From a bacterium (lineage in GTDB: Bacteria; UBA8248; JACPRG01; G963555815), in assembly GCA_965261595.1 (NCBI GenBank), contig CBDHDG010000006.1, positions 32,001 through 96,000 on the forward strand: 64,000 nt of DNA, written 5' to 3'. Below the pieces are notes generated by a model. That model saw only the letters and a list, made by a program, of their open reading frames with translations, did not search any database and was not told the DNA's origin. Of this stretch, positions 1 to 64,000 are shown piece after piece. Each line of letters opens with the position of its first letter. Positions within the stretch are counted from its first letter, which is position 1. The translations under genes were made by a program, and so were the position numbers.

Positions 1-188
1 ATGCTCATCCCTTCTACGTGGCAGGTGTGCCGAACCCGTGCGTACAGTTCCACTGAGTACATCCTCCAGCCTCCCTTCAGGTCGTATCCTGCAAACCTGA
101 AGGAAGACCAAAGAGCGGTCCACTTTTAGACCGCCGCGGCCAGAATATCCGACCGCCTCAGTGGGACAGTTTTACACCGCCGTTTACA
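1..188 (-). mobile_element. Left end of an IS21-family element (terminal IR, internal repeat, start of istA)
   Basis: The minus strand reads TGTAAACGGCGGTGTAAAACTGTCCCAC from 188, with a second imperfect repeat at ~115-137. GGAGG precedes an ATG at 62 giving MYSVELYARVRHTCHVEGMS, a typical IstA N-terminus that runs off the window. Confidence 0.8.
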
Positions 189-513
189 CCAAGTAGAGAA
201 TCTTGGCCGTGTACCGCAACCGCTTGACTCTCCTGCCGCCATCGAATTGCGAAAGCACTGGGTCGGGGCGACCACGTTCGGACAGGACAACGGACCGCTG
301 CTGGCCCCGGCGCCATCATCACCCCACGAGCGAACGGTTATCGACAGGGACTCGCCGAGATGCGCAGGAGTTTTAACGAATCCGCTTTCATTTTGATTAC
401 GGACTGCAGAAGGCAGGTTCCGAATGAGATTGGAAATCATATATATTCTCAATAATATCAATAGGATAATAGGATCTCACGGCTGGAAAGAACGGCTTTA
501 CGGATGAATCAAG

Positions 514-915
514 ATGCAAAACGTCGTGAAGAAGGTCCGAAAGCGCAACCAGGAGGCGGTGGTCTCGGGCGCACAAAGGATCTACGAGGCCCACAGCCGC
601 CGGGCGGCCATCGCCGCCTTTTGGCGATGGGCCAAGCAGTGGCGAGGGCGGGAGCCCAAGGCGGTGGCGTGCATCGAGAGCGACCTCGAGACGTTGTTGG
701 CCCACTTCCAAGAGCCCCCCGCCCTTCGGGTCACCCTGCGCACGATAAACCCCATTGAGCGGGTCTTTCGGGAGGTGAGACGAAGAACCAGACCCATGAC
801 CGTCATGAACAACAACGAGTCCCTGGAACGCGTCGCCTACAGCGTGTTCCACCGCATTAACACCTAGTGGGAGACAAACCCTCTCTGCACTTCTACACAA
901 AACTCGTGACATTAC
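514..915 (+). pseudogene. IS256-family transposase, C-terminal fragment and right end
   Basis: LRTINPIERVFREVRRRTR motif. In-frame TAG at 865-867 is followed by WETNPLCTSTQNS*. The end sequence TACACAAAACTCGTGACATTACC is IS256-like. The 5' part is missing. Confidence 0.75.
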
Positions 916-1068
916 CCAAGTCACAGCCAACCCCGGAGGCCGACCCGGCGGCGGCGAACGGGCCGCCTTTCCGGCGCGCCAATTGCCCCGGGTGAGGGGT
1001 TTTGCTACGATTATCGCGAACAATCAACGCACCATAGAGTACATGCGGCCAGGAAAGGGGCACGGGAG

Positions 1069-2259
1069 ATGAGCGGTTCCGTTCTGATCAAGAATATCGA
1101 GACCATCGTTTCAGGCGACCTGAACGCCCCGCTTCTCGACGGCGAGGCCATCCGGATTGAAGACGGCCGGATCGCCGCCATCGGCGGCGAGTCCGACTGC
1201 GCGGGCGACGTCGAGCAGACCATCGACGCGGGCGGCATGACCGCCGCGCCGGGACTCATCGACTCCCACGTCCACACCACCCAGGGCGACTTCACCCCCC
1301 GTCAGAACACCCTCGGCTGGATCGAGAGCTGCATGAACTGCGGGATCACCGCCATGATCTCCGCGGGCGAGGTCCACACCCCCGGACGTCCCCGCGACGG
1401 CCTGGGCGCCAGGGCCATGGCCATCCTGGCCGCCAAGTCCTTCAGGAACCTCCGCCCCGGCGGGGTCAAGGTCATGGCCGGGGCCGTCATGCTGGAGCCG
1501 GGGCTGAAGCCGTCGGATTTCGACGAGCTGGACGAGGCGGGCGTGGAGCTGGTGGGCGAGGTGGGGCTGGGCGCCATCCGTGACCCCGACGAGGTCCGCC
1601 CGCTTCTCGCCGCGGCCCGGGCCAAAGGCATGCGGGTCCTCTGCCACACGGGCGGCGGGTCGATTCCCGGAAGCATGGTGGTGGACGCCGATATGATTCT
1701 GGCCGTCGGCCCGGACGTGGCCTGTCACCTCAACGGCGGCCCCACGGGTCTCGCCATGGAGGACATCGAGCGGCTGATCAAGGAATCCGACGTCACCCTG
1801 GAGCTCGTCCAAACGGGAAACCAGAAGCGCGCCGTCGAAGCGACGGACCTCTTTCTGGCGGAAGACGTCCTGGACCGGGTCATCGTGGGGACGGACATGC
1901 CCTCGGGGACGGGCGTGATCCCCTACGGCGTCATGCGGTCGGTCGCCGTGATGACGGCCTTTTCGGACCTCTCCCCCGAGGCGGCCCTCTGCACGGCCAC
2001 CGGCAACACCGCGCGGGTCCACAAGATGGACGTGGGGTTTCTCAAGGTGGGCGCCCCCGCCGACATCGCGATCCTGGACGCCCCCTGGGGCTCCACCGGA
2101 AAGGACGCGCTGGCGGCCCTCAAAGCCGGGGACACCCCTTCCCTCGGGGCCGTTCTCATCGACGGGGCGCTCCGCATGTCGAAGAGCCGGACCTCGCCGC
2201 CCTGCACCCGAACCATCCATTTCGACGGCGGACACATCCCTGCGGGGGGCGGGCATTAA
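1069..2259 (+). CDS. Enamidase-like amidohydrolase
   Basis: PGLIDSHVH, GEVGLG, HTGGGSIPGS, HLNGGPT, GTDMPSGTG and KSRTSPP motifs match enamidase (Ena) of anaerobic nicotinate degradation along the whole length. Confidence 0.85.
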   Translation: MSGSVLIKNIETIVSGDLNAPLLDGEAIRIEDGRIAAIGGESDCAGDVEQTIDAGGMTAAPGLIDSHVHTTQGDFTPRQNTLGWIESCMNCGITAMISAGEVHTPGRPRDGLGARAMAILAAKSFRNLRPGGVKVMAGAVMLEPGLKPSDFDELDEAGVELVGEVGLGAIRDPDEVRPLLAAARAKGMRVLCHTGGGSIPGSMVVDADMILAVGPDVACHLNGGPTGLAMEDIERLIKESDVTLELVQTGNQKRAVEATDLFLAEDVLDRVIVGTDMPSGTGVIPYGVMRSVAVMTAFSDLSPEAALCTATGNTARVHKMDVGFLKVGAPADIAILDAPWGSTGKDALAALKAGDTPSLGAVLIDGALRMSKSRTSPPCTRTIHFDGGHIPAGGGH

Positions 2260-2336
2260 AACCCTTCGAAGTCCGGGCTTCCCCGAAGCGGGCTTCTCCG
2301 AAGTCACGGCCGCCCCGGCATCGCGCGCCGCCGACT

Positions 2337-4075
2337 GTGAATCACCATGAGCTTTTCCTTTCCCCCAAAGTGGTGATCGCCTACATCCTTGGCCGCCGGC
2401 TGATTCCGAAGACCGCCTTCGGCCGGGCTCACCGGGAATCCGGGCGCGGGGACCTCGGGCTTCTCCTTTCGACCTTCATCGCCCTCAGCCTGATCCTCAT
2501 CATCGCCCGCTCTCTGATTTTCGTGGCGCCGGCCGCCGTCCTGCTGTTCATCGGAGGGATCCGCCTCCTGGCCGGACAACCCCGCCGGCGCGTTCAGGCC
2601 GCCGCTGCGGGGCTGGCGGGAATCCTCACGGCATAGGTGATTTGGGGACTGATTGCGCTCCCCCACGTCCGCCTGGATTACTATTATTTTATCCGGAAGG
2701 CCCCGCTGCGGAAAATCACGCGGCCCGGCAAGCTCCCCCCCCCCCCCCTCACATCATCTTCATCGTGGTGGACACCCTTCGCTCGGACCATCTGAACGCC
2801 TACGGGTATTCCAAAGACACTTCACCCGTCATCTCCCGGCTGGCCCGGGAGGGGATTCGCTTCACGAGATTCCGCGCGAATTCCAACGAGACGTCACAGA
2901 CGGTGGCCTCCCTTTTGACCGGACGGCATCCCTCGGGGCACGGTCTCCTCCGCCTGGGAGACCCCCTGCCCGAGGGCGCCCCCCTGCTCACAGAAGTCCT
3001 CCAAAACCGGGGGTGCAACACGGCGTTCTTTACGCCCCACTGGTTTATCGATGGGCGCCCCAACTTCGAACGGGGCGCGGACTACCCCTACAGCGCATGG
3101 GAAGAGACGCCGTTCCGAATGGCGGGCGCCCAACAACTCTTCGTCTGGCTCAAGTTGACGGCGGCCTGGCCCGGCCTGAGCCATGCCCTTCAATGGCTGG
3201 ACATGAAGAAGAACGACCTCCTCTTGGCCGGCCTCGGGTTGCGAGCCATGGAATCCGCCGACCGGTTCACGGACAAGGTCCTGGGTTTCATGGATTACGC
3301 CACCGGCCGGAGGGATTACGACCCGGACCGGGACCGCTTCTTCCTGTTCCTTTTCTTCCACGACCTCCACTGGCCTCGGTGCCTCCCCAAGCCTTACCAT
3401 CGGATGTACGACCCCGAATACAACGGCCCGGAAATCTGTAGGAAGGAAGGCGCGCGCGATGTCCGGGAGGCCAAAAATGAAGTCGCCCGATACAACGGCG
3501 CGCTCCGGTTCGTGGACGGCCAGGTGGGCCGACTCCTCGACAAAATGAAATCCGTAGGCTGGCTCGATCAATCACTCGTCGTGATCACCTCGGACCACGG
3601 AGAGAAATTCGGCGCCGGCGGTGAGTTCGGCCACGGCGAAACGATGTGGGAGGATCTGGTCCGGATTCCTCTGATCCTCTGGTAGCCTTCCCGCTGGAAA
3701 AACGGCCAATCCGTCGGCGGCGTCGCCGAACAGGTGGACCTGATGCCGACCCTCCTCGATCTGCTGCGCATCCCTCGCCCCGCCGGGATTCAAGGACGAA
3801 GCCTGCTCACCGATCGGGGGTCCTTCCCCGCCGCGACGAACCGTTCAACCGCTTTCGGCGAGGCCGAAACGGAAACGGGCGGGTATCATTACCTCCTGCG
3901 CGACGGGTGGAAGCTTCTCCTCGGCCTCGGAAGACCGAAGCGGCTTTTCAACCTCAAAATGGATCCCGGTGAAAAGAAAAACCTATACGGCCGCCAGCCC
4001 CGAACCGGTGATATGGAGAAAGCCCTGAAGCAACGGATCCAGCGGGCGCGCCGGGCGGCCCCAAAGGGCCCTTGA
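2337..4075 (+). pseudogene. Membrane-anchored sulfatase-like hydrolase, interrupted
   Basis: Hydrophobic N-terminus, then IVVDTLRSDHL, SLLTGRHP, ITSDHGE, GHG and VDLMPTLLDLL. Interrupted by in-frame TAG at 2634-2636 and 3683-3685 and a frameshift in the poly-C run near 2735-2748. Confidence 0.75.
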
Positions 4076-4615
4076 TTCACCGGGCGCCATTGCCTGTCAT
4101 GCGGCGCGTTTCCAATCGGGGGTCAACCGGCCCGCGTGAAGAATTTGCCGCGCGACCCCTTTTCGGAAATCACGAGCGGCGCCGGAAATCTCTTCATTAC
4201 GGACCGGCCGGCCTGTCGAAATCCCGACGGATTTCCGACATCCCGCGATGAATTCACACCAAGCGTCCGCGAAATTCAATCAACGCCCGGCGGAAATCTT
4301 CTCCAAGGCGAACACCTAACCCATTATTTCAAAATGCCTTATGAGAATTCAGGAGATCTCCCTGGCCGATTTCCAGTGCTCTGGCACAGAAATTGAACCT
4401 ACCCACAAGTATATCAGTGTCCCATTTGATGAAAATTGCCGGTCCAAGTCCGGGAATCGTGATCGATCGAGCCGATCTTCTCCACGAAAAAATCGGCTTC
4501 GAGCGAGGTCCCGGCTTCACAATTCACCTGGCCGCGGGAGCGTTTTCTTCTACCGTTGGAAGGAAGTGCGAGCCGCCCATCCCGAATCAACGGGAGAGGG
4601 GGAGGGGGAGGGGAA

Positions 4616-5446
4616 ATGCGCACCGAGGACGGCACCGGCCATGCCGGTGACATCCTATTGCAAGGGCCGGCGCGGGGCGAATCCGCGAAAGGCCTCGCCC
4701 AGGCCCGCGAGAACGGCGGACCCCTTCCCCGGCGCGAACCCGGCCGGCACGAAGCCCTTCGCCCCCAGAATCTCGGCGAGATCTCGGGCCCTTTCTGCCA
4801 CAATTTGAACAACCTACTGAATCACATCATCGGATCTCTGAACCTCATGATGACCAAGGAAGAAGGCCCGCACGAATGGGTCGAAAGCCTGGGAGAGATC
4901 GAGAAGACCGCCCAGGAGGCGGCCGAGCTCAACGGCCAGCTCGCCTCTCTCGTCCACCGCGAGGAGGGAGATCGAAAAGAACCGGTTCATCTCGGCCATC
5001 TGCTTCTGGGAGTCATCCATTTGACCGGACAATTTCCGAGCCGAAGAACCAAGCTGAATTATCACATCGAGCCGGATCTTCCGCCGGTCTATGCGAATCC
5101 GGCCGTTCTGGAGCAAGCGATCCTGTCTCTTCTTTTGGCCGCGAATCGATACGATGGGGTGAAAAGTCTGGTGTTCGCCTCAGCCGATCGAATCGACGGA
5201 GCCCTCTCATCCGAGGCGAAGGTCCGCGTCTACATCTCCCGCACCCCGGTCCGCGGAAATCCCCAGGCGTCGCCGTCCCGAAACATGCCGGAGCCGACGC
5301 CGACACACCCGAGCCTGCCGATAGTCGAGTCCATCATCCGCTCGCTCGGGGGCGAGGCGTCTTTTTCGATCACCGCCGACGAAGGGTTGGAATTCGAGAT
5401 CATCCTTCCGGCCGCGTCCCGGGACCAACCCGCAGAGCGGAACTAG
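4616..5446 (+). CDS. Histidine-kinase-like protein with degenerate ATPase domain
   Basis: The H-box CHNLNNLL and terminal GGEASF..EGLEFEIILP are present. N, G1 and G2 boxes are not recognisable. Confidence 0.65.
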   Translation: MRTEDGTGHAGDILLQGPARGESAKGLAQARENGGPLPRREPGRHEALRPQNLGEISGPFCHNLNNLLNHIIGSLNLMMTKEEGPHEWVESLGEIEKTAQEAAELNGQLASLVHREEGDRKEPVHLGHLLLGVIHLTGQFPSRRTKLNYHIEPDLPPVYANPAVLEQAILSLLLAANRYDGVKSLVFASADRIDGALSSEAKVRVYISRTPVRGNPQASPSRNMPEPTPTHPSLPIVESIIRSLGGEASFSITADEGLEFEIILPAASRDQPAERN

Positions 5447-5451
5447 CGCCC

Positions 5452-5802
5452 ATGGAAGAACACAAACACATGCGCCCCACAGTCCTCATCGTCGACGATG
5501 AATCCACAACACGGAATCTGGTCTCCAAGTTTCTCAACCGGGAGGGGTACCGAACGCTGACGGCCAAGGACGGGCCGGAAGCCCTGGAACTCTACGCGCT
5601 GAAGCAATCCGAGATTGATGTGACGCTTCTGGACGCGATGATGCCGGGAATGGACGGCTTTGAAACCATGGTCGCCATCCGGGAAATCGATCCGGATGCG
5701 GAATTCATCCTCTCCAGCGGCTTCCCGAAAGAGGTCTTCGCCGAATCGAACCTGAGCGGCGCTTTGCTGAAAAGCGCCGCCGGGTCCGGTCAGCCTCTCT
5801 GA
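5452..5802 (+). CDS. Single-domain response regulator
   Basis: VLIVDDE, LLDAMMPGMDG, ILSSG; the C-terminus is short or atypical. Confidence 0.8.
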   Translation: MEEHKHMRPTVLIVDDESTTRNLVSKFLNREGYRTLTAKDGPEALELYALKQSEIDVTLLDAMMPGMDGFETMVAIREIDPDAEFILSSGFPKEVFAESNLSGALLKSAAGSGQPL

Positions 5803-6191
5803 ACCCATCCTCGGGGCGTCCATTCCACCCCGGATTCGCGGACGGCCGTCCCGGGACCCCGCCGCGCTTGAGAGAAACCGGACCCCTGGTGAAAACCAGA
5901 GCGCGGCTCTCCGCGGCCGGACTTGCTCGACGGATGACCGGAACGCGCCCGCGCCCTTTCCCAAATTCCTGAGAAATTCGGGCTGAAATCATGTAAGATA
6001 CGTGTAGAGAAGGATCTTCCCGAGGACGGCCTGCGGGTTCTCTCACCACGGCGATTCCGGACGCCCCCCTGCCGGAGATCCAACCCATCACTCTCTCTTC
6101 CGAGCACACCGGGAGATCGCGCCCTTCCGCGCGGCCGGAATCTTTTGACACCGCCCCGGCCCCGCTCGATGGAACGGCGGCGTTCGAATCG

Positions 6192-8708
6192 ATGCGGACC
6201 GGCGTCTCCCCTCCCCCTCCCCCCTCCTGCCCCCCGCGTCCGGCCTCGCGGTTCGAAGCTCAGATTGATCTGCCCATCACCGGAATGTCCAACCTCGCGC
6301 GCGCATCCAGGCTGGAGAAAAATCTCTCGGCCACTCCGGGCGTCTCCTACGCCGGCGTGAACATCGAGACCGAGCGCGCCACCGTCCACTATGACCCGCG
6401 ATGGGTAACGGTTCTCCAGCTTGTCCGATGCGTGGAGGAAAGCGGCGGCGGCGTTGCCGCCGTCCGAACGACCCTGGCCGTTCAGGGATTGTCGTGCGGC
6501 TCCCGCGTATCGGACATCGAGCGGGCGCTCCGGGACGTCCCGGGCGTCCTGTCGGCGAACGTCAACCCGGCAACGGGCAGGGCGACGGTGGAATCCCTGC
6601 CCGGTCTTTCCGGCGAATCCGACCTGCGGGCCGCCATCAAGTCGGCCGGGCACAGTGTGTTGGAGGCCCCCGAAACGGAGCTCGCCGACCGGGAGGAGGA
6701 GGCGCGCAATCGCGAGGCCCGCTCCCTGTCCGCCGGATCTATCCTCGCCGGGACGCTTTCAGTCTTCATTGTTCTGGGGAGCATGGAGGGGGTGTCGACC
6801 CTCGTGGGGCCATGGCTCCCGAGCGTCTACCTCCTCTGGCTCTTGGCGACCCCCGTCCAGTTTTACGCCGGCCGGACCTTCTACCGGGGGGCCTGGGCGG
6901 CCGCGCGGCGCTGGGGCGCGGACGGGAACACCCTCATCGCCCTCGGGATCTCGACCGTCTACTTCTACAGCGCGGCCGCGGTTCTCTTTCCGGATTTCCT
7001 GCGCGGGATCGGCGACGAGCCCCGTCCGCATTTCGACGCCGCGGCGATCATGACCACCCTCATCCTCCTCGGCCGGCGGATCGAGGCCGCGGCCCGGGGA
7101 AGGAGCCGGGCGGCCGCCAAAAATCTCCGGGCGCTTCGGCCGAAGACCGTCCGCATTTTCCATGATGGCCGCGAGTGGGACATCCCCGCCGACCAGGTCC
7201 GGATCGAAAGCCGGGTTCTGGTCGGCCCCGGGGAGCGGGTTCCCGCGGATGGGGTCATCGTGGCGGGAGGGTCGAGTCTCGACGAATCCGGCGCGGCGGG
7301 CGGACGTCCCCCCGTGAACAAGGGCGTCGGCGACAAGGTGTTCGCCGGCGCGTTGAACATGACGGACCGCTTCCTGTTCGAAGTCCGGGCGGCCGGCCCG
7401 GAAACCGCGCTGGCCCGAACCGTCAAGCGGTTGGAAAACGCGCAAGGGCGCCCCGCCCCCATCCAGACCGCGGCTGGCCGGCCGGCCGCGGTCTTCGTTC
7501 CGGCGGTGATCGGGACGGCTCTCATCGCATTCACCCTCTGGCTGCTTCTCGGGCCGGCGCCCGCGTTCCACTCGGCGCTGTTGAGCTTTGCGGCGGTCCT
7601 GATCGTCGCCTCCCCGTGCGCTTTGGCGTTTGCGGCGCCGTCCGCCGTCCAGGTGGGCACGGGGCGCGGAGCGGAGAGCGGCATCCTGATCCGGGGCGGA
7701 GAAGCGCTGGAGGCGGCCTCCGGGATTCAAACCGTCATTTTTGAAAAGACGGGCGTCCTGACCGAGGGCAAACCCGAAGTGACGGACCTGATCACCGCCC
7801 ACGGATTCTCGGCCGAAGAGGTCCTGCGTCTCGCGGGATCCGCGGAGCGGCCATCCGGGCATCCCCTGGGGATCGCGATCTTGGACAAGGCCCGGCAGAG
7901 CGGCGTGGCCCTTACGGCCGCGGAAGGTTTCTCCGCCGTTGCGGGCCGCGGCGTCCGCGCCGCCGTGGAAGGGCGATCCATCGTTCTGGGAAACGCCGAA
8001 TTGATGGAGGCCGAAGGGGTGGACATCTCCGGCCTGCGCAACGCCATCGAAGTCCAGACCGAGAAGGGAAAGACCCCTGTGCTCCTCGCCGTCGACGGGG
8101 TTTCGGCCGCCCTGCTGGCGGCGGCGGACCCCTTGAAGGAGAGCGCCCGCGAGACCATCGAGAGACTTCACCGGATGGGTCTCGAAACCGTTCTGCTCAC
8201 CGGGGGCCACCGCCGCTCCGCCCAAGTCATCGCCGAGGAAGCGGGCGTCGGGCGCGTCCTGGCGGAGGTCCCCCCAGAGGACAAGGCCCGGGAGATCCTG
8301 CGTCTGCAGGGGGAGGGGGAGGGAAAAAGGGCGGCCATCGTAAGCAACGGCTTCCGCGAAGCCCCGGCCTCGGCGGACCTCGGAATCTCCATCGGGACCG
8401 GACCGGACGGCGGAAGAGGGAGGGATGGGGGGGTCTCGGACATCACCCTGATCGGCCGGGACCCCATGGACGTGGTGAACGCGATCCGTCTCAGCCGCCG
8501 TACGCTGAGGACCGTCAAACAGAACCTGTTTTGGGCATTCGCCTACAACGCGACCGCCATCCCCCTCGCCGCCGGCGCACTGCACCCCCTTTTCGGGTCG
8601 GCCCCGAGTCCGGTGGCGGCTTCCCTCGCCCTGGCCGCCGGCTCGGCCTTCGTCCTCTGGAACAGCCTGCGGCTGCGGCGCTTCCGGCCCGTGGAATTCA
8701 AGCCGTAA
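6192..8708 (+). CDS. CopA-like P1B heavy-metal ATPase homologue with degenerate catalytic motifs
   Basis: Two HMA-like domains, TM segments, GERVPADG, KQNLFWAFAYN and NSLRL. It has EKTGVLT in place of DKTGTLT, and other motifs are altered. Confidence 0.85.
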   Translation: MRTGVSPPPPPSCPPRPASRFEAQIDLPITGMSNLARASRLEKNLSATPGVSYAGVNIETERATVHYDPRWVTVLQLVRCVEESGGGVAAVRTTLAVQGLSCGSRVSDIERALRDVPGVLSANVNPATGRATVESLPGLSGESDLRAAIKSAGHSVLEAPETELADREEEARNREARSLSAGSILAGTLSVFIVLGSMEGVSTLVGPWLPSVYLLWLLATPVQFYAGRTFYRGAWAAARRWGADGNTLIALGISTVYFYSAAAVLFPDFLRGIGDEPRPHFDAAAIMTTLILLGRRIEAAARGRSRAAAKNLRALRPKTVRIFHDGREWDIPADQVRIESRVLVGPGERVPADGVIVAGGSSLDESGAAGGRPPVNKGVGDKVFAGALNMTDRFLFEVRAAGPETALARTVKRLENAQGRPAPIQTAAGRPAAVFVPAVIGTALIAFTLWLLLGPAPAFHSALLSFAAVLIVASPCALAFAAPSAVQVGTGRGAESGILIRGGEALEAASGIQTVIFEKTGVLTEGKPEVTDLITAHGFSAEEVLRLAGSAERPSGHPLGIAILDKARQSGVALTAAEGFSAVAGRGVRAAVEGRSIVLGNAELMEAEGVDISGLRNAIEVQTEKGKTPVLLAVDGVSAALLAAADPLKESARETIERLHRMGLETVLLTGGHRRSAQVIAEEAGVGRVLAEVPPEDKAREILRLQGEGEGKRAAIVSNGFREAPASADLGISIGTGPDGGRGRDGGVSDITLIGRDPMDVVNAIRLSRRTLRTVKQNLFWAFAYNATAIPLAAGALHPLFGSAPSPVAASLALAAGSAFVLWNSLRLRRFRPVEFKP

Positions 8709-8814
8709 CCGCGGCCGGTTCTCTCCTCCCGCGCTCTTTTGGTAGGATAACGGCCGGAGCGCAGTCCCGTTCTTCCCCCGGCCGGGCCGGGGGATTCAAG
8801 AGGATAAGGAGCCG

Positions 8815-10176
8815 ATGGCGGACGACCTGAGGGGTTTTCTGGCGGAAATGGAAGCGGGGGAGGGAGCGGGGGGGGAGCTCATCCGGGTTCGGCGCGAGAT
8901 CTCCCGCGACTTCGAGATGGCGGCCCTCGTCTCCAAGCTCGAGGCCGAGCACCGCGTCCCCGTCCTGTGGTTCGAGAAAGTCCGCGGGGCGGACTTTCCG
9001 GTTGTCGTGAACTGCTTCGCCTCCCGATCGAGGATCGCGTCCAGCCTCGGCCTCCCCTCCGGCGCCCTGCTCGCCCGGTTTCAGGAAGCCCTGGACAGCC
9101 CCATCCCGCCGGCCGAGGTGTCTTCCGCGCCTGTCCAGGAGGTCGTGATCGAGGGGGATTCGGTGGACCTGAGCCGGCTGCCCCTCATGCGATACCACGA
9201 CACGGACGCCGCCCCATACGTGACGGCGGGGATTGTCATCGCGAAGGACCCCGACACGGGCGCGTACAACCTGAGCTTCAACCGGATGATGCTCAAGGAC
9301 CGGAACCGGCTGGGGATCTTCATGACGGTGGGTAAGCACCTGAACGAAATCTACAGCCGGGCGGAAGAGCGCGGCGAGGCCCTGCCCATCGCGGTCTCGC
9401 TGGGCAATCATCCCGCCTGGGCGCTCGGGGCGTGCATGATCGGCCCCTACCAGGTGGAGGAGCCGGGCGTCATCGGCGGCCTGATGAAGCGGCCCCTGGA
9501 GATGGTCCCGGCGCGCACCGTGGACCTTCTCGTCCCGGCCCGGGCGGAGATCGTCCTCGAGGGGGAGATCGAGCCTTTCACCCGGGAGATGGAGGGCTCG
9601 TTCGCCGAGTTTCATGGTTACGCCACCCCCCCCCGGGAGCGGCAGGTGGTCCGCGTCCGGGCCGTCACTCACCGCCGGGACGCCGTCTACCAGGACCTGG
9701 TCGGGGGCGCCCACCGCGAGCACCTCGTCCTGCCCACCGTCCCGATGGAAGCCAATCTGGATCGGGCCGTTCGAGGCGCCGTGCCGTCACTGAAGGCGCT
9801 TCGCATCGCGGCCCCCTTCTGCCTGGTGGCGTCCATCCGGAAAGGACACCCGGGCCAGCCCAAGACCGTGGCCCTGGCGGCCTTCGGGGCGGAGCTCTAC
9901 CTCAAGCAGGTCATCGTCGTGGACGACGACATCGACGTAAGCGACCTCTCGCGTGTCCTGTGGGCCATGGCCACGCGCTGCCAGTGGAGCCGCGATACGT
10001 TCGTCATTCCGGACGCCCCGGGCTCCTCCCTGGACCCGTCCGCCATCACCGAGGGCCTGGTCGACAAGGTCGGAATCGACGCGACCGCCAAGCCGACCCT
10101 GGAAAGCTTTTCCCCTCTAGGCAGGATCCCCGCGGAAGTTCTCTCCCGGATGAGGCTGGAAGTCTACCTGGACTAG
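8815..10176 (+). CDS. UbiD-family (prFMN) decarboxylase
   Basis: YNLSFNRM, AEIVLEG, EGSFAEFHGY, VIVVDDDID, WAMATR, SSLDPS, KVGIDAT. Confidence 0.9.
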   Translation: MADDLRGFLAEMEAGEGAGGELIRVRREISRDFEMAALVSKLEAEHRVPVLWFEKVRGADFPVVVNCFASRSRIASSLGLPSGALLARFQEALDSPIPPAEVSSAPVQEVVIEGDSVDLSRLPLMRYHDTDAAPYVTAGIVIAKDPDTGAYNLSFNRMMLKDRNRLGIFMTVGKHLNEIYSRAEERGEALPIAVSLGNHPAWALGACMIGPYQVEEPGVIGGLMKRPLEMVPARTVDLLVPARAEIVLEGEIEPFTREMEGSFAEFHGYATPPRERQVVRVRAVTHRRDAVYQDLVGGAHREHLVLPTVPMEANLDRAVRGAVPSLKALRIAAPFCLVASIRKGHPGQPKTVALAAFGAELYLKQVIVVDDDIDVSDLSRVLWAMATRCQWSRDTFVIPDAPGSSLDPSAITEGLVDKVGIDATAKPTLESFSPLGRIPAEVLSRMRLEVYLD

Positions 10177-11011
10177 CGGCCCCCCATCAGCGGCCCGGCC
10201 GTGCTCCGGAAATACGGCCACTCCGGTTATCCGTCCAACGACCATTTTCACCGTCAAGAATCCGTTACAACTCCACGTCATCGAAATGACATACCATCCG
10301 GCCCCACGCGAGTTTCAGGTTTGGGGGGGGGGTGGAGTTCCGTTGGGAAAAAACGAGAATGAAAGGTTTCGGGCTTGGGTTCGGTCGAACGACCCTCGAC
10401 CCGGACCCGTTCATAAAGGGGAAGCCGACTAAGCATAATATACTATATAATTGTCCACTCGTCGAAATGATTATTATCTTTCATTCGTCATAAGATCCGG
10501 TATCGGAATATAAACGAAGTCAATTCCGCGCCTTTTTCCATGAATACGATTCGCGTTTTCGAGTCGAACTTTCCGGGCAATCTCTCGGAGAAGTAACTAG
10601 TTCTGAACACCTAGTCTTTTATTACTATCACAGATGGAATCTTTCGGGTAAACGAAACTCCGCATCCATCTTGATTCCCACGTCGAACGAACCCGCGGCG
10701 CCCGGCAACGGGAGGCCGCTGATGCGCCTGAACCCCGCCGTTACAACATCCGCGCCGCTTCCCGCGTTTTTTCCCCCGCACCTTCGGCAGATTGAAGCCG
10801 CCTTCCTTATGGATTCGGGTTCATCTTAAAACGGTGTACCCGTGTTGCTGGTTGGCACATCAATTGCACACAGGTTCACGCTTTAGGGGAAACCTGAAAA
10901 ACATAAAAGACTCCATCGCGGCGGGGGCTTTTTCGCGAAATGATAAGGACCCTCTTCCGCGTGGCGCTCCCCATGTCCGCGCACAAGAGGGTCGAAAGGA
11001 GAATCGGAACA

Positions 11012-13364
11012 GTGGACGACCTGTGAGAGAGTTTCTGACGGAAAGCAACGAGAATCTATCGCGGCTCAACCAGAAAATCGTCGAGATCGAAAAGTCGCCG
11101 GACGACATGGAGATTCTCAACAACATCTTCCGAACGATCCACACCATCAAGGGAACGTGCGGGTTCCTGGGCTTGGAGAGGCTTGGGTCGGTCGCCCATG
11201 CCGCCGAGAGCGTCCTGGACCAGGCCCGGGACGGACGCCTCGCGATGGACCCCCGGACCGTGACCCTCGTTCTGGCGGCCGTGGATCTGATCACATCGAT
11301 CCTCGAGGGAATAGAACAAACCGAGGAGGAGCCCACCGGCGACGACGCCGAATTGATCGGCAGACTCGAGGCGCTCCTCCAGGACGGCGCCGAGACTGAA
11401 GAATCGGAGATTCATGAGGACCCGGTGGTGAGATCGCCGGATGAAATTCTTGAGGAAATCTCGGCCGCCGTCAAAACCGGGCTGGAAGAATCCGAGGCCC
11501 TGAAAACCGTCGCCGACGCGCAAGATTCCATTGAAAACGAGATCCGGGAGCAGCTGAACGGAGAGGCCGAGCAGGCACCGGAGGAGCCGGCGCAGGTCGG
11601 GGCCGTTCCTGAAACCCAGACATCCACCAAGGTCAGTAAGGGCAACGGCGCTTCGAGCAAGGGCAACGTGAGCAATCAGACGCTTCGCGTCAACGTCGAT
11701 GTCCTCGACAGCCTCATGAACATGGTCGGAGAGCTGGTCCTTTCCCGGAACCAACTCCTTCAGCTCACCCAGACAGACGGCGAGTCCGTCTACGCCAACT
11801 CTGTTCAACACCTCAACCGGGTGACCTCGGACGTGCAGGAAGGCGTCATGAAGACGCGGATGCAGCCCATCGGCAACGCCTGGGCCAAGCTGCCGCGCCT
11901 CGTGCGGGACCTCAGCCAGTCGCAGAACAAGAAAATCGACCTGGTGATGCACGGCGCCGAGACGGAGCTGGACCGCCAGCTCCTGGAAGTCATCCAGGAT
12001 CCCCTGACCCACATCGTCCGCAATTCGGCCGACCACGGCATCGAGGGCCCCGAGGCGCGCCTCCAGGCCGGAAAGCCCGAAACGGGCACAGTCACCCTGA
12101 ACGCCTACCAGGAGAGCGGCCACATCGTCATCGAAGTCGCCGACGATGGCGCCGGAATCAACGTGGAGAAGGTGCGTCAGAAGGCCGTTCAGCAGGGTTT
12201 GGTGGAGGAGGAAGCCGCCAAGGACCTGCCTGAGGCTCAGCTCCTCCAGTTCCTTTTCGCGCCGGGCTTTTCCACGGCGGAGAAGGTCACCGCCGTCTCC
12301 GGCCGGGGTGTCGGGATGGACGTCGTCCAAAGCAACATCGAAAAGATCGGCGGAACGGTCGACATCCGCAACAAGCATGGCCAGGGCACGACGCTCAAGA
12401 TCAAGATCCCCCTAACCCTGGCCATCATTCCGGCCCTCATGGTGGAAAGCGGCGGCAACCAGTACGCCATTCCCCAGGTCAACCTGATGGAGCTGGTCCG
12501 GCTGGAGGGGGAGCGAGCCGCCAAGGGAGTTGAAATGGTTCACGGCGCTCCGGTCTATCGCCTGCGGGGCAACCTCCTGCCCCTGGTGGACCTGAACCGG
12601 GAGCTGATGATCGAAGACGAGACCGCCCAGGAGGGGACGAACGGTTCATCGGGCGCCGAGACGATCAGCATCGTCGTCCTTCAGGCCGACGACCGGCAGT
12701 TTGGACTGGTGGTGGATGGGACCAACGACACCGAGGAGATCGTCGTGAAGCCCCTGGGAAAACTCCTGAAGGGGATCCCCCTCTTCGCCAGCGCGACCAT
12801 CATGGGCGACGGGAGGGTGGCGTTGATCCTGGACGTCCTGGGCATCGCCCAGCGGGCCAACGTGATTTCCGAGAATCGGGACCGTTCGAAGTCGGACACG
12901 ACGGTCCGCGCCGGAGACACCTCCCGGGAGGTCCAGACACTGCTCCTCATCCGCGCCGGCCAAGACGGGCGGATGGCCATCCCCCTCTCTCAAGTCGCCC
13001 GGTTGGAGGAGTTTCCCCGGCACACCATCGAGCGGGCGGGAATCAAGACGTGGTGCAGTACCGGAACGAGATCCTCCCGTTGATCCTGCTCTCCGGATTC
13101 CAGCCTTCCGCTTCATCCGACGAGGCCGATCAGGGCAAATCCGTCAAGGCGGTAGTCTACTCCGACCACGGCCGGAGCGTGGGCATCGTCGTGGACCAAA
13201 TCATCGACATTGTCAAAGAGACGATCTCCATCGAGCGGAGATCCCAAACCTCGGGCGTGATCGGATCCGCCATCATTCAGGGGAACGTCACAGACCTGAT
13301 CGACGTGGAAGGCGTCATCCGCGGGGCCGATCCCACGTTCTTCGAGCAGGCCGCGCCCGCATAA
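11012..13364 (+). CDS. cheA: Chemotaxis histidine kinase CheA with an extra C-terminal CheW domain (apparent frameshifts near 11022 and 13040)
   Basis: AAGGAG then GTG at 11012 gives MDDL(V)REFLTES after a 1-nt shift. IFRTIHTIKG Hpt motif, HIVRNSADHGIE, DDGAGI, SGRGVGMDVV. The second CheW domain continues in ORF 13050-13364. Confidence 0.9.
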
Positions 13365-13392
13365 GAATCAGGTGAAAATGAGGATGGAAACC

Positions 13393-13842
13393 ATGAAAGA
13401 ACAGCAACAGTTCTGCACGTTTTTTGTGGACGACCTCTATTTCGGCGTGGACGTGCAGAAGGTCCAGGAGGTCATCCGCTACCAGAACATGACCCGCGTG
13501 CCTCTGGCGCCCCGGGAAGTCCGGGGACTGATCAACCTGCGCGGCCAGATCGTCACGGCCGTCGATCTGCGCCGCCGGTTGAGCCTGGGTGAACACCCCG
13601 AGGACCAACTCCCGATGAACGTCGTTGTCCGCAACGACGACGGGGTGGTCAGCCTGCTCGTCGACGAAATCGGTGACGTCCTGGATGTCGATGAGGACAC
13701 CTTCGAGCCCCCTCCGGAGACCCTCGACGGCCTCGCCCGCGAGTTGATTCGGGGGGCCTACAAGCTCGAGGGGCGCCTCTTGCTGGAATTGGATACCGAT
13801 AAAACGATCGCCCTGAACGGCGAAACGGCGCCAAGCGGATGA
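13393..13842 (+). CDS. cheW: Chemotaxis adaptor CheW
   Basis: FCTFFV..FGVDVQKVQEV, GLINLRGQIVT, SLLVDEIGDV. Confidence 0.95.
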   Translation: MKEQQQFCTFFVDDLYFGVDVQKVQEVIRYQNMTRVPLAPREVRGLINLRGQIVTAVDLRRRLSLGEHPEDQLPMNVVVRNDDGVVSLLVDEIGDVLDVDEDTFEPPPETLDGLARELIRGAYKLEGRLLLELDTDKTIALNGETAPSG

Positions 13843-13984
13843 AATGCGCGAACCCGCAAAGCGTCTTCTTCTCCAAAGGCCCCTTGGAGGACCCCCACCC
13901 CTGAGCCGATGCGGCTTCAGGAATGACGAGACCCAGCCGCTCATGCACGTCTGGGACGGAAAAACCCGAAAGGAGAATGGGAAG

Positions 13985-14917
13985 ATGACCTCGAGAAAAT
14001 CTTTTTTGCAGGTGGGCGTCGCCTGGTTCGCCGGAGCGATCCTCCTGGCCGGCCTGAGCGGCTGCGACGGGAGCCGCGAGCCCAAATCGGAGACCCGAAA
14101 GCAGCGGTCGTCGATCCTGGACAAGATCCAGCTGGGCGGTGTCGTCAAGGCCTCCATCGGACATGGCGCCGAGAAGGCCTCCACCGGATATCGTCCCGAG
14201 AAGGCCAGCGCCAATGGCGCGAAGAAAGGGAGCGGCGGGTTTCCGGACCGGGGACTGGTCCGCAAGAACGTACCGGCCGACTTCAATCCGGACATCGAGT
14301 CCCCCCGCGTCCATGCCTCCGCCTGGGTCGACCCCCTCTCGAGCGTGATCGGAAACGTCGAGATCGGGCGGCGCGTCTACCTGGCGCCCTTCAGCTCCGT
14401 GCGCGGGGATGAAGGTCAGCCGATCCACATCGGCAACGAGTCCAACCTCCAGGACGGCGTCGTCATCCACGCCCTGGAGACCGTCGCGTACGGAAAGCCC
14501 GTCTGGAAGAACACTTACGCGGTCAATGATCGGCGATACGCCGTCTACATCGGCGACCGCGTCTCCCTGGCCCATCAGTCCCACGTCCACGGACCCGCCT
14601 ACATCGAGGATGACGTCTTCGTCGGCATGCAGGCCATGGTCTTCATGTCCCACGTCGGCCGGGGAAGCGTCATCGAGCCGGGGGCCAAGGTGATGGGCGT
14701 CTCGATCCCGCCGGGAAGATACGTCAAAATCGGAAGCATCGTGGCCGACCAGAAGACCGCCGACAACCTTCCGGAGATCACCGAATCTTACCAGTTCCGC
14801 AACATCAACAAGGCGGTGGTCCACGTGAACACGAGTCTCGCGGACGGCTACTCCGGACGCGGCTCGAAGAAGGGCCACGCCGCGAAGCCGGGCCCCGCCG
14901 CCAAGAAAAGCCATTAG
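13985..14917 (+). CDS. Gamma-class (Cam-type) carbonic anhydrase, predicted lipoprotein
   Basis: RGDEG, SNLQDGVVIHALET, SLAHQSHVHGP and VVHVNTSLADGY match Methanosarcina Cam. The signal peptide ends in the lipobox LSGC. AGGAG at 13971. Confidence 0.9.
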   Translation: MTSRKSFLQVGVAWFAGAILLAGLSGCDGSREPKSETRKQRSSILDKIQLGGVVKASIGHGAEKASTGYRPEKASANGAKKGSGGFPDRGLVRKNVPADFNPDIESPRVHASAWVDPLSSVIGNVEIGRRVYLAPFSSVRGDEGQPIHIGNESNLQDGVVIHALETVAYGKPVWKNTYAVNDRRYAVYIGDRVSLAHQSHVHGPAYIEDDVFVGMQAMVFMSHVGRGSVIEPGAKVMGVSIPPGRYVKIGSIVADQKTADNLPEITESYQFRNINKAVVHVNTSLADGYSGRGSKKGHAAKPGPAAKKSH

Positions 14918-14950
14918 GCCATCAAACCGGAATATAAGGAGAGAAGATCG

Positions 14951-16687
14951 ATGCGGATGAACCTGACATTACGGAAGCAGCTCCTCGGCGCGTTCGGGCT
15001 GGAGTTAATCCTGTTCATAGGGCTCACTATCTTCATGCTCTGGGAGATGGGGGGGATCAACGACCACGTGGTCACGCTCCATGACAAAAACCTCCTGCCC
15101 CTCCAGGCCGCCGCCGAGGCGAACATCGAGCTGCTTGAGACGGACAAGTACCTGCTGGAGATCATCATCGAGGAGGACGCGAATAAACGCCGAGGCTTAG
15201 AGGAAAAGATGGCCCATGCCGAAAAGGCCATGTTCAAGTTCCTCAAAAAGCTCGAGGCGAGCGCGGACCGGGAGGAGCTCGAAGCGCTCGAGGCCTTTAC
15301 GGTTCCCTACCAGACCTGGGTGGGCGTCCGAAAGCGCGCCGTCGCGCTGGCGGATGCGGACAAACTCAAAGACGCCCAGCACCTCATCGAGAAAGAAGCG
15401 GAAGCACCCTTCGAGCAAGCGGACAAGATTCTGACCGGCATCATTCACCACAACGAGGAGCGTGCGGAAAAGACGTACCAAGAAAGCAGGCGGGACTACG
15501 ACCAAGTCCGATTGCTCACGCTCATGGCTTTCGCGACGGCTATCGGCCTTCTTGTAGCGATCCTGTTGACGAGAAAGATATTGACCGCAATCAGGGAGAT
15601 CGGGGAAGTCGCGGACCGCATGGCAGACGGAGACCTCACCGACTCGGAGTCCATCAGGAAGCTCACCACCCGCTCCAACGATGAGATCAGCCAAATGGCC
15701 ACGGCTCTCCAAAAGGCCATTGGGGCGATGCGATCAGCCATCCAAAGAATCGCCCAGAACGCCCAAGCCCTGACCGCGTCCTCCGAGCAAATGGGATCCG
15801 CCAGCCAACAGATGGCCGCTAACTCGGAGGAGACCTCCGCTCAGGCCAACTCCGTCTCGGCGGCCTCCGAGGAAGTCAGCCGAAACCTTCAAACGGTCGC
15901 CAACGCCGCCGAGGAGATGGGCGCCAGCATCAAGGAGGTCGCCCAAAACGCCGGCGAGGCCGCCCGCGTGGCCACCTCCGCCGTCTCGGTCGCCGATTCC
16001 ACCAATGAAAAAGTCGCCCGGCTCGGGGAGAGCAGCGCCGAGATCGGCAAGGTCATCAATTCCATCGCCGAGCAGACCAACTTGCTGGCGCTCAACGCCA
16101 CCATCGAAGCGGCCCGGGCCGGAGAGGCCGGCAAAGGGTTTGCCGTCGTCGCCAACGAGGTGAAAGAACTGGCCAAGCAGACCGCCCGGGCCACCGAGGA
16201 CATCAGCAAAAAGGTCGAGGCCATCCAGACCGATGCCTCGGGAGCCGTGGAGGCCATCGGTCAAATCGGCGCCGTCATCAACCAGGTCAATGATATCTCA
16301 AGCACCATCGCCGGCGCCGTTGAGGAACAAAGCGCGACGACGCAGGAAATCGGCCGGAATGTCGCCGAGGCGGCCAAAGGCAGCACTGAGATCGCCGAGA
16401 ATATCGCACGCGTGGCCGGGGCCTCCAATTCCACTTCGGACGGCACCACCGAGATCCAGGGCGTGACGAACGAGCTGTCCCGCATAGGGGCGGGGCTTCA
16501 GCAACTCATCGCGCAGTTCAACTTCGGCGACGATCAGGCAAGCGCTCCGCGAAAGGCGGTCGAGAAGAAACATGAAATTGCGGCCGGCCCACAACCTTCT
16601 TTGAAGGCGGAGCACGTCGTTGTCGCTCCGGACTACCGCCTACCCGCAATGATCGCGAGCGAACTCGCTTCGAACGGGGACAGCTAA
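14951..16687 (+). CDS. Methyl-accepting chemotaxis protein (four-helix-bundle sensor, HAMP, signalling domain)
   Basis: Two TM helices flank a helical domain; [37 protein letters not shown]. Confidence 0.95.
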
Positions 16688-17011
16688 GGCCGGAGTTGCC
16701 CGAAGCCGTCATAGGCCGGGCGGTGACGCCCTGCTGGCTTATGCCTGCTTCGGCCGCATCCGGTGTGAGTTCGCGCCGATAGGCGACGGGCTCACACCTC
16801 GCCAAGAGTTCGGAGCGTGGAAACCGGGGATGAGAACCTCGAGCCGGATTGCACGGGATCGTCCGAGACGAGGGCGGTCACGTCGTTTTCCTCCGGACAA
16901 AGTACATTGCGGCGATTCTCTGGCTGGCAAACGACTTTCGGGCCAGCCGGGCAACAGGAGTCAATGAGTCCATGCAAGTTGGCCTGAGAATCACACCGCC
17001 CAGAGAAACCC

Positions 17012-18226
17012 ATGAATGCCCCTTCCACGCTGTCGCCGTTCGCCATGAGTGAAGCGCGCGACTCAGGGATCGAACAAAGCCGGCTCGCGACCCGAATTGC
17101 CCACGCCAAGGCTGAATGGGAGGCGACCGTGGACGCAGTGTCAGCCCCAATCGCCCTGCTCGACCATGCGGACATCGTGGTCCGATGCAACCGCGCCCTG
17201 GGACGCCTTGCCGGGCGCGATCTGCGTAAATGCCTGGGCCGGCGCTGGGCCGATTTGTTCCCCGGCCTGCCGCTTCCCATGCCCGGAGACCTTCCGCTGG
17301 AATGGACTCACCCTCCTTCCGGCCGGACCTTCTTCCTGACCAATCGATCTGTCGAAACATCGGACGGAGACGCGGACCCGAAGAAGGTGGTGGCGATGAT
17401 GGACATTTCGGCGCAGCGTCGGAAGGAGGTCGAGGTGATGGCGCGCGTCGACCGCTGGGCCACCCTGGGCGCGCTGGCCATGACCACCGCACATGAGATC
17501 AACAATCCGCTGGCGGGTCTGCGCCTGCAAGCCAACAACCTCGAAACCCTGATCCCGCCCTATCTGGAAGATCCCCCCGGGGGGGCGTCGGACGGACCCC
17601 CCGACCGAGCCAACCTGCGGCGCCAGGTTTCCGAGTGCCTGTCGGGGATCCTCTCCGCGTCGGAGCGCATCGGCGCCATCGTCGACGAATTGCGCCGGTT
17701 CGGCCGCCCGCAGGACGCCCCCGCGAAACCGGTTGATGTCCGGGAAGTGGTCAAATCGGCGCTCATGCTGCTCGGGCCGAAACTCAAAAACATCCGGGTG
17801 ACGACAAACCTCGCGGCTGAACTGACGCCGATCATGGCCAATCCCATCAAGGTCGAACAAGTCCTCATCAACCTGATTTCCAACGCCGCGGACGCCTTCG
17901 ACGAAAACGGCGGCCGTGAGAGAAGGGATCTCTCCATCTCGGCCGTCGACCGCCGGGGAGGGGTCACCCTGGAAGTGGCCGACACCGCGGGGGGGATTCC
18001 TCCAGACGTTGCGGACAAGATCTTCAAAACCTACGTCAGCACCAAACCGGTCGAGCGGGAGACCGGACTCGGTCTGATGATCACCCGGGCGAATGTTCAG
18101 GCTCTCGGCGGCGAGATCACATTCACCACACAACCGGAGCGGGGAACAACGTTCACCATTTTCCTTCCCCGCTCCGAAGTCCCCAACCAGGAGAGTGCCC
18201 ATGACCGCACCGATTCTCATCGTTGA
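17012..18226 (+). CDS. PAS-domain sensor histidine kinase (cytoplasmic)
   Basis: WEATVDAV PAS-like N-terminus, AHEINNPL, EQVLINLISNAADA, DTAGGI, TGLGL. Confidence 0.9.
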   Translation: MNAPSTLSPFAMSEARDSGIEQSRLATRIAHAKAEWEATVDAVSAPIALLDHADIVVRCNRALGRLAGRDLRKCLGRRWADLFPGLPLPMPGDLPLEWTHPPSGRTFFLTNRSVETSDGDADPKKVVAMMDISAQRRKEVEVMARVDRWATLGALAMTTAHEINNPLAGLRLQANNLETLIPPYLEDPPGGASDGPPDRANLRRQVSECLSGILSASERIGAIVDELRRFGRPQDAPAKPVDVREVVKSALMLLGPKLKNIRVTTNLAAELTPIMANPIKVEQVLINLISNAADAFDENGGRERRDLSISAVDRRGGVTLEVADTAGGIPPDVADKIFKTYVSTKPVERETGLGLMITRANVQALGGEITFTTQPERGTTFTIFLPRSEVPNQESAHDRTDSHR

Positions 18227-18632
18227 CGGCGATCCGGATCTGCTGAGCGCGCTCAATACATTCCTGGAGCTCAGAGGGTTTCAGGCGGATGCCGAGCCCG
18301 ATCCCCGACGGGCCGCCGAGCGCATCCGGGAGGGAGACTATCGCGTGGCCCTTTTGGACATCGTCATGCCGGAGATGGATGGTCTCGAGCTGCTCCAGAT
18401 CATTCGCAGGGAGCGGCCGGAGATTGAGGTCGTCATGCTCACGGCCAACAGCACCCGGCAGCGGGTTTGGGCCGCCCGGGAGTTGGGCGCGGCCGATTTC
18501 GTCCTGAAACCGTTTTCCGACTTCGAGATGACCGGTCACGTCGTGATGCTGGCCCTGGAGCGGTCCAACCGCTGGCTCGATGTCATCCAAAAGAGTCCAT
18601 CCGAACCCTGGCAGGAGGTTTCTCTGAAATGA
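18201..18632 (+). CDS. Single-domain response regulator
   Basis: LLDIVMPEMDG, VVMLTA, FVLKPF; AGGAG upstream. Confidence 0.9.
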   Translation: MTAPILIVDGDPDLLSALNTFLELRGFQADAEPDPRRAAERIREGDYRVALLDIVMPEMDGLELLQIIRRERPEIEVVMLTANSTRQRVWAARELGAADFVLKPFSDFEMTGHVVMLALERSNRWLDVIQKSPSEPWQEVSLK

Positions 18633-18996
18633 AGGCTCTGCTCATCGTTGAAGATTCCAAGTCCATCCGCACCGCCATCCGCCGCATCCTCGAGCCCCTC
18701 GGCTTCCAGGTCAGCGAGGCGGCCGACGGCGAGGAGGCGCTGGCGCACTGCACGAACAACGGCCTGCCCGACGGCATCCTGCTCGACATTGACATGCCGG
18801 TCATGGACGGCATCACCTTTCTCAAGGCGATACGCCAAAACCAGAGTTACGACGGGGCATCGGTCATCATGTGTACAACGCACAACTCCCTCGAAAAGAT
18901 CACCGAGGCCATGGAAGCCGGCGCCAACGAGTACGTCATGAAACCTTTCGACGAGGACATCATCCGCGGAAAACTCGAAGCGGGGGACTTCTCTGA
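18629..18996 (+). CDS. cheY: CheY-like response regulator (apparent 1-nt loss in a G run near 18982)
   Basis: LIVEDS, LLDIDMPVMDG, MCTT, EYVMKPF. Restoring one G gives ...EAGGLL-TGA overlapping the cheB ATG (TGATG). Confidence 0.85.
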
Positions 18997-20053
18997 TGAA
19001 TTCAACCCAAAAACCCATCCGCGTGATGGTGGTGGACGACTCCGCCGTCATCCGGGGCCTGCTCATAAGGCTTATCAGAAAAGAACCGGATATGTGCGTC
19101 AGCGCGACGTCTTCGAACGGACAATCCGCCCTGACCGCCCTGCGGACGAATCCGACCGACGTGGTCCTTCTGGACATTGAGATGCCCGTCCTGGACGGAC
19201 TCTCCACCATCCCCCACCTCCGGCGCGATTTTCCGCACGTCCACATCATCATGGTCAGCACCCTGACTCAAAAAGGGGCGCGGGAGACGATGCGGGCCCT
19301 GTCTTCGGGGGCGACCGACTACGTTTCCAAACCGACTTTGATGCAGAGTGGAAAGGGATTGCAGCAGATCGAGGACGATCTCTTGTCCAAGATCCGGGCC
19401 CTGAAGCCCCGGGCCTCGGAAACCCCCTTGGGTCAGTCGTACACCTTGCAGCCTCCGCCCGATCCCGCATGGACGCCTTGCGTCTTGGCGGTGGGCGCCA
19501 GCACGGGCGGGCCCAACGCCCTGGTGGAGCTGTTGTCGGCCCTGCCGAGCGCCATAACCTTGCCCATCCTCATCGTCCAGCACATGCCTCCCATCTTCAC
19601 GACCCTGCTCGCGGAGCGGCTGGGGAAAATCACCGGCCGGACCGCCCTGGAGGCCACCGAAGGCCGGACCATCGAGCCGGGCTGGATCTATGTCGCCCCT
19701 GGAGATCACCACATGATGGTGAGGGAGCGCGGAGGAGAACGGATCCTCCGGCTGAACCAGGCCGCCCGCGAGAACTTCTGCCGGCCCGCGGTGGACCCCC
19801 TCTTTCGTTCGGCGGCGGAGACCTACGGCCGGGAGGTTTTGTCCGTGGTCCTCACCGGCATGGGACAAGACGGTCAAAAAGGGAGCGAATCCATCATCCA
19901 CCACGGGGGGTCGTTCTGGCGCAAGACGAGGCAAGCAGCGTGGTCTGGGGGATGCCGGGCGCGATCGCGGAAGCCGGGCTCGCCACCGCCATACTCCCCC
20001 TTTCCGACCTCCCGTCCCACATCATGCGTTATTGCGAGGTGTCCGTCCGATGA
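18996..20053 (+). CDS. cheB: Chemotaxis methylesterase CheB (frameshift at G run near 19905-19910)
   Basis: Receiver domain plus [26 protein letters not shown]. It continues [14 protein letters not shown] in another frame. Confidence 0.92.
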
Positions 20054-20853
20054 AGCCTCAAGACTACGAGTTCCTGGTAGACCAAAGCGGGCTGTCCTTG
20101 AACGCGGAAAAGGAATATCTGATGACCAGCCGCCTGAACCCGGTGGCCGCTTCCCTCGGTCTCACCGATCTCGAGGGCCTCATCCGGCGTCTGAGGTTTC
20201 AAGCCGACCCCGACCTGGTCCGTACGGTCACCGAGGCCATGAACACCCATGAGTCCTACTTCTTCCGTGACGTCAAACCCTTCGACACCCTGCGGGAGGA
20301 CGTCCTGCCGACGCTCATGGAGGCGCGGCGGAAGACGAGCCGCCTGCGAATCTGGTGCGCCGCCTGTTCGACCGCCCAGGAGCCTTACTCGATTGCCATG
20401 TTGATCGCCGCGGACTTCCCCGAACTGAAAAACTGGCGGCCGGAGATCCTCGGGACCGACATTTACAAGAAAATTCTCGATCGAGCCAGCGCCGGTCTGT
20501 ATAGCCACCTGGAGGTTCAACGGGGCCTTCCGGTGACCATGCTGGTCCGGTTTTTCCGTCAATGTGGCCGGGACTGGCAGATTGACCCGAAAATCCGTGA
20601 GATGGTCGACTTTAAGCAGGTCAACCTCCTTGAGCCGTACACAAATCTGGGCCAATTCGACGTCATTTTCTGTCGAAATGTCCTCATCTACTTCGACGGA
20701 ACCACCAAAACCGATGTACTGAATCGCATGGCGCGGGCCCTCGCGCCGGATGGCTATCTTTTCCTCGGCGGCGCCGAGACGGTGCTGGGACTTTCATCCG
20801 AGTTCGAGCGAAACGATTCAAGGGGGTTGTACTATAAAAAACGCCAAACCTAG
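20050..20853 (+). CDS. cheR: Chemotaxis methyltransferase CheR
   Basis: [49 protein letters not shown]. Confidence 0.95.
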
Positions 20854-21010
20854 GTCCCATCATCCGGCACCAAGCAAGAAGCCGCCGCCGGCTAAACGCA
20901 AATCCCGCTTGACCCGTGAAATCACTCCGATTCTTCCTTCATACCCAATTGTTCGGGATTGGGCGCCAAAGGAAAGGCTTTTCATTGAAATCATTTAAAG
21001 GTACAATCGA

Positions 21011-21028
21011 CTAGGTGATAACACCTAG
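21011..21028. promoter_or_regulatory. Palindromic operator-like site CTAGGTG-ATAA-CACCTAG
   Basis: Perfect 7-4-7 inverted repeat just downstream of TACAAT (21002-21007) and upstream of the original response-regulator start. Confidence 0.5.
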
Positions 21029-21089
21029 CTCCTTAGTCCGGTATTTTTAGAGGCGGATCCCGCCCCAGGAGGGCTCAAGGCATGGCGAA

Positions 21090-22532
21090 GAGGGTGTCCC
21101 GAATTCAGTTGAAGGTTTGAGGCGGCGGTCCGTGTGTGGTTCACCTTATGCGACCTCCTCTCGGGTGTCAAAGCGGGGCTCGTCCAGAACGGCCTTCAGG
21201 ATCCACAGGTCCCGGTAGCCGTCCAGGCGACGGAAGTTCTTCTCGGTGGCGAGGAAGGCGGAAGCGGCCCACCTTTTCACCATCGCCCCGTCCCGCCAGC
21301 GGCCGACGCGCCGGGTGCGCATCCGCACCCCCGAACAGGGACTCTCGATCAGGTTCGTGCTCACCAGGCAGCGCCGAAGGCCGGGCGGAAGAGCCAAGCG
21401 GTTGACGGTGAAGATCTCCTCCAGACCCTCCAAAAGGCTGGCGGCCGCGTCCGGATGCTCGATCTGAAGCCACCGGGCCTGCTTGCGCAGACGGGCAATC
21501 CCCTCCTTCGGCGCCAGCCGCCAGGCCGCCTTCATCGTCGCCTTCACCGGATCCTTCAACTCCTCGGGCAGGTGGTCCATCACGTTCTTCACCTTGTGGT
21601 TGCGGCACCGCTGCACCGGATTGTCGTCCCCGTACACCCGGTCAATCGCCGCACGAAGCGCCCTCGAGCCGTCGATGACAAAAAGCCGACGCCGCCCGGG
21701 CCGCACGCCGCGCTCCACCAACTCCTCAAGAAGCGCCGTCACGACCGTGGCGTTCTCGGTGGCGCCCGACCTCAGGCCCAGAACGTGCTTTTGGCCCCGT
21801 GTGTCCACCCCAACGGCCACGATGACGTGATGCGCGCCGAAGCGCAGACCGTCCAGGTAGAGGATGAGGAGGTCGATGTCGTCAAAACGCCGCTCACAAA
21901 GACGCCGCAGCTTCGCCTCGGCCGCCTCGATGCTCTCCCGGCTCACGGCCGACTTCGACACCCCCACCGTCTCGGCCAGCTCGGGAAGAACGGCCGCGTA
22001 GTTCCGCGTCGAGACCCCTCGCATCAGCAAATCCAGCATCCGCTCCCCCAGCCCGGGGTCGGCCTGCATGGCCGCATACGCCGGCACCTCCACCTCCCCG
22101 CCCCGACCCTGGCCCCGGCGGCGAAGCCGCGGCTTTCTCACCTTCAGCTTGCGCCCCTTCAGGGTCACCCGGCCCCCCTGGCTGCCGTGCCGGCGGACCT
22201 CGCCACCCCGCTTGCCTGGATGCGGCGCGCCCGTCAAGCCCTTGGCCGACAGCAAAAGCACGGCCTCCAGGCCCGCCCGGCCCATGACGTCCATCAGGTC
22301 CTCCACCGCCAGTTGGGACTGCTCCACCAGCGACACCAGAGGAAAAAACGCCTGCCCATGCTCCGCCACAAAGGCGGCCAACCTTTGGGTCTCTTTCTTC
22401 TCGATGATCTGGTAAGCTTCACTCATGGCGGTTCCTCCTCTTTGAATGTTTGCCAACCCGATTCTAACCGAGTCGGCAGGAGTGAACCGCCACCTCTTTT
22501 TCTCAACCTTCAACTATGAATGGGACAGGCTC
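21090..22532 (-). mobile_element. Complete IS256-family element
   Basis: Imperfect IRs GAGGGTGTCCCGAATTCAGTTGAAGGTT and GAGCCTGTCCCATTCATAGTTGAAGGTT. Flanking duplication TGGCGAA at 21083-21089 and 22533-22539. Confidence 0.9.
21146..22426 (-). CDS. IS256-family transposase
   Basis: LYLDG, FVIDGSRAL, VQRCRNHK, STNLIES; start taken at MSEAYQ. Confidence 0.92.
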   Translation of the reverse strand: MSEAYQIIEKKETQRLAAFVAEHGQAFFPLVSLVEQSQLAVEDLMDVMGRAGLEAVLLLSAKGLTGAPHPGKRGGEVRRHGSQGGRVTLKGRKLKVRKPRLRRRGQGRGGEVEVPAYAAMQADPGLGERMLDLLMRGVSTRNYAAVLPELAETVGVSKSAVSRESIEAAEAKLRRLCERRFDDIDLLILYLDGLRFGAHHVIVAVGVDTRGQKHVLGLRSGATENATVVTALLEELVERGVRPGRRRLFVIDGSRALRAAIDRVYGDDNPVQRCRNHKVKNVMDHLPEELKDPVKATMKAAWRLAPKEGIARLRKQARWLQIEHPDAAASLLEGLEEIFTVNRLALPPGLRRCLVSTNLIESPCSGVRMRTRRVGRWRDGAMVKRWAASAFLATEKNFRRLDGYRDLWILKAVLDEPRFDTREEVA

Positions 22533-23275
22533 TGGCGAACGCGGGGCGCGTCCTCATTGCTGATGATGAAGAAACGATTCTCGAATTAACGGCCGAGGTG
22601 CTGCGCCAGGAAGGATACGAGTGCGATTGCTCCCCGGACGCCCTCATGGCGACGCAACTGCTCGAGAGGGCAGCGTACGACTTGGTGATCACCGACATTC
22701 AGATGCCCGGCAACTCGAACCTGGAGTTCGTCAAGAGGATTCCGCATCTTGCCGAGGGGGTGCCCGTCATCCTGGTAACCGGCTATCCATCGCTGAATTC
22801 CGCGATGGAGTCGATTCAGCTGCCTGTGGTGGCCTACCTGATCAAACCGGTGGATTTCGAGTTGTTGTTGGAGAAGGCCCGGGTTGCGGTGAAGGGTTTC
22901 CAGGCCTTTCAGACCGCCCGCGAGATGCGCCGGCTTGTGCAGAGATGGAAGGATGACCTTTCCGAGGTCGAGGACGCGTTGAAAATCCCTTCCCCATCCG
23001 CCGCCTCGACCACCCCCATCGACGCCTTCCTTCAACTGACGTTTCAAAACATTGTCGGCTCCCTGTCCAACATCATGCGCCTGTCCGGAACCCTCGCCGC
23101 CGACAAAGGACTCACCGAAGCCTGCCACATCCTCAATTGCCCCAGACATCGGGATTTGAACGAGGCCCTGGGGGAGACCATCGAGGTCCTGAAAAAACCG
23201 AAAGCCGCGCTCAAGTCCAAGGAGTTGGGGACGCTGCGCGCGAAGCTGGAACAACTCCTCCGGAACGAGAGATGA
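22520..23275 (+). CDS. Response regulator with uncharacterised helical C-terminus
   Basis: VLIADDE, VITDIQMPG, ILVTGYP, YLIKP. The current ATG lies inside the IS256 end. Confidence 0.85.
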   Translation: MGQALANAGRVLIADDEETILELTAEVLRQEGYECDCSPDALMATQLLERAAYDLVITDIQMPGNSNLEFVKRIPHLAEGVPVILVTGYPSLNSAMESIQLPVVAYLIKPVDFELLLEKARVAVKGFQAFQTAREMRRLVQRWKDDLSEVEDALKIPSPSAASTTPIDAFLQLTFQNIVGSLSNIMRLSGTLAADKGLTEACHILNCPRHRDLNEALGETIEVLKKPKAALKSKELGTLRAKLEQLLRNER

Positions 23276-23393
23276 AGAAGCCGGCCGCCCCGGTTTTCCG
23301 TTCGGCGACGCTGTCGATTTGAACGGCCTCTCTACGAGGGGGCGCCCTCCAAGAGGGGACGCCCTCCGAGAGAGCCTCCACCCCCCCTCCCCC

Positions 23394-24377
23394 CTATAAA
23401 CCCAGCAGCCCGCGGGCCGTCCCGCCCAGGATCTTCTCCTTGTCTTCCGGCGAGAGCGCCGTCGCCTCGATGCTCGACACCGCCCGGCTCAGGTCTCCGC
23501 TCAGGAAGGGATAATCGCTTCCCAGCACCATGTGGTCCGCCCCGGCGAAGGCATGGGCGCACTCCACGGCCGGAGGATAAAAGGAGACCGTATCCCAGTA
23601 CAAGCGCTTGAAGTATTCCTTCGGCGGTTTCGGGATCGTCTTCCGGACCTCCGGAAACCGATAACCCCGCTCCAGCCGATCCGCCAGGAAGGGGATCGAC
23701 CCGCCCAGGTGGTTGAAGATCAGCTTGAGGCGGGGATGCTCCTCCAACAGGCCGTCGAAGACAAGCGTCGTCGCCACAAGCGTCGTCTCGAACATAAACC
23801 CGACCAGCGCCGCCAGGTGGAATCTCTCCAGGGCGGGATCCGCCGCGGAATTGAGCGGGTGAATGAAAACGGGCAGGTCCAGGGCTTCGGCCTCGGCGAA
23901 GAACGGACGGAACCGCCGGTCGCTCAGGTTGACGCCGTCCACGTTGGTGAAGGTCGAGAACCCCTTCAGCCCCAGCTCCCGGGCGCCGCGCCGCATCTCT
24001 TCCACGGCCGCGTCCAGGTCTTTCAAGCCGATGCAGGCGAAGCCGGCCAGCCGGTCGGGACGCATCCGGACCATTTCGGCGATGGCGTCGTTGATGGCCC
24101 GCATGAGGGGGACGCCGTCTTCGGCCTCGAACAGGTCGATGCTGGGGTTTCCCATGGTCAGGACCTGGAAATCGATGTTGGCGGCGTCCAGGTCGGCCAG
24201 ACGCGGTGCGGGGTCGACGCCGGTGGCAGAGATGGGGCCGAAGTCGAAACCCCGGTGGTAGAAGCGGATGCGGCCCTGCTCATCCTCCTCCAATCGGAGG
24301 CTGTAGCGCCCTTGGACCTCCTTGAGGGTTTCCAGATAGACCTGCGGGTAGACATGGGCGTGGAAGTCGATATTCAC
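23394..24377 (-). CDS. Amidohydrolase_2 / ACMSD-like decarboxylase-hydrolase
   Basis: IDFHAH, VFIHP, HLGGSIPF, GSDYPF, KILGGTA. Confidence 0.9.
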   Translation of the reverse strand: MNIDFHAHVYPQVYLETLKEVQGRYSLRLEEDEQGRIRFYHRGFDFGPISATGVDPAPRLADLDAANIDFQVLTMGNPSIDLFEAEDGVPLMRAINDAIAEMVRMRPDRLAGFACIGLKDLDAAVEEMRRGARELGLKGFSTFTNVDGVNLSDRRFRPFFAEAEALDLPVFIHPLNSAADPALERFHLAALVGFMFETTLVATTLVFDGLLEEHPRLKLIFNHLGGSIPFLADRLERGYRFPEVRKTIPKPPKEYFKRLYWDTVSFYPPAVECAHAFAGADHMVLGSDYPFLSGDLSRAVSSIEATALSPEDKEKILGGTARGLLGL

Positions 24378-24417
24378 GGAACAAGTTCCTTTTTCTTTTT
24401 CGGAAAGGGTCAGCGGT

Positions 24418-25266
24418 TCATTTGATCGCCCCGACGGTGAATCCGGCGATAAAGCGATCCACAAACAGATTATAGAGGATGGCGATTGGAACACTGGCGA
24501 TAAAGCACGCCGCCATCAGGGAGCCCCAGAAGTAGACGTCCCCCCGGACGAGGAAGGTCGGCACGCCGACGCTCACCGTGAACGAGGAGGATGAGGTGAT
24601 AAAGGTCAGAGCGTACACGAACTCCTGCATCACCAGCGTGAGCGAGAAGATGACCACCGTCAGGATGCTGGCGAACGAAACCGGGATCACGATTTTCACG
24701 AACGCCCCGAACCGGCTGTGGCCGTCGATCATGGCCGCTTCTTCCAGGTCCTTGGGGATGGCCTTGAAAAATCCCATCAGCAGCCAAGTGGAAAAGGGGA
24801 CGGTGAAGCTGGGATAGACGAGCACCAGCGACCACAGGGAATCCTGCAACCCGAGGGTGGCGATCACCCGCGAGAGGGGGATGAACAAAAGGGTCGGCGG
24901 AACGAGATAGGTCAAAAAGATCCCGATGCCCATCCGCTCCCCCCATCGTCCCGAAAGCCGGGCGAGGCTGTACCCCGCCGGGATGGCGAGGACCAGCGTG
25001 ATCGCGACCACCGCGACGCCCACAAGGGCCGTGTTCAAGAGCCATTGGCCGTACAGGGTTTCATAGGACAGGAACTTCACGTGATCCAGCGTGGGCGGCT
25101 CATTGTACAGAAACGGGTTGTTCTTGGGATTGAGTAAATCCCGCGTCTTCTTGAAAGACGTGGTCAGCATCCACAGGAAGGGAAAGGCGGCGAACAGGGC
25201 GAACAGCGCCACCAAGCCGTAGTGGGCGGCGGTCCCGGCCCCCCTCAAGAAGCGACGGCTCCGCAT
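24418..25266 (-). CDS. CUT1 (carbohydrate-type) ABC permease
   Basis: EAA motif IPKDLEEAAMIDG; TM helices. Confidence 0.92.
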   Translation of the reverse strand: MRSRRFLRGAGTAAHYGLVALFALFAAFPFLWMLTTSFKKTRDLLNPKNNPFLYNEPPTLDHVKFLSYETLYGQWLLNTALVGVAVVAITLVLAIPAGYSLARLSGRWGERMGIGIFLTYLVPPTLLFIPLSRVIATLGLQDSLWSLVLVYPSFTVPFSTWLLMGFFKAIPKDLEEAAMIDGHSRFGAFVKIVIPVSFASILTVVIFSLTLVMQEFVYALTFITSSSSFTVSVGVPTFLVRGDVYFWGSLMAACFIASVPIAILYNLFVDRFIAGFTVGAIK

Positions 25267-25267
25267 C

Positions 25268-26173
25268 TCAGGTCACCTCCGAGCACCGGGCGATCCGCAG
25301 CATCAGGAACGCCACAGCCACCAGCAGGGGGAAGAGGAACAGGGCGATGGCCGCCCCCTCGGCCAGGTCCCCCCCGTCAATCCCCGTGTAAAACGCCAGG
25401 CTCGCCAGAACTTGCGTCGAGTCGAAGGGACCTCCGCCCGTCAAGACATAGATGACGATCATGTCGGTGAAGGCGAAGACCAGGCCGAACAGAACGGCGA
25501 CGCTCAGGATGGGTCGGAGCATCGGGATCGTGATCTCGAACTCCCGCCGCCAGAACCCGGCCCCGTCCACGCTCGCCGCGTCGTGAATTTCCTGGGGAAT
25601 GGAGGAAAGCCCCGCAAGAAGAATCACTGTCGCCAGCGGGAGCAGACGCCAGACGTGAATGACGATGATGGTGGATATGGCCAGGGCCGGGAAGCCCAGC
25701 TACATGGGCCAGGTGTCGGGGCCGAAAATCCCCACGGCCCGCAATCTCCAGTTGATGATGCTGTAAATGGAGTCCAGGATCCACATCCACCCGATGGCAC
25801 CCAGGGAGATGGGTGCCACCCAGGGCAGCATAATCAGTCCCCGAACCACCCACTTGCCCCGGAAATCCTTCAACAGCAGCAGCGCCAGGGTCTTGGCCAG
25901 GACCAGAACAATGGCCTGCGGGGCGAAGGCGAAGATGAAGGTGATCTTGACGGCGACCCGGAAGGCGGGCGTAGAAAAGATTTGCTTGAAGTTTTTCAGG
26001 CTGACGAAATTGAGACTCGTGCTTCCCACGGTGATGTCGCTCACGCTGTAGGAAAGCGTGAGAAGAAAGGGAAGGCCGATGATCGCCGCGATGTAGAGAA
26101 CGGCGGGCGAGATCATCAAGCGCCCGAGCCAATCCTCCCGGTCGAGAAGGTACGCAAATCGTCCCGCCGCCAA
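25268..26173 (-). CDS. CUT1 ABC permease with in-frame TAG at 25700-25702
   Basis: AGGAGG then TTG at 26173. MLPWVAP...WPM*LG...[20 protein letters not shown] is all one frame. Confidence 0.8.
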
Positions 26174-26205
26174 GTGACGCGCCTCCTGCTCTCCCCGGCC
26201 CGCGG

Positions 26206-26805
26206 TCAGAGCGGCTGGGGTTCCGTTCGCAATCCCGTCGTCTTGTCGAAAAACCGAAGGTCTTCCCTTGCCACCGCGAACACGTGGCTCTCCCCGGTTC
26301 GAAAAGAGAGGGAAACCGTCGAGGGAAGCTTGGCGACGGCCTTCTGATCCTGGAAGTGGCCGCCCAGGGAGCCGTAGAGCAGCCGGTCGGCGCCCAAGGA
26401 CTCGACGCGCGTCCACCCGGAACGGAAGGCGAATCGTGTCTTCCCTCCGGGGATGAACCGCCTCCGGAAGCAAGCTCTCCGGGCGAAACCCCACGGTCCC
26501 GCCCCCCCCCTTCGTCGAAGAGATTCATGGGCGGAGATCCCAGGAAACCGGCGACGAAGGTGTCGGCGGGGTCGTCGTAAATCTCTTGGAGGAGACCGAG
26601 CTGTCTGAGCTTTCCCGCGTTCATCACGGCGATCCGGTCGCCCATGCCCATGGCCTCCACCTGGTCATGGGTCACGTAGATGGTGGTGGTTCCGACGCGC
26701 CGATGCAACTCAAGAAGATCCTCCCGGGCATCCGCCCGAAGCTTGGCGTCCAGGTTGGACAAGGGCTCATCCAACAGGAAAACATTCGGCGCCCGGCGAA
26801 GGGCG
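26206..26805 (-). pseudogene. 5'-truncated CUT1 ABC ATPase (C-terminal half, two frameshifts)
   Basis: Begins at [15 protein letters not shown], then [10 protein letters not shown] and FLGSPPMN. No Walker A or signature motif upstream. Confidence 0.8.
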
Positions 26806-26828
26806 ATTCAGGTCCGCAAGAAGGCGGC

Positions 26829-27359
26829 TCAGCGGGGAATCAGCGAGATCTCGAAATCATACCAGGCCGGATTGGGCGGGATATCGTTCGTCTCGACCAC
26901 AACCCGAAAACCGTTTCCGATCCTGGGCTCCTCGACGACGGTGATCTCCCCGCGGCCCTCCAGCTTCCGGAGTCGAACGCCCATCGGCCGCTGCGGCGCC
27001 CTGAACCCATCGAGCTTCAGAACGGAGGAGTCGCACCGGCAGTGGAGGCCTTCCCCCTTGCCGAAAGGCCACTCGGGATACCAGGCTTTGCCGTTTACGA
27101 ACGTCGGCAAATTTCGGTTCTCCCACCTCCCGGGCGCAACCCACTCCAGATGGCGGATCCACAGAATCCCCCCCCGAAGCGCGAACCAGCTCCGGCCGTC
27201 GATGAAGCTTCGGATTCGAAGGGTCCGGACGGAAATACCCGGCTTCGGGCCGCTTTTGGAGGGAGGTTGCGCATGCGCCGGCGTCAGGCAGATCAAAGCC
27301 GACAGACCCACCCCAAAAACCGTACGATGAAAAAACCCTCTGCGGCCCGCGACAACCAT
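26829..27359 (-). CDS. Hypothetical exported protein
   Basis: Signal-peptide-like N-terminus (..LICLTPAHA) followed by a beta-rich domain. Confidence 0.6.
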   Translation of the reverse strand: MVVAGRRGFFHRTVFGVGLSALICLTPAHAQPPSKSGPKPGISVRTLRIRSFIDGRSWFALRGGILWIRHLEWVAPGRWENRNLPTFVNGKAWYPEWPFGKGEGLHCRCDSSVLKLDGFRAPQRPMGVRLRKLEGRGEITVVEEPRIGNGFRVVVETNDIPPNPAWYDFEISLIPR

Positions 27360-27519
27360 GGCTCGGATCCGGATGACGGAAGCCTCCCGGAACACCGGTG
27401 AAAACGGGCGAGGCGACAAGCCGTCCCGCCGCGGAGAGGCTTCCTTCCTCTTCCTCTCCCCCCTCGACCCCACGGACTTCAGAATCGTTGAAGGCTGGAG
27501 CGACGCCGGGTCCGATTGC

Positions 27520-28482
27520 TCAATCTTGTTCCGAAACCCGGCCGATCTCGCCCTCCACAAGCTCTCCCGGGAGCTGGAAGACCACATTTTCATCCGGGCC
27601 TTCAGACTCCCGGACCTCCCGGATTCCTCTTTTCCTGAGGGTGTCGACGAGCTCCTTGACCAGGAACTCCGGCGTCGAGGCGCCGGCTGTGATCCCGACC
27701 CTCTCGGCCCCGTCGAACCAAGCCGGGTCGAGGTCCGCCACCCCGTCGATCAGGTAGGCCCGGACGCCGACGGACTCGGCCACCTCTTTGAGGCGCATGG
27801 AGTTCGAGCTGTTCTGCGACCCCAACACCAGGAACAGGTCCACCTGTCCGGCCATCTCCCTGACCGCCTTCTGGCGGTTCGTGGTCGCATAGCAGATGTC
27901 CTCCTTGGCCGGAAGCGTGAGGTCCGGAAATTTCCTTTTGAGGGCCGAGACGACTTCGGCGGTGTCGTCCACGCTGAGCGTCGTCTGCGTCAGGCAGACC
28001 ACCTTTTGGGGATCGGGGACGGCCAGCCCATCCACCTCCTCGGCCTGGTGGATCACGGTGATGTGGTCCGGGGCCTCCCCGTACGTTCCGATCACTTCAT
28101 CGTGATCCATGTGGCCGACCAGGATGATGGAAAACCCGTCGCGGACGTAGCGCCGGACTTCGCTGTGGACCTTCGTGACCAGCGGGCAGGTGGCGTCCAG
28201 GGCCTTGAGGTTTCGCCGACCGGCCTCTTCCACCACCGATGGCGCGATGCCGTGGGCGCTGAAGATGGTGATGGCCCCTTCCGGCACTTCGTCCAACTCC
28301 TCGACGAAAATAGCCCCCTTCTTTTTCAGGTCTTCCACGACATGTTTGTTATGGACGATTTCCTTCCGGACGTAAATGGGCGTCCCGTAGATATCCAGGG
28401 CCCGCTCCACCACCTCGATGGCGCGGTCCACCCCGGCGCAGAATCCCCTCGGTTTCGATAAAACCAGCTCATGAAACGCCAT
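27520..28482 (-). CDS. ispH: 4-hydroxy-3-methylbut-2-enyl diphosphate reductase
   Basis: PRGFCAGV, IVHN, SAHG, DATCPLV, TQTTLS, DICYATTNRQ, NSSNS, TAGASTP. Confidence 0.97.
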   Translation of the reverse strand: MAFHELVLSKPRGFCAGVDRAIEVVERALDIYGTPIYVRKEIVHNKHVVEDLKKKGAIFVEELDEVPEGAITIFSAHGIAPSVVEEAGRRNLKALDATCPLVTKVHSEVRRYVRDGFSIILVGHMDHDEVIGTYGEAPDHITVIHQAEEVDGLAVPDPQKVVCLTQTTLSVDDTAEVVSALKRKFPDLTLPAKEDICYATTNRQKAVREMAGQVDLFLVLGSQNSSNSMRLKEVAESVGVRAYLIDGVADLDPAWFDGAERVGITAGASTPEFLVKELVDTLRKRGIREVRESEGPDENVVFQLPGELVEGEIGRVSEQD

Positions 28483-28657
28483 CAAAAACTCCTTCTCGGC
28501 CCGCACCGGCCGGGCGCGCCATCGTTCACCGAATCCCCAATTATTTTACCATGAGTTCCGGAATTCATCCCACGGCGCTCCCGATTGGTAGTGGTCTAGT
28601 GGAGTTGACCCGGTTTGGTGGACACCTGATGATTTGGGGGTAAAGGAGGTGTTCACG

Positions 28658-28972
28658 ATGCCACAGACTCACCCACGCTATCCAATGGAGTTCCGCTGCC
28701 AGATGGTAGAGTTGGTCCGGGCGGGACGCACGCCCGAGGCGCTGGCGCACGAGTTCGAGCCCTCGGCGCAGACGATCCGCACCTGGGCCCATCAAGCCGA
28801 CGTTGACGAGGGGCGTCGCAAAGACGGGCTCACGAGCGATGAGCGGGAGGAGTTGCGCCGACTTCGCCGCGAGAACCGACAGCTCCGCCAGGAGCGGGAG
28901 ATCTTAGCAAAAGCCGCGGCCTGGTTTGCTCGGGATACCGATTCGATCCCGTCCGGATCTACGGGTTCGTGA
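28658..28972 (+). CDS. IS3 transposase OrfA
   Basis: HTH plus EELRRLRRENRQLRQEREILAKAAAWF. Slippery AAAAG at 28909-28913. Confidence 0.9.
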   Translation: MPQTHPRYPMEFRCQMVELVRAGRTPEALAHEFEPSAQTIRTWAHQADVDEGRRKDGLTSDEREELRRLRRENRQLRQEREILAKAAAWFARDTDSIPSGSTGS

Positions 28973-29817
28973 GGGCGAACCAGGCCATGTATCGGACCGC
29001 CACCATGTGCCGGGTGCTGGGCGTCTCCTCCAGCGGCTACTACGCGTGGCGCAGGCGCGCGCCGTGTGCCCGCTCGTGTGCCGATCGGGCGCTCACCAAA
29101 CGCATTCAGGCGATCCACGAGCGTTCTCGGGGGACTTACGGCGTGCCGCGCGTCCATGCCGAGTTGGAGGCTGAGGGAGTGCGTGTGGGCCGCAAGCGCG
29201 TCGCCAGGCTGATGCGTGGGGCGGGACTTGCGGGCGTCAGTCGGCGCAAGGGAGCGCGCACGACGCAGCGCCGGCAGGAGGCGCGGCCGGCCCCTGATCT
29301 GGTGGACCGCAACTTCACGGCCGAGGCCCCCGACCGGCTGTGGGTGGCCGACATCACCTACGTTCCGACATGGGCGGGGTTTTTGTATCTGGCCGTGGCG
29401 CTCGATGCGTTCAGCCGGCGCATCGTGGGGTGGTCGATGGCCACACACCTGCGGGCCGAGTTGGTGCTCGACGCGCTCGACATGGCGCTGTATAAGCGCC
29501 GTCCCCGGGCCGTCATCCACCACTCCGACCAGGGCACGCAGTACACCTCGGTCGCCTTTGGGCAGCGCTGCCGGCAGGCGGGCGTGCGTCCCTCCATGGG
29601 TTCGGTCGGGGACTGCTACGACAACGCGCTGTGTGAGAGCTTTTTCGCCACGCTGGAGTGCGAGCTCCTCGCTCGCCACAGTTTCCGCACCCGGGCCGAG
29701 GCGCGCATGGAGGTGTTCGGGTTCATCGAGGGCTTCTACAACCCGCATCGTCGGCACTCCTCCATCGACAACCTGTCACCCGTTAACTACGAAAGGAGAC
29801 AACAACGCACACCCTGA
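28969..29817 (+). CDS. IS3 transposase OrfB (DDE)
   Basis: WVADITY, HHSDQGTQY, DNALCESFF, YNPHRRHS. Confidence 0.93.
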   Translation: MRANQAMYRTATMCRVLGVSSSGYYAWRRRAPCARSCADRALTKRIQAIHERSRGTYGVPRVHAELEAEGVRVGRKRVARLMRGAGLAGVSRRKGARTTQRRQEARPAPDLVDRNFTAEAPDRLWVADITYVPTWAGFLYLAVALDAFSRRIVGWSMATHLRAELVLDALDMALYKRRPRAVIHHSDQGTQYTSVAFGQRCRQAGVRPSMGSVGDCYDNALCESFFATLECELLARHSFRTRAEARMEVFGFIEGFYNPHRRHSSIDNLSPVNYERRQQRTP

Positions 29818-29859
29818 AAACCCAAGTGCTTAACTCTCCACGAAACCGGGGTAAGTCCA

Positions 29860-29939
29860 CCATGGCTGCCGCCATATTTTCTGATTACATTGTCGTGAGA
29901 ATCAAGAACGTTCTGGACAGTCAAAAAAAATGGGGTCAT
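29860..29939 (-). pseudogene. N-terminal stub of a Doc/Fic-family toxin, cut by IS3
   Basis: ATG at 29939 gives MTPFFLTVQNVLDSHDNVIRKYGGSHG, matching the Doc N-terminus pattern (FLT...V..H...I..YGG..G). The frame enters the IS3 end at 29859. Not in the ORF track. Confidence 0.7.
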
Positions 29940-29948
29940 TTGGGCCGA

Positions 29949-29984
29949 AAAAAGGCCACAGCGAACACTCGCTGTGGCCTTTTT
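29949..29984. terminator. Perfect 16-bp hairpin with A/T tails between the antitoxin and toxin genes
   Basis: AAAAAGGCCACAGCGA-ACAC-TCGCTGTGGCCTTTTT. Confidence 0.75.
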
Positions 29985-30000
29985 CTCCTTCCTGGGAAAT

Positions 30001-30543
30001 CTATTTGGCTAGTGCCTCGAAATCCTTCCTGTATCTTGTGTGGATTTTCTCTCGGGCCCTTTCCAAAACCAATTCCCTTTGCTTTTTCATAACACCAGAA
30101 ACATCAAGGGGTTGATATTGCTCAGAACTCTTCATCGGGGCAGTCCCATAGACCTGTTGTAGGAATAGTCCAAATGAAAGGTGCCAAGTCTGACTAATCA
30201 ACTTCTTGAGCATGTCCCTAACCTCTTCAGGAAGATGTAAATCCTCTGGGGGTTTGGGAGCGATCCACTCATACCAACGTTTCCGTGTCCCAAATGGGGT
30301 CGTATCTGCCCAGACTTTTACTTTCTCTTCTTTTTCAAGGGTTTTCACGGACCCATCTGCGTCTGGAACAAATGGGCCGTAATCATCCCAAAACCATTGA
30401 ATATCTGTGAGTTGTTCCCCACGTCTCCATGCCCATTCGACATCGGCGAGATAGAGTAGTTTTGTAAGTCGAGCCCTGGTAAGCTCATCCGGCTTCGGGT
30501 ACTCTGAGATCACGAACGCCACCAAATCCTTTAACGTTGCCAT
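30001..30543 (-). CDS. Panacea (DUF4065/SocA/GepA) antitoxin with Phd-like C-terminal helix
   Basis: RLTKLLYLAD, WDDYGPF, VYGTAPM; C-terminus REKIHTRYRKDFEALAK. Confidence 0.85.
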   Translation of the reverse strand: MATLKDLVAFVISEYPKPDELTRARLTKLLYLADVEWAWRRGEQLTDIQWFWDDYGPFVPDADGSVKTLEKEEKVKVWADTTPFGTRKRWYEWIAPKPPEDLHLPEEVRDMLKKLISQTWHLSFGLFLQQVYGTAPMKSSEQYQPLDVSGVMKKQRELVLERAREKIHTRYRKDFEALAK

Positions 30544-30630
30544 TTGCCGACCCCTCCTAAATTCAATAGTAGTCCTCAAATTCAAGGCACGTCAAATCAT
30601 TTTCTGCATTGCGAAAAGAATATGGATATT

Positions 30631-30673
30631 TAGATACGTATCTATTGACAGGCAATATGTAATGGGCTATATT
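30631..30673 (+). promoter_or_regulatory. Sigma70 promoter with abutting palindromic operator
   Basis: TTGACA (30645-30650), 17-nt spacer, TATATT (30668-30673). Perfect palindrome TAGATACGTATCTA at 30631-30644. Confidence 0.75.
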
Positions 30674-30698
30674 GGTTATCGACACTGGGAGAAAAATC

Positions 30699-31139
30699 AT
30701 GAATTTCCTTGAATCCGTAGAAGCTCAAATCAAAATCCTCAAACACGAGGAAGCCATTGTCCTGAAAGAGATGGCACCGCTCCAGAACAAACTTGAGTTA
30801 ATGAGGCTCCAAATAGCCCACCTGGATGGGTATTTGACTACCCTTGGTTCAGGGGTGCTAGGCGGGGCAACCACTGAAAAAGAACCCATTACCGAAAAGA
30901 TTGTTCGTGTCTTTGAGCGTTCGAAAAGCCCCCTCCACTACATGGAGGTCATGGATTTGCTTGAAACGCAAGAGGGCTTCGTGCTGGGCGGTAAAGACCC
31001 CAAAGCCAATATGACCGCTAAGCTCGCTGGAAGCGCCAAGTTCAAGCGCCTGGAGCGTGGAGTCTATATCCTGTCGGAGTGGGCGGAAAAAGAGGAATCC
31101 CCAGCAAGTGAGGAACCTGCTGGGGATTCCAATGATTAG
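30699..31139 (+). CDS. Coiled-coil plus winged HTH (HARE-HTH-like) protein
   Basis: Heptad-rich N-terminus; KSPLHYMEV...GKDPKANMTAKL...FKRLERGVYILSEW; GGGAG RBS. Confidence 0.75.
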   Translation: MNFLESVEAQIKILKHEEAIVLKEMAPLQNKLELMRLQIAHLDGYLTTLGSGVLGGATTEKEPITEKIVRVFERSKSPLHYMEVMDLLETQEGFVLGGKDPKANMTAKLAGSAKFKRLERGVYILSEWAEKEESPASEEPAGDSND

Positions 31140-31140
31140 C

Positions 31141-31233
31141 GGCGGGGTGGCTGAGTGGCTTATAGCGTGGGATTTATAATCCCTTGGTCGGTGCTTACCC
31201 ACCGGCACGCAGGTTCGAATCCTGTCCCTGCCG
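31141..31233 (+). tRNA. Class-II (long variable arm) tRNA-like gene, anticodon UAU, Ser-like body
   Basis: Acceptor GGCGGGG/CCCTGCC; D arm GCT-GAGTGGCTTAT-AGC; anticodon arm (T)GGGA-TTTATAA-TCCC(T) with TAT at 31175-31177; variable stem GTCGGTG/CACCGGC; T arm GCAGG-TTCGAAT-CCTGT; discriminator G followed by CCT. Confidence 0.85.
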
Positions 31234-31247
31234 CCTATAATTTCTAG

Positions 31248-31282
31248 TGGGTCTCAAGGGTGCAGACACACCCAAGAGACCC
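31248..31282 (+). other. Stem-loop downstream of the tRNA-like gene
   Basis: GGGTCTC-aa-GGGTG-cagaca-CACCC-aa-GAGACCC. Confidence 0.5.
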
Positions 31283-31409
31283 TTGGTCACACCATCCGGG
31301 AGCACCCGAACAATGCAACCCGACACCCCTCAAGATACTCCTTTAAATCTGGAGAATCAAGCGGAATGTGACGGGCATTGCTCCTGGACCACCAAGGGAG
31401 CATCCGTCA

Positions 31410-32228
31410 ATGAACCGCCTTCACCGATCTCGACAGGTCCAGATTCTCTCAATGCTCACTGAGGGTGTGAGCATCTGCGCCATCTCCCGAATCACCGGAG
31501 TCCACAAGGTCACGATTCTCAAGCTCTTGAAGGAAACGAGCGAGAAGTGTGAGGCTCTGCTGGATTCCAAGATGCGGGATATCCCGGCAAAGGAAATCCA
31601 GGCCGACGAAATCTGGACGTACGTTGCTAAGAAGCAACGAAAAGTCCGAAGTTCCGATGGACGGGGGGTAGGCGATCAATTCATCTTCGTGGCCCTGGAA
31701 GCGGAAACCAAGCTCGTCCCTTGCTACGCCGTGGGGAAACGGGACGCCCTCACCGCCACTCGGTTCATGATGGATCTGCGACGACGGATTCAGGGCAGGG
31801 TGCAGTTGACCACGGATGCTTTCCGCCCCTATCCCGATGCCGTTGAAAGGGCTTTCGGGGCGGATGTGGATTACGCCCAACTCATAAAGGCGTTCCGGTC
31901 CAATGGATTCACAAGGGAGGTCTACAACCCAAGCGATATAATTGAGACAATCCCGATAACCATAATGGGAAACCCGAACAAGCGGTCAATCTCAACCAGC
32001 TACATTGAGCGGCAGAATTTGACCATGCGGATGCAGATGCGCCGCCTCACTCGGCTGACGAATGGATTCAGCAAAAAGCTGGATAACTTGAAGGCGGCCT
32101 TGGCGTTACACTTCGCCTGGTACAATTTCGGGCGGATTCATCAGACCTTGAAGGTCACGCCCGCGATGGAATCGGGGATCACGGACCATCTGTGGGGATG
32201 GGAAGATATCATGGATTGGTCAAACTAG
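31410..32228 (+). CDS. IS1-family transposase (single ORF)
   Basis: N-terminal HTH, IQADEIWTYV, VGKRD, LTTDAF, STSYIERQNLTMR..RRLTRLTNGFSKK; the stop lies in the right IR. Confidence 0.92.
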   Translation: MNRLHRSRQVQILSMLTEGVSICAISRITGVHKVTILKLLKETSEKCEALLDSKMRDIPAKEIQADEIWTYVAKKQRKVRSSDGRGVGDQFIFVALEAETKLVPCYAVGKRDALTATRFMMDLRRRIQGRVQLTTDAFRPYPDAVERAFGADVDYAQLIKAFRSNGFTREVYNPSDIIETIPITIMGNPNKRSISTSYIERQNLTMRMQMRRLTRLTNGFSKKLDNLKAALALHFAWYNFGRIHQTLKVTPAMESGITDHLWGWEDIMDWSN

Positions 32229-32284
32229 ACCACTACCTCCCGATTCTCCGGCTTGCCGGGAAGGCGTCCGACCCACGCCGAAAG

Positions 32285-32926
32285 TCACGCCCCGGGGCGG
32301 CCTGACGGGGGCATGCGCGTCAGCCTGAAAAGAACCAACAATCCCTCTTCCCAGCGCTCGATCCCCAGCCCCCGCGCGGGCAGCGTATCGACGGCTTCGG
32401 CGACCGTCATCGGACCCGTCTCGTGGAGGCCGCCGAACTCGGCGTGGACCTCGGCCAACAGGTCGAGACCGGCGGGGTTCATGTCCGCCACGACGACCCG
32501 CCCCCCCGGGCGGCAGACGCGAATCATTTCCCCGACGGCCCGGGCGGGCTCAGTCATGTGGTGAATCAGGTTCGCCGACGCCACCAGGTCGAAGCTTTCT
32601 TCCGGAAAAGGCAGCCGCGCGGCGTCCCCCTGGAGAAAGCGAATCCGGTCCTCCACCCCGGCCGCCCGCGCGTTGCGCCGGGCGACCTCGATCCCCTCCC
32701 CTTCGAACTCGATGGTGGCGACCCCCGCCCCCCCCCTCCCTCCCTCTTTCGCGAGAAGAATGGCCAGACGCCCCGGCCCGGTTCCCACGTCCAGAACCTC
32801 GCCCGCCACCGGCCGGCCGCATTCGACCACGCGGGACCGCATCGCGTCCACGTCGTAGCCCCGCTGCCGGAGCACGCGACGGCGGTCCTCCTGGTCGCCG
32901 AATCCCTTTTCCACGCTATCGGCCAT
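32285..32926 (-). CDS. Class I SAM-dependent methyltransferase
   Basis: VLDVGTGPG, GDAARLPFPEESFDLV, EMIRVCRPGG. Confidence 0.9.
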   Translation of the reverse strand: MADSVEKGFGDQEDRRRVLRQRGYDVDAMRSRVVECGRPVAGEVLDVGTGPGRLAILLAKEGGRGGAGVATIEFEGEGIEVARRNARAAGVEDRIRFLQGDAARLPFPEESFDLVASANLIHHMTEPARAVGEMIRVCRPGGRVVVADMNPAGLDLLAEVHAEFGGLHETGPMTVAEAVDTLPARGLGIERWEEGLLVLFRLTRMPPSGRPGA

Positions 32927-33197
32927 TCTCACTCCCTCACCCCGCGTTCGGCGGGCTTTCATCGACATGAAACTTCGGCCGCCCCTCATTCACGTATTGA
33001 CGCGGGACGCCGCTCCCCTTTACCGTTATTGATTGTGCCCGAATCGCCCGCAAACGGCAATCCGCCGCTCCCGGACGCGGATCCCGGCGGCCGGGCTCCA
33101 TCAGCGGACCCACCATCCGGCGGGCCGGGCCGGGTCCTTTGTGATTCGGGGGTCCACGTCCGCCCAATCCCCATCGCCTGGAAGGACCCATCCAAAG

Positions 33198-34061
33198 ATG
33201 TTCGGCCTTGATCTCCCGCTCTTCCTGGCCCTGTTCGCGTTCTCTTTCCAGGGCACGAGCGATTTCTTCCTCAAAAGCGGCGTCGTCCGGAAAGGAGACC
33301 CCTTTTCGATCATGGCGATGACGGTGCCGTCATTCATCCTGACATCGGCGGTTTTCGGCGCGGCCCTGGGCGCCCTCGAGTTCAACCGCACAACCTTTCT
33401 CTATGGGCCGATCACCGGCGTCATTTCTTTCATCGCGATGAACCTGTTCGTCACCAGCCTGAAGCACGGCGAGGCGTCGGTGAACACGATGCTGTTCCGG
33501 CTGAGCTTCATTGTCACATCTTTTCTCACCATCGGCTTTCTGGGGGAATCCGCCGGGTGGTCCAAGTGGCTGGGTCTCGCCCTGGCGACGGGGGCGGTTT
33601 GTTCCGTCGCCCTCGGGGGCGGCGCGTTGAGGGTCGGTTCCAACAAGGCGATCACCCTCGCTGTCGCCGCCCTTGTGAGTTATGGGATCAACGCCTTCTT
33701 TTTCAAGCTCGCCGCGCTGAACGGCGTCCAGGCGCCCGCGTTTTCGGTGGTGACCTCGACCTGCTTCGGACTGGTTTCAATCATCCTGCACTTCCTGCCG
33801 TTGAGGGGCTTCCGGTTCCAGGCCTCGCCCGCGGTTTTCCGGTACGGGCTGTTGACGGGATTTCTGATGGCGGTGATGTTCAATTGCATTGTCTGGGCGA
33901 TGTCCCTCGGCGCGGAGGCCAGCGTGGTCATGCCCATCCTTCAGCTCAGCTTTGTTCTGACCACCGCCATGGCCGTCATCAGTCTGAAAGAACCGGTGAA
34001 CGGCCGCAAAGCACTGGGTTTCGCGCTGGCGATTGCCGCCCTGATCGTCTTTGCCCTGTGA
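33198..34061 (+). CDS. DMT/EamA-family transporter
   Basis: About 10 TM helices in two repeats (GEASVNT and AEASVVMPI..LKEP). Confidence 0.88.
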   Translation: MFGLDLPLFLALFAFSFQGTSDFFLKSGVVRKGDPFSIMAMTVPSFILTSAVFGAALGALEFNRTTFLYGPITGVISFIAMNLFVTSLKHGEASVNTMLFRLSFIVTSFLTIGFLGESAGWSKWLGLALATGAVCSVALGGGALRVGSNKAITLAVAALVSYGINAFFFKLAALNGVQAPAFSVVTSTCFGLVSIILHFLPLRGFRFQASPAVFRYGLLTGFLMAVMFNCIVWAMSLGAEASVVMPILQLSFVLTTAMAVISLKEPVNGRKALGFALAIAALIVFAL

Positions 34062-34071
34062 GCGCCGGCGC

Positions 34072-35274
34072 ATGAACCGCCATCTCCTCATCCCGGTGCT
34101 CACCCAAACCGCCGTGGGCGGCCTGTTCATCAATCTGGCCCCCGTGACCCCGCATCTCATCCGCGAGCTGGGCGCCACGTACGCCGATGTGGGCATGGTG
34201 ACCACCCTGTTCATCCTCGGCCAGGTCCTGGCCGGCCTTCTCGCCGGATATTTCTCCGACCGATTCGGCGTCAAGCGGATCTACGTGGCCGCGAACGTCT
34301 GCACCGTCCTTCTGGCCGTCCTCCTGGCCGGGGCGCAAACCATTCAACAAATCCTGTTCCTGCGGTTTTTTCTGGGGTTCGCGATGGGGACGCAGTTTGT
34401 CTTCGGGAGCAGTTACCTCGCCTTCTGGAGCCCGCCGGAGAAGACCGCGCTCTACCAGGGGATCTATGGAGGCGGGTTCAATTTCGGAATCGCCCTGTCC
34501 TTCTTCCTGGCGGCCCCGCAGGTGAGCTGGCTGGGCTGGCGCGGGGTGTACCTCGTCCCCGGCGTCGCCTGCTTCCTCTCCACCCTCTATCTCTGCGCGG
34601 CGGGCCGCGAGCCGGCGGACAAGCCGTCCGGGCAGACCCTTTCGCCGCGCGATTTTCGGCGCCTGCCGATTCAGTCGCTGTGTCTGCTCGGGGTGGGCAT
34701 GACCACGGCGTGGGCGACCTTTATCGTCCTGGGCGCCTGGCTGACAGAGTATCTGATGCTCGCCCAGCGGAGCGCATTCTGGCTGAGCTCGGTCCTGACG
34801 GGGATCAACGTGGCCGGAAGCGGGGTCGGGAGGATCCTGGGAGGGGCGGTGGCCCGCCCGGGACGGGAGACCCGGGCGGTTCTCTGGTTTTACGCCATCG
34901 TGATCGCGGCGGCCGCGGCGCTGCTGTTCTCCTCATCCGTTGTCGTCATTCTCATATTGGCGGCTCTCGTGGCGATGGTTTCCTCGATGGGTTTCGCCCC
35001 ATTGATGCGTCTGGCCATCCAGGTGGGCGGACCCCGCCTTCAGGGGACGGCGGTGGGGCTCGTCCTGGCGCTGGGGATGCTCATCGGGTCGGTCTTGCCG
35101 ACGCTGTTCGGCTGGGTCGTGGGAGTCACCGGCTCCTTCACGACGGGCTTTCTGGTGGTCCTCTCCGCCCCCTTGACGGGATTTCTGGCGATGCTTCGGT
35201 TTCAGTCCCGGTGCGCGCCCCCCCCCCCGGGCGAAAAGGGCCCTGATCCGGAGCTCCGGCCAAGCAAGTTGTGA
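34072..35274 (+). CDS. MFS transporter
   Basis: Motif A GYFSDRFGVKR; about 12 TM helices. Confidence 0.9.
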   Translation: MNRHLLIPVLTQTAVGGLFINLAPVTPHLIRELGATYADVGMVTTLFILGQVLAGLLAGYFSDRFGVKRIYVAANVCTVLLAVLLAGAQTIQQILFLRFFLGFAMGTQFVFGSSYLAFWSPPEKTALYQGIYGGGFNFGIALSFFLAAPQVSWLGWRGVYLVPGVACFLSTLYLCAAGREPADKPSGQTLSPRDFRRLPIQSLCLLGVGMTTAWATFIVLGAWLTEYLMLAQRSAFWLSSVLTGINVAGSGVGRILGGAVARPGRETRAVLWFYAIVIAAAAALLFSSSVVVILILAALVAMVSSMGFAPLMRLAIQVGGPRLQGTAVGLVLALGMLIGSVLPTLFGWVVGVTGSFTTGFLVVLSAPLTGFLAMLRFQSRCAPPPPGEKGPDPELRPSKL

Positions 35275-35467
35275 AGTGTCCATCTATTTTGGAGGGTCTA
35301 CACCAGCGGTGAGACTTCAGGTTCCGCCGGTTTTCTGATCGGTGCCTGGGGGGAGGGGGAGGAGACTTAGGTTCATCCGGCGTCTCCCCGATGAAGATCG
35401 GATTCGCGGCGGGATTGAACCGAAACGAGCGTCACAACCTCATCGCAATCAATTTTTCACCGACCCG

Positions 35468-35872
35468 CTATATCTCGACGTAGACGTCCCCGTCGCGCAA
35501 CGTGACCTCGAACTTCCGCAACCGCATCTTCCGGTTCGCCGGAAAAGCGCCCGTTTCGATGTCGTATTCGTATCCATGCCACGGGCAGACGATGTGGGTG
35601 TGCTCCTCTGAGAATTTCATGCCCAGGCTGGTCCTGTCGGGTGCCAGATTCTCTTCCACTCTCTGAAAGAGCTGACCCTGGCAAACCGGCCCTCCCTGGT
35701 GAGCGCAATGGTTCTCATATGCATAAAAATTCCCGTTCACGCGGAAGACGCCTATCTCCAAGGCGTCTTTCACGATGACTTTCCGGCTCCGCTCATCGAA
35801 ATCCGCTTCACTCCCCACATAAAGGTCGGGCACGTCGGGTCCTCCTCCGGTTCTCCGCTTCTGAAGTGACAA
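35468..35872 (-). CDS. Rieske [2Fe-2S] ferredoxin
   Basis: CAHQGGP and CPWHGYEYD; exact start uncertain. Confidence 0.9.
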   Translation of the reverse strand: MSLQKRRTGGGPDVPDLYVGSEADFDERSRKVIVKDALEIGVFRVNGNFYAYENHCAHQGGPVCQGQLFQRVEENLAPDRTSLGMKFSEEHTHIVCPWHGYEYDIETGAFPANRKMRLRKFEVTLRDGDVYVEI

Positions 35873-35943
35873 CTGTGGCGTCCCGCCCCCTCCTCCGCCG
35901 CTCTCCGCTTTACGGGGTCACGGGGAGGGGGGGGGGAGGCGGG

Positions 35944-37152
35944 TCATTTGCCGTCCGGTCTGTCCAGATGAAAAAGTTTCAACGCCGTCTCGCCCAGGAT
36001 GTTTCGCTTGGCCTGATCGGAAAGGAAGGGCAGATCGAAGATCGTACTGGGCAAATCAAAATCCTGATGCGGCCAATCCGAGGCGTAGAGCAACTGGGTC
36101 TCGGCCTTCATCATCTTCATCGTCAGCTCGAGCGCCTCCAGGTTGTGCCGCTCCATCGGCTGGGAGGAAAAAAACATCTCGCGGATATACTCGCTCGGCA
36201 GCCGTTTCAGCGCCGGGGCCTCCGAGGAGCGCAACATGTACTCGCTGTCGAGCCTTTGCATGATGAAGGGGATCCAGGACAGGCCGCTCTCGAGCCAGAT
36301 GACCTTGAGCTTGGGAAAGCGCTCCGGGAGGCCGTTGAGCACCCAGTTGACCAGATGCACGAGGTTCCACAAAACGAAGGCCACGCAGTGCATGCCGACG
36401 AACTGGTTGAACAGCGCCATGGCCGGCTCATGCCAATAGTACCCCCCGTGGAAGGCGAGCGGCAGACCCCGCTCCTCCAGCGCCGCGTACACCTTCATGT
36501 ATTGATTTTCCTGGATGGCCTTGTTCCGCACGCTGGTCACCATGAACCCGATGACACCGGGCTCCTCGCCGAATTCCTCGATCACCTTCAGGGACGCCAC
36601 CGGATCGCTGATGGGCAGGTAGAGCATCGATTTGATCCGGTTATCGGCCTTGAGGAGATTCTCCACCATCCACCGGTTGTGCGCCCGTCCCAGGAGGACC
36701 TCCATGTGGAGCTGCGGGTGCGTGCCGAGGCTCAGCATCGGCGTCGGGAAAACAACCTGGTAGTCGAGGCCCATGCTCTCCATGGCGCGCCGGGTGAGGA
36801 CAACGTCGCGGTGGACGTCCGTCTCCTCGACGGTTTCATTCCGGGCCGTGTCGTGGGGGATGCGGCCGCCGACATCCTGGTAGGTCATTCCGCGATCGCC
36901 GATCAGGCCGTAGGGATTGGCCTTCTGCGACGTGACGGCCTGGGAGCGAATCACCGGATCTTCGATATACTCGCAAATCTCGCCCCAGTGGACGGTCTCG
37001 ATGTGGTGGGCGTCAACATCGAAGATCACGTAGTCCTGATAATTCCGCTCTTCCGCCTGCTGCCTGGCGTTCGCCAGGATCTCGCGCGTGTCCGTGTGGA
37101 CGTCGATCTGCTGGATCGGGACCTCATGGATCTTTTCGGTTCGTTGAGCCAT
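35944..37152 (-). CDS. Amidohydrolase-fold metalloenzyme
   Basis: DVDAHH, AFHGG, WLESGLSW, ASDWPHQD. Confidence 0.88.
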   Translation of the reverse strand: MAQRTEKIHEVPIQQIDVHTDTREILANARQQAEERNYQDYVIFDVDAHHIETVHWGEICEYIEDPVIRSQAVTSQKANPYGLIGDRGMTYQDVGGRIPHDTARNETVEETDVHRDVVLTRRAMESMGLDYQVVFPTPMLSLGTHPQLHMEVLLGRAHNRWMVENLLKADNRIKSMLYLPISDPVASLKVIEEFGEEPGVIGFMVTSVRNKAIQENQYMKVYAALEERGLPLAFHGGYYWHEPAMALFNQFVGMHCVAFVLWNLVHLVNWVLNGLPERFPKLKVIWLESGLSWIPFIMQRLDSEYMLRSSEAPALKRLPSEYIREMFFSSQPMERHNLEALELTMKMMKAETQLLYASDWPHQDFDLPSTIFDLPFLSDQAKRNILGETALKLFHLDRPDGK

Positions 37153-37333
37153 CTTCCTCTCCCCACACAACCTCACACACCCGCCTTGCCTTTGCCCATC
37201 CGAGGCCCCAGGCGGTCCCTACCCCCACGAGGTGATTCTATCCCAGGGGCCTCTTCGGCACGAGGATTTCTTCCTCATCAAAAAACGCGGCGCCGGGCAA
37301 ACATCCCGGTACCGCGCCCCCTCCATCTCCATC

Positions 37334-38335
37334 TCAGTCCTTTGCGATGAAGTCGTTCGTATAGTAGCTATCCAGCGGCATCACCTTCTTGAGCTTGCCG
37401 ACCTTCGTCAAAAGGGCCAGCGTGTCTTTCCAGTCGGCCCGGGACATCCAGCCGAGGGGCTTGCCTTTCGACCGCTTTGTATGCAGGTCATTCAACCCCC
37501 CCACCAGGATCTTCGTGGCGGTTTTCCGGTTGCCAATCGTGAGGGGGGCCCGCTTCATGAGGATTGTCACGGTCTCCTTCGGATTCGCCATGGACCGCTT
37601 GAACCCCCTTGCGGTGGCCCGGACGAACTTCCGGATCATCCCGGCCCTCTCCTTGAGCGTCTTCTCAGTCGCCATGAGGCCGGCGCCGAGGGCGTTCACA
37701 TTGTAGTCGGCGTACCGCATGGGGCTGACTTTCCCACCCGCGGCGCGGAGCTGGGGGACGCCGGTGGCGGGATATGCGACCAGGGCGTCCACATCGCCGG
37801 TGAGGATGAGCTTGTTGCGGGCCGACGGCTGCGCGCTCACCAGGGTGATCTTCTTCATGTCCACGCCGTTGACTTTGGCGAAGACGGGGAACAGGAGCCA
37901 TCCGCTGTCCGCCGGCGAGAAAGCGAGACGTTTCCCTTCCAGGTCTTTGGGGGTTTTGATCGCGGCCTTCGTCAGGGTGATGATCCCCAACGGGCTTCGC
38001 TGGAGGTAGCAGAAGAACCCCTTGATCGGGATATTCCGGGAGATGGCCATGGACATCGCCCCGAAGTCGGAGATGCCGATGTCCATCTTTCCGGCCGCGA
38101 CCATCTGGATAGCGTGCGCCGACCCCTTGCCCACGGGGAAATCGACGTCCAGACCCTCCGCCTTGTAGTAGCCGTTCTCCAGGGCGGTCAGGAAGGGGCC
38201 TACATTGGCCGTAACGACCCAGTAGTTCTGGAACGTGACCTTCTCCGCCGAATGAGCGGAGACCCCCAGGGCGAGGACCAGTCCGAAAATGAGCGTCCCG
38301 AAGACCCGTGCGAATCCGCCTCTCGCGTATTTCAT
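37334..38335 (-). CDS. NMT1/THI5-like ABC substrate-binding protein
   Basis: Signal peptide, GYYKAEGLDV, GKGS, PKDLEGK, YYTNDF. Confidence 0.88.
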   Translation of the reverse strand: MKYARGGFARVFGTLIFGLVLALGVSAHSAEKVTFQNYWVVTANVGPFLTALENGYYKAEGLDVDFPVGKGSAHAIQMVAAGKMDIGISDFGAMSMAISRNIPIKGFFCYLQRSPLGIITLTKAAIKTPKDLEGKRLAFSPADSGWLLFPVFAKVNGVDMKKITLVSAQPSARNKLILTGDVDALVAYPATGVPQLRAAGGKVSPMRYADYNVNALGAGLMATEKTLKERAGMIRKFVRATARGFKRSMANPKETVTILMKRAPLTIGNRKTATKILVGGLNDLHTKRSKGKPLGWMSRADWKDTLALLTKVGKLKKVMPLDSYYTNDFIAKD

Positions 38336-38604
38336 GTCGATACCCCCTCTTTTGTTCGACTGAAAGAAACCGATCCTTCCACCTGAAGCGTTACCACGCG
38401 GAGAACCTTTGCGCGTTGCAAACCGGGAGAATTCATCCGCGAATCCCGGCCCCTTGCCAGGGGAATCCCCGCTTCCCATCCGCCCTCCTGTCGCCCATGC
38501 GGTGTGGTCCAATGATAAGGGTTTCCTCCCGACTGTCAACCATCTTTCCACCAGTGCGGACCTTCCCGGCCCGACCCGTCATGGGTGTTCACCCCTCTTC
38601 CGGC

Positions 38605-39455
38605 TCATGCGGACGATGTCTCGGGCGGGTCGGTCCGCCGATAGGTCTCCAAACCCGGACGGTATTCGCCCGTCATGAACTGTCCGACGCCCTCCTTCAG
38701 CCATTCGCCCTTCTGAAGGTGCGTGACCTCCCGGCTTTTCGTCAACGCCAGGGACAGGGCTTCGTCGTAGCCCATGTTCAGGCTCAGCTTGAAAAGCTCC
38801 TTGGCGGCCCGCATCGCGACGGGATTTTTGCTCTTGAGGAGGCCGGCCAGTTTCCGGACCTCCCCGGGAAGCTCCCGGGGGGAACCGCTTCGTTCACCAG
38901 GCCCATCTCGGCCGCCCGCCGTCCACCGAAGCTTTTCCCGGTCAACCCGATGTAATACAGCGCATCACGCGGGCGCATGCACTCCCCGACGACCTTCGCC
39001 ACCGGGCCGGCGGGGATGCCGCCGAAGTTGATCTCCGAAATCCCGAACACCGCCTCCTCGGCGGCGATGGCCAGATCACAGGCCGCGACGATGGGGATCC
39101 CGCCGCCGAAGCACCATCCGTTGACGACGGCGATGGTGGGTTTGGGGAACATCCGCAGCTTCTCGCCCCGCCACTCCTGGGCCATGTTCTGCATCCGGTC
39201 CCATTCGATCGGGTTGTCCTGGAGATCCTGGAAGCACTCTTTCAGGTCCATCCAGGCGCAGAAGCTGTCGCCCGCCCCCATGAGGATCAGGACCTGGGCG
39301 GCCGGATCGTAGCGGAGCCGGTCCAAAACGCTCAGCATCTCTTCGTTCAGCGCGGGATTCAAGGCGTTCTTCTTCTCGGGCCGGTTCAAGGTGATCGTGG
39401 CGACGCCGTCGTCCATCGCCAGCCGGATGGTCTGATAATCCGGATGCGTTTCCAT
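38605..39455 (-). CDS. Hydroxycinnamoyl-CoA hydratase/lyase-like crotonase (frameshift near 38877-38882)
   Basis: LNRPEKKNA, MDLKE, KPTIAVVNGWCFGGG, SEINFG, RDALYY; C-terminal YRPGLETYRR in a second frame. Confidence 0.8.
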
Positions 39456-39512
39456 GATTTGAAAGCCCCCTCTTTCTCGGTTGTTCAGTCATCAAATCGA
39501 AGGGCGCCGGCC

Positions 39513-41057
39513 TCAGCCTTCGGGATCAACGCTCTTCTTCAGCGTCTCGATGGAGACCTTCCCCAGGTTCCCGCGGGGGAGCCCGGCCATCACATGAATC
39601 CGCTTCGGGCGCTTGAAGCGCGACAACTGGGCGGCGCAGTGCTCCAGCAGGTCTTCCGGCGACAGCGTCTCGCCCCGCTTGGGCGCAACGGCCGCGTGAA
39701 CCGCCTCGCCCCACTTGGGGTCCGGAACCCCGAAGACGGCGGCCTCCCGGACGTGGGGATGGGCCAGGAGCGCGGCCTCGATTTCGTCCGGAAAGATGCT
39801 GCGACCCCCGGACTTGATGAGGTTCTTGATCCGGCCGCGCACGTAAACGTATCCCTCCCGGTCAACGCACCCGACATCTCCGGTCCTGAACCACTCGCCG
39901 AAGAACGCGGCGGAGGCGGCCTCGGGATTCCGGTAATAGCCATCGGAAGCGAGCGGCCCCCGGCAGACGATCTCCCCGATCTCCCCGGCGGGGAGGTCCC
40001 GCCCGTTCGGGTCCGCGATCTTCAGCTCCATCCCCCAGATGGCCCGGCCCGCCCGCGTCGGATCGCCTTCCATCTCCTCGGGCCGCAGGACCGTCATGAT
40101 GCCGGTGTCCACGGAGGCATAGGTTTGATAGAGGTTCGGGCTGATCTTCCCCCGAATCTCCCGCCGCAAATCCATCGGGATCGACGACCCGGTGTTTCTC
40201 ATCGACCGAAGCGCGCTTCCGTCGAAATCCACCGAATCCACCGCATCCACGAGGGATTGAAAGGCCGTGGGGACCAGGCTGAACGTCGTCACCTTCTCGC
40301 GCGTCACGATATCGAGGAACCGGACGGGATCGAATCTGGGCTCCAGGATAACGCTCGCCCCGAGCGCCAGGCAGGCGAAGGTCGATCCCCGGCCGGCCCC
40401 GAGAAAAAGCGGCAGCCCCACCACCTCCAACTCATCGGAACCCATCTTGAATTCCGCCGAGTAGGAGATACACCGGTAGAGGTAAGCCCCGTGACTGACA
40501 ACGCACCCCTTCGGCGTCCCCGTCGTCCCCGAGGTCAGCATGACCATGAAGGGGTCCCGCTCGGAGACGGTCACCTCGGGCGGGCTGTCCTCCTCCCGCT
40601 CAATCAGGTCTTCATGCCGAAGGCCGGCGTCTTGGGTCCGGTCCCCGACGACGACAAGGTTGAAGGCGTCCGCACCGCGCCCCCCGGCCCCTCCCTTCCC
40701 CTCCCCCTCCAGGCTCCGGAGAAGATTCTCCGCCGCCGCCTCTTCGACCACGAACGTCGAGACGCCGAAGAATACGGCCAAGCGGGAGAATTCGGCCGCT
40801 GTCCCGGCCGGGTCGATCGGAACGCCGACCGCGCCGGCCTTGGCCACGGCGAACGCCGCCTCCAGGTGCTCGACCCGGTTGCCGAGAACGATCCCGACCA
40901 GGTCCCCTTTGCGAACGTTCAAGGACAAAAGACCCCGGGCGAGACGGTTGGCGCGACGCTCGAGGGCTTCGTAGGTGACCGACCGCCGGGGATCCCGCGC
41001 GGCCATTTTCTCCGGAAACCGGGCTGCGTGAATTCTGGGCAAGAGACCGATGTGCAC
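39513..41057 (-). CDS. Acyl/aryl-CoA ligase (AMP-binding)
   Basis: TSGTTGTPKG, WFRTGD, GRIKNLIKSGG, GVPDPKWGE, LGKV. Confidence 0.92.
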   Translation of the reverse strand: MHIGLLPRIHAARFPEKMAARDPRRSVTYEALERRANRLARGLLSLNVRKGDLVGIVLGNRVEHLEAAFAVAKAGAVGVPIDPAGTAAEFSRLAVFFGVSTFVVEEAAAENLLRSLEGEGKGGAGGRGADAFNLVVVGDRTQDAGLRHEDLIEREEDSPPEVTVSERDPFMVMLTSGTTGTPKGCVVSHGAYLYRCISYSAEFKMGSDELEVVGLPLFLGAGRGSTFACLALGASVILEPRFDPVRFLDIVTREKVTTFSLVPTAFQSLVDAVDSVDFDGSALRSMRNTGSSIPMDLRREIRGKISPNLYQTYASVDTGIMTVLRPEEMEGDPTRAGRAIWGMELKIADPNGRDLPAGEIGEIVCRGPLASDGYYRNPEAASAAFFGEWFRTGDVGCVDREGYVYVRGRIKNLIKSGGRSIFPDEIEAALLAHPHVREAAVFGVPDPKWGEAVHAAVAPKRGETLSPEDLLEHCAAQLSRFKRPKRIHVMAGLPRGNLGKVSIETLKKSVDPEG

Positions 41058-41238
41058 GGGTCATCGCCTCCGTAAAACCCGGATCTTGGGTCATCAAAGG
41101 AAGGAGAGGCCCTCACGGGCGAGCCACAGCCGGGGCCGCGTCCCGGGGCGGAAAATTCGGTCCGCCAACCGAACGGTCCTCCGACCGGAACGGTCCACCG
41201 ACCGGGGGCACCCTCCGGAGGAGGCCCTGCGTGAAAGA

Positions 41239-42432
41239 TCAGGAAACCGCCGAGCCCTCCGGCTCCTCGCCCACGGCGTCGTCGCCGCGCGCCCGCTTCT
41301 TGGCGGTGGGGGCGTAGCCCCCCGACTTCATCTTCGAGGCCACGTCCAGGATCGCCTTCATCGAGTCCGGCACGCCGCCCGGGTAGGCGTCGTCCGGACA
41401 CCGGCTGTCGCGCATGTACGTGCACGGACGGCACTCGATGCAGCGGAGGATTTCATCCCCCCTTCCGGCGAGCGCCTTGCGGGTATAGTGCGGGTCGGTC
41501 AGCATCCCTCGCGCGACGGCGACGAAGTCCGCCTCCATCTCCATGTACCCCTCGATCCGGCCGGGGTCGAAGGCCGCCCCGTTGGCGACGAGGGGAACGT
41601 CCACGGTCCGGCGGAGCCGGGCGAACGCCGGGTTGTAGAGATCCGGGCCGACGGGGACGCCGACGCGGGCGTTCCGGGAGCAGTGGAGGATGTCCACCCC
41701 GGCCTCGACCAGCGCCGGGGCCAACGCCAGGGTGTCCTCGACGGTGTAGCCGTCCTCCCAGGGCTCCAGCAGGCCCAGGCGGTAGCTGATGACCATGTCC
41801 TCCCCGGCGGCCTCCCGGACGGCCCGGGCCACTTCGAGCGGGAAGCGCATCCGGTTCTCCAGGCCGCCGCCGTACTCGTCCGTCCGCCGGTTGGACGCGG
41901 GCGAGAAGAACTGCTGGCAGAGGTACCAGGTGGCGCCGTGGATTTCGACCACCTCGATCCCCGCCTCCCGGGCCCGCCGGGCGGCCTCGCCGTAAGCGGC
42001 CACGGCGGTTTTCACCTCTTCCGTGGAGAGCTCGCGGGGAACCTCGTCTTCGGTGGGATGGGGAATGGGAGAAGGCCCGACGATCGGCATCCCCGATATG
42101 GCGCTCAAGGCCGTCCGGCCGGCGTGGAAGATCTGCAGCCCCAAAGGCGCGTCCGCCGTCCGGACCTCCTCCGCCAACCGCTTCAGGGGGGGGACGAGGG
42201 CGTCGTCGTGCGCGCCGAGCTGATCGGGAAAGCCCTTCCCTTCCGGGGTGACATGGACGGCTTCGGTGAAGCAAACGGCGGCGGCGCCGCGCGCCCGTTC
42301 CGTGTAATGGGCGAACGTCCAGTCCGACGGACTGCCGTCCTTGTTGGCCCGGGAGGTCGTCATGGCGGACATGAGGATGCGATTCTTCAGCCGAAGACCG
42401 CGGATCTCTATGGGGTCGGTGAACTTCGCCAT
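41239..42432 (-). CDS. NADH:flavin oxidoreductase (OYE-like) with Fe-S cysteine motif
   Basis: LKNRILMSAM, EIHGA, NRRTDEYGG, CIECRPC. Confidence 0.9.
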   Translation of the reverse strand: MAKFTDPIEIRGLRLKNRILMSAMTTSRANKDGSPSDWTFAHYTERARGAAAVCFTEAVHVTPEGKGFPDQLGAHDDALVPPLKRLAEEVRTADAPLGLQIFHAGRTALSAISGMPIVGPSPIPHPTEDEVPRELSTEEVKTAVAAYGEAARRAREAGIEVVEIHGATWYLCQQFFSPASNRRTDEYGGGLENRMRFPLEVARAVREAAGEDMVISYRLGLLEPWEDGYTVEDTLALAPALVEAGVDILHCSRNARVGVPVGPDLYNPAFARLRRTVDVPLVANGAAFDPGRIEGYMEMEADFVAVARGMLTDPHYTRKALAGRGDEILRCIECRPCTYMRDSRCPDDAYPGGVPDSMKAILDVASKMKSGGYAPTAKKRARGDDAVGEEPEGSAVS

Positions 42433-42515
42433 CGATGCCTCCTCTCACTGCCTCGGGGACGAATTCCGGCGGCGGAGCGCGGAAGGCGATGGCCGCAACT
42501 TCCCCCCGGATTCCC

Positions 42516-43103
42516 TCATCGCCGGTCCGGAGCGAGCCGGTCGAGCGGGAGGGGACAGACGCCGTTCACGTCGACGCGCAGGGCGCCGTTGAACTTGCTG
42601 TGATAGTTCTGCATGGCGATGGCCGAGGTGAGGCTGACAATCTCGGCGTCGTCGAAGTGTCCGCGGACTTCCTCGAAGCAGGCGTCGTCCACCTCGAGGC
42701 GGGTGTCCGTCATCCGTTCGGCGTATTCCAGGGCGGCCCGTTCCCGCTCGGTGAAGAGCGGACTCCCGCGGAACCCGGCCAGGGCCGACACCTTCTCCGC
42801 CGCGGGGCCCTCGACGCCTCCTCCTTCCGTTTTCAGCCACCTGGCCGAATGGAGGTCGATTCAGTGAAGACAGCCGTTGATCTGCGAGACGCGGATGTTG
42901 ACGAGCGTCCTAAGGCCGTCCGGGATGCGGGGGTCGGTCTCGGTGGCCTGGATCATCACCGTGACCGCCTTCAGGATCCCGGGCGCATGGGCGCGGGCCC
43001 GGGTTGTGGTCAGCACCCTCCCCAGATGTTCCTTCTGCGCGTCGTAGACGCTCCGGACCTCCTCGGGGGCGTCTTCATATTCAATCAGGGGCACTCGGGC
43101 CAT
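42516..43103 (-). CDS. AhpD/carboxymuconolactone-decarboxylase-family protein with in-frame TGA (probable selenocysteine)
   Basis: VSQINGCLH-TGA(42861-42863)-IDLHS continues in frame to FTERERAALEYAERMT; SECIS-like hairpin follows. Confidence 0.82.
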
Positions 43104-43246
43104 TTCCCATCCTCCCCACCGGCGCTCTCGGCCCGGTCCGAGAGCCGCCCATTGTCGCTCAGGCCCAGCCAAGCGGGCGGAGACGGAACCCGGTCCCGCT
43201 CACGGCCCGGCGGTCTTGAAATTGTCCGGGAATGCGGCTCAAAGGA

Positions 43247-43829
43247 TCAAAAGGCGGCAACCGCTTCACCGCGCAGTGCGGCGACGGCGTCCTCCAGCGA
43301 CATGACTCGGGTTCCGTAGAATCTCCGCATGTAGCTCAGCGCGCTTCGATGGTCTTCCTCCGACGGACTGGAAACGGCGTCTTCCACCACGGCCGTCCGG
43401 TAACAAAGGCTCCAGGCGTCCATCACCGTGTGCTGCACCGCAGGCGTCCGTCCAGGTCCCGCCGAAGTAAAGCTCCGTGACGCCCAGCTCCCGCAGAACC
43501 AGGTCCAATCGGGTTCCCTGAAACCCGCTGTACCGCTTCTTGCGGATCTGGAAGTCGCCCGGCCGGGGGTCGAGCGCGTCCAAAACCTCCGCGTCCGGCG
43601 TGCCGACGATGCAATGGGGGCCGAAAATCTTGAAATGGATGTCGATGTCCACTTCTTCCGGCCAAAAGTTGTCCTTGATGAAAATGACGGCGACGCCCGC
43701 CTCCCGGACCGCCTCGATGAGCGCCCGGTTGGCCTCGATGAGCCGGCCGGAATTCAAGGGCGCCGGAACGGGATCTCCCTTGAAGAATCCCTTGAGCATA
43801 TCGACAATGACAACGGCCGGCCTCGCCAT
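43247..43829 (-). CDS. Isochorismatase/cysteine hydrolase (frameshift near 43440)
   Basis: IVDML, HCIVGT, KKRYSGF, GTWTDAC then VQHTVMDA. Confidence 0.85.
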
Positions 43830-43929
43830 GGGGGGGGGGTCTCCTCTGGAGGGGGCGGACGGCGAGCGGCGCGCGAGGCACCGTGTGGAGACCGAATCTC
43901 CGGATGACTTCCCCGGGAATCGGGAGGGG

Positions 43930-45039
43930 TCAGGAGGCCGTCCGCACCGCGCCCGCGGGCCGCAGGCGGCTCTCATCGGCGCCAAAGTAATAAAGCCTAT
44001 CCTGCTGCAGATGAACGCTGACGGCGGCGCCCGTCTGGAAATTGCGGTGTCCCTCGACCACGGCGATGAGGTTTTTCTCGCTCCCATAATCCAGGTAGAG
44101 CAGGATATCCTTCCCGAGGGGCTCCACCAGAACGATTTTCGCGCTGAAATCCTTGTCTCCCGCACTCCCCGCATCACCGACGGCCATGTGCTCCGGCCGG
44201 ATTCCGAGGGTGACCGGCCCCTCCACCTCCGGGACGGAACCGCTGAGGTGGACGATGAACTCGCCCGCCCGGAAGGACGGCGCTCCGTTCTCCCGGTGGA
44301 TCTCCCCCTCCAGGAGGTTCATCGGGGGAGACCCGAAGAAGTCCGCGACAAACAGGTTGACCGGGTCGTGGTAGATCTCCAGCGGGGTTCCCACCTGATC
44401 GATGTGCCCGTCCCTCATGACGACGATCCGGTCGGCCAGCGTCATGGCCTCTTCCTGATCGTGGGTGACGTAGACGAAGGTCGTCCCCAGCTCTTTGTGC
44501 AGGCGGTCGACCTCGGCCCGCATCTCCTTCCGGAGCTTCGCGTCCAGGTTGCTCAGGGGCTCATCCAGCAGAAACACCTGCGGTTGGGTGATCAATGTCC
44601 GAGCGAGGGCGACGCGCTGCGCCTCGCCCCCTGAGAGCTGCCCCGGAAGCTTGGACAGAAGCGGATGAATCCGGACCATCCGGGCCACGTCCTCTACGAG
44701 GCGTCGGCGCTCTTCCGGGTCCACCTTCTTCATCTTGGGCCCGAAACCGATGTTGTCGAAGACGTTCATGTGGGGAAACAGGGCCAGGTTCTGGAAGACG
44801 AGCCCGATGTCCCGCGCACCCGGTTCCAGGTCGTTGACGCGCACGGCGCCAATATAGATATCTCCCCGGGTGGGCTCCTCGAGACCGGCGATCATCCGCA
44901 GGGTCGTCGTCTTCCCGCACCCCGACGGGCCGACCAAGACGACGAACTCCTCTTCTTCGATCGTCAGGTTGGTATTCGCGACAGCGACCACGCCGCCGCC
45001 GAACTCCTTGCGAAGATTTTCCAGACGAATGCTTCCCAC
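43930..45039 (-). CDS. CUT1 ABC ATPase
   Basis: [27 protein letters not shown]. Confidence 0.95.
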   Translation of the reverse strand: MGSIRLENLRKEFGGGVVAVANTNLTIEEEEFVVLVGPSGCGKTTTLRMIAGLEEPTRGDIYIGAVRVNDLEPGARDIGLVFQNLALFPHMNVFDNIGFGPKMKKVDPEERRRLVEDVARMVRIHPLLSKLPGQLSGGEAQRVALARTLITQPQVFLLDEPLSNLDAKLRKEMRAEVDRLHKELGTTFVYVTHDQEEAMTLADRIVVMRDGHIDQVGTPLEIYHDPVNLFVADFFGSPPMNLLEGEIHRENGAPSFRAGEFIVHLSGSVPEVEGPVTLGIRPEHMAVGDAGSAGDKDFSAKIVLVEPLGKDILLYLDYGSEKNLIAVVEGHRNFQTGAAVSVHLQQDRLYYFGADESRLRPAGAVRTAS

Positions 45040-45042
45040 GCC

Positions 45043-45927
45043 TTATTGCCTCCGTATCATCCCAAAGGAGAATCCGCGAACCAGGTGTTTGTGAATCAAG
45101 ATCCCGATGACGATGAGGGGGATGGTCACGCCGATGGACATGGCGGACTGGAGTCCGTAGAGCCTTCCCTCGCTCGCCCCCTCGAACTTGCTGAGCTGCA
45201 CCGGCATGGTTTGCGCATCGGCCGCCGTCATGACCAGGGCCAGGAGATACTCGCTCCACGTCAAGATGAGAATGAACATGCACGTCGCCACAATACCTGA
45301 CCGGATCAGAGGGACGACGATGGTGAAAAACGCCCGGAGCTTGCTCGCCCCCAGGAGCTGGGCGGCCTGCTCCATCTCCTCCGGCACCTCATCGATGAAG
45401 GACTTGGTCATCCAGGCCGCGTAAGGGATGGTCGTGATCGTGTAGATGATGATCATCCCGTGCCAGGTGTCCAGAAATTTCAGCGTCGAATACCAGATCA
45501 CGAGGGGGATGGCGATGACGATGGGGGGCATCATCCGGAGTATGAGGAGGTTGAACATCCGCCTTTCCGGGATGATCTGGTAGCGCGAGACCCCATAGGC
45601 CAACAGGAGTCCGATGGCCACGGAAAGGAGGGTCGCACTGCCCGCAATGACGACGCTGTTCCCCAGAGCCAGGAGGGGATCCAGGTTGATGGTGGGCAAT
45701 ACGATGCCCGGACGCGGGATCATCTGGTATCCCATCCAGGTGACGTAGAAGTTCTCCAATGTAGGCGGAGATGGAAACCAAGTGGGCGGCCAGGTGTACC
45801 ACTGCTCCGGGAGCTTGAATGCGGTCGTCACCATCCAATAGATGGGGAGGATCGATATGAGCAGCCACAAAGAGAGCAGGGCATGTCGGACGCTTAAGAA
45901 AACCTTCCTCCGTGTGTCTCGTCTCAA
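45043..45927 (-). CDS. CUT1 ABC permease
   Basis: VPEEMEQAAQLLGA EAA motif. Confidence 0.92.
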   Translation of the reverse strand: MRRDTRRKVFLSVRHALLSLWLLISILPIYWMVTTAFKLPEQWYTWPPTWFPSPPTLENFYVTWMGYQMIPRPGIVLPTINLDPLLALGNSVVIAGSATLLSVAIGLLLAYGVSRYQIIPERRMFNLLILRMMPPIVIAIPLVIWYSTLKFLDTWHGMIIIYTITTIPYAAWMTKSFIDEVPEEMEQAAQLLGASKLRAFFTIVVPLIRSGIVATCMFILILTWSEYLLALVMTAADAQTMPVQLSKFEGASEGRLYGLQSAMSIGVTIPLIVIGILIHKHLVRGFSFGMIRRQ

Positions 45928-45931
45928 GATT

Positions 45932-46858
45932 TCAGCCCTCCGTCTTCGCGAACATCACGTCCAGGGACTGTTTCTGCCGCAGCAACGTCCGGATGGCGAA
46001 GTAGATGATGGTCCCCACGAGCAGGAGGACGATGTAGCTCATGGCCGCCGCATGCGAGACGTTCGCATACTCCCAGGCCGTCAGGTAGAGGTAGACAGGG
46101 ATGGTCTCCGTGGCGGTTCCCGGCCCCCCTTGGGTGATGGTCCAGAACTTGGGGAACTCGGCCAGGGCTTCCAGGAATCTCAAGATGATCGCCAATAAAA
46201 TGACCGGTTTCAGAAGGGGCAGCGTCACGTGGGCGAAGATCTGCCACCGGCTGGCACCCAGGACCTGGGCGGCCTCGACGGGCTCCTTCGGCATGCTCAC
46301 CAACCCCGCCAGCAGGATGATCATGACAAAGGGGGTCCAGTTCCAGGTCTCGATCAGGACCATGCTGGCAAAGGCCGCGGTGGGGTCCCCCAGCCAGGAG
46401 AGCCGGATGTCCCCGGGGACAAAGAGGCTCAGGATCTGGTTGATGGGGCCGTCCTGGTAGAGAAGCATCTGAAAGGTGAAACCGATGACCACGGGAACCG
46501 TGAGCATCGGGATGATGAAGATCATGTAGTAAAAGCCCCGGCCGCGGAAGGGTTTTTGAAGGAGATAGGCCAGGCCGAAGCCGAGGAGGAGAGTGAGGAG
46601 GGTCGAGAGCCCCGCGAAGATGAAAGACCTGGCCAGCGCCAGAAGGAATCGCTCCTCGGTGAGGGCCTCCCAAAAGACCTCGAGACCAACGAATTCCGCG
46701 CTCCACCAGGGTCCCAGGTAGGCCGTCCACTGGTGGAGGGTGAGATAGATTTGGAGGAGGAGGACAGGGATCATAAACAGGAGGGCGAGAACAATGGGGG
46801 TGAGCGCCCCCCAACGGAGGAGCCCGCCCTTTCGCCTGACCGGGGTTGCCTGGACCAT
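45932..46858 (-). CDS. CUT1 ABC permease
   Basis: WNWTPF, PKEPVEAAQVLGA, GGPGTATET; start uncertain. Confidence 0.9.
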   Translation of the reverse strand: MVQATPVRRKGGLLRWGALTPIVLALLFMIPVLLLQIYLTLHQWTAYLGPWWSAEFVGLEVFWEALTEERFLLALARSFIFAGLSTLLTLLLGFGLAYLLQKPFRGRGFYYMIFIIPMLTVPVVIGFTFQMLLYQDGPINQILSLFVPGDIRLSWLGDPTAAFASMVLIETWNWTPFVMIILLAGLVSMPKEPVEAAQVLGASRWQIFAHVTLPLLKPVILLAIILRFLEALAEFPKFWTITQGGPGTATETIPVYLYLTAWEYANVSHAAAMSYIVLLLVGTIIYFAIRTLLRQKQSLDVMFAKTEG

Positions 46859-46936
46859 CTTTCTCCAACTCAAATAAGAGCGTAGGCCCGGGGACCCCAA
46901 GGCCCCCGGGCCTACGTCAGCTACATCGCTTCAGCC

Positions 46937-48397
46937 CTACTTCGGAACATCGACCTTGGGCATCGCGGCGCGGTACGACTTCACGTCCTTCTTCATCCGC
47001 GCTTTCCCGACCCGGCGGATGATTTTGTGCCAGTCTTTCTCGATCTGCTTCAAGGCCTCTCGGGGTTTGACGAGCCCGAGCCAGGCGTTCGAGATGTTCT
47101 TGTCGAGGGTGTCGTTAAACTCCTGCGCCCCTGTCGTACGGACCATCGGGGAGTTGATCTGCTGGTTGAGGTAAATGGCGTCCGTGCCGGCGGGCGTGTA
47201 GGCCTTGCGGACTTCGGGGTCTGTGAAGTGCTCCTCCCGCCAGGGGTCGTGCACGGGGCTGATAGACCCGCCGACGATGTAGGTGGAGTTGCGCTTTGAT
47301 GTCCACCACATGGCCAAGTGGGCCGCCGCGGCCTTGTTCTTGCCAAAGTCATTCACCACAACGAGGGGCGGGCCGGCCGCACACGTCCGGGCGATCTTCC
47401 TCCCATCCGGCATCTCGTTCGCGGGCACGGCACCATGGGCCCACTTCCCGGCCGACTTCGACTTCTTGGCGTTCTCCAGGATGGGCAGAACGCCTCCCCA
47501 GTAGATGCTCTGGTAGCCCTTCGCCCCGCCGAGATGCAGCCACATCTGGGCGGTCCCCCAGTTGTCGAGGTCCTTCGTAACGTACTTCTTCTCCGCGAGA
47601 TAGGCCCCGAGGGCCGCTTCGGCGGTGTCGTTGTCGAAGTTCAAGGAAAGGTCGTCGTTGAAGGGGAAGAGCCCGTGGTTGTAGTAGTTGATGAAGAACC
47701 ACCAAAACCCCCAGCGCCTCGCCCGAAGGTTCCCGAAGCCGGTCATCTTGTTCGGGTCCGATCCGAAGTACGCGCCCTGATTGAGGTACTCCTTCCAGGT
47801 GGTGGCGAACTTCAGGGGGACGCCGTACTTGTCCGCGTAGCGCTTCTGGTGATCCGGATCTTCCAGGAGGTCTTTGCGGACAAAATACGTGTGGCAGTTT
47901 CCGTCCGTCACCAGCCCGATGGTCTTTCCATCGATCTGAGACATCTCGACGAACGTCCCCACGCTCGAATAGTCGAATTTGGCCGACTCCATGTAATCAT
48001 TGAGCGGTGCCGCGAGACCCCCGGTGTACAGGGTCGGGACGGTGTCGCTGTGGACGTGCAACAGGTCGATCTTCCCGGAGCGCGACACCATCTCCGCCAT
48101 GGCCCGCGAGGACAGCTGGGGGAACCCGATGTCGATGGGTTTCCCGAGGCCGATCCCCGTACGCTTCTTGAAGGCGGCCGCCAGCTCCACCATTTCACCC
48201 TTGGAGTGGCCGCCCCAGGCGACAAAGCTCAGGTCTACGTTCTTATTCAGCTTTTTCGCTGACTCGATGATGCGCTCTTCATCGGGCCCTGGATCAGGCA
48301 CACTTGTGTAGGCGTCGGCCTTGGTGTGAACAAAGGGGCCCGCCGCAGCCATCGCCCCCGCCGCCATTGTTCCCTTGAGAAACGTTCTGCGCTTCAT
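46937..48397 (-). CDS. Tat-exported extracellular solute-binding protein
   Basis: MKRRTFLK twin-arginine signal; SBP_bac_1-like body. Confidence 0.9.
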   Translation of the reverse strand: MKRRTFLKGTMAAGAMAAAGPFVHTKADAYTSVPDPGPDEERIIESAKKLNKNVDLSFVAWGGHSKGEMVELAAAFKKRTGIGLGKPIDIGFPQLSSRAMAEMVSRSGKIDLLHVHSDTVPTLYTGGLAAPLNDYMESAKFDYSSVGTFVEMSQIDGKTIGLVTDGNCHTYFVRKDLLEDPDHQKRYADKYGVPLKFATTWKEYLNQGAYFGSDPNKMTGFGNLRARRWGFWWFFINYYNHGLFPFNDDLSLNFDNDTAEAALGAYLAEKKYVTKDLDNWGTAQMWLHLGGAKGYQSIYWGGVLPILENAKKSKSAGKWAHGAVPANEMPDGRKIARTCAAGPPLVVVNDFGKNKAAAAHLAMWWTSKRNSTYIVGGSISPVHDPWREEHFTDPEVRKAYTPAGTDAIYLNQQINSPMVRTTGAQEFNDTLDKNISNAWLGLVKPREALKQIEKDWHKIIRRVGKARMKKDVKSYRAAMPKVDVPK

Positions 48398-48504
48398 TCC
48401 ATTCCCTCCTCCCGTTGGCCGCTCCCCCCAGAAGGACCCCCCTCCTGGCGAATAAGAGCGGCAGGCTCAAGACTTCGCAGGTCGTACAGACGCCACCGCT
48501 ACCT

Positions 48505-48548
48505 CATGGACGTTTGGAGTACACCCCATGGACGTTTGGAGTACACCC
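48505..48548. repeat. Perfect 22-bp tandem duplication
   Basis: CATGGACGTTTGGAGTACACCC twice (48505-48526 and 48527-48548). Confidence 0.9.
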
Positions 48549-48640
48549 CAGTCGGCAACTCCGCCACAACTCCGTTTCCCATGACCGGCCTTCCTGCGTC
48601 GCTTTTGCCGCCCAGGCGGGACGAAGCCGGAACCCCATCC

Positions 48641-49381
48641 TCAATCAGGCCCCTTGGCCTCGGCGCCCGCCGCGATCTTCTCCTTGAACTCCTCGTTGGT
48701 CAGTGTCCATCCCAGGCACCGGGCGACGTTCTGGAGGCCCAGGACGTGGAGGTCGTCGCCGTACATGCTGGCGACGCAATCGGACATCACGATCACCCGA
48801 TAATCTTTGTTGAAAGCGGTGAAGGCCGTGTTCATCACGCAGGTGTTCGTGTTGATGCCCATGAGACAAACGTTCTCAACGCCCAGGGACAAGAGCAAGC
48901 CTTCCAAATCCGTCCCCATGAAACAGTCCAGGCGCTTTTTGTTGTCGATCACGTAGTCGCCTTCGGCGTAGAGGCTGGGGATGATCTCCGTCTGGACCGA
49001 GCCCATGATGTTGTGGTCGTCCACGGTGCTTTTGCGCCCGGGGCTCAGCCGGTTCTTTTCGTCCTGGATATCGTGGAGCGCCTTCCAGAAGGGGACCCGC
49101 ATCCCCTCGCTCCCCAGGCCGGGAATCTTGCGGAAGACCAGCTTCACATGGACGATGGGAACGCCGTGGACGCGGGCGAAGTCGATGACGTCCTCAGCGG
49201 CCTTGATCACCCGCTCGGCGTCCTCCGCCGAGGCGGGCATGGTGGCCACCTCCGGGTCCAGGTGCCCCCGGTGCATGTCGATGGTCACAATGGCCGATTT
49301 CTCGGGCTCCAAGGTCAGCATCGACGCAAGCTGATCTCTCATCTCGGAACGATCGACGATCTCAACGGTCGCCATGTTCAC
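48641..49381 (-). CDS. Isochorismatase/cysteine hydrolase
   Basis: VTIDMH, KKRLDCF, GINTNTCV, SDCVAS. Confidence 0.9.
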   Translation of the reverse strand: MNMATVEIVDRSEMRDQLASMLTLEPEKSAIVTIDMHRGHLDPEVATMPASAEDAERVIKAAEDVIDFARVHGVPIVHVKLVFRKIPGLGSEGMRVPFWKALHDIQDEKNRLSPGRKSTVDDHNIMGSVQTEIIPSLYAEGDYVIDNKKRLDCFMGTDLEGLLLSLGVENVCLMGINTNTCVMNTAFTAFNKDYRVIVMSDCVASMYGDDLHVLGLQNVARCLGWTLTNEEFKEKIAAGAEAKGPD

Positions 49382-49810
49382 ACCTCCTCCAGATTAGGGC
49401 GGGGATCCATCTCTCCCCCAGGAAACGGCAGAAGCGGCATTCACAACCCAAAGAACCAAAATTCCATGACAGCGAATGGATCGTAAAACCGATGGGTGCG
49501 CCGAGCCCCCCACTCCGGCCATCGGTTGACTGGTTATCCCCTATTGGTGCGTTGGGCGTGCCCCGGTCGGATCAAACTGCACATTGCATCATTTTACCAC
49601 ATCAAAGACGAATGTCAAGCGGGCCAGATTCGGAAATCATTTAAAGGAGGATTCTCCGGTCCGGGACCCCCCGGCTCACGGGTGCCAGAACCAGACCTGA
49701 TGCATTAAATCGCCGCGGCCGTTCACCCGGGCGCGAACCTGTTCGTACCAGAGGATCTTCCCGTCGGCGGTCTTGATCTCGACCGTCGCCTTTCCCAGCC
49801 GCACTCTCCG

Positions 49811-50106
49811 TTACTCGGAGCGTCCCTCCAGCCAATCGCACAGGGCGTCCAGGGCATAGAGATATCCCTTCTCCTTGAAACCCATGATCACCCCGATCGC
49901 GCTCTTCGCGAGGACCGAGCGGCCTCCGCGGGCCTCCAGGTTCTTCATGTGGACCTCCACGCAGGGGATGCCCGTCATCCGCGGGGTCTCCTCGGCGGCC
50001 GGCGAGCTGCGGGTGTGAAACCCCCGGGGTTCATGACGAGACCGTCCCAGCCTTTCAAGAACGCCTCCTGAATCAGGTCGATGCGCCCGCCCTCATGGTT
50101 GGTGTA
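49811..50106 (-). pseudogene. Type II dehydroquinate dehydratase (AroQ-like) remnant
   Basis: TNHEGGRIDLIQ..LVMNPGGF, frameshift, then IPCVEVHMKNLEAR..GVIMGFKEKGYLYAL. The N-terminus is missing. Not in the ORF track. Confidence 0.75.
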
Positions 50107-50307
50107 ACGGACCGAAATTCGTCGGACCGGATCAAAGCGGCGCGGGGTGATTGCGCGAAACGGAATTTACCCTTATAACGTTTCAACAACCTTGAAATTA
50201 TCGGTCGGATTGAAATTCGGAAATCGGCTGTTCGGAGATGCGCGGGCGGTCGGAGGGGCGCCGCGGCGCTTCCGCGCGCGGATGAAACACGACGGGGAGG
50301 GTGGCTC

Positions 50308-51474
50308 ATGATCAAGCGAATTTATGGAATGGCGGTCGGAGCGCTGTTGATCGCGGCGCCGGCCTTTTCCGCCGGGCCCGTCGAGATCGGCATGATCACC
50401 ACGCTCTCGGGCGGCGGCAGCGCCATCGGGATTGACGTCCGGGACGGGTTCATGCTGGCCGTCGACCAGGAGGGCGGAAAGCTCGGCGGCCATCGGGTCA
50501 AGGTGCTGATCGAGGACTCCGCCCGCAAGCCGGGCAGGGGCAAGCAGATCTCCGACCGCTTCGTGAAGCGCGACAAGGTCGACATCATGACCGGGATCAT
50601 CTGGTCCAACATCGCCATCGCCGTCGTCCCGAAAGTCGTGCGCAAGGGAATCTTCTACATCAGCCCCAACGCCGGCCCGTCCTATCTCGCGGGGAAGAAT
50701 TGCCACAAGAATTACTTCAACGCCTCCTGGCAGAACGACAACCTGCCCGAGGCCATGGGGCAGTATCTTCAAAAGAAAGGGCTCAAGCGGATCTATCTCA
50801 TCTCGGTCAACTACCCGGCGGGCAAGGATATGCTGAAGGGGTTCCGCCGATTCTACAAGGGCCAGCCGGTGGCCGAGGTGTACGCCAAGTTGGGACAGAA
50901 AGACTACGCGGCGGAAATCGCGGCCGTCCGCAACGCCAACCCGGAAGCGGTGTTCTTCTTCCTGCCGGGCGGGATGGGGATCAGCTTCCTCAAACAGTGG
51001 GGCCAGGCGGGGCTCACGGGAAAGATCGCCCTGTACGGGCCGGGGTTCTCCTTCGACCAGACCATCCTCAAGGCCGCCGGCAAGGCCGCGCTGGGGGTGG
51101 TCAACTCCACCCAGTGGAACAAGGACCTCCCCAACGCGGCGAACAGGCGCTTCGTCGCCGATTTCAAAAAGAAGTTCGGGCGTCTGCCTTCGCTCTTCGC
51201 CAGCCAGGGGTATGACACCGCGCGGCTGATCGCAAGCGCCATCCGGGCCGTCGGCGGGGACATGTCCAGGAAGAACGACTTCCGCGAGGCGCTCCGCAAA
51301 GCCGACTTCGAGGCGGTCCGGGGCAACTTCAAGTTTTCCGACAACCATCACCCGATCCACGACATCTATATCCGGGTGGTGGTGGAAGAGAACGGCGTCG
51401 TCACGAACAAAACCATCGGCAAGGCAATGGCCATGCGCTCCAACGCTTACATCGATCAATGCAAAATGAAGTAG
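50308..51474 (+). CDS. Branched-chain-type (HAAT) ABC substrate-binding protein
   Basis: IGMITTLSG, TGIIWSN, SPNAGPS, QGYDTA. Confidence 0.92.
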   Translation: MIKRIYGMAVGALLIAAPAFSAGPVEIGMITTLSGGGSAIGIDVRDGFMLAVDQEGGKLGGHRVKVLIEDSARKPGRGKQISDRFVKRDKVDIMTGIIWSNIAIAVVPKVVRKGIFYISPNAGPSYLAGKNCHKNYFNASWQNDNLPEAMGQYLQKKGLKRIYLISVNYPAGKDMLKGFRRFYKGQPVAEVYAKLGQKDYAAEIAAVRNANPEAVFFFLPGGMGISFLKQWGQAGLTGKIALYGPGFSFDQTILKAAGKAALGVVNSTQWNKDLPNAANRRFVADFKKKFGRLPSLFASQGYDTARLIASAIRAVGGDMSRKNDFREALRKADFEAVRGNFKFSDNHHPIHDIYIRVVVEENGVVTNKTIGKAMAMRSNAYIDQCKMK

Positions 51475-51483
51475 GCGGAAAAG

Positions 51484-51520
51484 GGGCGGCGGGGGTTAAC
51501 GTCCCCGCCGCCTTTTTTTT
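51484..51520 (+). terminator. Intrinsic terminator / RNA-stabilising hairpin after the SBP gene
   Basis: GGCGGCGGGG...CCCCGCCGCC followed by a T run. Confidence 0.7.
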
Positions 51521-51544
51521 GACCCGCTTCGGCGGACGCGGCCG

Positions 51545-52465
51545 ATGAGCTCCCTGCTGGTCCTGGAACAGGTCCTGAACGGTCTTCAGTTCGGGGTGAT
51601 GCTGTTTCTGATGGCGGCCGGGCTGACGCTGGTGTTCGGGATCATGGATCTCCTGAACCTGGCGCACGGCTCCCTTTACATGGTGGGGGCCTATCTGGCC
51701 GCTACGGTCTTTCAGGCCACCGGGTCGTTCCTTCTGGGCCTTGTGGTGGCGCTTCCCGGCACGGCCCTGGTCGGGATGGCGGTGGAAGTCCTTACGCTGC
51801 GCACCCTGTACAGCCGCGATCATCTCGACCAGGTGCTCGTGACCTTCGGCCTCATCCTCTTCTTCAACGAGCTGACGAAGATCGTCTGGGGGCCCCAGGC
51901 CTTGTTTCTCGATGTGCCCGACGCCCTGTCGGGCACCGTGGAGATCCTCCCCGGGGCGCCGTATCCGGCGTTCCGGCTGGCGATCATCGGGGTGGGAATC
52001 GGGGTCGCGGCGGGGCTTTATTTCCTGATCACCAAGACCCGGCTCGGCATGCTGATCCGCGCCAGCGCGACCCATCGGGAGATCGTCGGCGCGATGGGGA
52101 TCAACGTAGGGCGGCTCTACACGCTGGTCTTCGGCCTGGGCGCCATGCTGGCCGGTCTGGCGGGCGTGATGGCCGGGCCCATCTACGCCGTGGAAGTCGG
52201 GATGGGCGAAGACATCCTGATCCTGACCTTCGTCGTCATCGTCATCGGCGGGATCGGCTCGATCCGCGGGGCCTTGCTGGGGGCGGTTCTCGTCGGTCTG
52301 ATCGACACGCTGGGCCGCGCCTTCCTCCCTACGATTCTGAAGCTCTTCACCGACGCGGCCACGGCCGACGGGGTGGGGGCGTCCCTCGCCTCGATGCTGA
52401 TCTACATTCTGATGGCCCTCGTGCTGGCGTGGAAACCCCGGGGGTTGCTCCCGGCCCATGCGTAA
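51545..52465 (+). CDS. HAAT ABC permease (LivH-like)
   Basis: GLTLVFGIMDLLNLAHG, GGIGSIRGA. Confidence 0.93.
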   Translation: MSSLLVLEQVLNGLQFGVMLFLMAAGLTLVFGIMDLLNLAHGSLYMVGAYLAATVFQATGSFLLGLVVALPGTALVGMAVEVLTLRTLYSRDHLDQVLVTFGLILFFNELTKIVWGPQALFLDVPDALSGTVEILPGAPYPAFRLAIIGVGIGVAAGLYFLITKTRLGMLIRASATHREIVGAMGINVGRLYTLVFGLGAMLAGLAGVMAGPIYAVEVGMGEDILILTFVVIVIGGIGSIRGALLGAVLVGLIDTLGRAFLPTILKLFTDAATADGVGASLASMLIYILMALVLAWKPRGLLPAHA

Positions 52466-53456
52466 GCTCCAACCCACGCTGAAGACATGGGTCCTCCTCG
52501 GCGGTCTGGTTTTCCTGGCGGGGCTGCCGCCCGCGGCCTCCTCGATGGACCAGCCTTTCTTGATCAGCCTCTTCAGCCGAATCCTGATCTACGCCCTGGT
52601 CGCGCTGAGCCTGGACCTGATCCTCGGGTTCGGCGGCATGGTGAGCCTCGGGCACGCGGCCTTTTTCGGCGCCGGCGCTTACGTCGTCGCCATCCTCGCC
52701 TTCCACGGCGCGGAGGGATCGGCCTTGTTCGGGTTGCCCATCGGGATCACCGGCACAGAAAGCGCGATCATTTCCTGGCCGGCGGCCATCGGGGTCTCGG
52801 CGGCCCTGGCCTTCGTCATCGGGGCCATCAGCCTGCGGACGAGCGGCGTCTACTTCATCATGATCACCCTGGCCTTCGCCCAAATGATGTATTTCTTCTT
52901 TATTTCACTCGAAAAATACGGCGGGGACGACGGATTGAGCATGGTCCGGCGGAACGACTTCGTGGGGCTCGATCTGTCCGATGACGCCGCGTTCTACTAT
53001 GTCTGTCTCGGCCTGCTCCTGTTGTCCTTTGCCTTCAGCCGCCGATTGGTGAAGTCCCGGTTCGGGATGGTCATCCGCGGCTGCAAGGAGAATGAACGGC
53101 GGATGCGCGCCCTCGGGTTTCCCGTCTACCGGTACAAGCTGGCCTGTTTCGTGATCGCCGGCGCCCTGGCCGGACTGGCCGGGGGCCTGATCGCGAACCA
53201 GACCGAGTTTGTCAGCCCGAACCTGATGCACTGGACCGTTTCCGGGGAAATCATGATCATGGTGATCCTGGGGGGGATGGGCACGCTGTTCGGTCCCATT
53301 TTCGGCGCCGCCGCGTATCTTCTGCTCGAAGAAGCGCTGTCCATCTACACCGAGCACTGGATGCTCTTTCTCGGACCCGCCCTGATCGCGGTCGTCCTGT
53401 TCGCCCGGCGGGGTCTCGCCGGCTGGCTCGAGGAGCGGGAGAACCGAGATGCCTGA
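52458..53456 (+). CDS. HAAT ABC permease (LivM-like)
   Basis: SLGHAAFFG, GVYFIMITLAFAQM, LGGMGTLFGP. Confidence 0.93.
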   Translation: MRKLQPTLKTWVLLGGLVFLAGLPPAASSMDQPFLISLFSRILIYALVALSLDLILGFGGMVSLGHAAFFGAGAYVVAILAFHGAEGSALFGLPIGITGTESAIISWPAAIGVSAALAFVIGAISLRTSGVYFIMITLAFAQMMYFFFISLEKYGGDDGLSMVRRNDFVGLDLSDDAAFYYVCLGLLLLSFAFSRRLVKSRFGMVIRGCKENERRMRALGFPVYRYKLACFVIAGALAGLAGGLIANQTEFVSPNLMHWTVSGEIMIMVILGGMGTLFGPIFGAAAYLLLEEALSIYTEHWMLFLGPALIAVVLFARRGLAGWLEERENRDA

Positions 53457-54198
53457 GCCTTTGCTTCTCACCGAAGGGATGACCAAGGCCTTCGGCGCGC
53501 TCCGGGCGACGGACGGGTTGTCCCTCGCCGTCCTGCCCGGCGAGATCCACGCCGTCATCGGTCCCAACGGCGCGGGCAAGACAACGGCCATCGCCCAAAT
53601 CTCCGGCGAGCTCATCCCGGATTCGGGCGCCGTCCGTTTCCAGGGCCGGGACATCACGGGCCTTCCCGTCCACGCCCGCTCCCATCTGGGTCTCGCCCGG
53701 TCTTTCCAGATCACCTCGCTTTTCCTCGGCTTCACGGCGGAGGACAACGTGGCGATGGCCCTCCAGGCGCACGACGGACATTCCTTCCGGTTCTGGCGTG
53801 ACGCCCGGACCGATCCACGCCTGCGGGGCCCGGCCCGGGAGGTCCTCGACCGCATGGGCTTGGGGGCCAGGGCCGCCGTCCCCGCCGCAAACCTCGCCCA
53901 CGGAGAGCAGCGTCAGCTGGAGCTCGCGGTGGCGCTGGCCACGGAGCCGTCCCTCCTCCTGTTGGATGAGCCGATGGCGGGCATGGGTCCGGAAGATTCG
54001 GTCCGGATGGTGGAATTGCTGAAGACCCTCAAGGGAAAGGTGACGATCCTTCTGGTCGAGCATGACATGGACGCCGTGTTCGCGCTGGCGGATCGCGTCA
54101 CGGTCCTGGTGTACGGCAAGGCGATCGCCACGGGCGCGCCCGAGGAGATCCGCGCCGACCCCCACGTGCTCCAGGCCTATCTCGGCGAGGAGGCGTGA
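53449..54198 (+). CDS. HAAT ABC ATPase (LivG-like)
   Basis: GPNGAGKTT, LLDEPMAG, VEHDM, AYLG. Confidence 0.93.
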   Translation: MPEPLLLTEGMTKAFGALRATDGLSLAVLPGEIHAVIGPNGAGKTTAIAQISGELIPDSGAVRFQGRDITGLPVHARSHLGLARSFQITSLFLGFTAEDNVAMALQAHDGHSFRFWRDARTDPRLRGPAREVLDRMGLGARAAVPAANLAHGEQRQLELAVALATEPSLLLLDEPMAGMGPEDSVRMVELLKTLKGKVTILLVEHDMDAVFALADRVTVLVYGKAIATGAPEEIRADPHVLQAYLGEEA

Positions 54199-54899
54199 TG
54201 CTTCAGATCTCGGACATCGAAACCTTCTACGGCCGAAGCCGGGTTCTGTTCGGCGTCAGCTTCGAGGTCGGCCCGGGCGAGGTGGTGACCCTGATGGGCC
54301 GGAACGGGATGGGAAAGACGACGACGGTGCGCTCCATCATGGGCCTGACACCGCCGAGGTCCGGCCGGATCCGCTTCGAGGGGGTGGAGATTCAAAACCG
54401 GCCCAGCCATGAGGTGGCGCGCGCGGGCCTGGCGCTGGTCCCCGAGGGCCGGCAGGTGTTCCCGACCCTGACCGTCCGGGAAAACCTGATCGCCACGGCG
54501 GCCAACCGGTCCAGCGCGGAAAATCCCTGGACGGTCGAGCGCGTCTTCGAGATGTTTCCCATGCTGGAAGAGCGGCGAAATTCCATGGGAAGAACCTTGT
54601 CGGGCGGGGAACAGCAGATGCTCGCGATCGGGCGGGCGTTGATGCTCAATTCGAAGGTCCTCATCCTGGACGACGCGACGGAGGGGCTCGCGCCGCTGAT
54701 CCGCGCGGAGATCTGGCGGTGCCTGGAGCGCCTCAAAGAGGCCGGGCAGTCAATCCTGGTCATCGACAGAAGCCTCGATGCCCTGACGCGCATCGCCGAC
54801 CGGCATTACATCATGGAGAAGGGGAAGGTGGTCTGGTCCGGGGATTCGGCCGCCCTCGCCGCCCAACAGGAGTTGCGGCTCCGGTACCTGGGCGTCTAG
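54195..54899 (+). CDS. HAAT ABC ATPase (LivF-like)
   Basis: GRNGMGKTT, LSGGEQQM, ILDDATEGLAP. Confidence 0.92.
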   Translation: MMLQISDIETFYGRSRVLFGVSFEVGPGEVVTLMGRNGMGKTTTVRSIMGLTPPRSGRIRFEGVEIQNRPSHEVARAGLALVPEGRQVFPTLTVRENLIATAANRSSAENPWTVERVFEMFPMLEERRNSMGRTLSGGEQQMLAIGRALMLNSKVLILDDATEGLAPLIRAEIWRCLERLKEAGQSILVIDRSLDALTRIADRHYIMEKGKVVWSGDSAALAAQQELRLRYLGV

Positions 54900-55159
54900 T
54901 CCGCTTTGTCCACGGAGAACTGCGTGAGCTGTAGCGCCTCCTTAACGGTTTTTCCCGTAGCAAGGGACAAACCACCCCCCTGGTGGTCTGTCCATATGAA
55001 CGAGCAAAAATGACGCCTAAAGCGTCCCCATTTTGAGGATTTTTTAAATAAAAAGCATTAAATACAATAGGCTAGATATAATTTCGCGATTGATTCATCC
55101 GAGGGAAAACCCGTCGGCGGGAAATGTGGGGGACGCGGCGATGACGAAGTTGGGGGCCC

Positions 55160-55945
55160 ATGGTGATTAAGCGAATCGCCGTCGTTGCGGCCGCGGCGTT
55201 TTTGCTCTGGGCGGGGGTTGAACCGGCCCGGGCGTATTTTTCAGACAGTTGGACAGAGGGGTACGGACTGCTTCTTCGCCGGTATGTGAGTCCCGGATCG
55301 CGAAACGGCGTCACCTGCAATCTGGTGGATTACGAGGGACTGCGCGAGGACCGCCGATTCATGAAGCTCCGTAGAGGATTGGCCCGGCTGCCCTCTTTTT
55401 CAACGCTTCCCGAGCGGAAGCGCCTGGCCTTGTGGCTCAATATTTATAATTTCCTCGTGCTTTCATTGGTCGTGGATCACCCCGGGTTGAAGAACCTGCT
55501 GGAAATCCGGAAGGGAACAACATCCGTCTGGCATCTGGCCGCAGGAGAGGTGGCGGGAAAAACCCATTCGTTACATGGGATCGATCGCGTGATTCTGCGG
55601 AACAAGTTCAAGGATCCGCGCGTTCATTTCGCACTCACCAAAGGGATGGTGAGCTCGCCAGACCTGAGACCGGAGCCTTATCAAGCGGACAAGCTGGATG
55701 ACCAGCTCAGAGAACAGGTGAAGTCCTTTTTCAGCAACTCCGGGAAGGGAAAGCGCATCGAGCGCGCCGCGACCGGAGGCGTCCTCCACATCTCGACCTT
55801 CTTCGACTGGTTCAAACGCGACTTCGGGAACGACCCGAGGACATGGCTGTTGAACCGTCAACTCATTACCCCCGATGACGCCCGTCTTCCCCTGCGATTC
55901 CTGACGTTCGACTTCACCTTGAACGCCCAGCCGGACCGGAACTGA
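55160..55945 (+). CDS. DUF547-family exported protein
   Basis: Signal peptide, VDYEGL, LALWLNIYN, DPRVHFAL, STFFDWFKRDF, FDFTLN. Confidence 0.85.
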   Translation: MVIKRIAVVAAAAFLLWAGVEPARAYFSDSWTEGYGLLLRRYVSPGSRNGVTCNLVDYEGLREDRRFMKLRRGLARLPSFSTLPERKRLALWLNIYNFLVLSLVVDHPGLKNLLEIRKGTTSVWHLAAGEVAGKTHSLHGIDRVILRNKFKDPRVHFALTKGMVSSPDLRPEPYQADKLDDQLREQVKSFFSNSGKGKRIERAATGGVLHISTFFDWFKRDFGNDPRTWLLNRQLITPDDARLPLRFLTFDFTLNAQPDRN

Positions 55946-55995
55946 GCCGCCCGTCACCCTCCCCTCCACACGCTTTGACTTCGCGCGAGATTTCC

Positions 55996-56193
55996 AGGGC
56001 GAACTTGTACAAATGCATTGACTGCGTAGTGATGCATGAGCTCTGCCACCTTAAGTGCCCCGACCACAGTCTTAGATTCCGCCAACTATTTTCTCAGTGT
56101 ATGCCCGATTGGAAGCTTTACCAAGCGAGATTGCGGACACGAGGTACAACTCCTGTAATCGGAGAGGGAGTTGGCTTATTCTGGGACAAATAG
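55996..56193 (+). pseudogene. C-terminal fragment of a YgjP/M48-like zinc metallopeptidase
   Basis: IDCVVMHELCHL..DHS..F....MPDWK; no N-terminus. Confidence 0.7.
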
Positions 56194-56243
56194 TCTCAGA
56201 ATCGTATGCTAGAGGGCAAATATTTCGCCGTGGATTTTCAACA

Positions 56244-56953
56244 ATGGCAACCATCGACATCCTGAATTCAGACGGTTATCTAACCATTCCACTCTATCAC
56301 GGTACGAGCACGATCTTTTGGGATTCTATCAAGACCCATGGAGTAGGCGGACGGAACATGATCAAAGAATGGCAGGTACTGGATTTATTCGCTATCGCAA
56401 AAAACATGTGATGAGGCTACCTCCAGGGTCCAAAGCATTGGAATCGGTTGCACTTCAGATTGGGATGTACGAACACATGGAAAAGCAACAGGTAAATCGT
56501 TTTAATTGGCGGCACGGGTCGGCATTTTTAGCAGCAAACATAAGGCGTGCGGTCTCTTACGGAACGAAGAGCTATGGATCAGAATTGATAAGGGAAACTT
56601 TCACTTTGCTCGATCTGTTGGACGAGGAAACACCTGGTCGATCGGAGGACCTCCTCGAGAACTATCCTGAGGTGGCGGAATTGCGCCCGATTTCGTCGTG
56701 TCCACTTCTGATCAGGCTGGATCGCGTCCCTGTGTCGGAGTTGAAAGACGAACATGGTGGGGATCCCAACGGAATGATCGAATGGGCAAGTTCCATAGAT
56801 TCGGAGATTTTTCGGCCTTTTAGCCAAGCCTTGAACTTCGAGTTGGTGACGCCAGTACCGTCGATTCGCCTGTGCGCCTTCCGGGTCGTCAATTGTACCA
56901 ATGAATACTTCGACGGCGCACCGGAGGAATTCGAATTAGATCCGATTGATTGA
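56244..56953 (+). CDS. AT-rich hypothetical protein, possible ADP-ribosyltransferase-like fold (frameshift at A run near 56400)
   Basis: PLYHGTS..SIKTHG in frame 56097 joins ORF 56318-56953 (AFLA...AVSYG). Confidence 0.55.
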
Positions 56954-56987
56954 GATGCCGCAGCCTCTCAGCACACAAGCTACGCCC

Positions 56988-57734
56988 TTACGGCCCGGGC
57001 GGCGGCGCACGGCGCTTGACGAGCTTTTCGAACGCGTTCAACCGGGCCGGGTCCAGGCCCTCGATCTTCCGGATTTTTTCGAGAAAACCGTCAGCGTCCC
57101 GGTGGGCCATTCGGCTCAAATCGGGCGCGATGCGGTAGGCCCCCGTCAGCTTGTCCTCGAAAGCCTTCCGAACCAGCGGCGCGATGATCCGAAACACCCA
57201 GTCCAGGATAACGTTCTCGACGTGCAGATAGGCGCGGATCGCGACGGACCCGGACGGGCCGGATTTTCCCGGAGCGGCCCACGGGAAATCCTCCACCACA
57301 AAGGAACGCGCGCGGACGACGATCCCGAGCCAGGCGAAGGCGGGATTCTCGTAGACGCCCTTCGCCAGATACGCCGCCCGGCCGGGTCGGCGCTCCGCCG
57401 CCCAGAAAACGCCCCGGGCATGCCCGTGGAAGATGCGATAGCGGCCCCTCTCTGGCAGGATGCGGAACCGGTCATGGCCGATCCCCCGGCTGACGGCCGC
57501 CGCGAAATCGGGCTGGTCGATCAGGAACCGGAAGACATCGGGGTCCGCCCGGAAGGTCAGCTTCCGGGCCGCCTGAAAGGTCGGCCGGTCGACAATCGCG
57601 GCGGCCATCTCCCTGTCCCCGGGGGAATACCCCTCAACCGAAGGCGGGATCGCCCTTTCAGCGGCGAAGGCGGATTCGCCCAAGAGAACGAGCGCTCCCA
57701 GGAAGAGAACCGCCGTCCTTTGAATCCATGCCAT
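56988..57734 (-). CDS. Hypothetical exported protein
   Basis: Signal-peptide-like N-terminus MAWIQRTAVLFLG..SAFA; host-like codon usage. Confidence 0.6.
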   Translation of the reverse strand: MAWIQRTAVLFLGALVLLGESAFAAERAIPPSVEGYSPGDREMAAAIVDRPTFQAARKLTFRADPDVFRFLIDQPDFAAAVSRGIGHDRFRILPERGRYRIFHGHARGVFWAAERRPGRAAYLAKGVYENPAFAWLGIVVRARSFVVEDFPWAAPGKSGPSGSVAIRAYLHVENVILDWVFRIIAPLVRKAFEDKLTGAYRIAPDLSRMAHRDADGFLEKIRKIEGLDPARLNAFEKLVKRRAPPPGP

Positions 57735-57995
57735 GGTTTCCGGGCGGATCGTCAAGAGACCCCCTTCACCGATCCGAAAGCGCGCTTCCAACCCCTGGGG
57801 GACTCCACTGTCCCCGGTCGCAGTATCTCCGATAGGGGGGGAGGGTTTCCAGCGGCCGGAAGGTGACCGCACCGGCGTCGGATGAAAAAAATCGATGAGA
57901 CATTCAGTGGGGAATCAATGGATGGAGGATGAGCGTTGATACACGCTCTTGGAACATGGCTTCGGCGGGGTGAAGCCGCGTGAGGGCGCCCATCC

Positions 57996-58727
57996 TTACA
58001 CGCCCAGATAATATTTCTTGACGAGCTCGTGATTGCTGAGCTCCTCGGTGCTTTTTCCCTCGAAGGCGATCTTCCCTTCCACGATGATATAGCCCCGATC
58101 GGCGATCTTGATGGCCTGATTGAAGTTCTGCTCCGCCATGAGGACCGTCAGGTTGTATTCGTCCTTCAGCTCCCGGATCTTGGCGATCACCCGGCTGACG
58201 AGGATGGGGGCCAGGCCCACGGAGGGCTCATCGATGAGGAGGACCTTGGGCGAGGACATGAGCGCCCGGGCGATGGCCAGCATCTGCTGCTCGCCCCCGC
58301 TCATGCTGCCCGCCTGTTGGCCTCGGCGCTCTTCCAGGATGGGGAAGGCCTCGAAGCAGAACCGCTTGTTGGCGTCGAGGCGGCTCCTCGCTTCCGGACG
58401 GTAAGCGCCCAGCTCGAGATTCTCCTCCACGGTCAGCATCGGGAACAGCCGGCGGCCTTCCGGGACCAGGGTGACGCCGAGGCTCACGATCTCCTCGGCG
58501 GGCTTCCCCACCAGGTCGATTCGATCGCCGTCGGACTCGAAATAGATCTCGCCGCTGTCGGGCGGGACCAGCCCCATGATGCACTTGAGCAGCGTGCTCT
58601 TGCCGTTGCCGTTCGTCCCGAGGAGCGCGACGGTTTCCCCGTCCTGAACGTCCACCGAGACGCCGTGGAGGACCTTCACCGCTCCGTACCCGGCCCTCAG
58701 GTTTTTGACGATGATGCTATTCCCCAA
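57996..58727 (-). CDS. HAAT ABC ATPase (LivF-like)
   Basis: GTNGNGKST, MSGGEQQM, IDEPSVGLAP. Confidence 0.93.
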   Translation of the reverse strand: MGNSIIVKNLRAGYGAVKVLHGVSVDVQDGETVALLGTNGNGKSTLLKCIMGLVPPDSGEIYFESDGDRIDLVGKPAEEIVSLGVTLVPEGRRLFPMLTVEENLELGAYRPEARSRLDANKRFCFEAFPILEERRGQQAGSMSGGEQQMLAIARALMSSPKVLLIDEPSVGLAPILVSRVIAKIRELKDEYNLTVLMAEQNFNQAIKIADRGYIIVEGKIAFEGKSTEELSNHELVKKYYLGV

Positions 58728-59448
58728 GATAGGCCCTCTCCACTTCCGGGTTGGCCACGACCTCCTCGGGCGCGCCCTCGGCGATCTTCTTTCCCGCGTC
58801 CAGGACGGCGATCCTTTCCGAGAAGCTCATCACGGCCCGCATGATGTGCTCGATCATGATGATCGTGATGCCGCGCTCGTTGAGGCGGAACAGCATCTCG
58901 ATGATCTCGTCCACCTCCGAGCCCGACAAGCCCGCCATGGCCTCATCCAGGATGAGGAGCTTCGGCTCAGCCGCCAGGGCCCTGGCGAGCTCCAGCTTCC
59001 GCATCTCGATTTGGGTCAGGCCGCCGGGTTTCGCGTCGGCCTTTCCGTCGAGACCGACGAGCCGAAGGATCTCTTCCGCTTCCTTATGGATGTGGAGCCC
59101 GTGGTGGGACTTGTAGTGCGCCGCGTACTCCAGCGGGATGCAGAGGTTCTCCAGGACCGTCATGCTGGTGAACGGCTTTGGAATCTGGAAGCTTCTCACC
59201 AGCCCCATCCGAGCCCGCTTGTAGCCGGCCGTGGTCGTGATGTCCTTTCCGCCGAAGACGACCCTTCCCCCGTCGCACGGCAGGGCGCCGGAGACGGAGT
59301 TGATGAGGGTGGTCTTTCCGGAGCCGTTGGGACCGATCAGGCCGAACCGCTCGCCGGCGTTGACGTGAACACTGACTTCCGTCAGGGCGTGAAACCCGCC
59401 GAAGCGCTTCGACACGCCTTGGATGTCGAGAAGCCGTTCGTCCGCCAT
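58717..59448 (-). CDS. HAAT ABC ATPase (LivG-like)
   Basis: GPNGSGKTT, LDEAMAGL, IEHIM, AYLGE. Confidence 0.93.
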   Translation of the reverse strand: MADERLLDIQGVSKRFGGFHALTEVSVHVNAGERFGLIGPNGSGKTTLINSVSGALPCDGGRVVFGGKDITTTAGYKRARMGLVRSFQIPKPFTSMTVLENLCIPLEYAAHYKSHHGLHIHKEAEEILRLVGLDGKADAKPGGLTQIEMRKLELARALAAEPKLLILDEAMAGLSGSEVDEIIEMLFRLNERGITIIMIEHIMRAVMSFSERIAVLDAGKKIAEGAPEEVVANPEVERAYLGE

Positions 59449-60389
59449 CAGGTCTTCTTCCCGATCACCTTGCGAAAGAGCCCGACGAGCCCCTCGGGGG
59501 CGAGGATGACGAACCCGATCAGGACGACGCCCACGAAGAACAGCGCCCACTCTGATGAGATCGTGACGGTCAGAATCTGCTGCGCGGTCGCCAACAGGAC
59601 CGCCCCGACCACGGGACCCAGCCACGTGGTGGTCCCGCCGATCAACGGCATGGCCAGGCTGTTCACGGCGTAGTCGAGGCTGAAAGCGGAAGTCGGATCC
59701 AGGTACGTGATGTAGTACGGGAACGGGGCGCCGGCCACCCCCATCAGGAACCCGCTCACCGTCGTGGCGAACAGCTTCAGCTTCAGGATCGGCACGCCCA
59801 TGCACTCGGCCGCCTCATCATCATCCCGGATGGCGGCGAGCCCCCTCCCGATCCGGGAGTTCTCGATGAACCAGGCGACGGCCACGGAGAGGACGGCGAG
59901 GACCACCATCAAGGCGAAGAGGAATTCCACATAGTTGCTGAAGAAGGGAACCTCTCTCGGCCGGAGGATGTACATCCCCCTCGCCCCGCCCACAAACTCC
60001 CAATTGTCGACCACGGTCTTCAAGACGATCGCAAGCGCCAGCGTGGCGATGGCGAAGAACACCCCGTGAAGCCTCATCGTCAGATACCCGATCCCCAGCC
60101 CCAGGAGGCCCGAAACAACGCCTCCGCAGAGGATCATGAGGAGGATATTGATCTTGTACGCCTTGAGGAGAGCCACGGCCGTGTAGGCGCCGACGGCGAA
60201 GAAGCCGGCCGTGCCGAAGTTCACATAGCCGGTGTATCCCCCCAGGATGTTCCACGCGGTGGCGAGGACGATGTACTGGAGGACGACGTAGGAGGCGAAA
60301 TAGTAATACTGGTTCTGCATGATGCCGGTCAGAATGAAGCCCGCGGCGATGATGGCGGCCGCCGTCAACAAGAGCCATTTGTTTCTCAA
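59448..60389 (-). CDS. HAAT ABC permease (LivM-like)
   Basis: WNILGGYTGYVNFG, GVFFAIATLA, AIRDDDEAA. Confidence 0.93.
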   Translation of the reverse strand: MRNKWLLLTAAAIIAAGFILTGIMQNQYYYFASYVVLQYIVLATAWNILGGYTGYVNFGTAGFFAVGAYTAVALLKAYKINILLMILCGGVVSGLLGLGIGYLTMRLHGVFFAIATLALAIVLKTVVDNWEFVGGARGMYILRPREVPFFSNYVEFLFALMVVLAVLSVAVAWFIENSRIGRGLAAIRDDDEAAECMGVPILKLKLFATTVSGFLMGVAGAPFPYYITYLDPTSAFSLDYAVNSLAMPLIGGTTTWLGPVVGAVLLATAQQILTVTISSEWALFFVGVVLIGFVILAPEGLVGLFRKVIGKKT

Positions 60390-60392
60390 GGA

Positions 60393-61265
60393 CTACCTCC
60401 CGAACAGACCCGATGGCCGGACCGCCAGCACGATCAAGAGGATTCCGAACGAAACGGCCAGCGACCAGGAAGGGCCGTAGAACGTCGAGGTGAGACTCTC
60501 CAGCACCCCCAGGATCAAAGCGGCCACCAGCGTCCCGCCGACGCTCCCCATCCCGCCCAGGACGACGATGGCGAAAACCCGTCCGATGTACTCCCGGTTG
60601 ATGGAAGGCTCGACGGTGGCGAGGATGATCAGCAGCGCGCCCGCGAGGCTGGCCGTGGCGATGGCGATTCCGAAGGCGATGGACTTGATCTTGACGGGGT
60701 CGGCCCCCATGAGCCGGAGGGCGAGACCGTCCTGGGAAACCCCCATGATGGCCTTGCCGTAAAAGCTCCTGGAGAGGAAGAAGTGAAGCGACAGCGTCAT
60801 GATCACCCCACCGAGAAAGGGCACAAGCAACCGGGTGGCGATCCCGACGACGCCGATATGGATGGATTTACCGATGTAGGACGGCTCGAGCAGGCGGTAG
60901 TCCACGCCGTACACGATGATCAGCGAAACCTCGATGATGAAGAGAAGGCCGAAGAAGAACACCAGCCCCCGCAGAGACTCCGTCCCCTTCTTCTCGAAGC
61001 TGTTGTAATAGATCCGGTAGACCCCGACCCCGAGCAGATAGAAGACGGGGGTAAAGATCAGCCCCGCGACGATGGGGTCGATCCCGAGGCCTTCATACAA
61101 CATGAAGGCCACATAAGAGCCCAGGATGACGAAGACGGGGTGGGCGATGTTCACCACGTCCAGCAGTCCGAAGGCCAGGGAAAGCCCCAGGGCGACGGCC
61201 GCGTAGAATCCGCCCACCAAAAGACCCGCGACGATGGCGTTCAGCAGCAGATCGAAGGAGAACAC
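60393..61265 (-). CDS. HAAT ABC permease (LivH-like)
   Basis: GLSLAFGLLDVVNIAH, LGGMGSVGG, VRPSGLFG. Confidence 0.93.
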   Translation of the reverse strand: MFSFDLLLNAIVAGLLVGGFYAAVALGLSLAFGLLDVVNIAHPVFVILGSYVAFMLYEGLGIDPIVAGLIFTPVFYLLGVGVYRIYYNSFEKKGTESLRGLVFFFGLLFIIEVSLIIVYGVDYRLLEPSYIGKSIHIGVVGIATRLLVPFLGGVIMTLSLHFFLSRSFYGKAIMGVSQDGLALRLMGADPVKIKSIAFGIAIATASLAGALLIILATVEPSINREYIGRVFAIVVLGGMGSVGGTLVAALILGVLESLTSTFYGPSWSLAVSFGILLIVLAVRPSGLFGR

Positions 61266-61343
61266 GAAGCGCCTCCCGACATGGAACAAGGGCGCGCGCC
61301 CTCCCCGGGGCGCGGCCCTTGTTCCATAAAGGGACAGGTTATG

Positions 61344-61756
61344 TTACCGGGCTTTGGCGTAAGGGTAAATCACCTTGCCCGATTTCCACTCCTCAGGATA
61401 GAGCACCACCCGCTTCCCGGGCTTCCTGAACTGATCGACATTGGAGCCCTTGATGCCCTGGAACTGAATCATGAGCGCCCGGGTCTTCGCCCACTCGCCG
61501 TTGGGAGCGAACTTGACCTTGCCGACGATGGTGTTGAACGTGTTGGCGCGGATGTATTCGCCCACCTTCTTCTGGTCCGTGCTCTTCACGGCCTCGATGG
61601 CCTGTCCGAGGATCTGGACGTAGGCGTAGGCCCAGGGCGGCAGGTAGTGGCCCAGGGGATCCACGCCCGCCTTCTTCGCCTGCGCCTGGTACTTCTTCAG
61701 GAAGGCCTCGATCCCCGGGAACTTCAGGGTGCGCTCGGGCACCCAGAAGTCGTAAT
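61344..61756 (-). pseudogene. 3' part of a HAAT substrate-binding protein gene, truncated by IS1380
   Basis: YDFWVPE..AYAYVQILGQA..TIVGKVKF. The 5' end abuts the IS1380 IR, and the remainder is not found beyond the IS. Confidence 0.8.
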
Positions 61757-63453
61757 CCCGCATTTCCCATATGGATGATAATTTTTAACGCCCCGAAGGC
61801 CGTTTTCTCGTGTAAAATCAAGGTGTTGGCCTCTCCCTGCCATCATCTTGCGAGGGGACCCGATGGGTGAAGCGAAAAAGAGGCCGTTGAGGCTCCAATT
61901 CGACGGTCGGCTCAGGCTGGAGTTTCACGGAGCAAAGGTTACGAGTGACGCCGGTTTGCTTGCCTATCGTGAACTGGATGAGGTGTTGGGGCTGACGAAG
62001 GCGGCCGAGGGGTTTCTGTCCGATTCACGGACGGGCGGGAACACCCGGCACAGCCTCACCGCTTTGGTGCGCCAGTCGGTCTACAGCCGCCTGGCAGGAT
62101 ATAAAGACACCAATGATGCCGAGCGGCTCTGTGTCGATCCCGCCATGCGTCAGGTGGTTGGGGGGCGAGCGAAGTATCACACCGCTGCCTCCACCAGCCA
62201 GATGAGCCGATTCGAGACGCAGACCCTCACCCGGCCCCTTAACCCCTCAAGGCGCTGAGCGGTCTGCCCGGTGTGTTGGTGGATCGTGTCCGCAAACGCA
62301 AGCCGATTCGCAAGCTGATCCTGGACATGGACAGTTCGGTCAGCCCGACCCACGGTGAGCAGGAAGGCTCTTCCTACAACGGCCACTTCGGCTGCACCTG
62401 CTATCACCCACTGTTTTGCTTCAACCAGTTTGGCGATCTGGAGCGGGCGCTGTTGCGCAACGGCAAGGTCCACAGCGCTGATGACTGGTGGTCTGTATTG
62501 GAGCCGGTGGTAGCTCGCTACCGGGATGCGAAGGTCTGTCGGTTTTTTCGAGGCGACGCGGCATTTGCCAAGCCGGAGGTGTACCGATACCTTGAGGCGG
62601 AGGGCTACTCCTATGCGATTCGGCTTCCGGCCAACGCCATCTTGTACAGGGACATCGAATGCCTTCTGACCCGGCCGGTTGGCCGACCGCCCAAAAGGCC
62701 CATTATCTTCTACCACAGCGTCTCCCCTATCAGGCGGCTAGTTGGGAGAAGCCTCGCCGGGTGGTGGTGGCGGTCGAGTGGCACCAGGGCGAGTTGTTTC
62801 CAAGAGTCAGCTTCATCGTGACCAACCTGCACTGGCGGGAAGAGAACGTCGTGAGGTTCTACAACCAGCGTGGGACGGCGGAGCAGTGGATCAAGGAGGG
62901 CAAGTACGCCCTGAACTGGACGCGCCTGTCCTGCCACGGCTTTGAAGAGAACCAGGTTCGCTTGCAACTATTTGCCTTGGCGTACAACCTGGCAAACTTC
63001 CTGCGGCGGCTGGCGTTGCCCAGAGCGGTGAAGCACTGGTCGCTGACGACGTTACGCGAGAAGCTGATTAAGATTGGGGCCAAGGTGGTCACCCACGCCC
63101 GGCACACCACCTTCCAGATGGCCGAGGTGGCCGTGCCGCGTCAACTGTTCAGGGCAATCCTTGAACGAATTCGACGGTTGTGGTTACCGCCTCCCGTACC
63201 AGATACCGGATGACGGAGCAGATGGCCCGGAAGCTTAGTGACGTGGTGGAGACGGGGGATCAGTCTGTGCCGAACTCCCCTGAGTGTGCCGGTAGAGCTG
63301 GGTTTTCAAGGGATTGCGGCTTTAGGACGGCCGTTGCCCCTCGATTGAGCAGAGGGTTCTGCAAAGAGACCCTGAATCTGTAGTAAAATGGGGTACTTTG
63401 ATGACACAGGAGGACCACAGGATGGCTAAGAGTGGTCATCTGGGAAATCCCGG
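61757..63453 (+). mobile_element. IS1380-family element; transposase 61863-63213 with two frameshifts
   Basis: IRs CCCGCATTTCCCATATG and CATCTGGGAAATCCCGG. TSDAGLL, LDMDSS, RGDAAF, YNQRGTAEQWIKEGK. No clear TSD. Confidence 0.9.
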
Positions 63454-63689
63454 TTTAAATCAAGACAACTCTTGTATTGACCACCCGTTGCTCTTTAACT
63501 CAATTAGAGCCCTCTTTACCGGGGCTGTCAACACCATTTCGGGCGCCTGAAACCCTGATCGGAGCGGTATCCGCCATTGGAAAACCATGTCAGCGCCGGC
63601 GTGTAAACGGGCTTGACCACCAGGTTTGGAGTCTTCGTCATTTTGCCCTTGTGTGGACTCCGCTTAGGGTCGCTAGACAGGCACCGGGC

Positions 63690-63956
63690 ATCATCGCTTG
63701 ATTCTCTCCAAGATAAGGGCAAATGTCTTCCTGGATACACCGACCTCGGCCAACTGGAAGGTGATGTGGCGGGCGTACCGCACGAGCCGGCCGCCCATTT
63801 TGAGGAGCTTAAGCTGAAGGCCGCGTAACGACCAGTGCTTGATCCCTCTCGGCAGGCCAGCAATCCCGCATCCGAAGTCATTCTGGTTCCGTGAAACTCA
63901 AGCCTCAGCCGACGCTCAAAACGGACCTTCAACGCCCACTTTTTCGCTTCACCCAT
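63690..63956 (-). pseudogene. Internally deleted IS1380-family transposase
   Basis: [23 protein letters not shown] is joined directly to C-terminal KHWSL..LKLLKMGGRLVRHARHITFQLAEV. Confidence 0.8.
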
Positions 63957-64000
63957 TGGATTACCCCGCGAGAGGATGGCTCGGGGAGGCTCATGCATTG

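Follow-up and report, generated by a model that had tools for sequence, protein, structure and literature searches.

The only tRNA gene in the window, by which we mean the whole 64,000-nucleotide stretch of DNA analysed here, combines the body of a serine tRNA with the anticodon UAU, and it is carried as cargo by a foreign, low-GC element of the IS1 family. Just downstream, the transposase gene of the same element has all of its ATA codons gathered in one short cluster. At a probability of roughly 40%, our preferred interpretation is that the tRNA is a working cargo gene of the IS1-family element, an AUA decoder that acts on the element's own transposase.

A serine-type tRNA gene with the anticodon UAU

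31141..31236, + strand: serine-type class II tRNA with anticodon UAU (31141-31233), then CCT (31234-31236); from ARAGORN, Rfam, fold and covariation

ARAGORN called a single tRNA in the 64-kb window, tRNA-Ile(tat) at 31141-31235 on the + strand, and Rfam RF00005 matched 31141-31233 over the full model (1-71) with 54.2 bits and an E value of 7e-09, the gathering score being 29. The acceptor stem, GGCGGGG/CCCTGCC, is paired at 7 of 7 positions, with G1:C72, G2:C71, C3:G70 and G4:U69, and is followed by U8 and G9, a D stem of four pairs including G13:U22, and a 9-nt D loop that holds GG. The anticodon stem consists of a U27-U43 mismatch and four pairs, and its loop reads UUUAUAA; therefore the anticodon is UAU. 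In the predicted fold the 24-nt variable region forms a 7-bp stem with a 6-nt loop. The T arm is GCAGG-UUCGAAU-CCUGU, position 73 is G and the tail is CCT, so that the cloverleaf is of the 7/5 type, with a 7-bp acceptor and a 5-bp T stem. The stop codon of the upstream ORF (TAG, 31137-31139) leaves a spacing of 2 nt to the start of the tRNA, identical in the related locus L022, and the pairs C31140:G31233 and G31139:C31234 are able to lengthen the acceptor helix to 9 bp. The initial annotation had described this cloverleaf, with its 7-bp variable stem, G73, UAU and CCT, its position 2 nt after a stop codon and its extendable acceptor, and all of these hold.

The fold energy of the window tRNA alone is unexceptional (z = -1.5, with 16 of 200 shuffles folding as well), and it is because of the covariance-model score and the covariation among its relatives that the tRNA is taken as more than chance. 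On energy only, a hairpin with a GGCU/GGCU tetraloop is an alternative fold. We conclude that 31141-31233 is a genuine tRNA gene with a serine-type body.

The serine-type character, also proposed earlier, is borne out by alignment to annotated E. coli tRNA-Ser, where the D arm, the base of the long arm and G73 agree, and by what the relatives below retain. Like class II bacterial tRNA-Ser, the window tRNA has U8-G9, a GCYG/AGNGG D arm, G1:C72, G2:C71, G73 and a long arm with two unpaired flanking bases on each side, with G13:U22 in the place of G13-A22. It differs in that UAU is no serine anticodon (these being NGA or GCU), in that its gene sits on an insertion sequence, and in its variable region, which at 24 nt is longer than that of the aligned E. 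coli tRNA-Ser. SerRS ignores the anticodon and has as its determinants the long arm, G73, G1:C72 and G2:C71, U8-G9 and G13-A22. By these identity rules SerRS would probably charge the window tRNA, while charging by IleRS through the anticodon is possible, if unlikely. The mature molecule would thus carry every hallmark of a bacterial serine tRNA and, through its UAU anticodon, would read AUA.

A family of serine-type UAU tRNAs

A motif scan of species genomes returned 75 loci (given L numbers here), 70 of them tRNA-like, and together with the window these yielded 68 distinct serine-type UAU tRNAs. The motif had the UAU loop fixed, so that UAU in all loci is there by construction and is no measure of anticodon conservation. 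The loci span several bacterial phyla and two archaeal genomes, and many of the 75 come from Acidobacteriota. Across the 68 distinct sequences, 87.7% of the cells in paired positions are paired, against 61.3% in shuffles, a level reached by none of 500 shuffles; the covariation score is 0.686, against 0.184 when shuffled (500 shuffles) and 0.085-0.163 with the partners slid. The initial annotation had tied its candidate to stem covariation among homologues, and this is present, with changes on both sides in 24 of the 27 tRNA pairs. The base of the long arm covaries as well, all six tested pairs having changed on both sides.

The family keeps U8-G9 (68/68), G13-A22 (52/68), G73 (59/68), G1:C72 (51/68) and G2:C71 (50/68). 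Of the 68, 19 encode the full CCA tail and 12 others CC with a different third base, and the canonical 7/5 cloverleaf, in which the D loop (G18 G19) and the T loop are normal, is common to the window tRNA and 50 of 68 relatives. Ten loci have very long arms of 29-37 nt and were missed by ARAGORN; these may overlap with the published 'five-stem-junction' allo-tRNA forms. Searched by blastn, the window tRNA found no match in phages, plasmids or E. coli genomes, and a more typical member, L018, which has housekeeping genes around it, matched annotated E. coli tRNA-Ser over 35 nt only (E 0.8).

The tRNA is cargo of an IS1-family element

28579..28586, no strand: left copy of the target-site duplication TCCCGATT, the same octamer on both flanks
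28587..28599, + strand: left terminal inverted repeat, first 13 nt next to the flank, the remainder displaced by IS3
28600..29862, + strand: nested IS3-family element, ends approximate, with orfA at 28634-28972 and orfB at 28969-29817
30001..30585, - strand: SocA/Panacea-domain cargo protein, 194 aa; PF13274, E 1.3e-06, 29.7 bits, cut-off 25.7
32218..32237, - strand: right terminal inverted repeat (20 nt)
32238..32245, no strand: right copy of the target-site duplication TCCCGATT, the same octamer on both flanks

The element spans 28587-32237 (3,651 bp), bounded by terminal inverted repeats and a perfect 8-bp target duplication, and its GC content is 50.5%, against 62.8% in the rest of the window; it would have inserted as such into a 63%-GC chromosome. 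Its order is the Panacea gene, a promoter, a coiled-coil/winged-helix gene, the tRNA and the transposase, with an IS3 nested in the left end. The left repeat, GGTAGTGGTCTAG, is the reverse complement of the right end, and the unit at L022 is bounded by the same repeat. A 20-nt query allowing 3 mismatches missed the left repeat, and it was an 8-nt core that located it, cut by the IS3. The latter has the Pfam domains HTH_Tnp_1, rve and HTH_21, a GC content of 66% against the 50.5% of the surrounding element, and end-like inverted repeats as read by eye. With its left end split in this manner, the window copy may be immobile.

Assignment to the IS1 family follows from an IS1-type DDE transposase, which is divergent, from the terminal inverted repeats and from the short target-site duplication. 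The DDE_Tnp_IS1 domain, the shortness of the inverted repeats and the 8-bp length of the duplication are as in other IS1-family elements; the differences are that one ORF alone encodes the transposase, with no frameshift site noted, and that the element carries a regulator, a tRNA and a Panacea gene.

Comparable units were found at other loci. The same type of repeat encloses a regulator, the tRNA and a transposase at L022 (1,772 bp), L019 (2,950 bp) and L059 (2,169 bp), where the flank duplications agree at 7 of 8 positions or are looser, and at L049 (2,352 bp) the tRNA is enclosed by other perfect repeats of at least 18 nt, with no duplication seen. In one genome an unrelated IS (DDE_Tnp_1 plus SWIM) is present as three 2.53-kb copies, 99.9-100% identical, each with a small ORF, the tRNA and the transposase inside. 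The tRNA is thus internal to four further IS1 units and one triplicated unrelated IS, and transposases are neighbours at 26 or more of 58 tRNA(UAU) loci.

Window positions 31137-32237 are 85.4% identical to L022 positions 5985-7085. A mobile unit beginning at the 5' end of the tRNA, as this block might suggest, was rejected, since the ends marked by the inverted repeats and duplications place the start of the units before the regulator gene. A tmRNA 3' remnant or integration site before the L022 tRNA was likewise dismissed, the stretch lying within the winged-helix ORF and the IS boundaries. The regulator genes of the window and L022 are homologous, yet far more diverged than the shared tRNA-transposase block.

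From the element's boundaries and composition, the window tRNA is cargo of a foreign, low-GC IS1-family element and not a host gene, which reverses the initial annotation's picture of a host gene acting on foreign DNA. The same fact bears on the idea that the tRNA is a host defence weapon, mistranslating AUA-rich, AT-rich invaders such as phages and plasmids. Family members do lie by cas genes (L060, L063 and L065, some of them inside cas operons), by OLD-type nucleases (L028, L046) and by a SIR2-like gene (L052), and the host makes very little use of AUA. Islands shared by defence genes and IS elements are common, so that co-location alone says little; the window copy is itself part of an invading element, no trigger or sensor is evident, and a PADLOC scan of seven proteins (three window cargo proteins and four upstream ORFs of other loci) gave none above noise. 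We regard this idea as very improbable.

A winged-helix gene precedes the tRNA

30632..30673, + strand: palindrome AGATACGTATCT (30632-30643), then promoter-like TTGACA-17-TATATT (30645-30673), 11 of 12 consensus matches
30699..31139, + strand: coiled-coil and winged-helix protein, 146 aa, ATG at 30699; AF2 model
31094..31130, + strand: 16-bp hairpin in the 3' end of the winged-helix ORF; inverted repeat, 94% complementary, z = -2.95
31249..31282, + strand: 14-bp hairpin separating the tRNA from the transposase gene; compensating changes preserve it in L022

No promoter-like or terminator-like site was found on the + strand between 30673 and 32237, and no T run follows the hairpin at 31249-31282; a hairpin with a T run does lie past the Panacea stop, at about 29951-29985. 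The winged-helix regulator, tRNA and transposase would be transcribed from the one strong promoter, with the palindrome as a putative operator, and excision of the tRNA would leave separate mRNAs for the regulator and the transposase. What the sequences show is the gene, its fold, its family, its location in the mobile unit and the codon cluster; expression, processing and charging of the tRNA are presumed. The -35 box and the block GGGCTATATT recur before the L022 homologue. At L016, L019, L006 and L059 the transposase apparently has its own promoter after the tRNA (by eye); therefore co-transcription is not universal.

The gene upstream of the tRNA had been annotated simply as HTH. The AF2 model (mean pLDDT 73.6) revises this to a coiled coil and a winged helix, with a long helix at residues 3-50 and the winged helix at residues 64-125; the protein, moreover, recurs upstream of such tRNAs. 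Its best fold matches, to RNA polymerase delta/HARE-type and forkhead winged helices, are weak (E 0.035), and the family has 288 representatives at E<=1e-3. The family HMM found ORFs next to tRNA(UAU) in L022, L053 and L016, and hhalign, run with single sequences against the window family, scored L022 at 97% probability and the others at 35% or less. By BLASTP among the small upstream ORFs, only L003, L021, L049 and L056 group together, and L013 with L072. For the L049-group ORF, AF2 produced a poor model (pLDDT 60.1), with which no fold match reached an E value under 0.5, so a common fold for all upstream ORFs is not supported.

The pairing of a small DNA-binding protein with an effector 2 nt further on, behind a palindrome-bearing promoter, mimics the order of type II toxin-antitoxin operons, and it can be envisioned that the UAU tRNA, charged with serine, is toxic through mistranslation of AUA and possibly, by wobble, of AUG, with the winged-helix protein as its repressor or binder and the pair stabilising the carrier DNA in IS elements, defence islands and cas operons. 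In 16 of 59 sources a co-oriented ORF of 110-185 aa precedes the tRNA and ends within 100 nt of it, the carriers are unrelated (IS1, the DDE_Tnp_1 IS, and the three cas loci), and toxin-antitoxin genes lie near the tRNA at L062 (ParE-like) and L036 (HicA). Induced missense allo-tRNAs are reported to lead to growth arrest and cell death, and two of six allo-tRNA(UAU) variants to death (PMC5389517). However, homology to the window protein is established for only four upstream ORFs, the rest being alike in size and position only, and RNA binding by the protein is unsupported; its fold matches, which are weak, are to DNA-binding winged helices. There is no protein toxin gene beside either the Panacea or the winged-helix gene, which leaves an RNA as the sole candidate effector; neither protein has an NCBIfam or PADLOC match, and tblastn found no Panacea relatives in other tRNA(UAU) loci. 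Toxicity at AUA would be small in a host with 1.15 AUA per 1000 codons, and an addiction role leaves the AUA cluster in the element's own transposase unexplained. We consider such a role unlikely, albeit conceivable.

The hairpins on either side hint at another possibility, a non-decoding RNA. The tRNA lies directly past a stop codon, between two ORFs, with a hairpin on each side, the upstream one ending 10 nt before it. Its shape could then be a processing signal for RNase P and RNase Z, a 3' stabiliser of the regulator mRNA or a decoy, uncoupling the regulator from the transposase and making the anticodon irrelevant. Leader hairpins upstream of the tRNA are enriched in the family (z<-2 in 15 of 69 loci, Wilcoxon p 0.003), 40 of 50 intact members are able to form a -1:73 pair, which might displace the RNase P cut, positions 1-2 are mismatched in 14 of 68 members, which would be hardly chargeable, and published UAU variants were translationally inactive in the part of the report consulted here (PMC5389517). 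A mere cleavage signal, on the other hand, would need none of G73, the CCA or CC tail, the canonical 7-nt anticodon loop and the tertiary-contact bases, all of which are kept, and the AUA cluster in the adjoining gene argues for the relevance of the anticodon. This possibility appears improbable.

AUA codons cluster in the transposase gene

31410..32228, + strand: IS1-family transposase, 272 aa, ATG at 31410, possible upstream GTG at 31368; PF03400
31884..31964, + strand: AUA cluster; the transposase gene has 4 ATA codons, all within 27 codons (ATA at 31884, 31938, 31956 and 31962)

The transposase scored 27.5 bits against PF03400 (cut-off 24.1), and its best NCBIfam model is IS1 (E 3.2e-20), where 72.9 bits fall below the cut-off of 100; it is therefore a divergent IS1 member. 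It is 90% identical to the L022 protein, and its plasmid homologues are annotated as IS1 family.

Host genes contain 15 ATA in 13,043 codons (1.15 per 1000), or 2.1% of Ile codons, and AUA is one of the three rarest sense codons of the host, as the initial annotation had supposed for a GC-rich genome. The genes of the element use ATA far more. The initial annotation had looked for a target in AUA-rich foreign genes, and the nearest such gene turns out to be the element's own transposase. In an alignment of 13 tRNA-linked IS1 transposases, ATA makes up 35 of the 46 Ile codons in columns 232-260 and 22 of the 188 outside (odds ratio 24, Fisher p 2e-17, with the sequences treated as independent despite their relatedness). 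The ATA columns vary among the linked transposases, where ATA interchanges with ATT and ATC. Non-Ile GC3 is 0.56 in the cluster region and 0.52 outside, so the stretch is not simply AT-rich. As controls there were only four tRNA-less plasmid IS1 homologues, at 45-48% identity and all from alphaproteobacterial plasmids, with no tRNA within 2.5 kb; these have 0, 0, 0 and 1 ATA codons per gene, and none among their 10 regional Ile codons or the 14 of a wider stretch.

The mechanism that we favour for the working cargo gene would have this cluster, just upstream of the catalytic glutamate region, as the main client or target of the tRNA, and it is from the codon distribution that we infer the link between the two. 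The element's DNA would then set both the speed and the residue with which the AUA stretch is translated, which would amount to private translational control of transposition. Against it stand the absence of the cluster from three of the 13 linked transposases (L038, L049 and L057) and the inactivity of six allo-tRNA(UAU) variants as amber suppressors in E. coli, in the available text of the study (PMC5389517). In other transposases adjoining the tRNA (four DDE_Tnp_1, seven IS1595 and one IS66 orf2) ATA codons are few and scattered, so the codon link is not the general reason for the tRNA being on mobile DNA.

What residue is called for at these positions can be judged from the alignment. In other sequences, the ATA columns hold 49% I/L/V/M/F/C and 3% Ser, close to the 55% and 3% of ATT/ATC columns, and Ser-codon columns of the transposases hold 16% hydrophobic residues. 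We therefore rejected AUA being read as Ser in the transposases, the column profiles fitting Ile. Insertion of Ser would harm these positions, unless it is intended or the tRNA carries Ile.

The latter would make it a true isoleucine tRNA, charged by IleRS via UAU despite its serine-type body, with the same role as in our preferred reading; it would simply provide, in the manner of phage tRNAs, for the reading of AUA in a low-GC element whose host has a high GC content. AUA-reading isoleucine tRNAs are class I, with a short variable loop and A73. The window tRNA, with its 24-nt variable region and G73, falls outside class I, and 59 of the 68 family members have retained G73 and not A73; the long arm, U8-G9, G13-A22 and G1:C72/G2:C71 are features of serine tRNAs, and by the identity rules at least part of the tRNA pool should carry Ser. 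In favour of Ile are the hydrophobic, Ile-like columns at which the transposase ATA codons swap with ATT and ATC, the far commoner use of ATA in element than in host genes, and the existence of natural precedents: like tRNA-Ile2 (lysidine-CAU) and tRNA-Ile3 (UAU) the window tRNA would read AUA, and UAU forms occur in a few bacteria, tRNA-Ile(UAU) replacing the lysidine tRNA in 17 bacterial genomes in the consulted portion of the tRNAscan-SE 2.0 preprint. On balance a true isoleucine tRNA seems rather unlikely.

Relation to known systems

Allo-tRNAs with the anticodon UAU, which the initial annotation had placed near toxin-antitoxin systems, are indeed in print (Mukai et al., NAR 2017, PMC5389517). 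In the available part of that paper they come from Acidobacteria and soil metagenomes, UAU is the most abundant anticodon group, and they adjoin transposon-related genes as well as toxin-antitoxin systems. The window tRNA resembles them in its long variable arm, G73 (G73 or U73 in allo-tRNAs), non-serine UAU anticodon, presumed SerRS identity and transposon neighbourhood. It differs in architecture, and to class it as an allo-tRNA by structure would be incorrect: allo-tRNAs split a 12-bp acceptor branch 8/4 or 9/3 and have a long D stem with a tetraloop and a 6-bp anticodon stem, in contrast to the 7/5 split, 4-bp D stem, 9-nt GG loop and four pairs plus U-U of the window tRNA; the 50 canonical relatives are likewise devoid of these allo-tRNA features. 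An 8/4 register would require U8 to pair with U65, and the 9-bp acceptor helix formed through positions -1 and -2 would sit on a 5-bp T stem. This separation was made against the published description, and the best reading is that the window tRNA is a canonical-shaped relative of the published allo-tRNA(UAU). Carriage of allo-tRNAs inside delimited IS units goes unmentioned in the available text, as does an AUA cluster (PMC5389517).

Two other systems share part of its logic. tRNA-ProX of Streptomyces, with its partner ProRSx, is a natural bacterial case in which body identity and anticodon disagree; it has a dedicated synthetase and odd core bases (A33, A15-A48), according to the part consulted of a 2024 mistranslation review (PMC11415595), unlike the window tRNA with its canonical core and no linked synthetase gene. 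The terms allo-tRNA, UAU and transpos- are absent from that review (PMC11415595). CreT RNA toxins exploit rare codons such as AUA and thus the scarcity of rare-codon tRNAs, and the cas-operon siting of some of our family members is a further likeness; CreT, as described in the consulted part of the source, is a small RNA that resembles an mRNA and acts by sequestering a tRNA of the host (PMC8501985), whereas the window RNA is itself a tRNA. In the literature searched we came across no serine-type UAU tRNA of the 7/5 shape, no IS with a tRNA as its cargo and no AUA cluster in a transposase.

Implications

A more far-reaching model can be put forth in which IS1 elements and other mobile units carry a private, serine-charged, AUA-reading missense tRNA under a winged-helix regulator, which would rewrite or pace the AUA cluster of the transposase. 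Such a local deviation from the code might switch between inactive, inhibitory and active transposase forms, and the same regulator-plus-tRNA cassette, where lodged in a cas operon or a defence island, might serve there as a guard based on an RNA toxin. We offer this model as a speculation and consider it unlikely.

Serine-type tRNAs with an isoleucine anticodon had previously been reported once, as oddly shaped allo-tRNAs with no known use that failed in E. coli. The findings here add a canonically shaped relative that is widespread (70 of the 75 scan loci) and that resides within delimited insertion sequences, the transposase of which has a codon-specific cluster of AUA. If the link between tRNA and cluster is functional, this would be the first transposable element to control its own transposase through a self-encoded tRNA, and a naturally occurring tRNA, missense or of dual identity, whose client can be identified. 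It would bear on tRNA annotation, where such genes are now called tRNA-Ile, on surveys of codon reassignment and on the use of orthogonal tRNAs in synthetic biology.

The tRNA gene and its relatives

The serine-type tRNA is the only one that ARAGORN called in the window, as a tRNA-Ile(tat) at 31141-31235 in a run on the whole 64 kb, and the Rfam tRNA model covered 31141-31233 end to end with 54.2 bits against a threshold of 29. The structural details in the initial annotation hold on reading the sequence, namely the acceptor pairs G1:C72, G2:C71 and G4:U69, the U27-U43 mismatch, a variable region of 24 nt with a 7-bp stem, and G73 followed by CCT at the usual place of CCA; the loop reads UUUAUAA. 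Likewise, the first base of the tRNA is 2 nt past the stop codon (TAG) of the ORF before it, and C-1:G73 and G-2:C74 could pair to give an acceptor helix of up to 9 bp. An annotated tRNA-Ser of E. coli aligns with it in the D arm, the base of the long arm and G73. It is the covariation among its relatives, and not its fold energy as a single sequence (unremarkable, z -1.5), that sets the gene above chance.

Species genomes were scanned with a pattern holding the T loop, the loop YUUAUAA and GAGNGG in the D loop and nothing else, so that the stems were absent from it except for two T-stem pairs; the UAU loop was fixed in the pattern, and its being shared by the relatives thus says nothing on conservation. 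Among the resulting 75 loci (given L numbers below), ARAGORN called a tRNA(tat) of 85-98 nt in 58, and our own parse found 70, plus the window, to be tRNA-like, including 10 with very long variable regions (29-37 nt) that ARAGORN missed. L010, L017, L044, L067 and L071 are apparent chance hits.

In the 68 distinct sequences from the tRNA-like loci and the window, cloverleaf pairing held in 87.7% of cells versus 61.3% in shuffles, and none of 500 shuffles and no slid register came near the observed pairing. The stem covariation on which the initial annotation had made its proposal depend was found, with 24 of 27 pairs changing on both sides. U8-G9 is kept in all 68 sequences, G13-A22 in 52, G73 in 59, and G1:C72 and G2:C71 in about 50 each. 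Judged by sequence, the body of the family is that of a serine tRNA. The identity elements known to matter to SerRS are all present and conserved in the window tRNA and the family, and the features of an Ile tRNA (A73, a short loop) are absent, so that charging with serine would be expected.

Base -1 is C or U, pairable with G73, in 40 of the 50 members with intact acceptor stems, and G-2:C74 is additionally pairable in 16 of those 40; such pairing might move the RNase P cleavage site or imitate an acceptor stem of 8 bp. Five or fewer acceptor pairs were counted in 14 sequences. One of these, L022, scores low solely from a 1-nt insertion in the T stem, and the other 13 (L023, L024, L028-L031, L033, L034, L043, L048, L052, L064 and L075; L042 is identical to L030 in sequence) have the cloverleaf whole apart from mismatches at the first acceptor positions. 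Several of them, with an HTH/S24-peptidase repressor and a DUF2188 gene as neighbours, come from flavobacteria; such tRNAs may be variants that stay uncharged, or scars of integration. Strong GC-rich hairpins that end a few nt upstream of the tRNA are enriched in the family when the 50 nt upstream are compared with random windows of the same loci (z below -2 in 15 of 69 loci and below -1 in 27; p 0.003 by Wilcoxon test). Part of these hairpins are plain terminators, and others lack a T run; the window example lies at 31094-31130.

UAU allo-tRNAs near toxin-antitoxin systems, to which the initial annotation pointed, are indeed in print (Mukai et al., PMC5389517). In the allo-tRNA papers (Mukai et al., PMC5389517; PMC7609411), the UAU group is the most abundant. 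Its genes are found in Acidobacteria close to toxin-antitoxin and transposon-related genes, and it showed no activity when tested by amber suppression in E. coli. The window tRNA is akin in concept, but its 7/5 form with a normal D arm is not the structure that defines an allo-tRNA, and we file it as a canonical-shaped relative of the allo-tRNAs, not as a member.

Genetic setting of the tRNA genes

The window tRNA is carried within an IS1-family element, with the following parts in order.

28579-28586 and 32238-32245: the two copies of the octamer TCCCGATT
About 28600-29862: nested IS3-family element (orfA/orfB, 66% GC), which interrupts the IS1-type element in its left inverted repeat
30001-30585, - strand: Panacea-domain gene (SocA-like antitoxin), the first part in element order
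After the Panacea gene, before the regulator: palindrome and near-consensus promoter-like site
30699-31139: regulator of 146 aa, predicted as a long helix plus winged helix
31141-31233, + strand: UAU tRNA, followed by a conserved hairpin
31410-32228: IS1-family transposase

Inverted copies of GGTAGTGGTCTAG lie directly inside both octamer copies, and the 3,651 bp between the octamers came in as a single unit, with ispH on one side and a methyltransferase gene on the other. When the nested IS3 is left out, the unit has a GC content of 50.5%, against 62.8% in the rest of the window. After the IS3, the remainder of the split left repeat is only doubtfully recognisable, and a target duplication of the IS3 was not made out; with its left end interrupted by the IS3, this copy may be immobile, although all three of its genes are intact. 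No protein toxin gene adjoins the Panacea gene, its neighbours being the divergent regulator-tRNA operon and a terminator, and no relatives of it were found in the other 75 loci. The Atlas clusters nearest to the regulator are unnamed, one having HARE-HTH in 14% of its members. No + strand terminator-like or promoter-like site was found from the promoter to the end of the transposase gene, which points to a single transcript for regulator, tRNA and transposase, from which the tRNA would be cut.

At L022, a unit of 1,772 bp with regulator, tRNA and transposase lies between the same repeats and has the same 2-nt junction between stop codon and tRNA and a related promoter-like site; its tRNA-transposase block is 85.4% identical to that of the window, and its regulator matches by profile alone (E 1.4e-10). 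L019 and L059 are larger units with the same repeat type and near-perfect duplications, and at L049 a unit is bounded by other, perfect repeats, with the tRNA pointing away from the transposase. An unrelated IS is present in three 2.53-kb copies, 99.9-100% identical, in one genome (L013, L026 and L050; about 4958-7493 in tRNA orientation), comprising a 174-aa coiled-coil-like ORF, the UAU tRNA and a DDE_Tnp_1 plus SWIM transposase; L072 is a diverged version. Altogether, of the 58 loci with an ARAGORN call, at least 26 have a transposase near the tRNA, either as one of the two closest ORFs on each side or through a tblastn match. By eye, a promoter-like site precedes the transposase gene in L016, L019 and L006, with a palindrome of the type CTTGAGCG-CTCAAG between -35 and -10, and one of different sequence lies between tRNA and transposase in L059; in these four the transposase appears to be separately transcribed and repressible.

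Further members are located within cas operons or next to OLD-type nucleases or toxin genes, and a few among housekeeping genes. Those within type I cas clusters and those with a second, irregular short tRNA are as follows.

L060 5989-6075, L062 2730-2816, L063 5990-6078, L065 5990-6077: UAU tRNA within a type I cas cluster
L016 5571-5644, L006 709-784, L054 5908-5984, L035 5865-5938: second, irregular short tRNA

The cas-cluster tRNAs, each with its own promoter-like site and leader hairpin, sit between cas3, cas6, cas2 and a large cas8-like gene, a position that recalls that of CRISPR-repressed RNA toxins. The irregular tRNAs, labelled Ser-gct, Thr-cgt, Ser-act or Cys-gca by ARAGORN, lie from a few to about 50 nt from the UAU tRNA, and the pairs resemble the "polycistrons of irregular tRNAs" of the allo-tRNA paper. 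L018 and L032 (both 5989-6078) hold nearly the same UAU tRNA, with CCA encoded in the former and CCT in the latter, between topoisomerase IV subunit A and housekeeping genes and with no mobile genes among the nearest ORFs; this could be a chromosomal missense tRNA.

AUA codons in the linked transposases

AUA is rare in the host, as the initial annotation had it (15 ATA in 13,043 codons of host genes). The four ATA codons of the window transposase gene all fall within 27 codons (31884-31964), not far upstream of the conserved STSYIERQN motif. In 13 IS1 transposases adjoining a UAU tRNA, mostly 50% identical or less, ATA makes up 35 of 46 Ile codons in this stretch versus 22 of 188 elsewhere, relatedness being ignored. 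The ATA columns move from sequence to sequence and the remaining codons of the stretch are not AT-rich, which speaks for selection on the codon and not on a DNA motif.

The tRNA-less controls are four only, the plasmid IS1 homologues L076-L079; with no tRNA within 2.5 kb, they have 0, 0, 0 and 1 ATA, none in the stretch. Next to them lie a divergent HTH gene (about 370-390 aa) and a second gene (about 150 aa); two genes of matching sizes are found upstream of the tRNA at L003, and a Shedu nuclease gene adjoins one of the plasmid loci. Counting against a link between tRNA and cluster, three of the 13 linked transposases lack the cluster, as do other transposase families beside UAU tRNAs. We found no report in the literature of such tRNAs as internal IS cargo or of an AUA cluster in transposases.

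The ATA columns of the linked transposases resemble Ile columns and are unlike Ser columns, and three readings remain: that the tRNA accepts Ile too, that Ser is tolerated at these poorly conserved positions, or that control is exerted through mis-decoding itself or through the relief of a pause. Other IS families are known to control their transposases co-translationally. It is possible that starved AUA codons would leave a stalled or truncated, catalytically dead transposase, and that the tRNA would allow the full-length product to be made.
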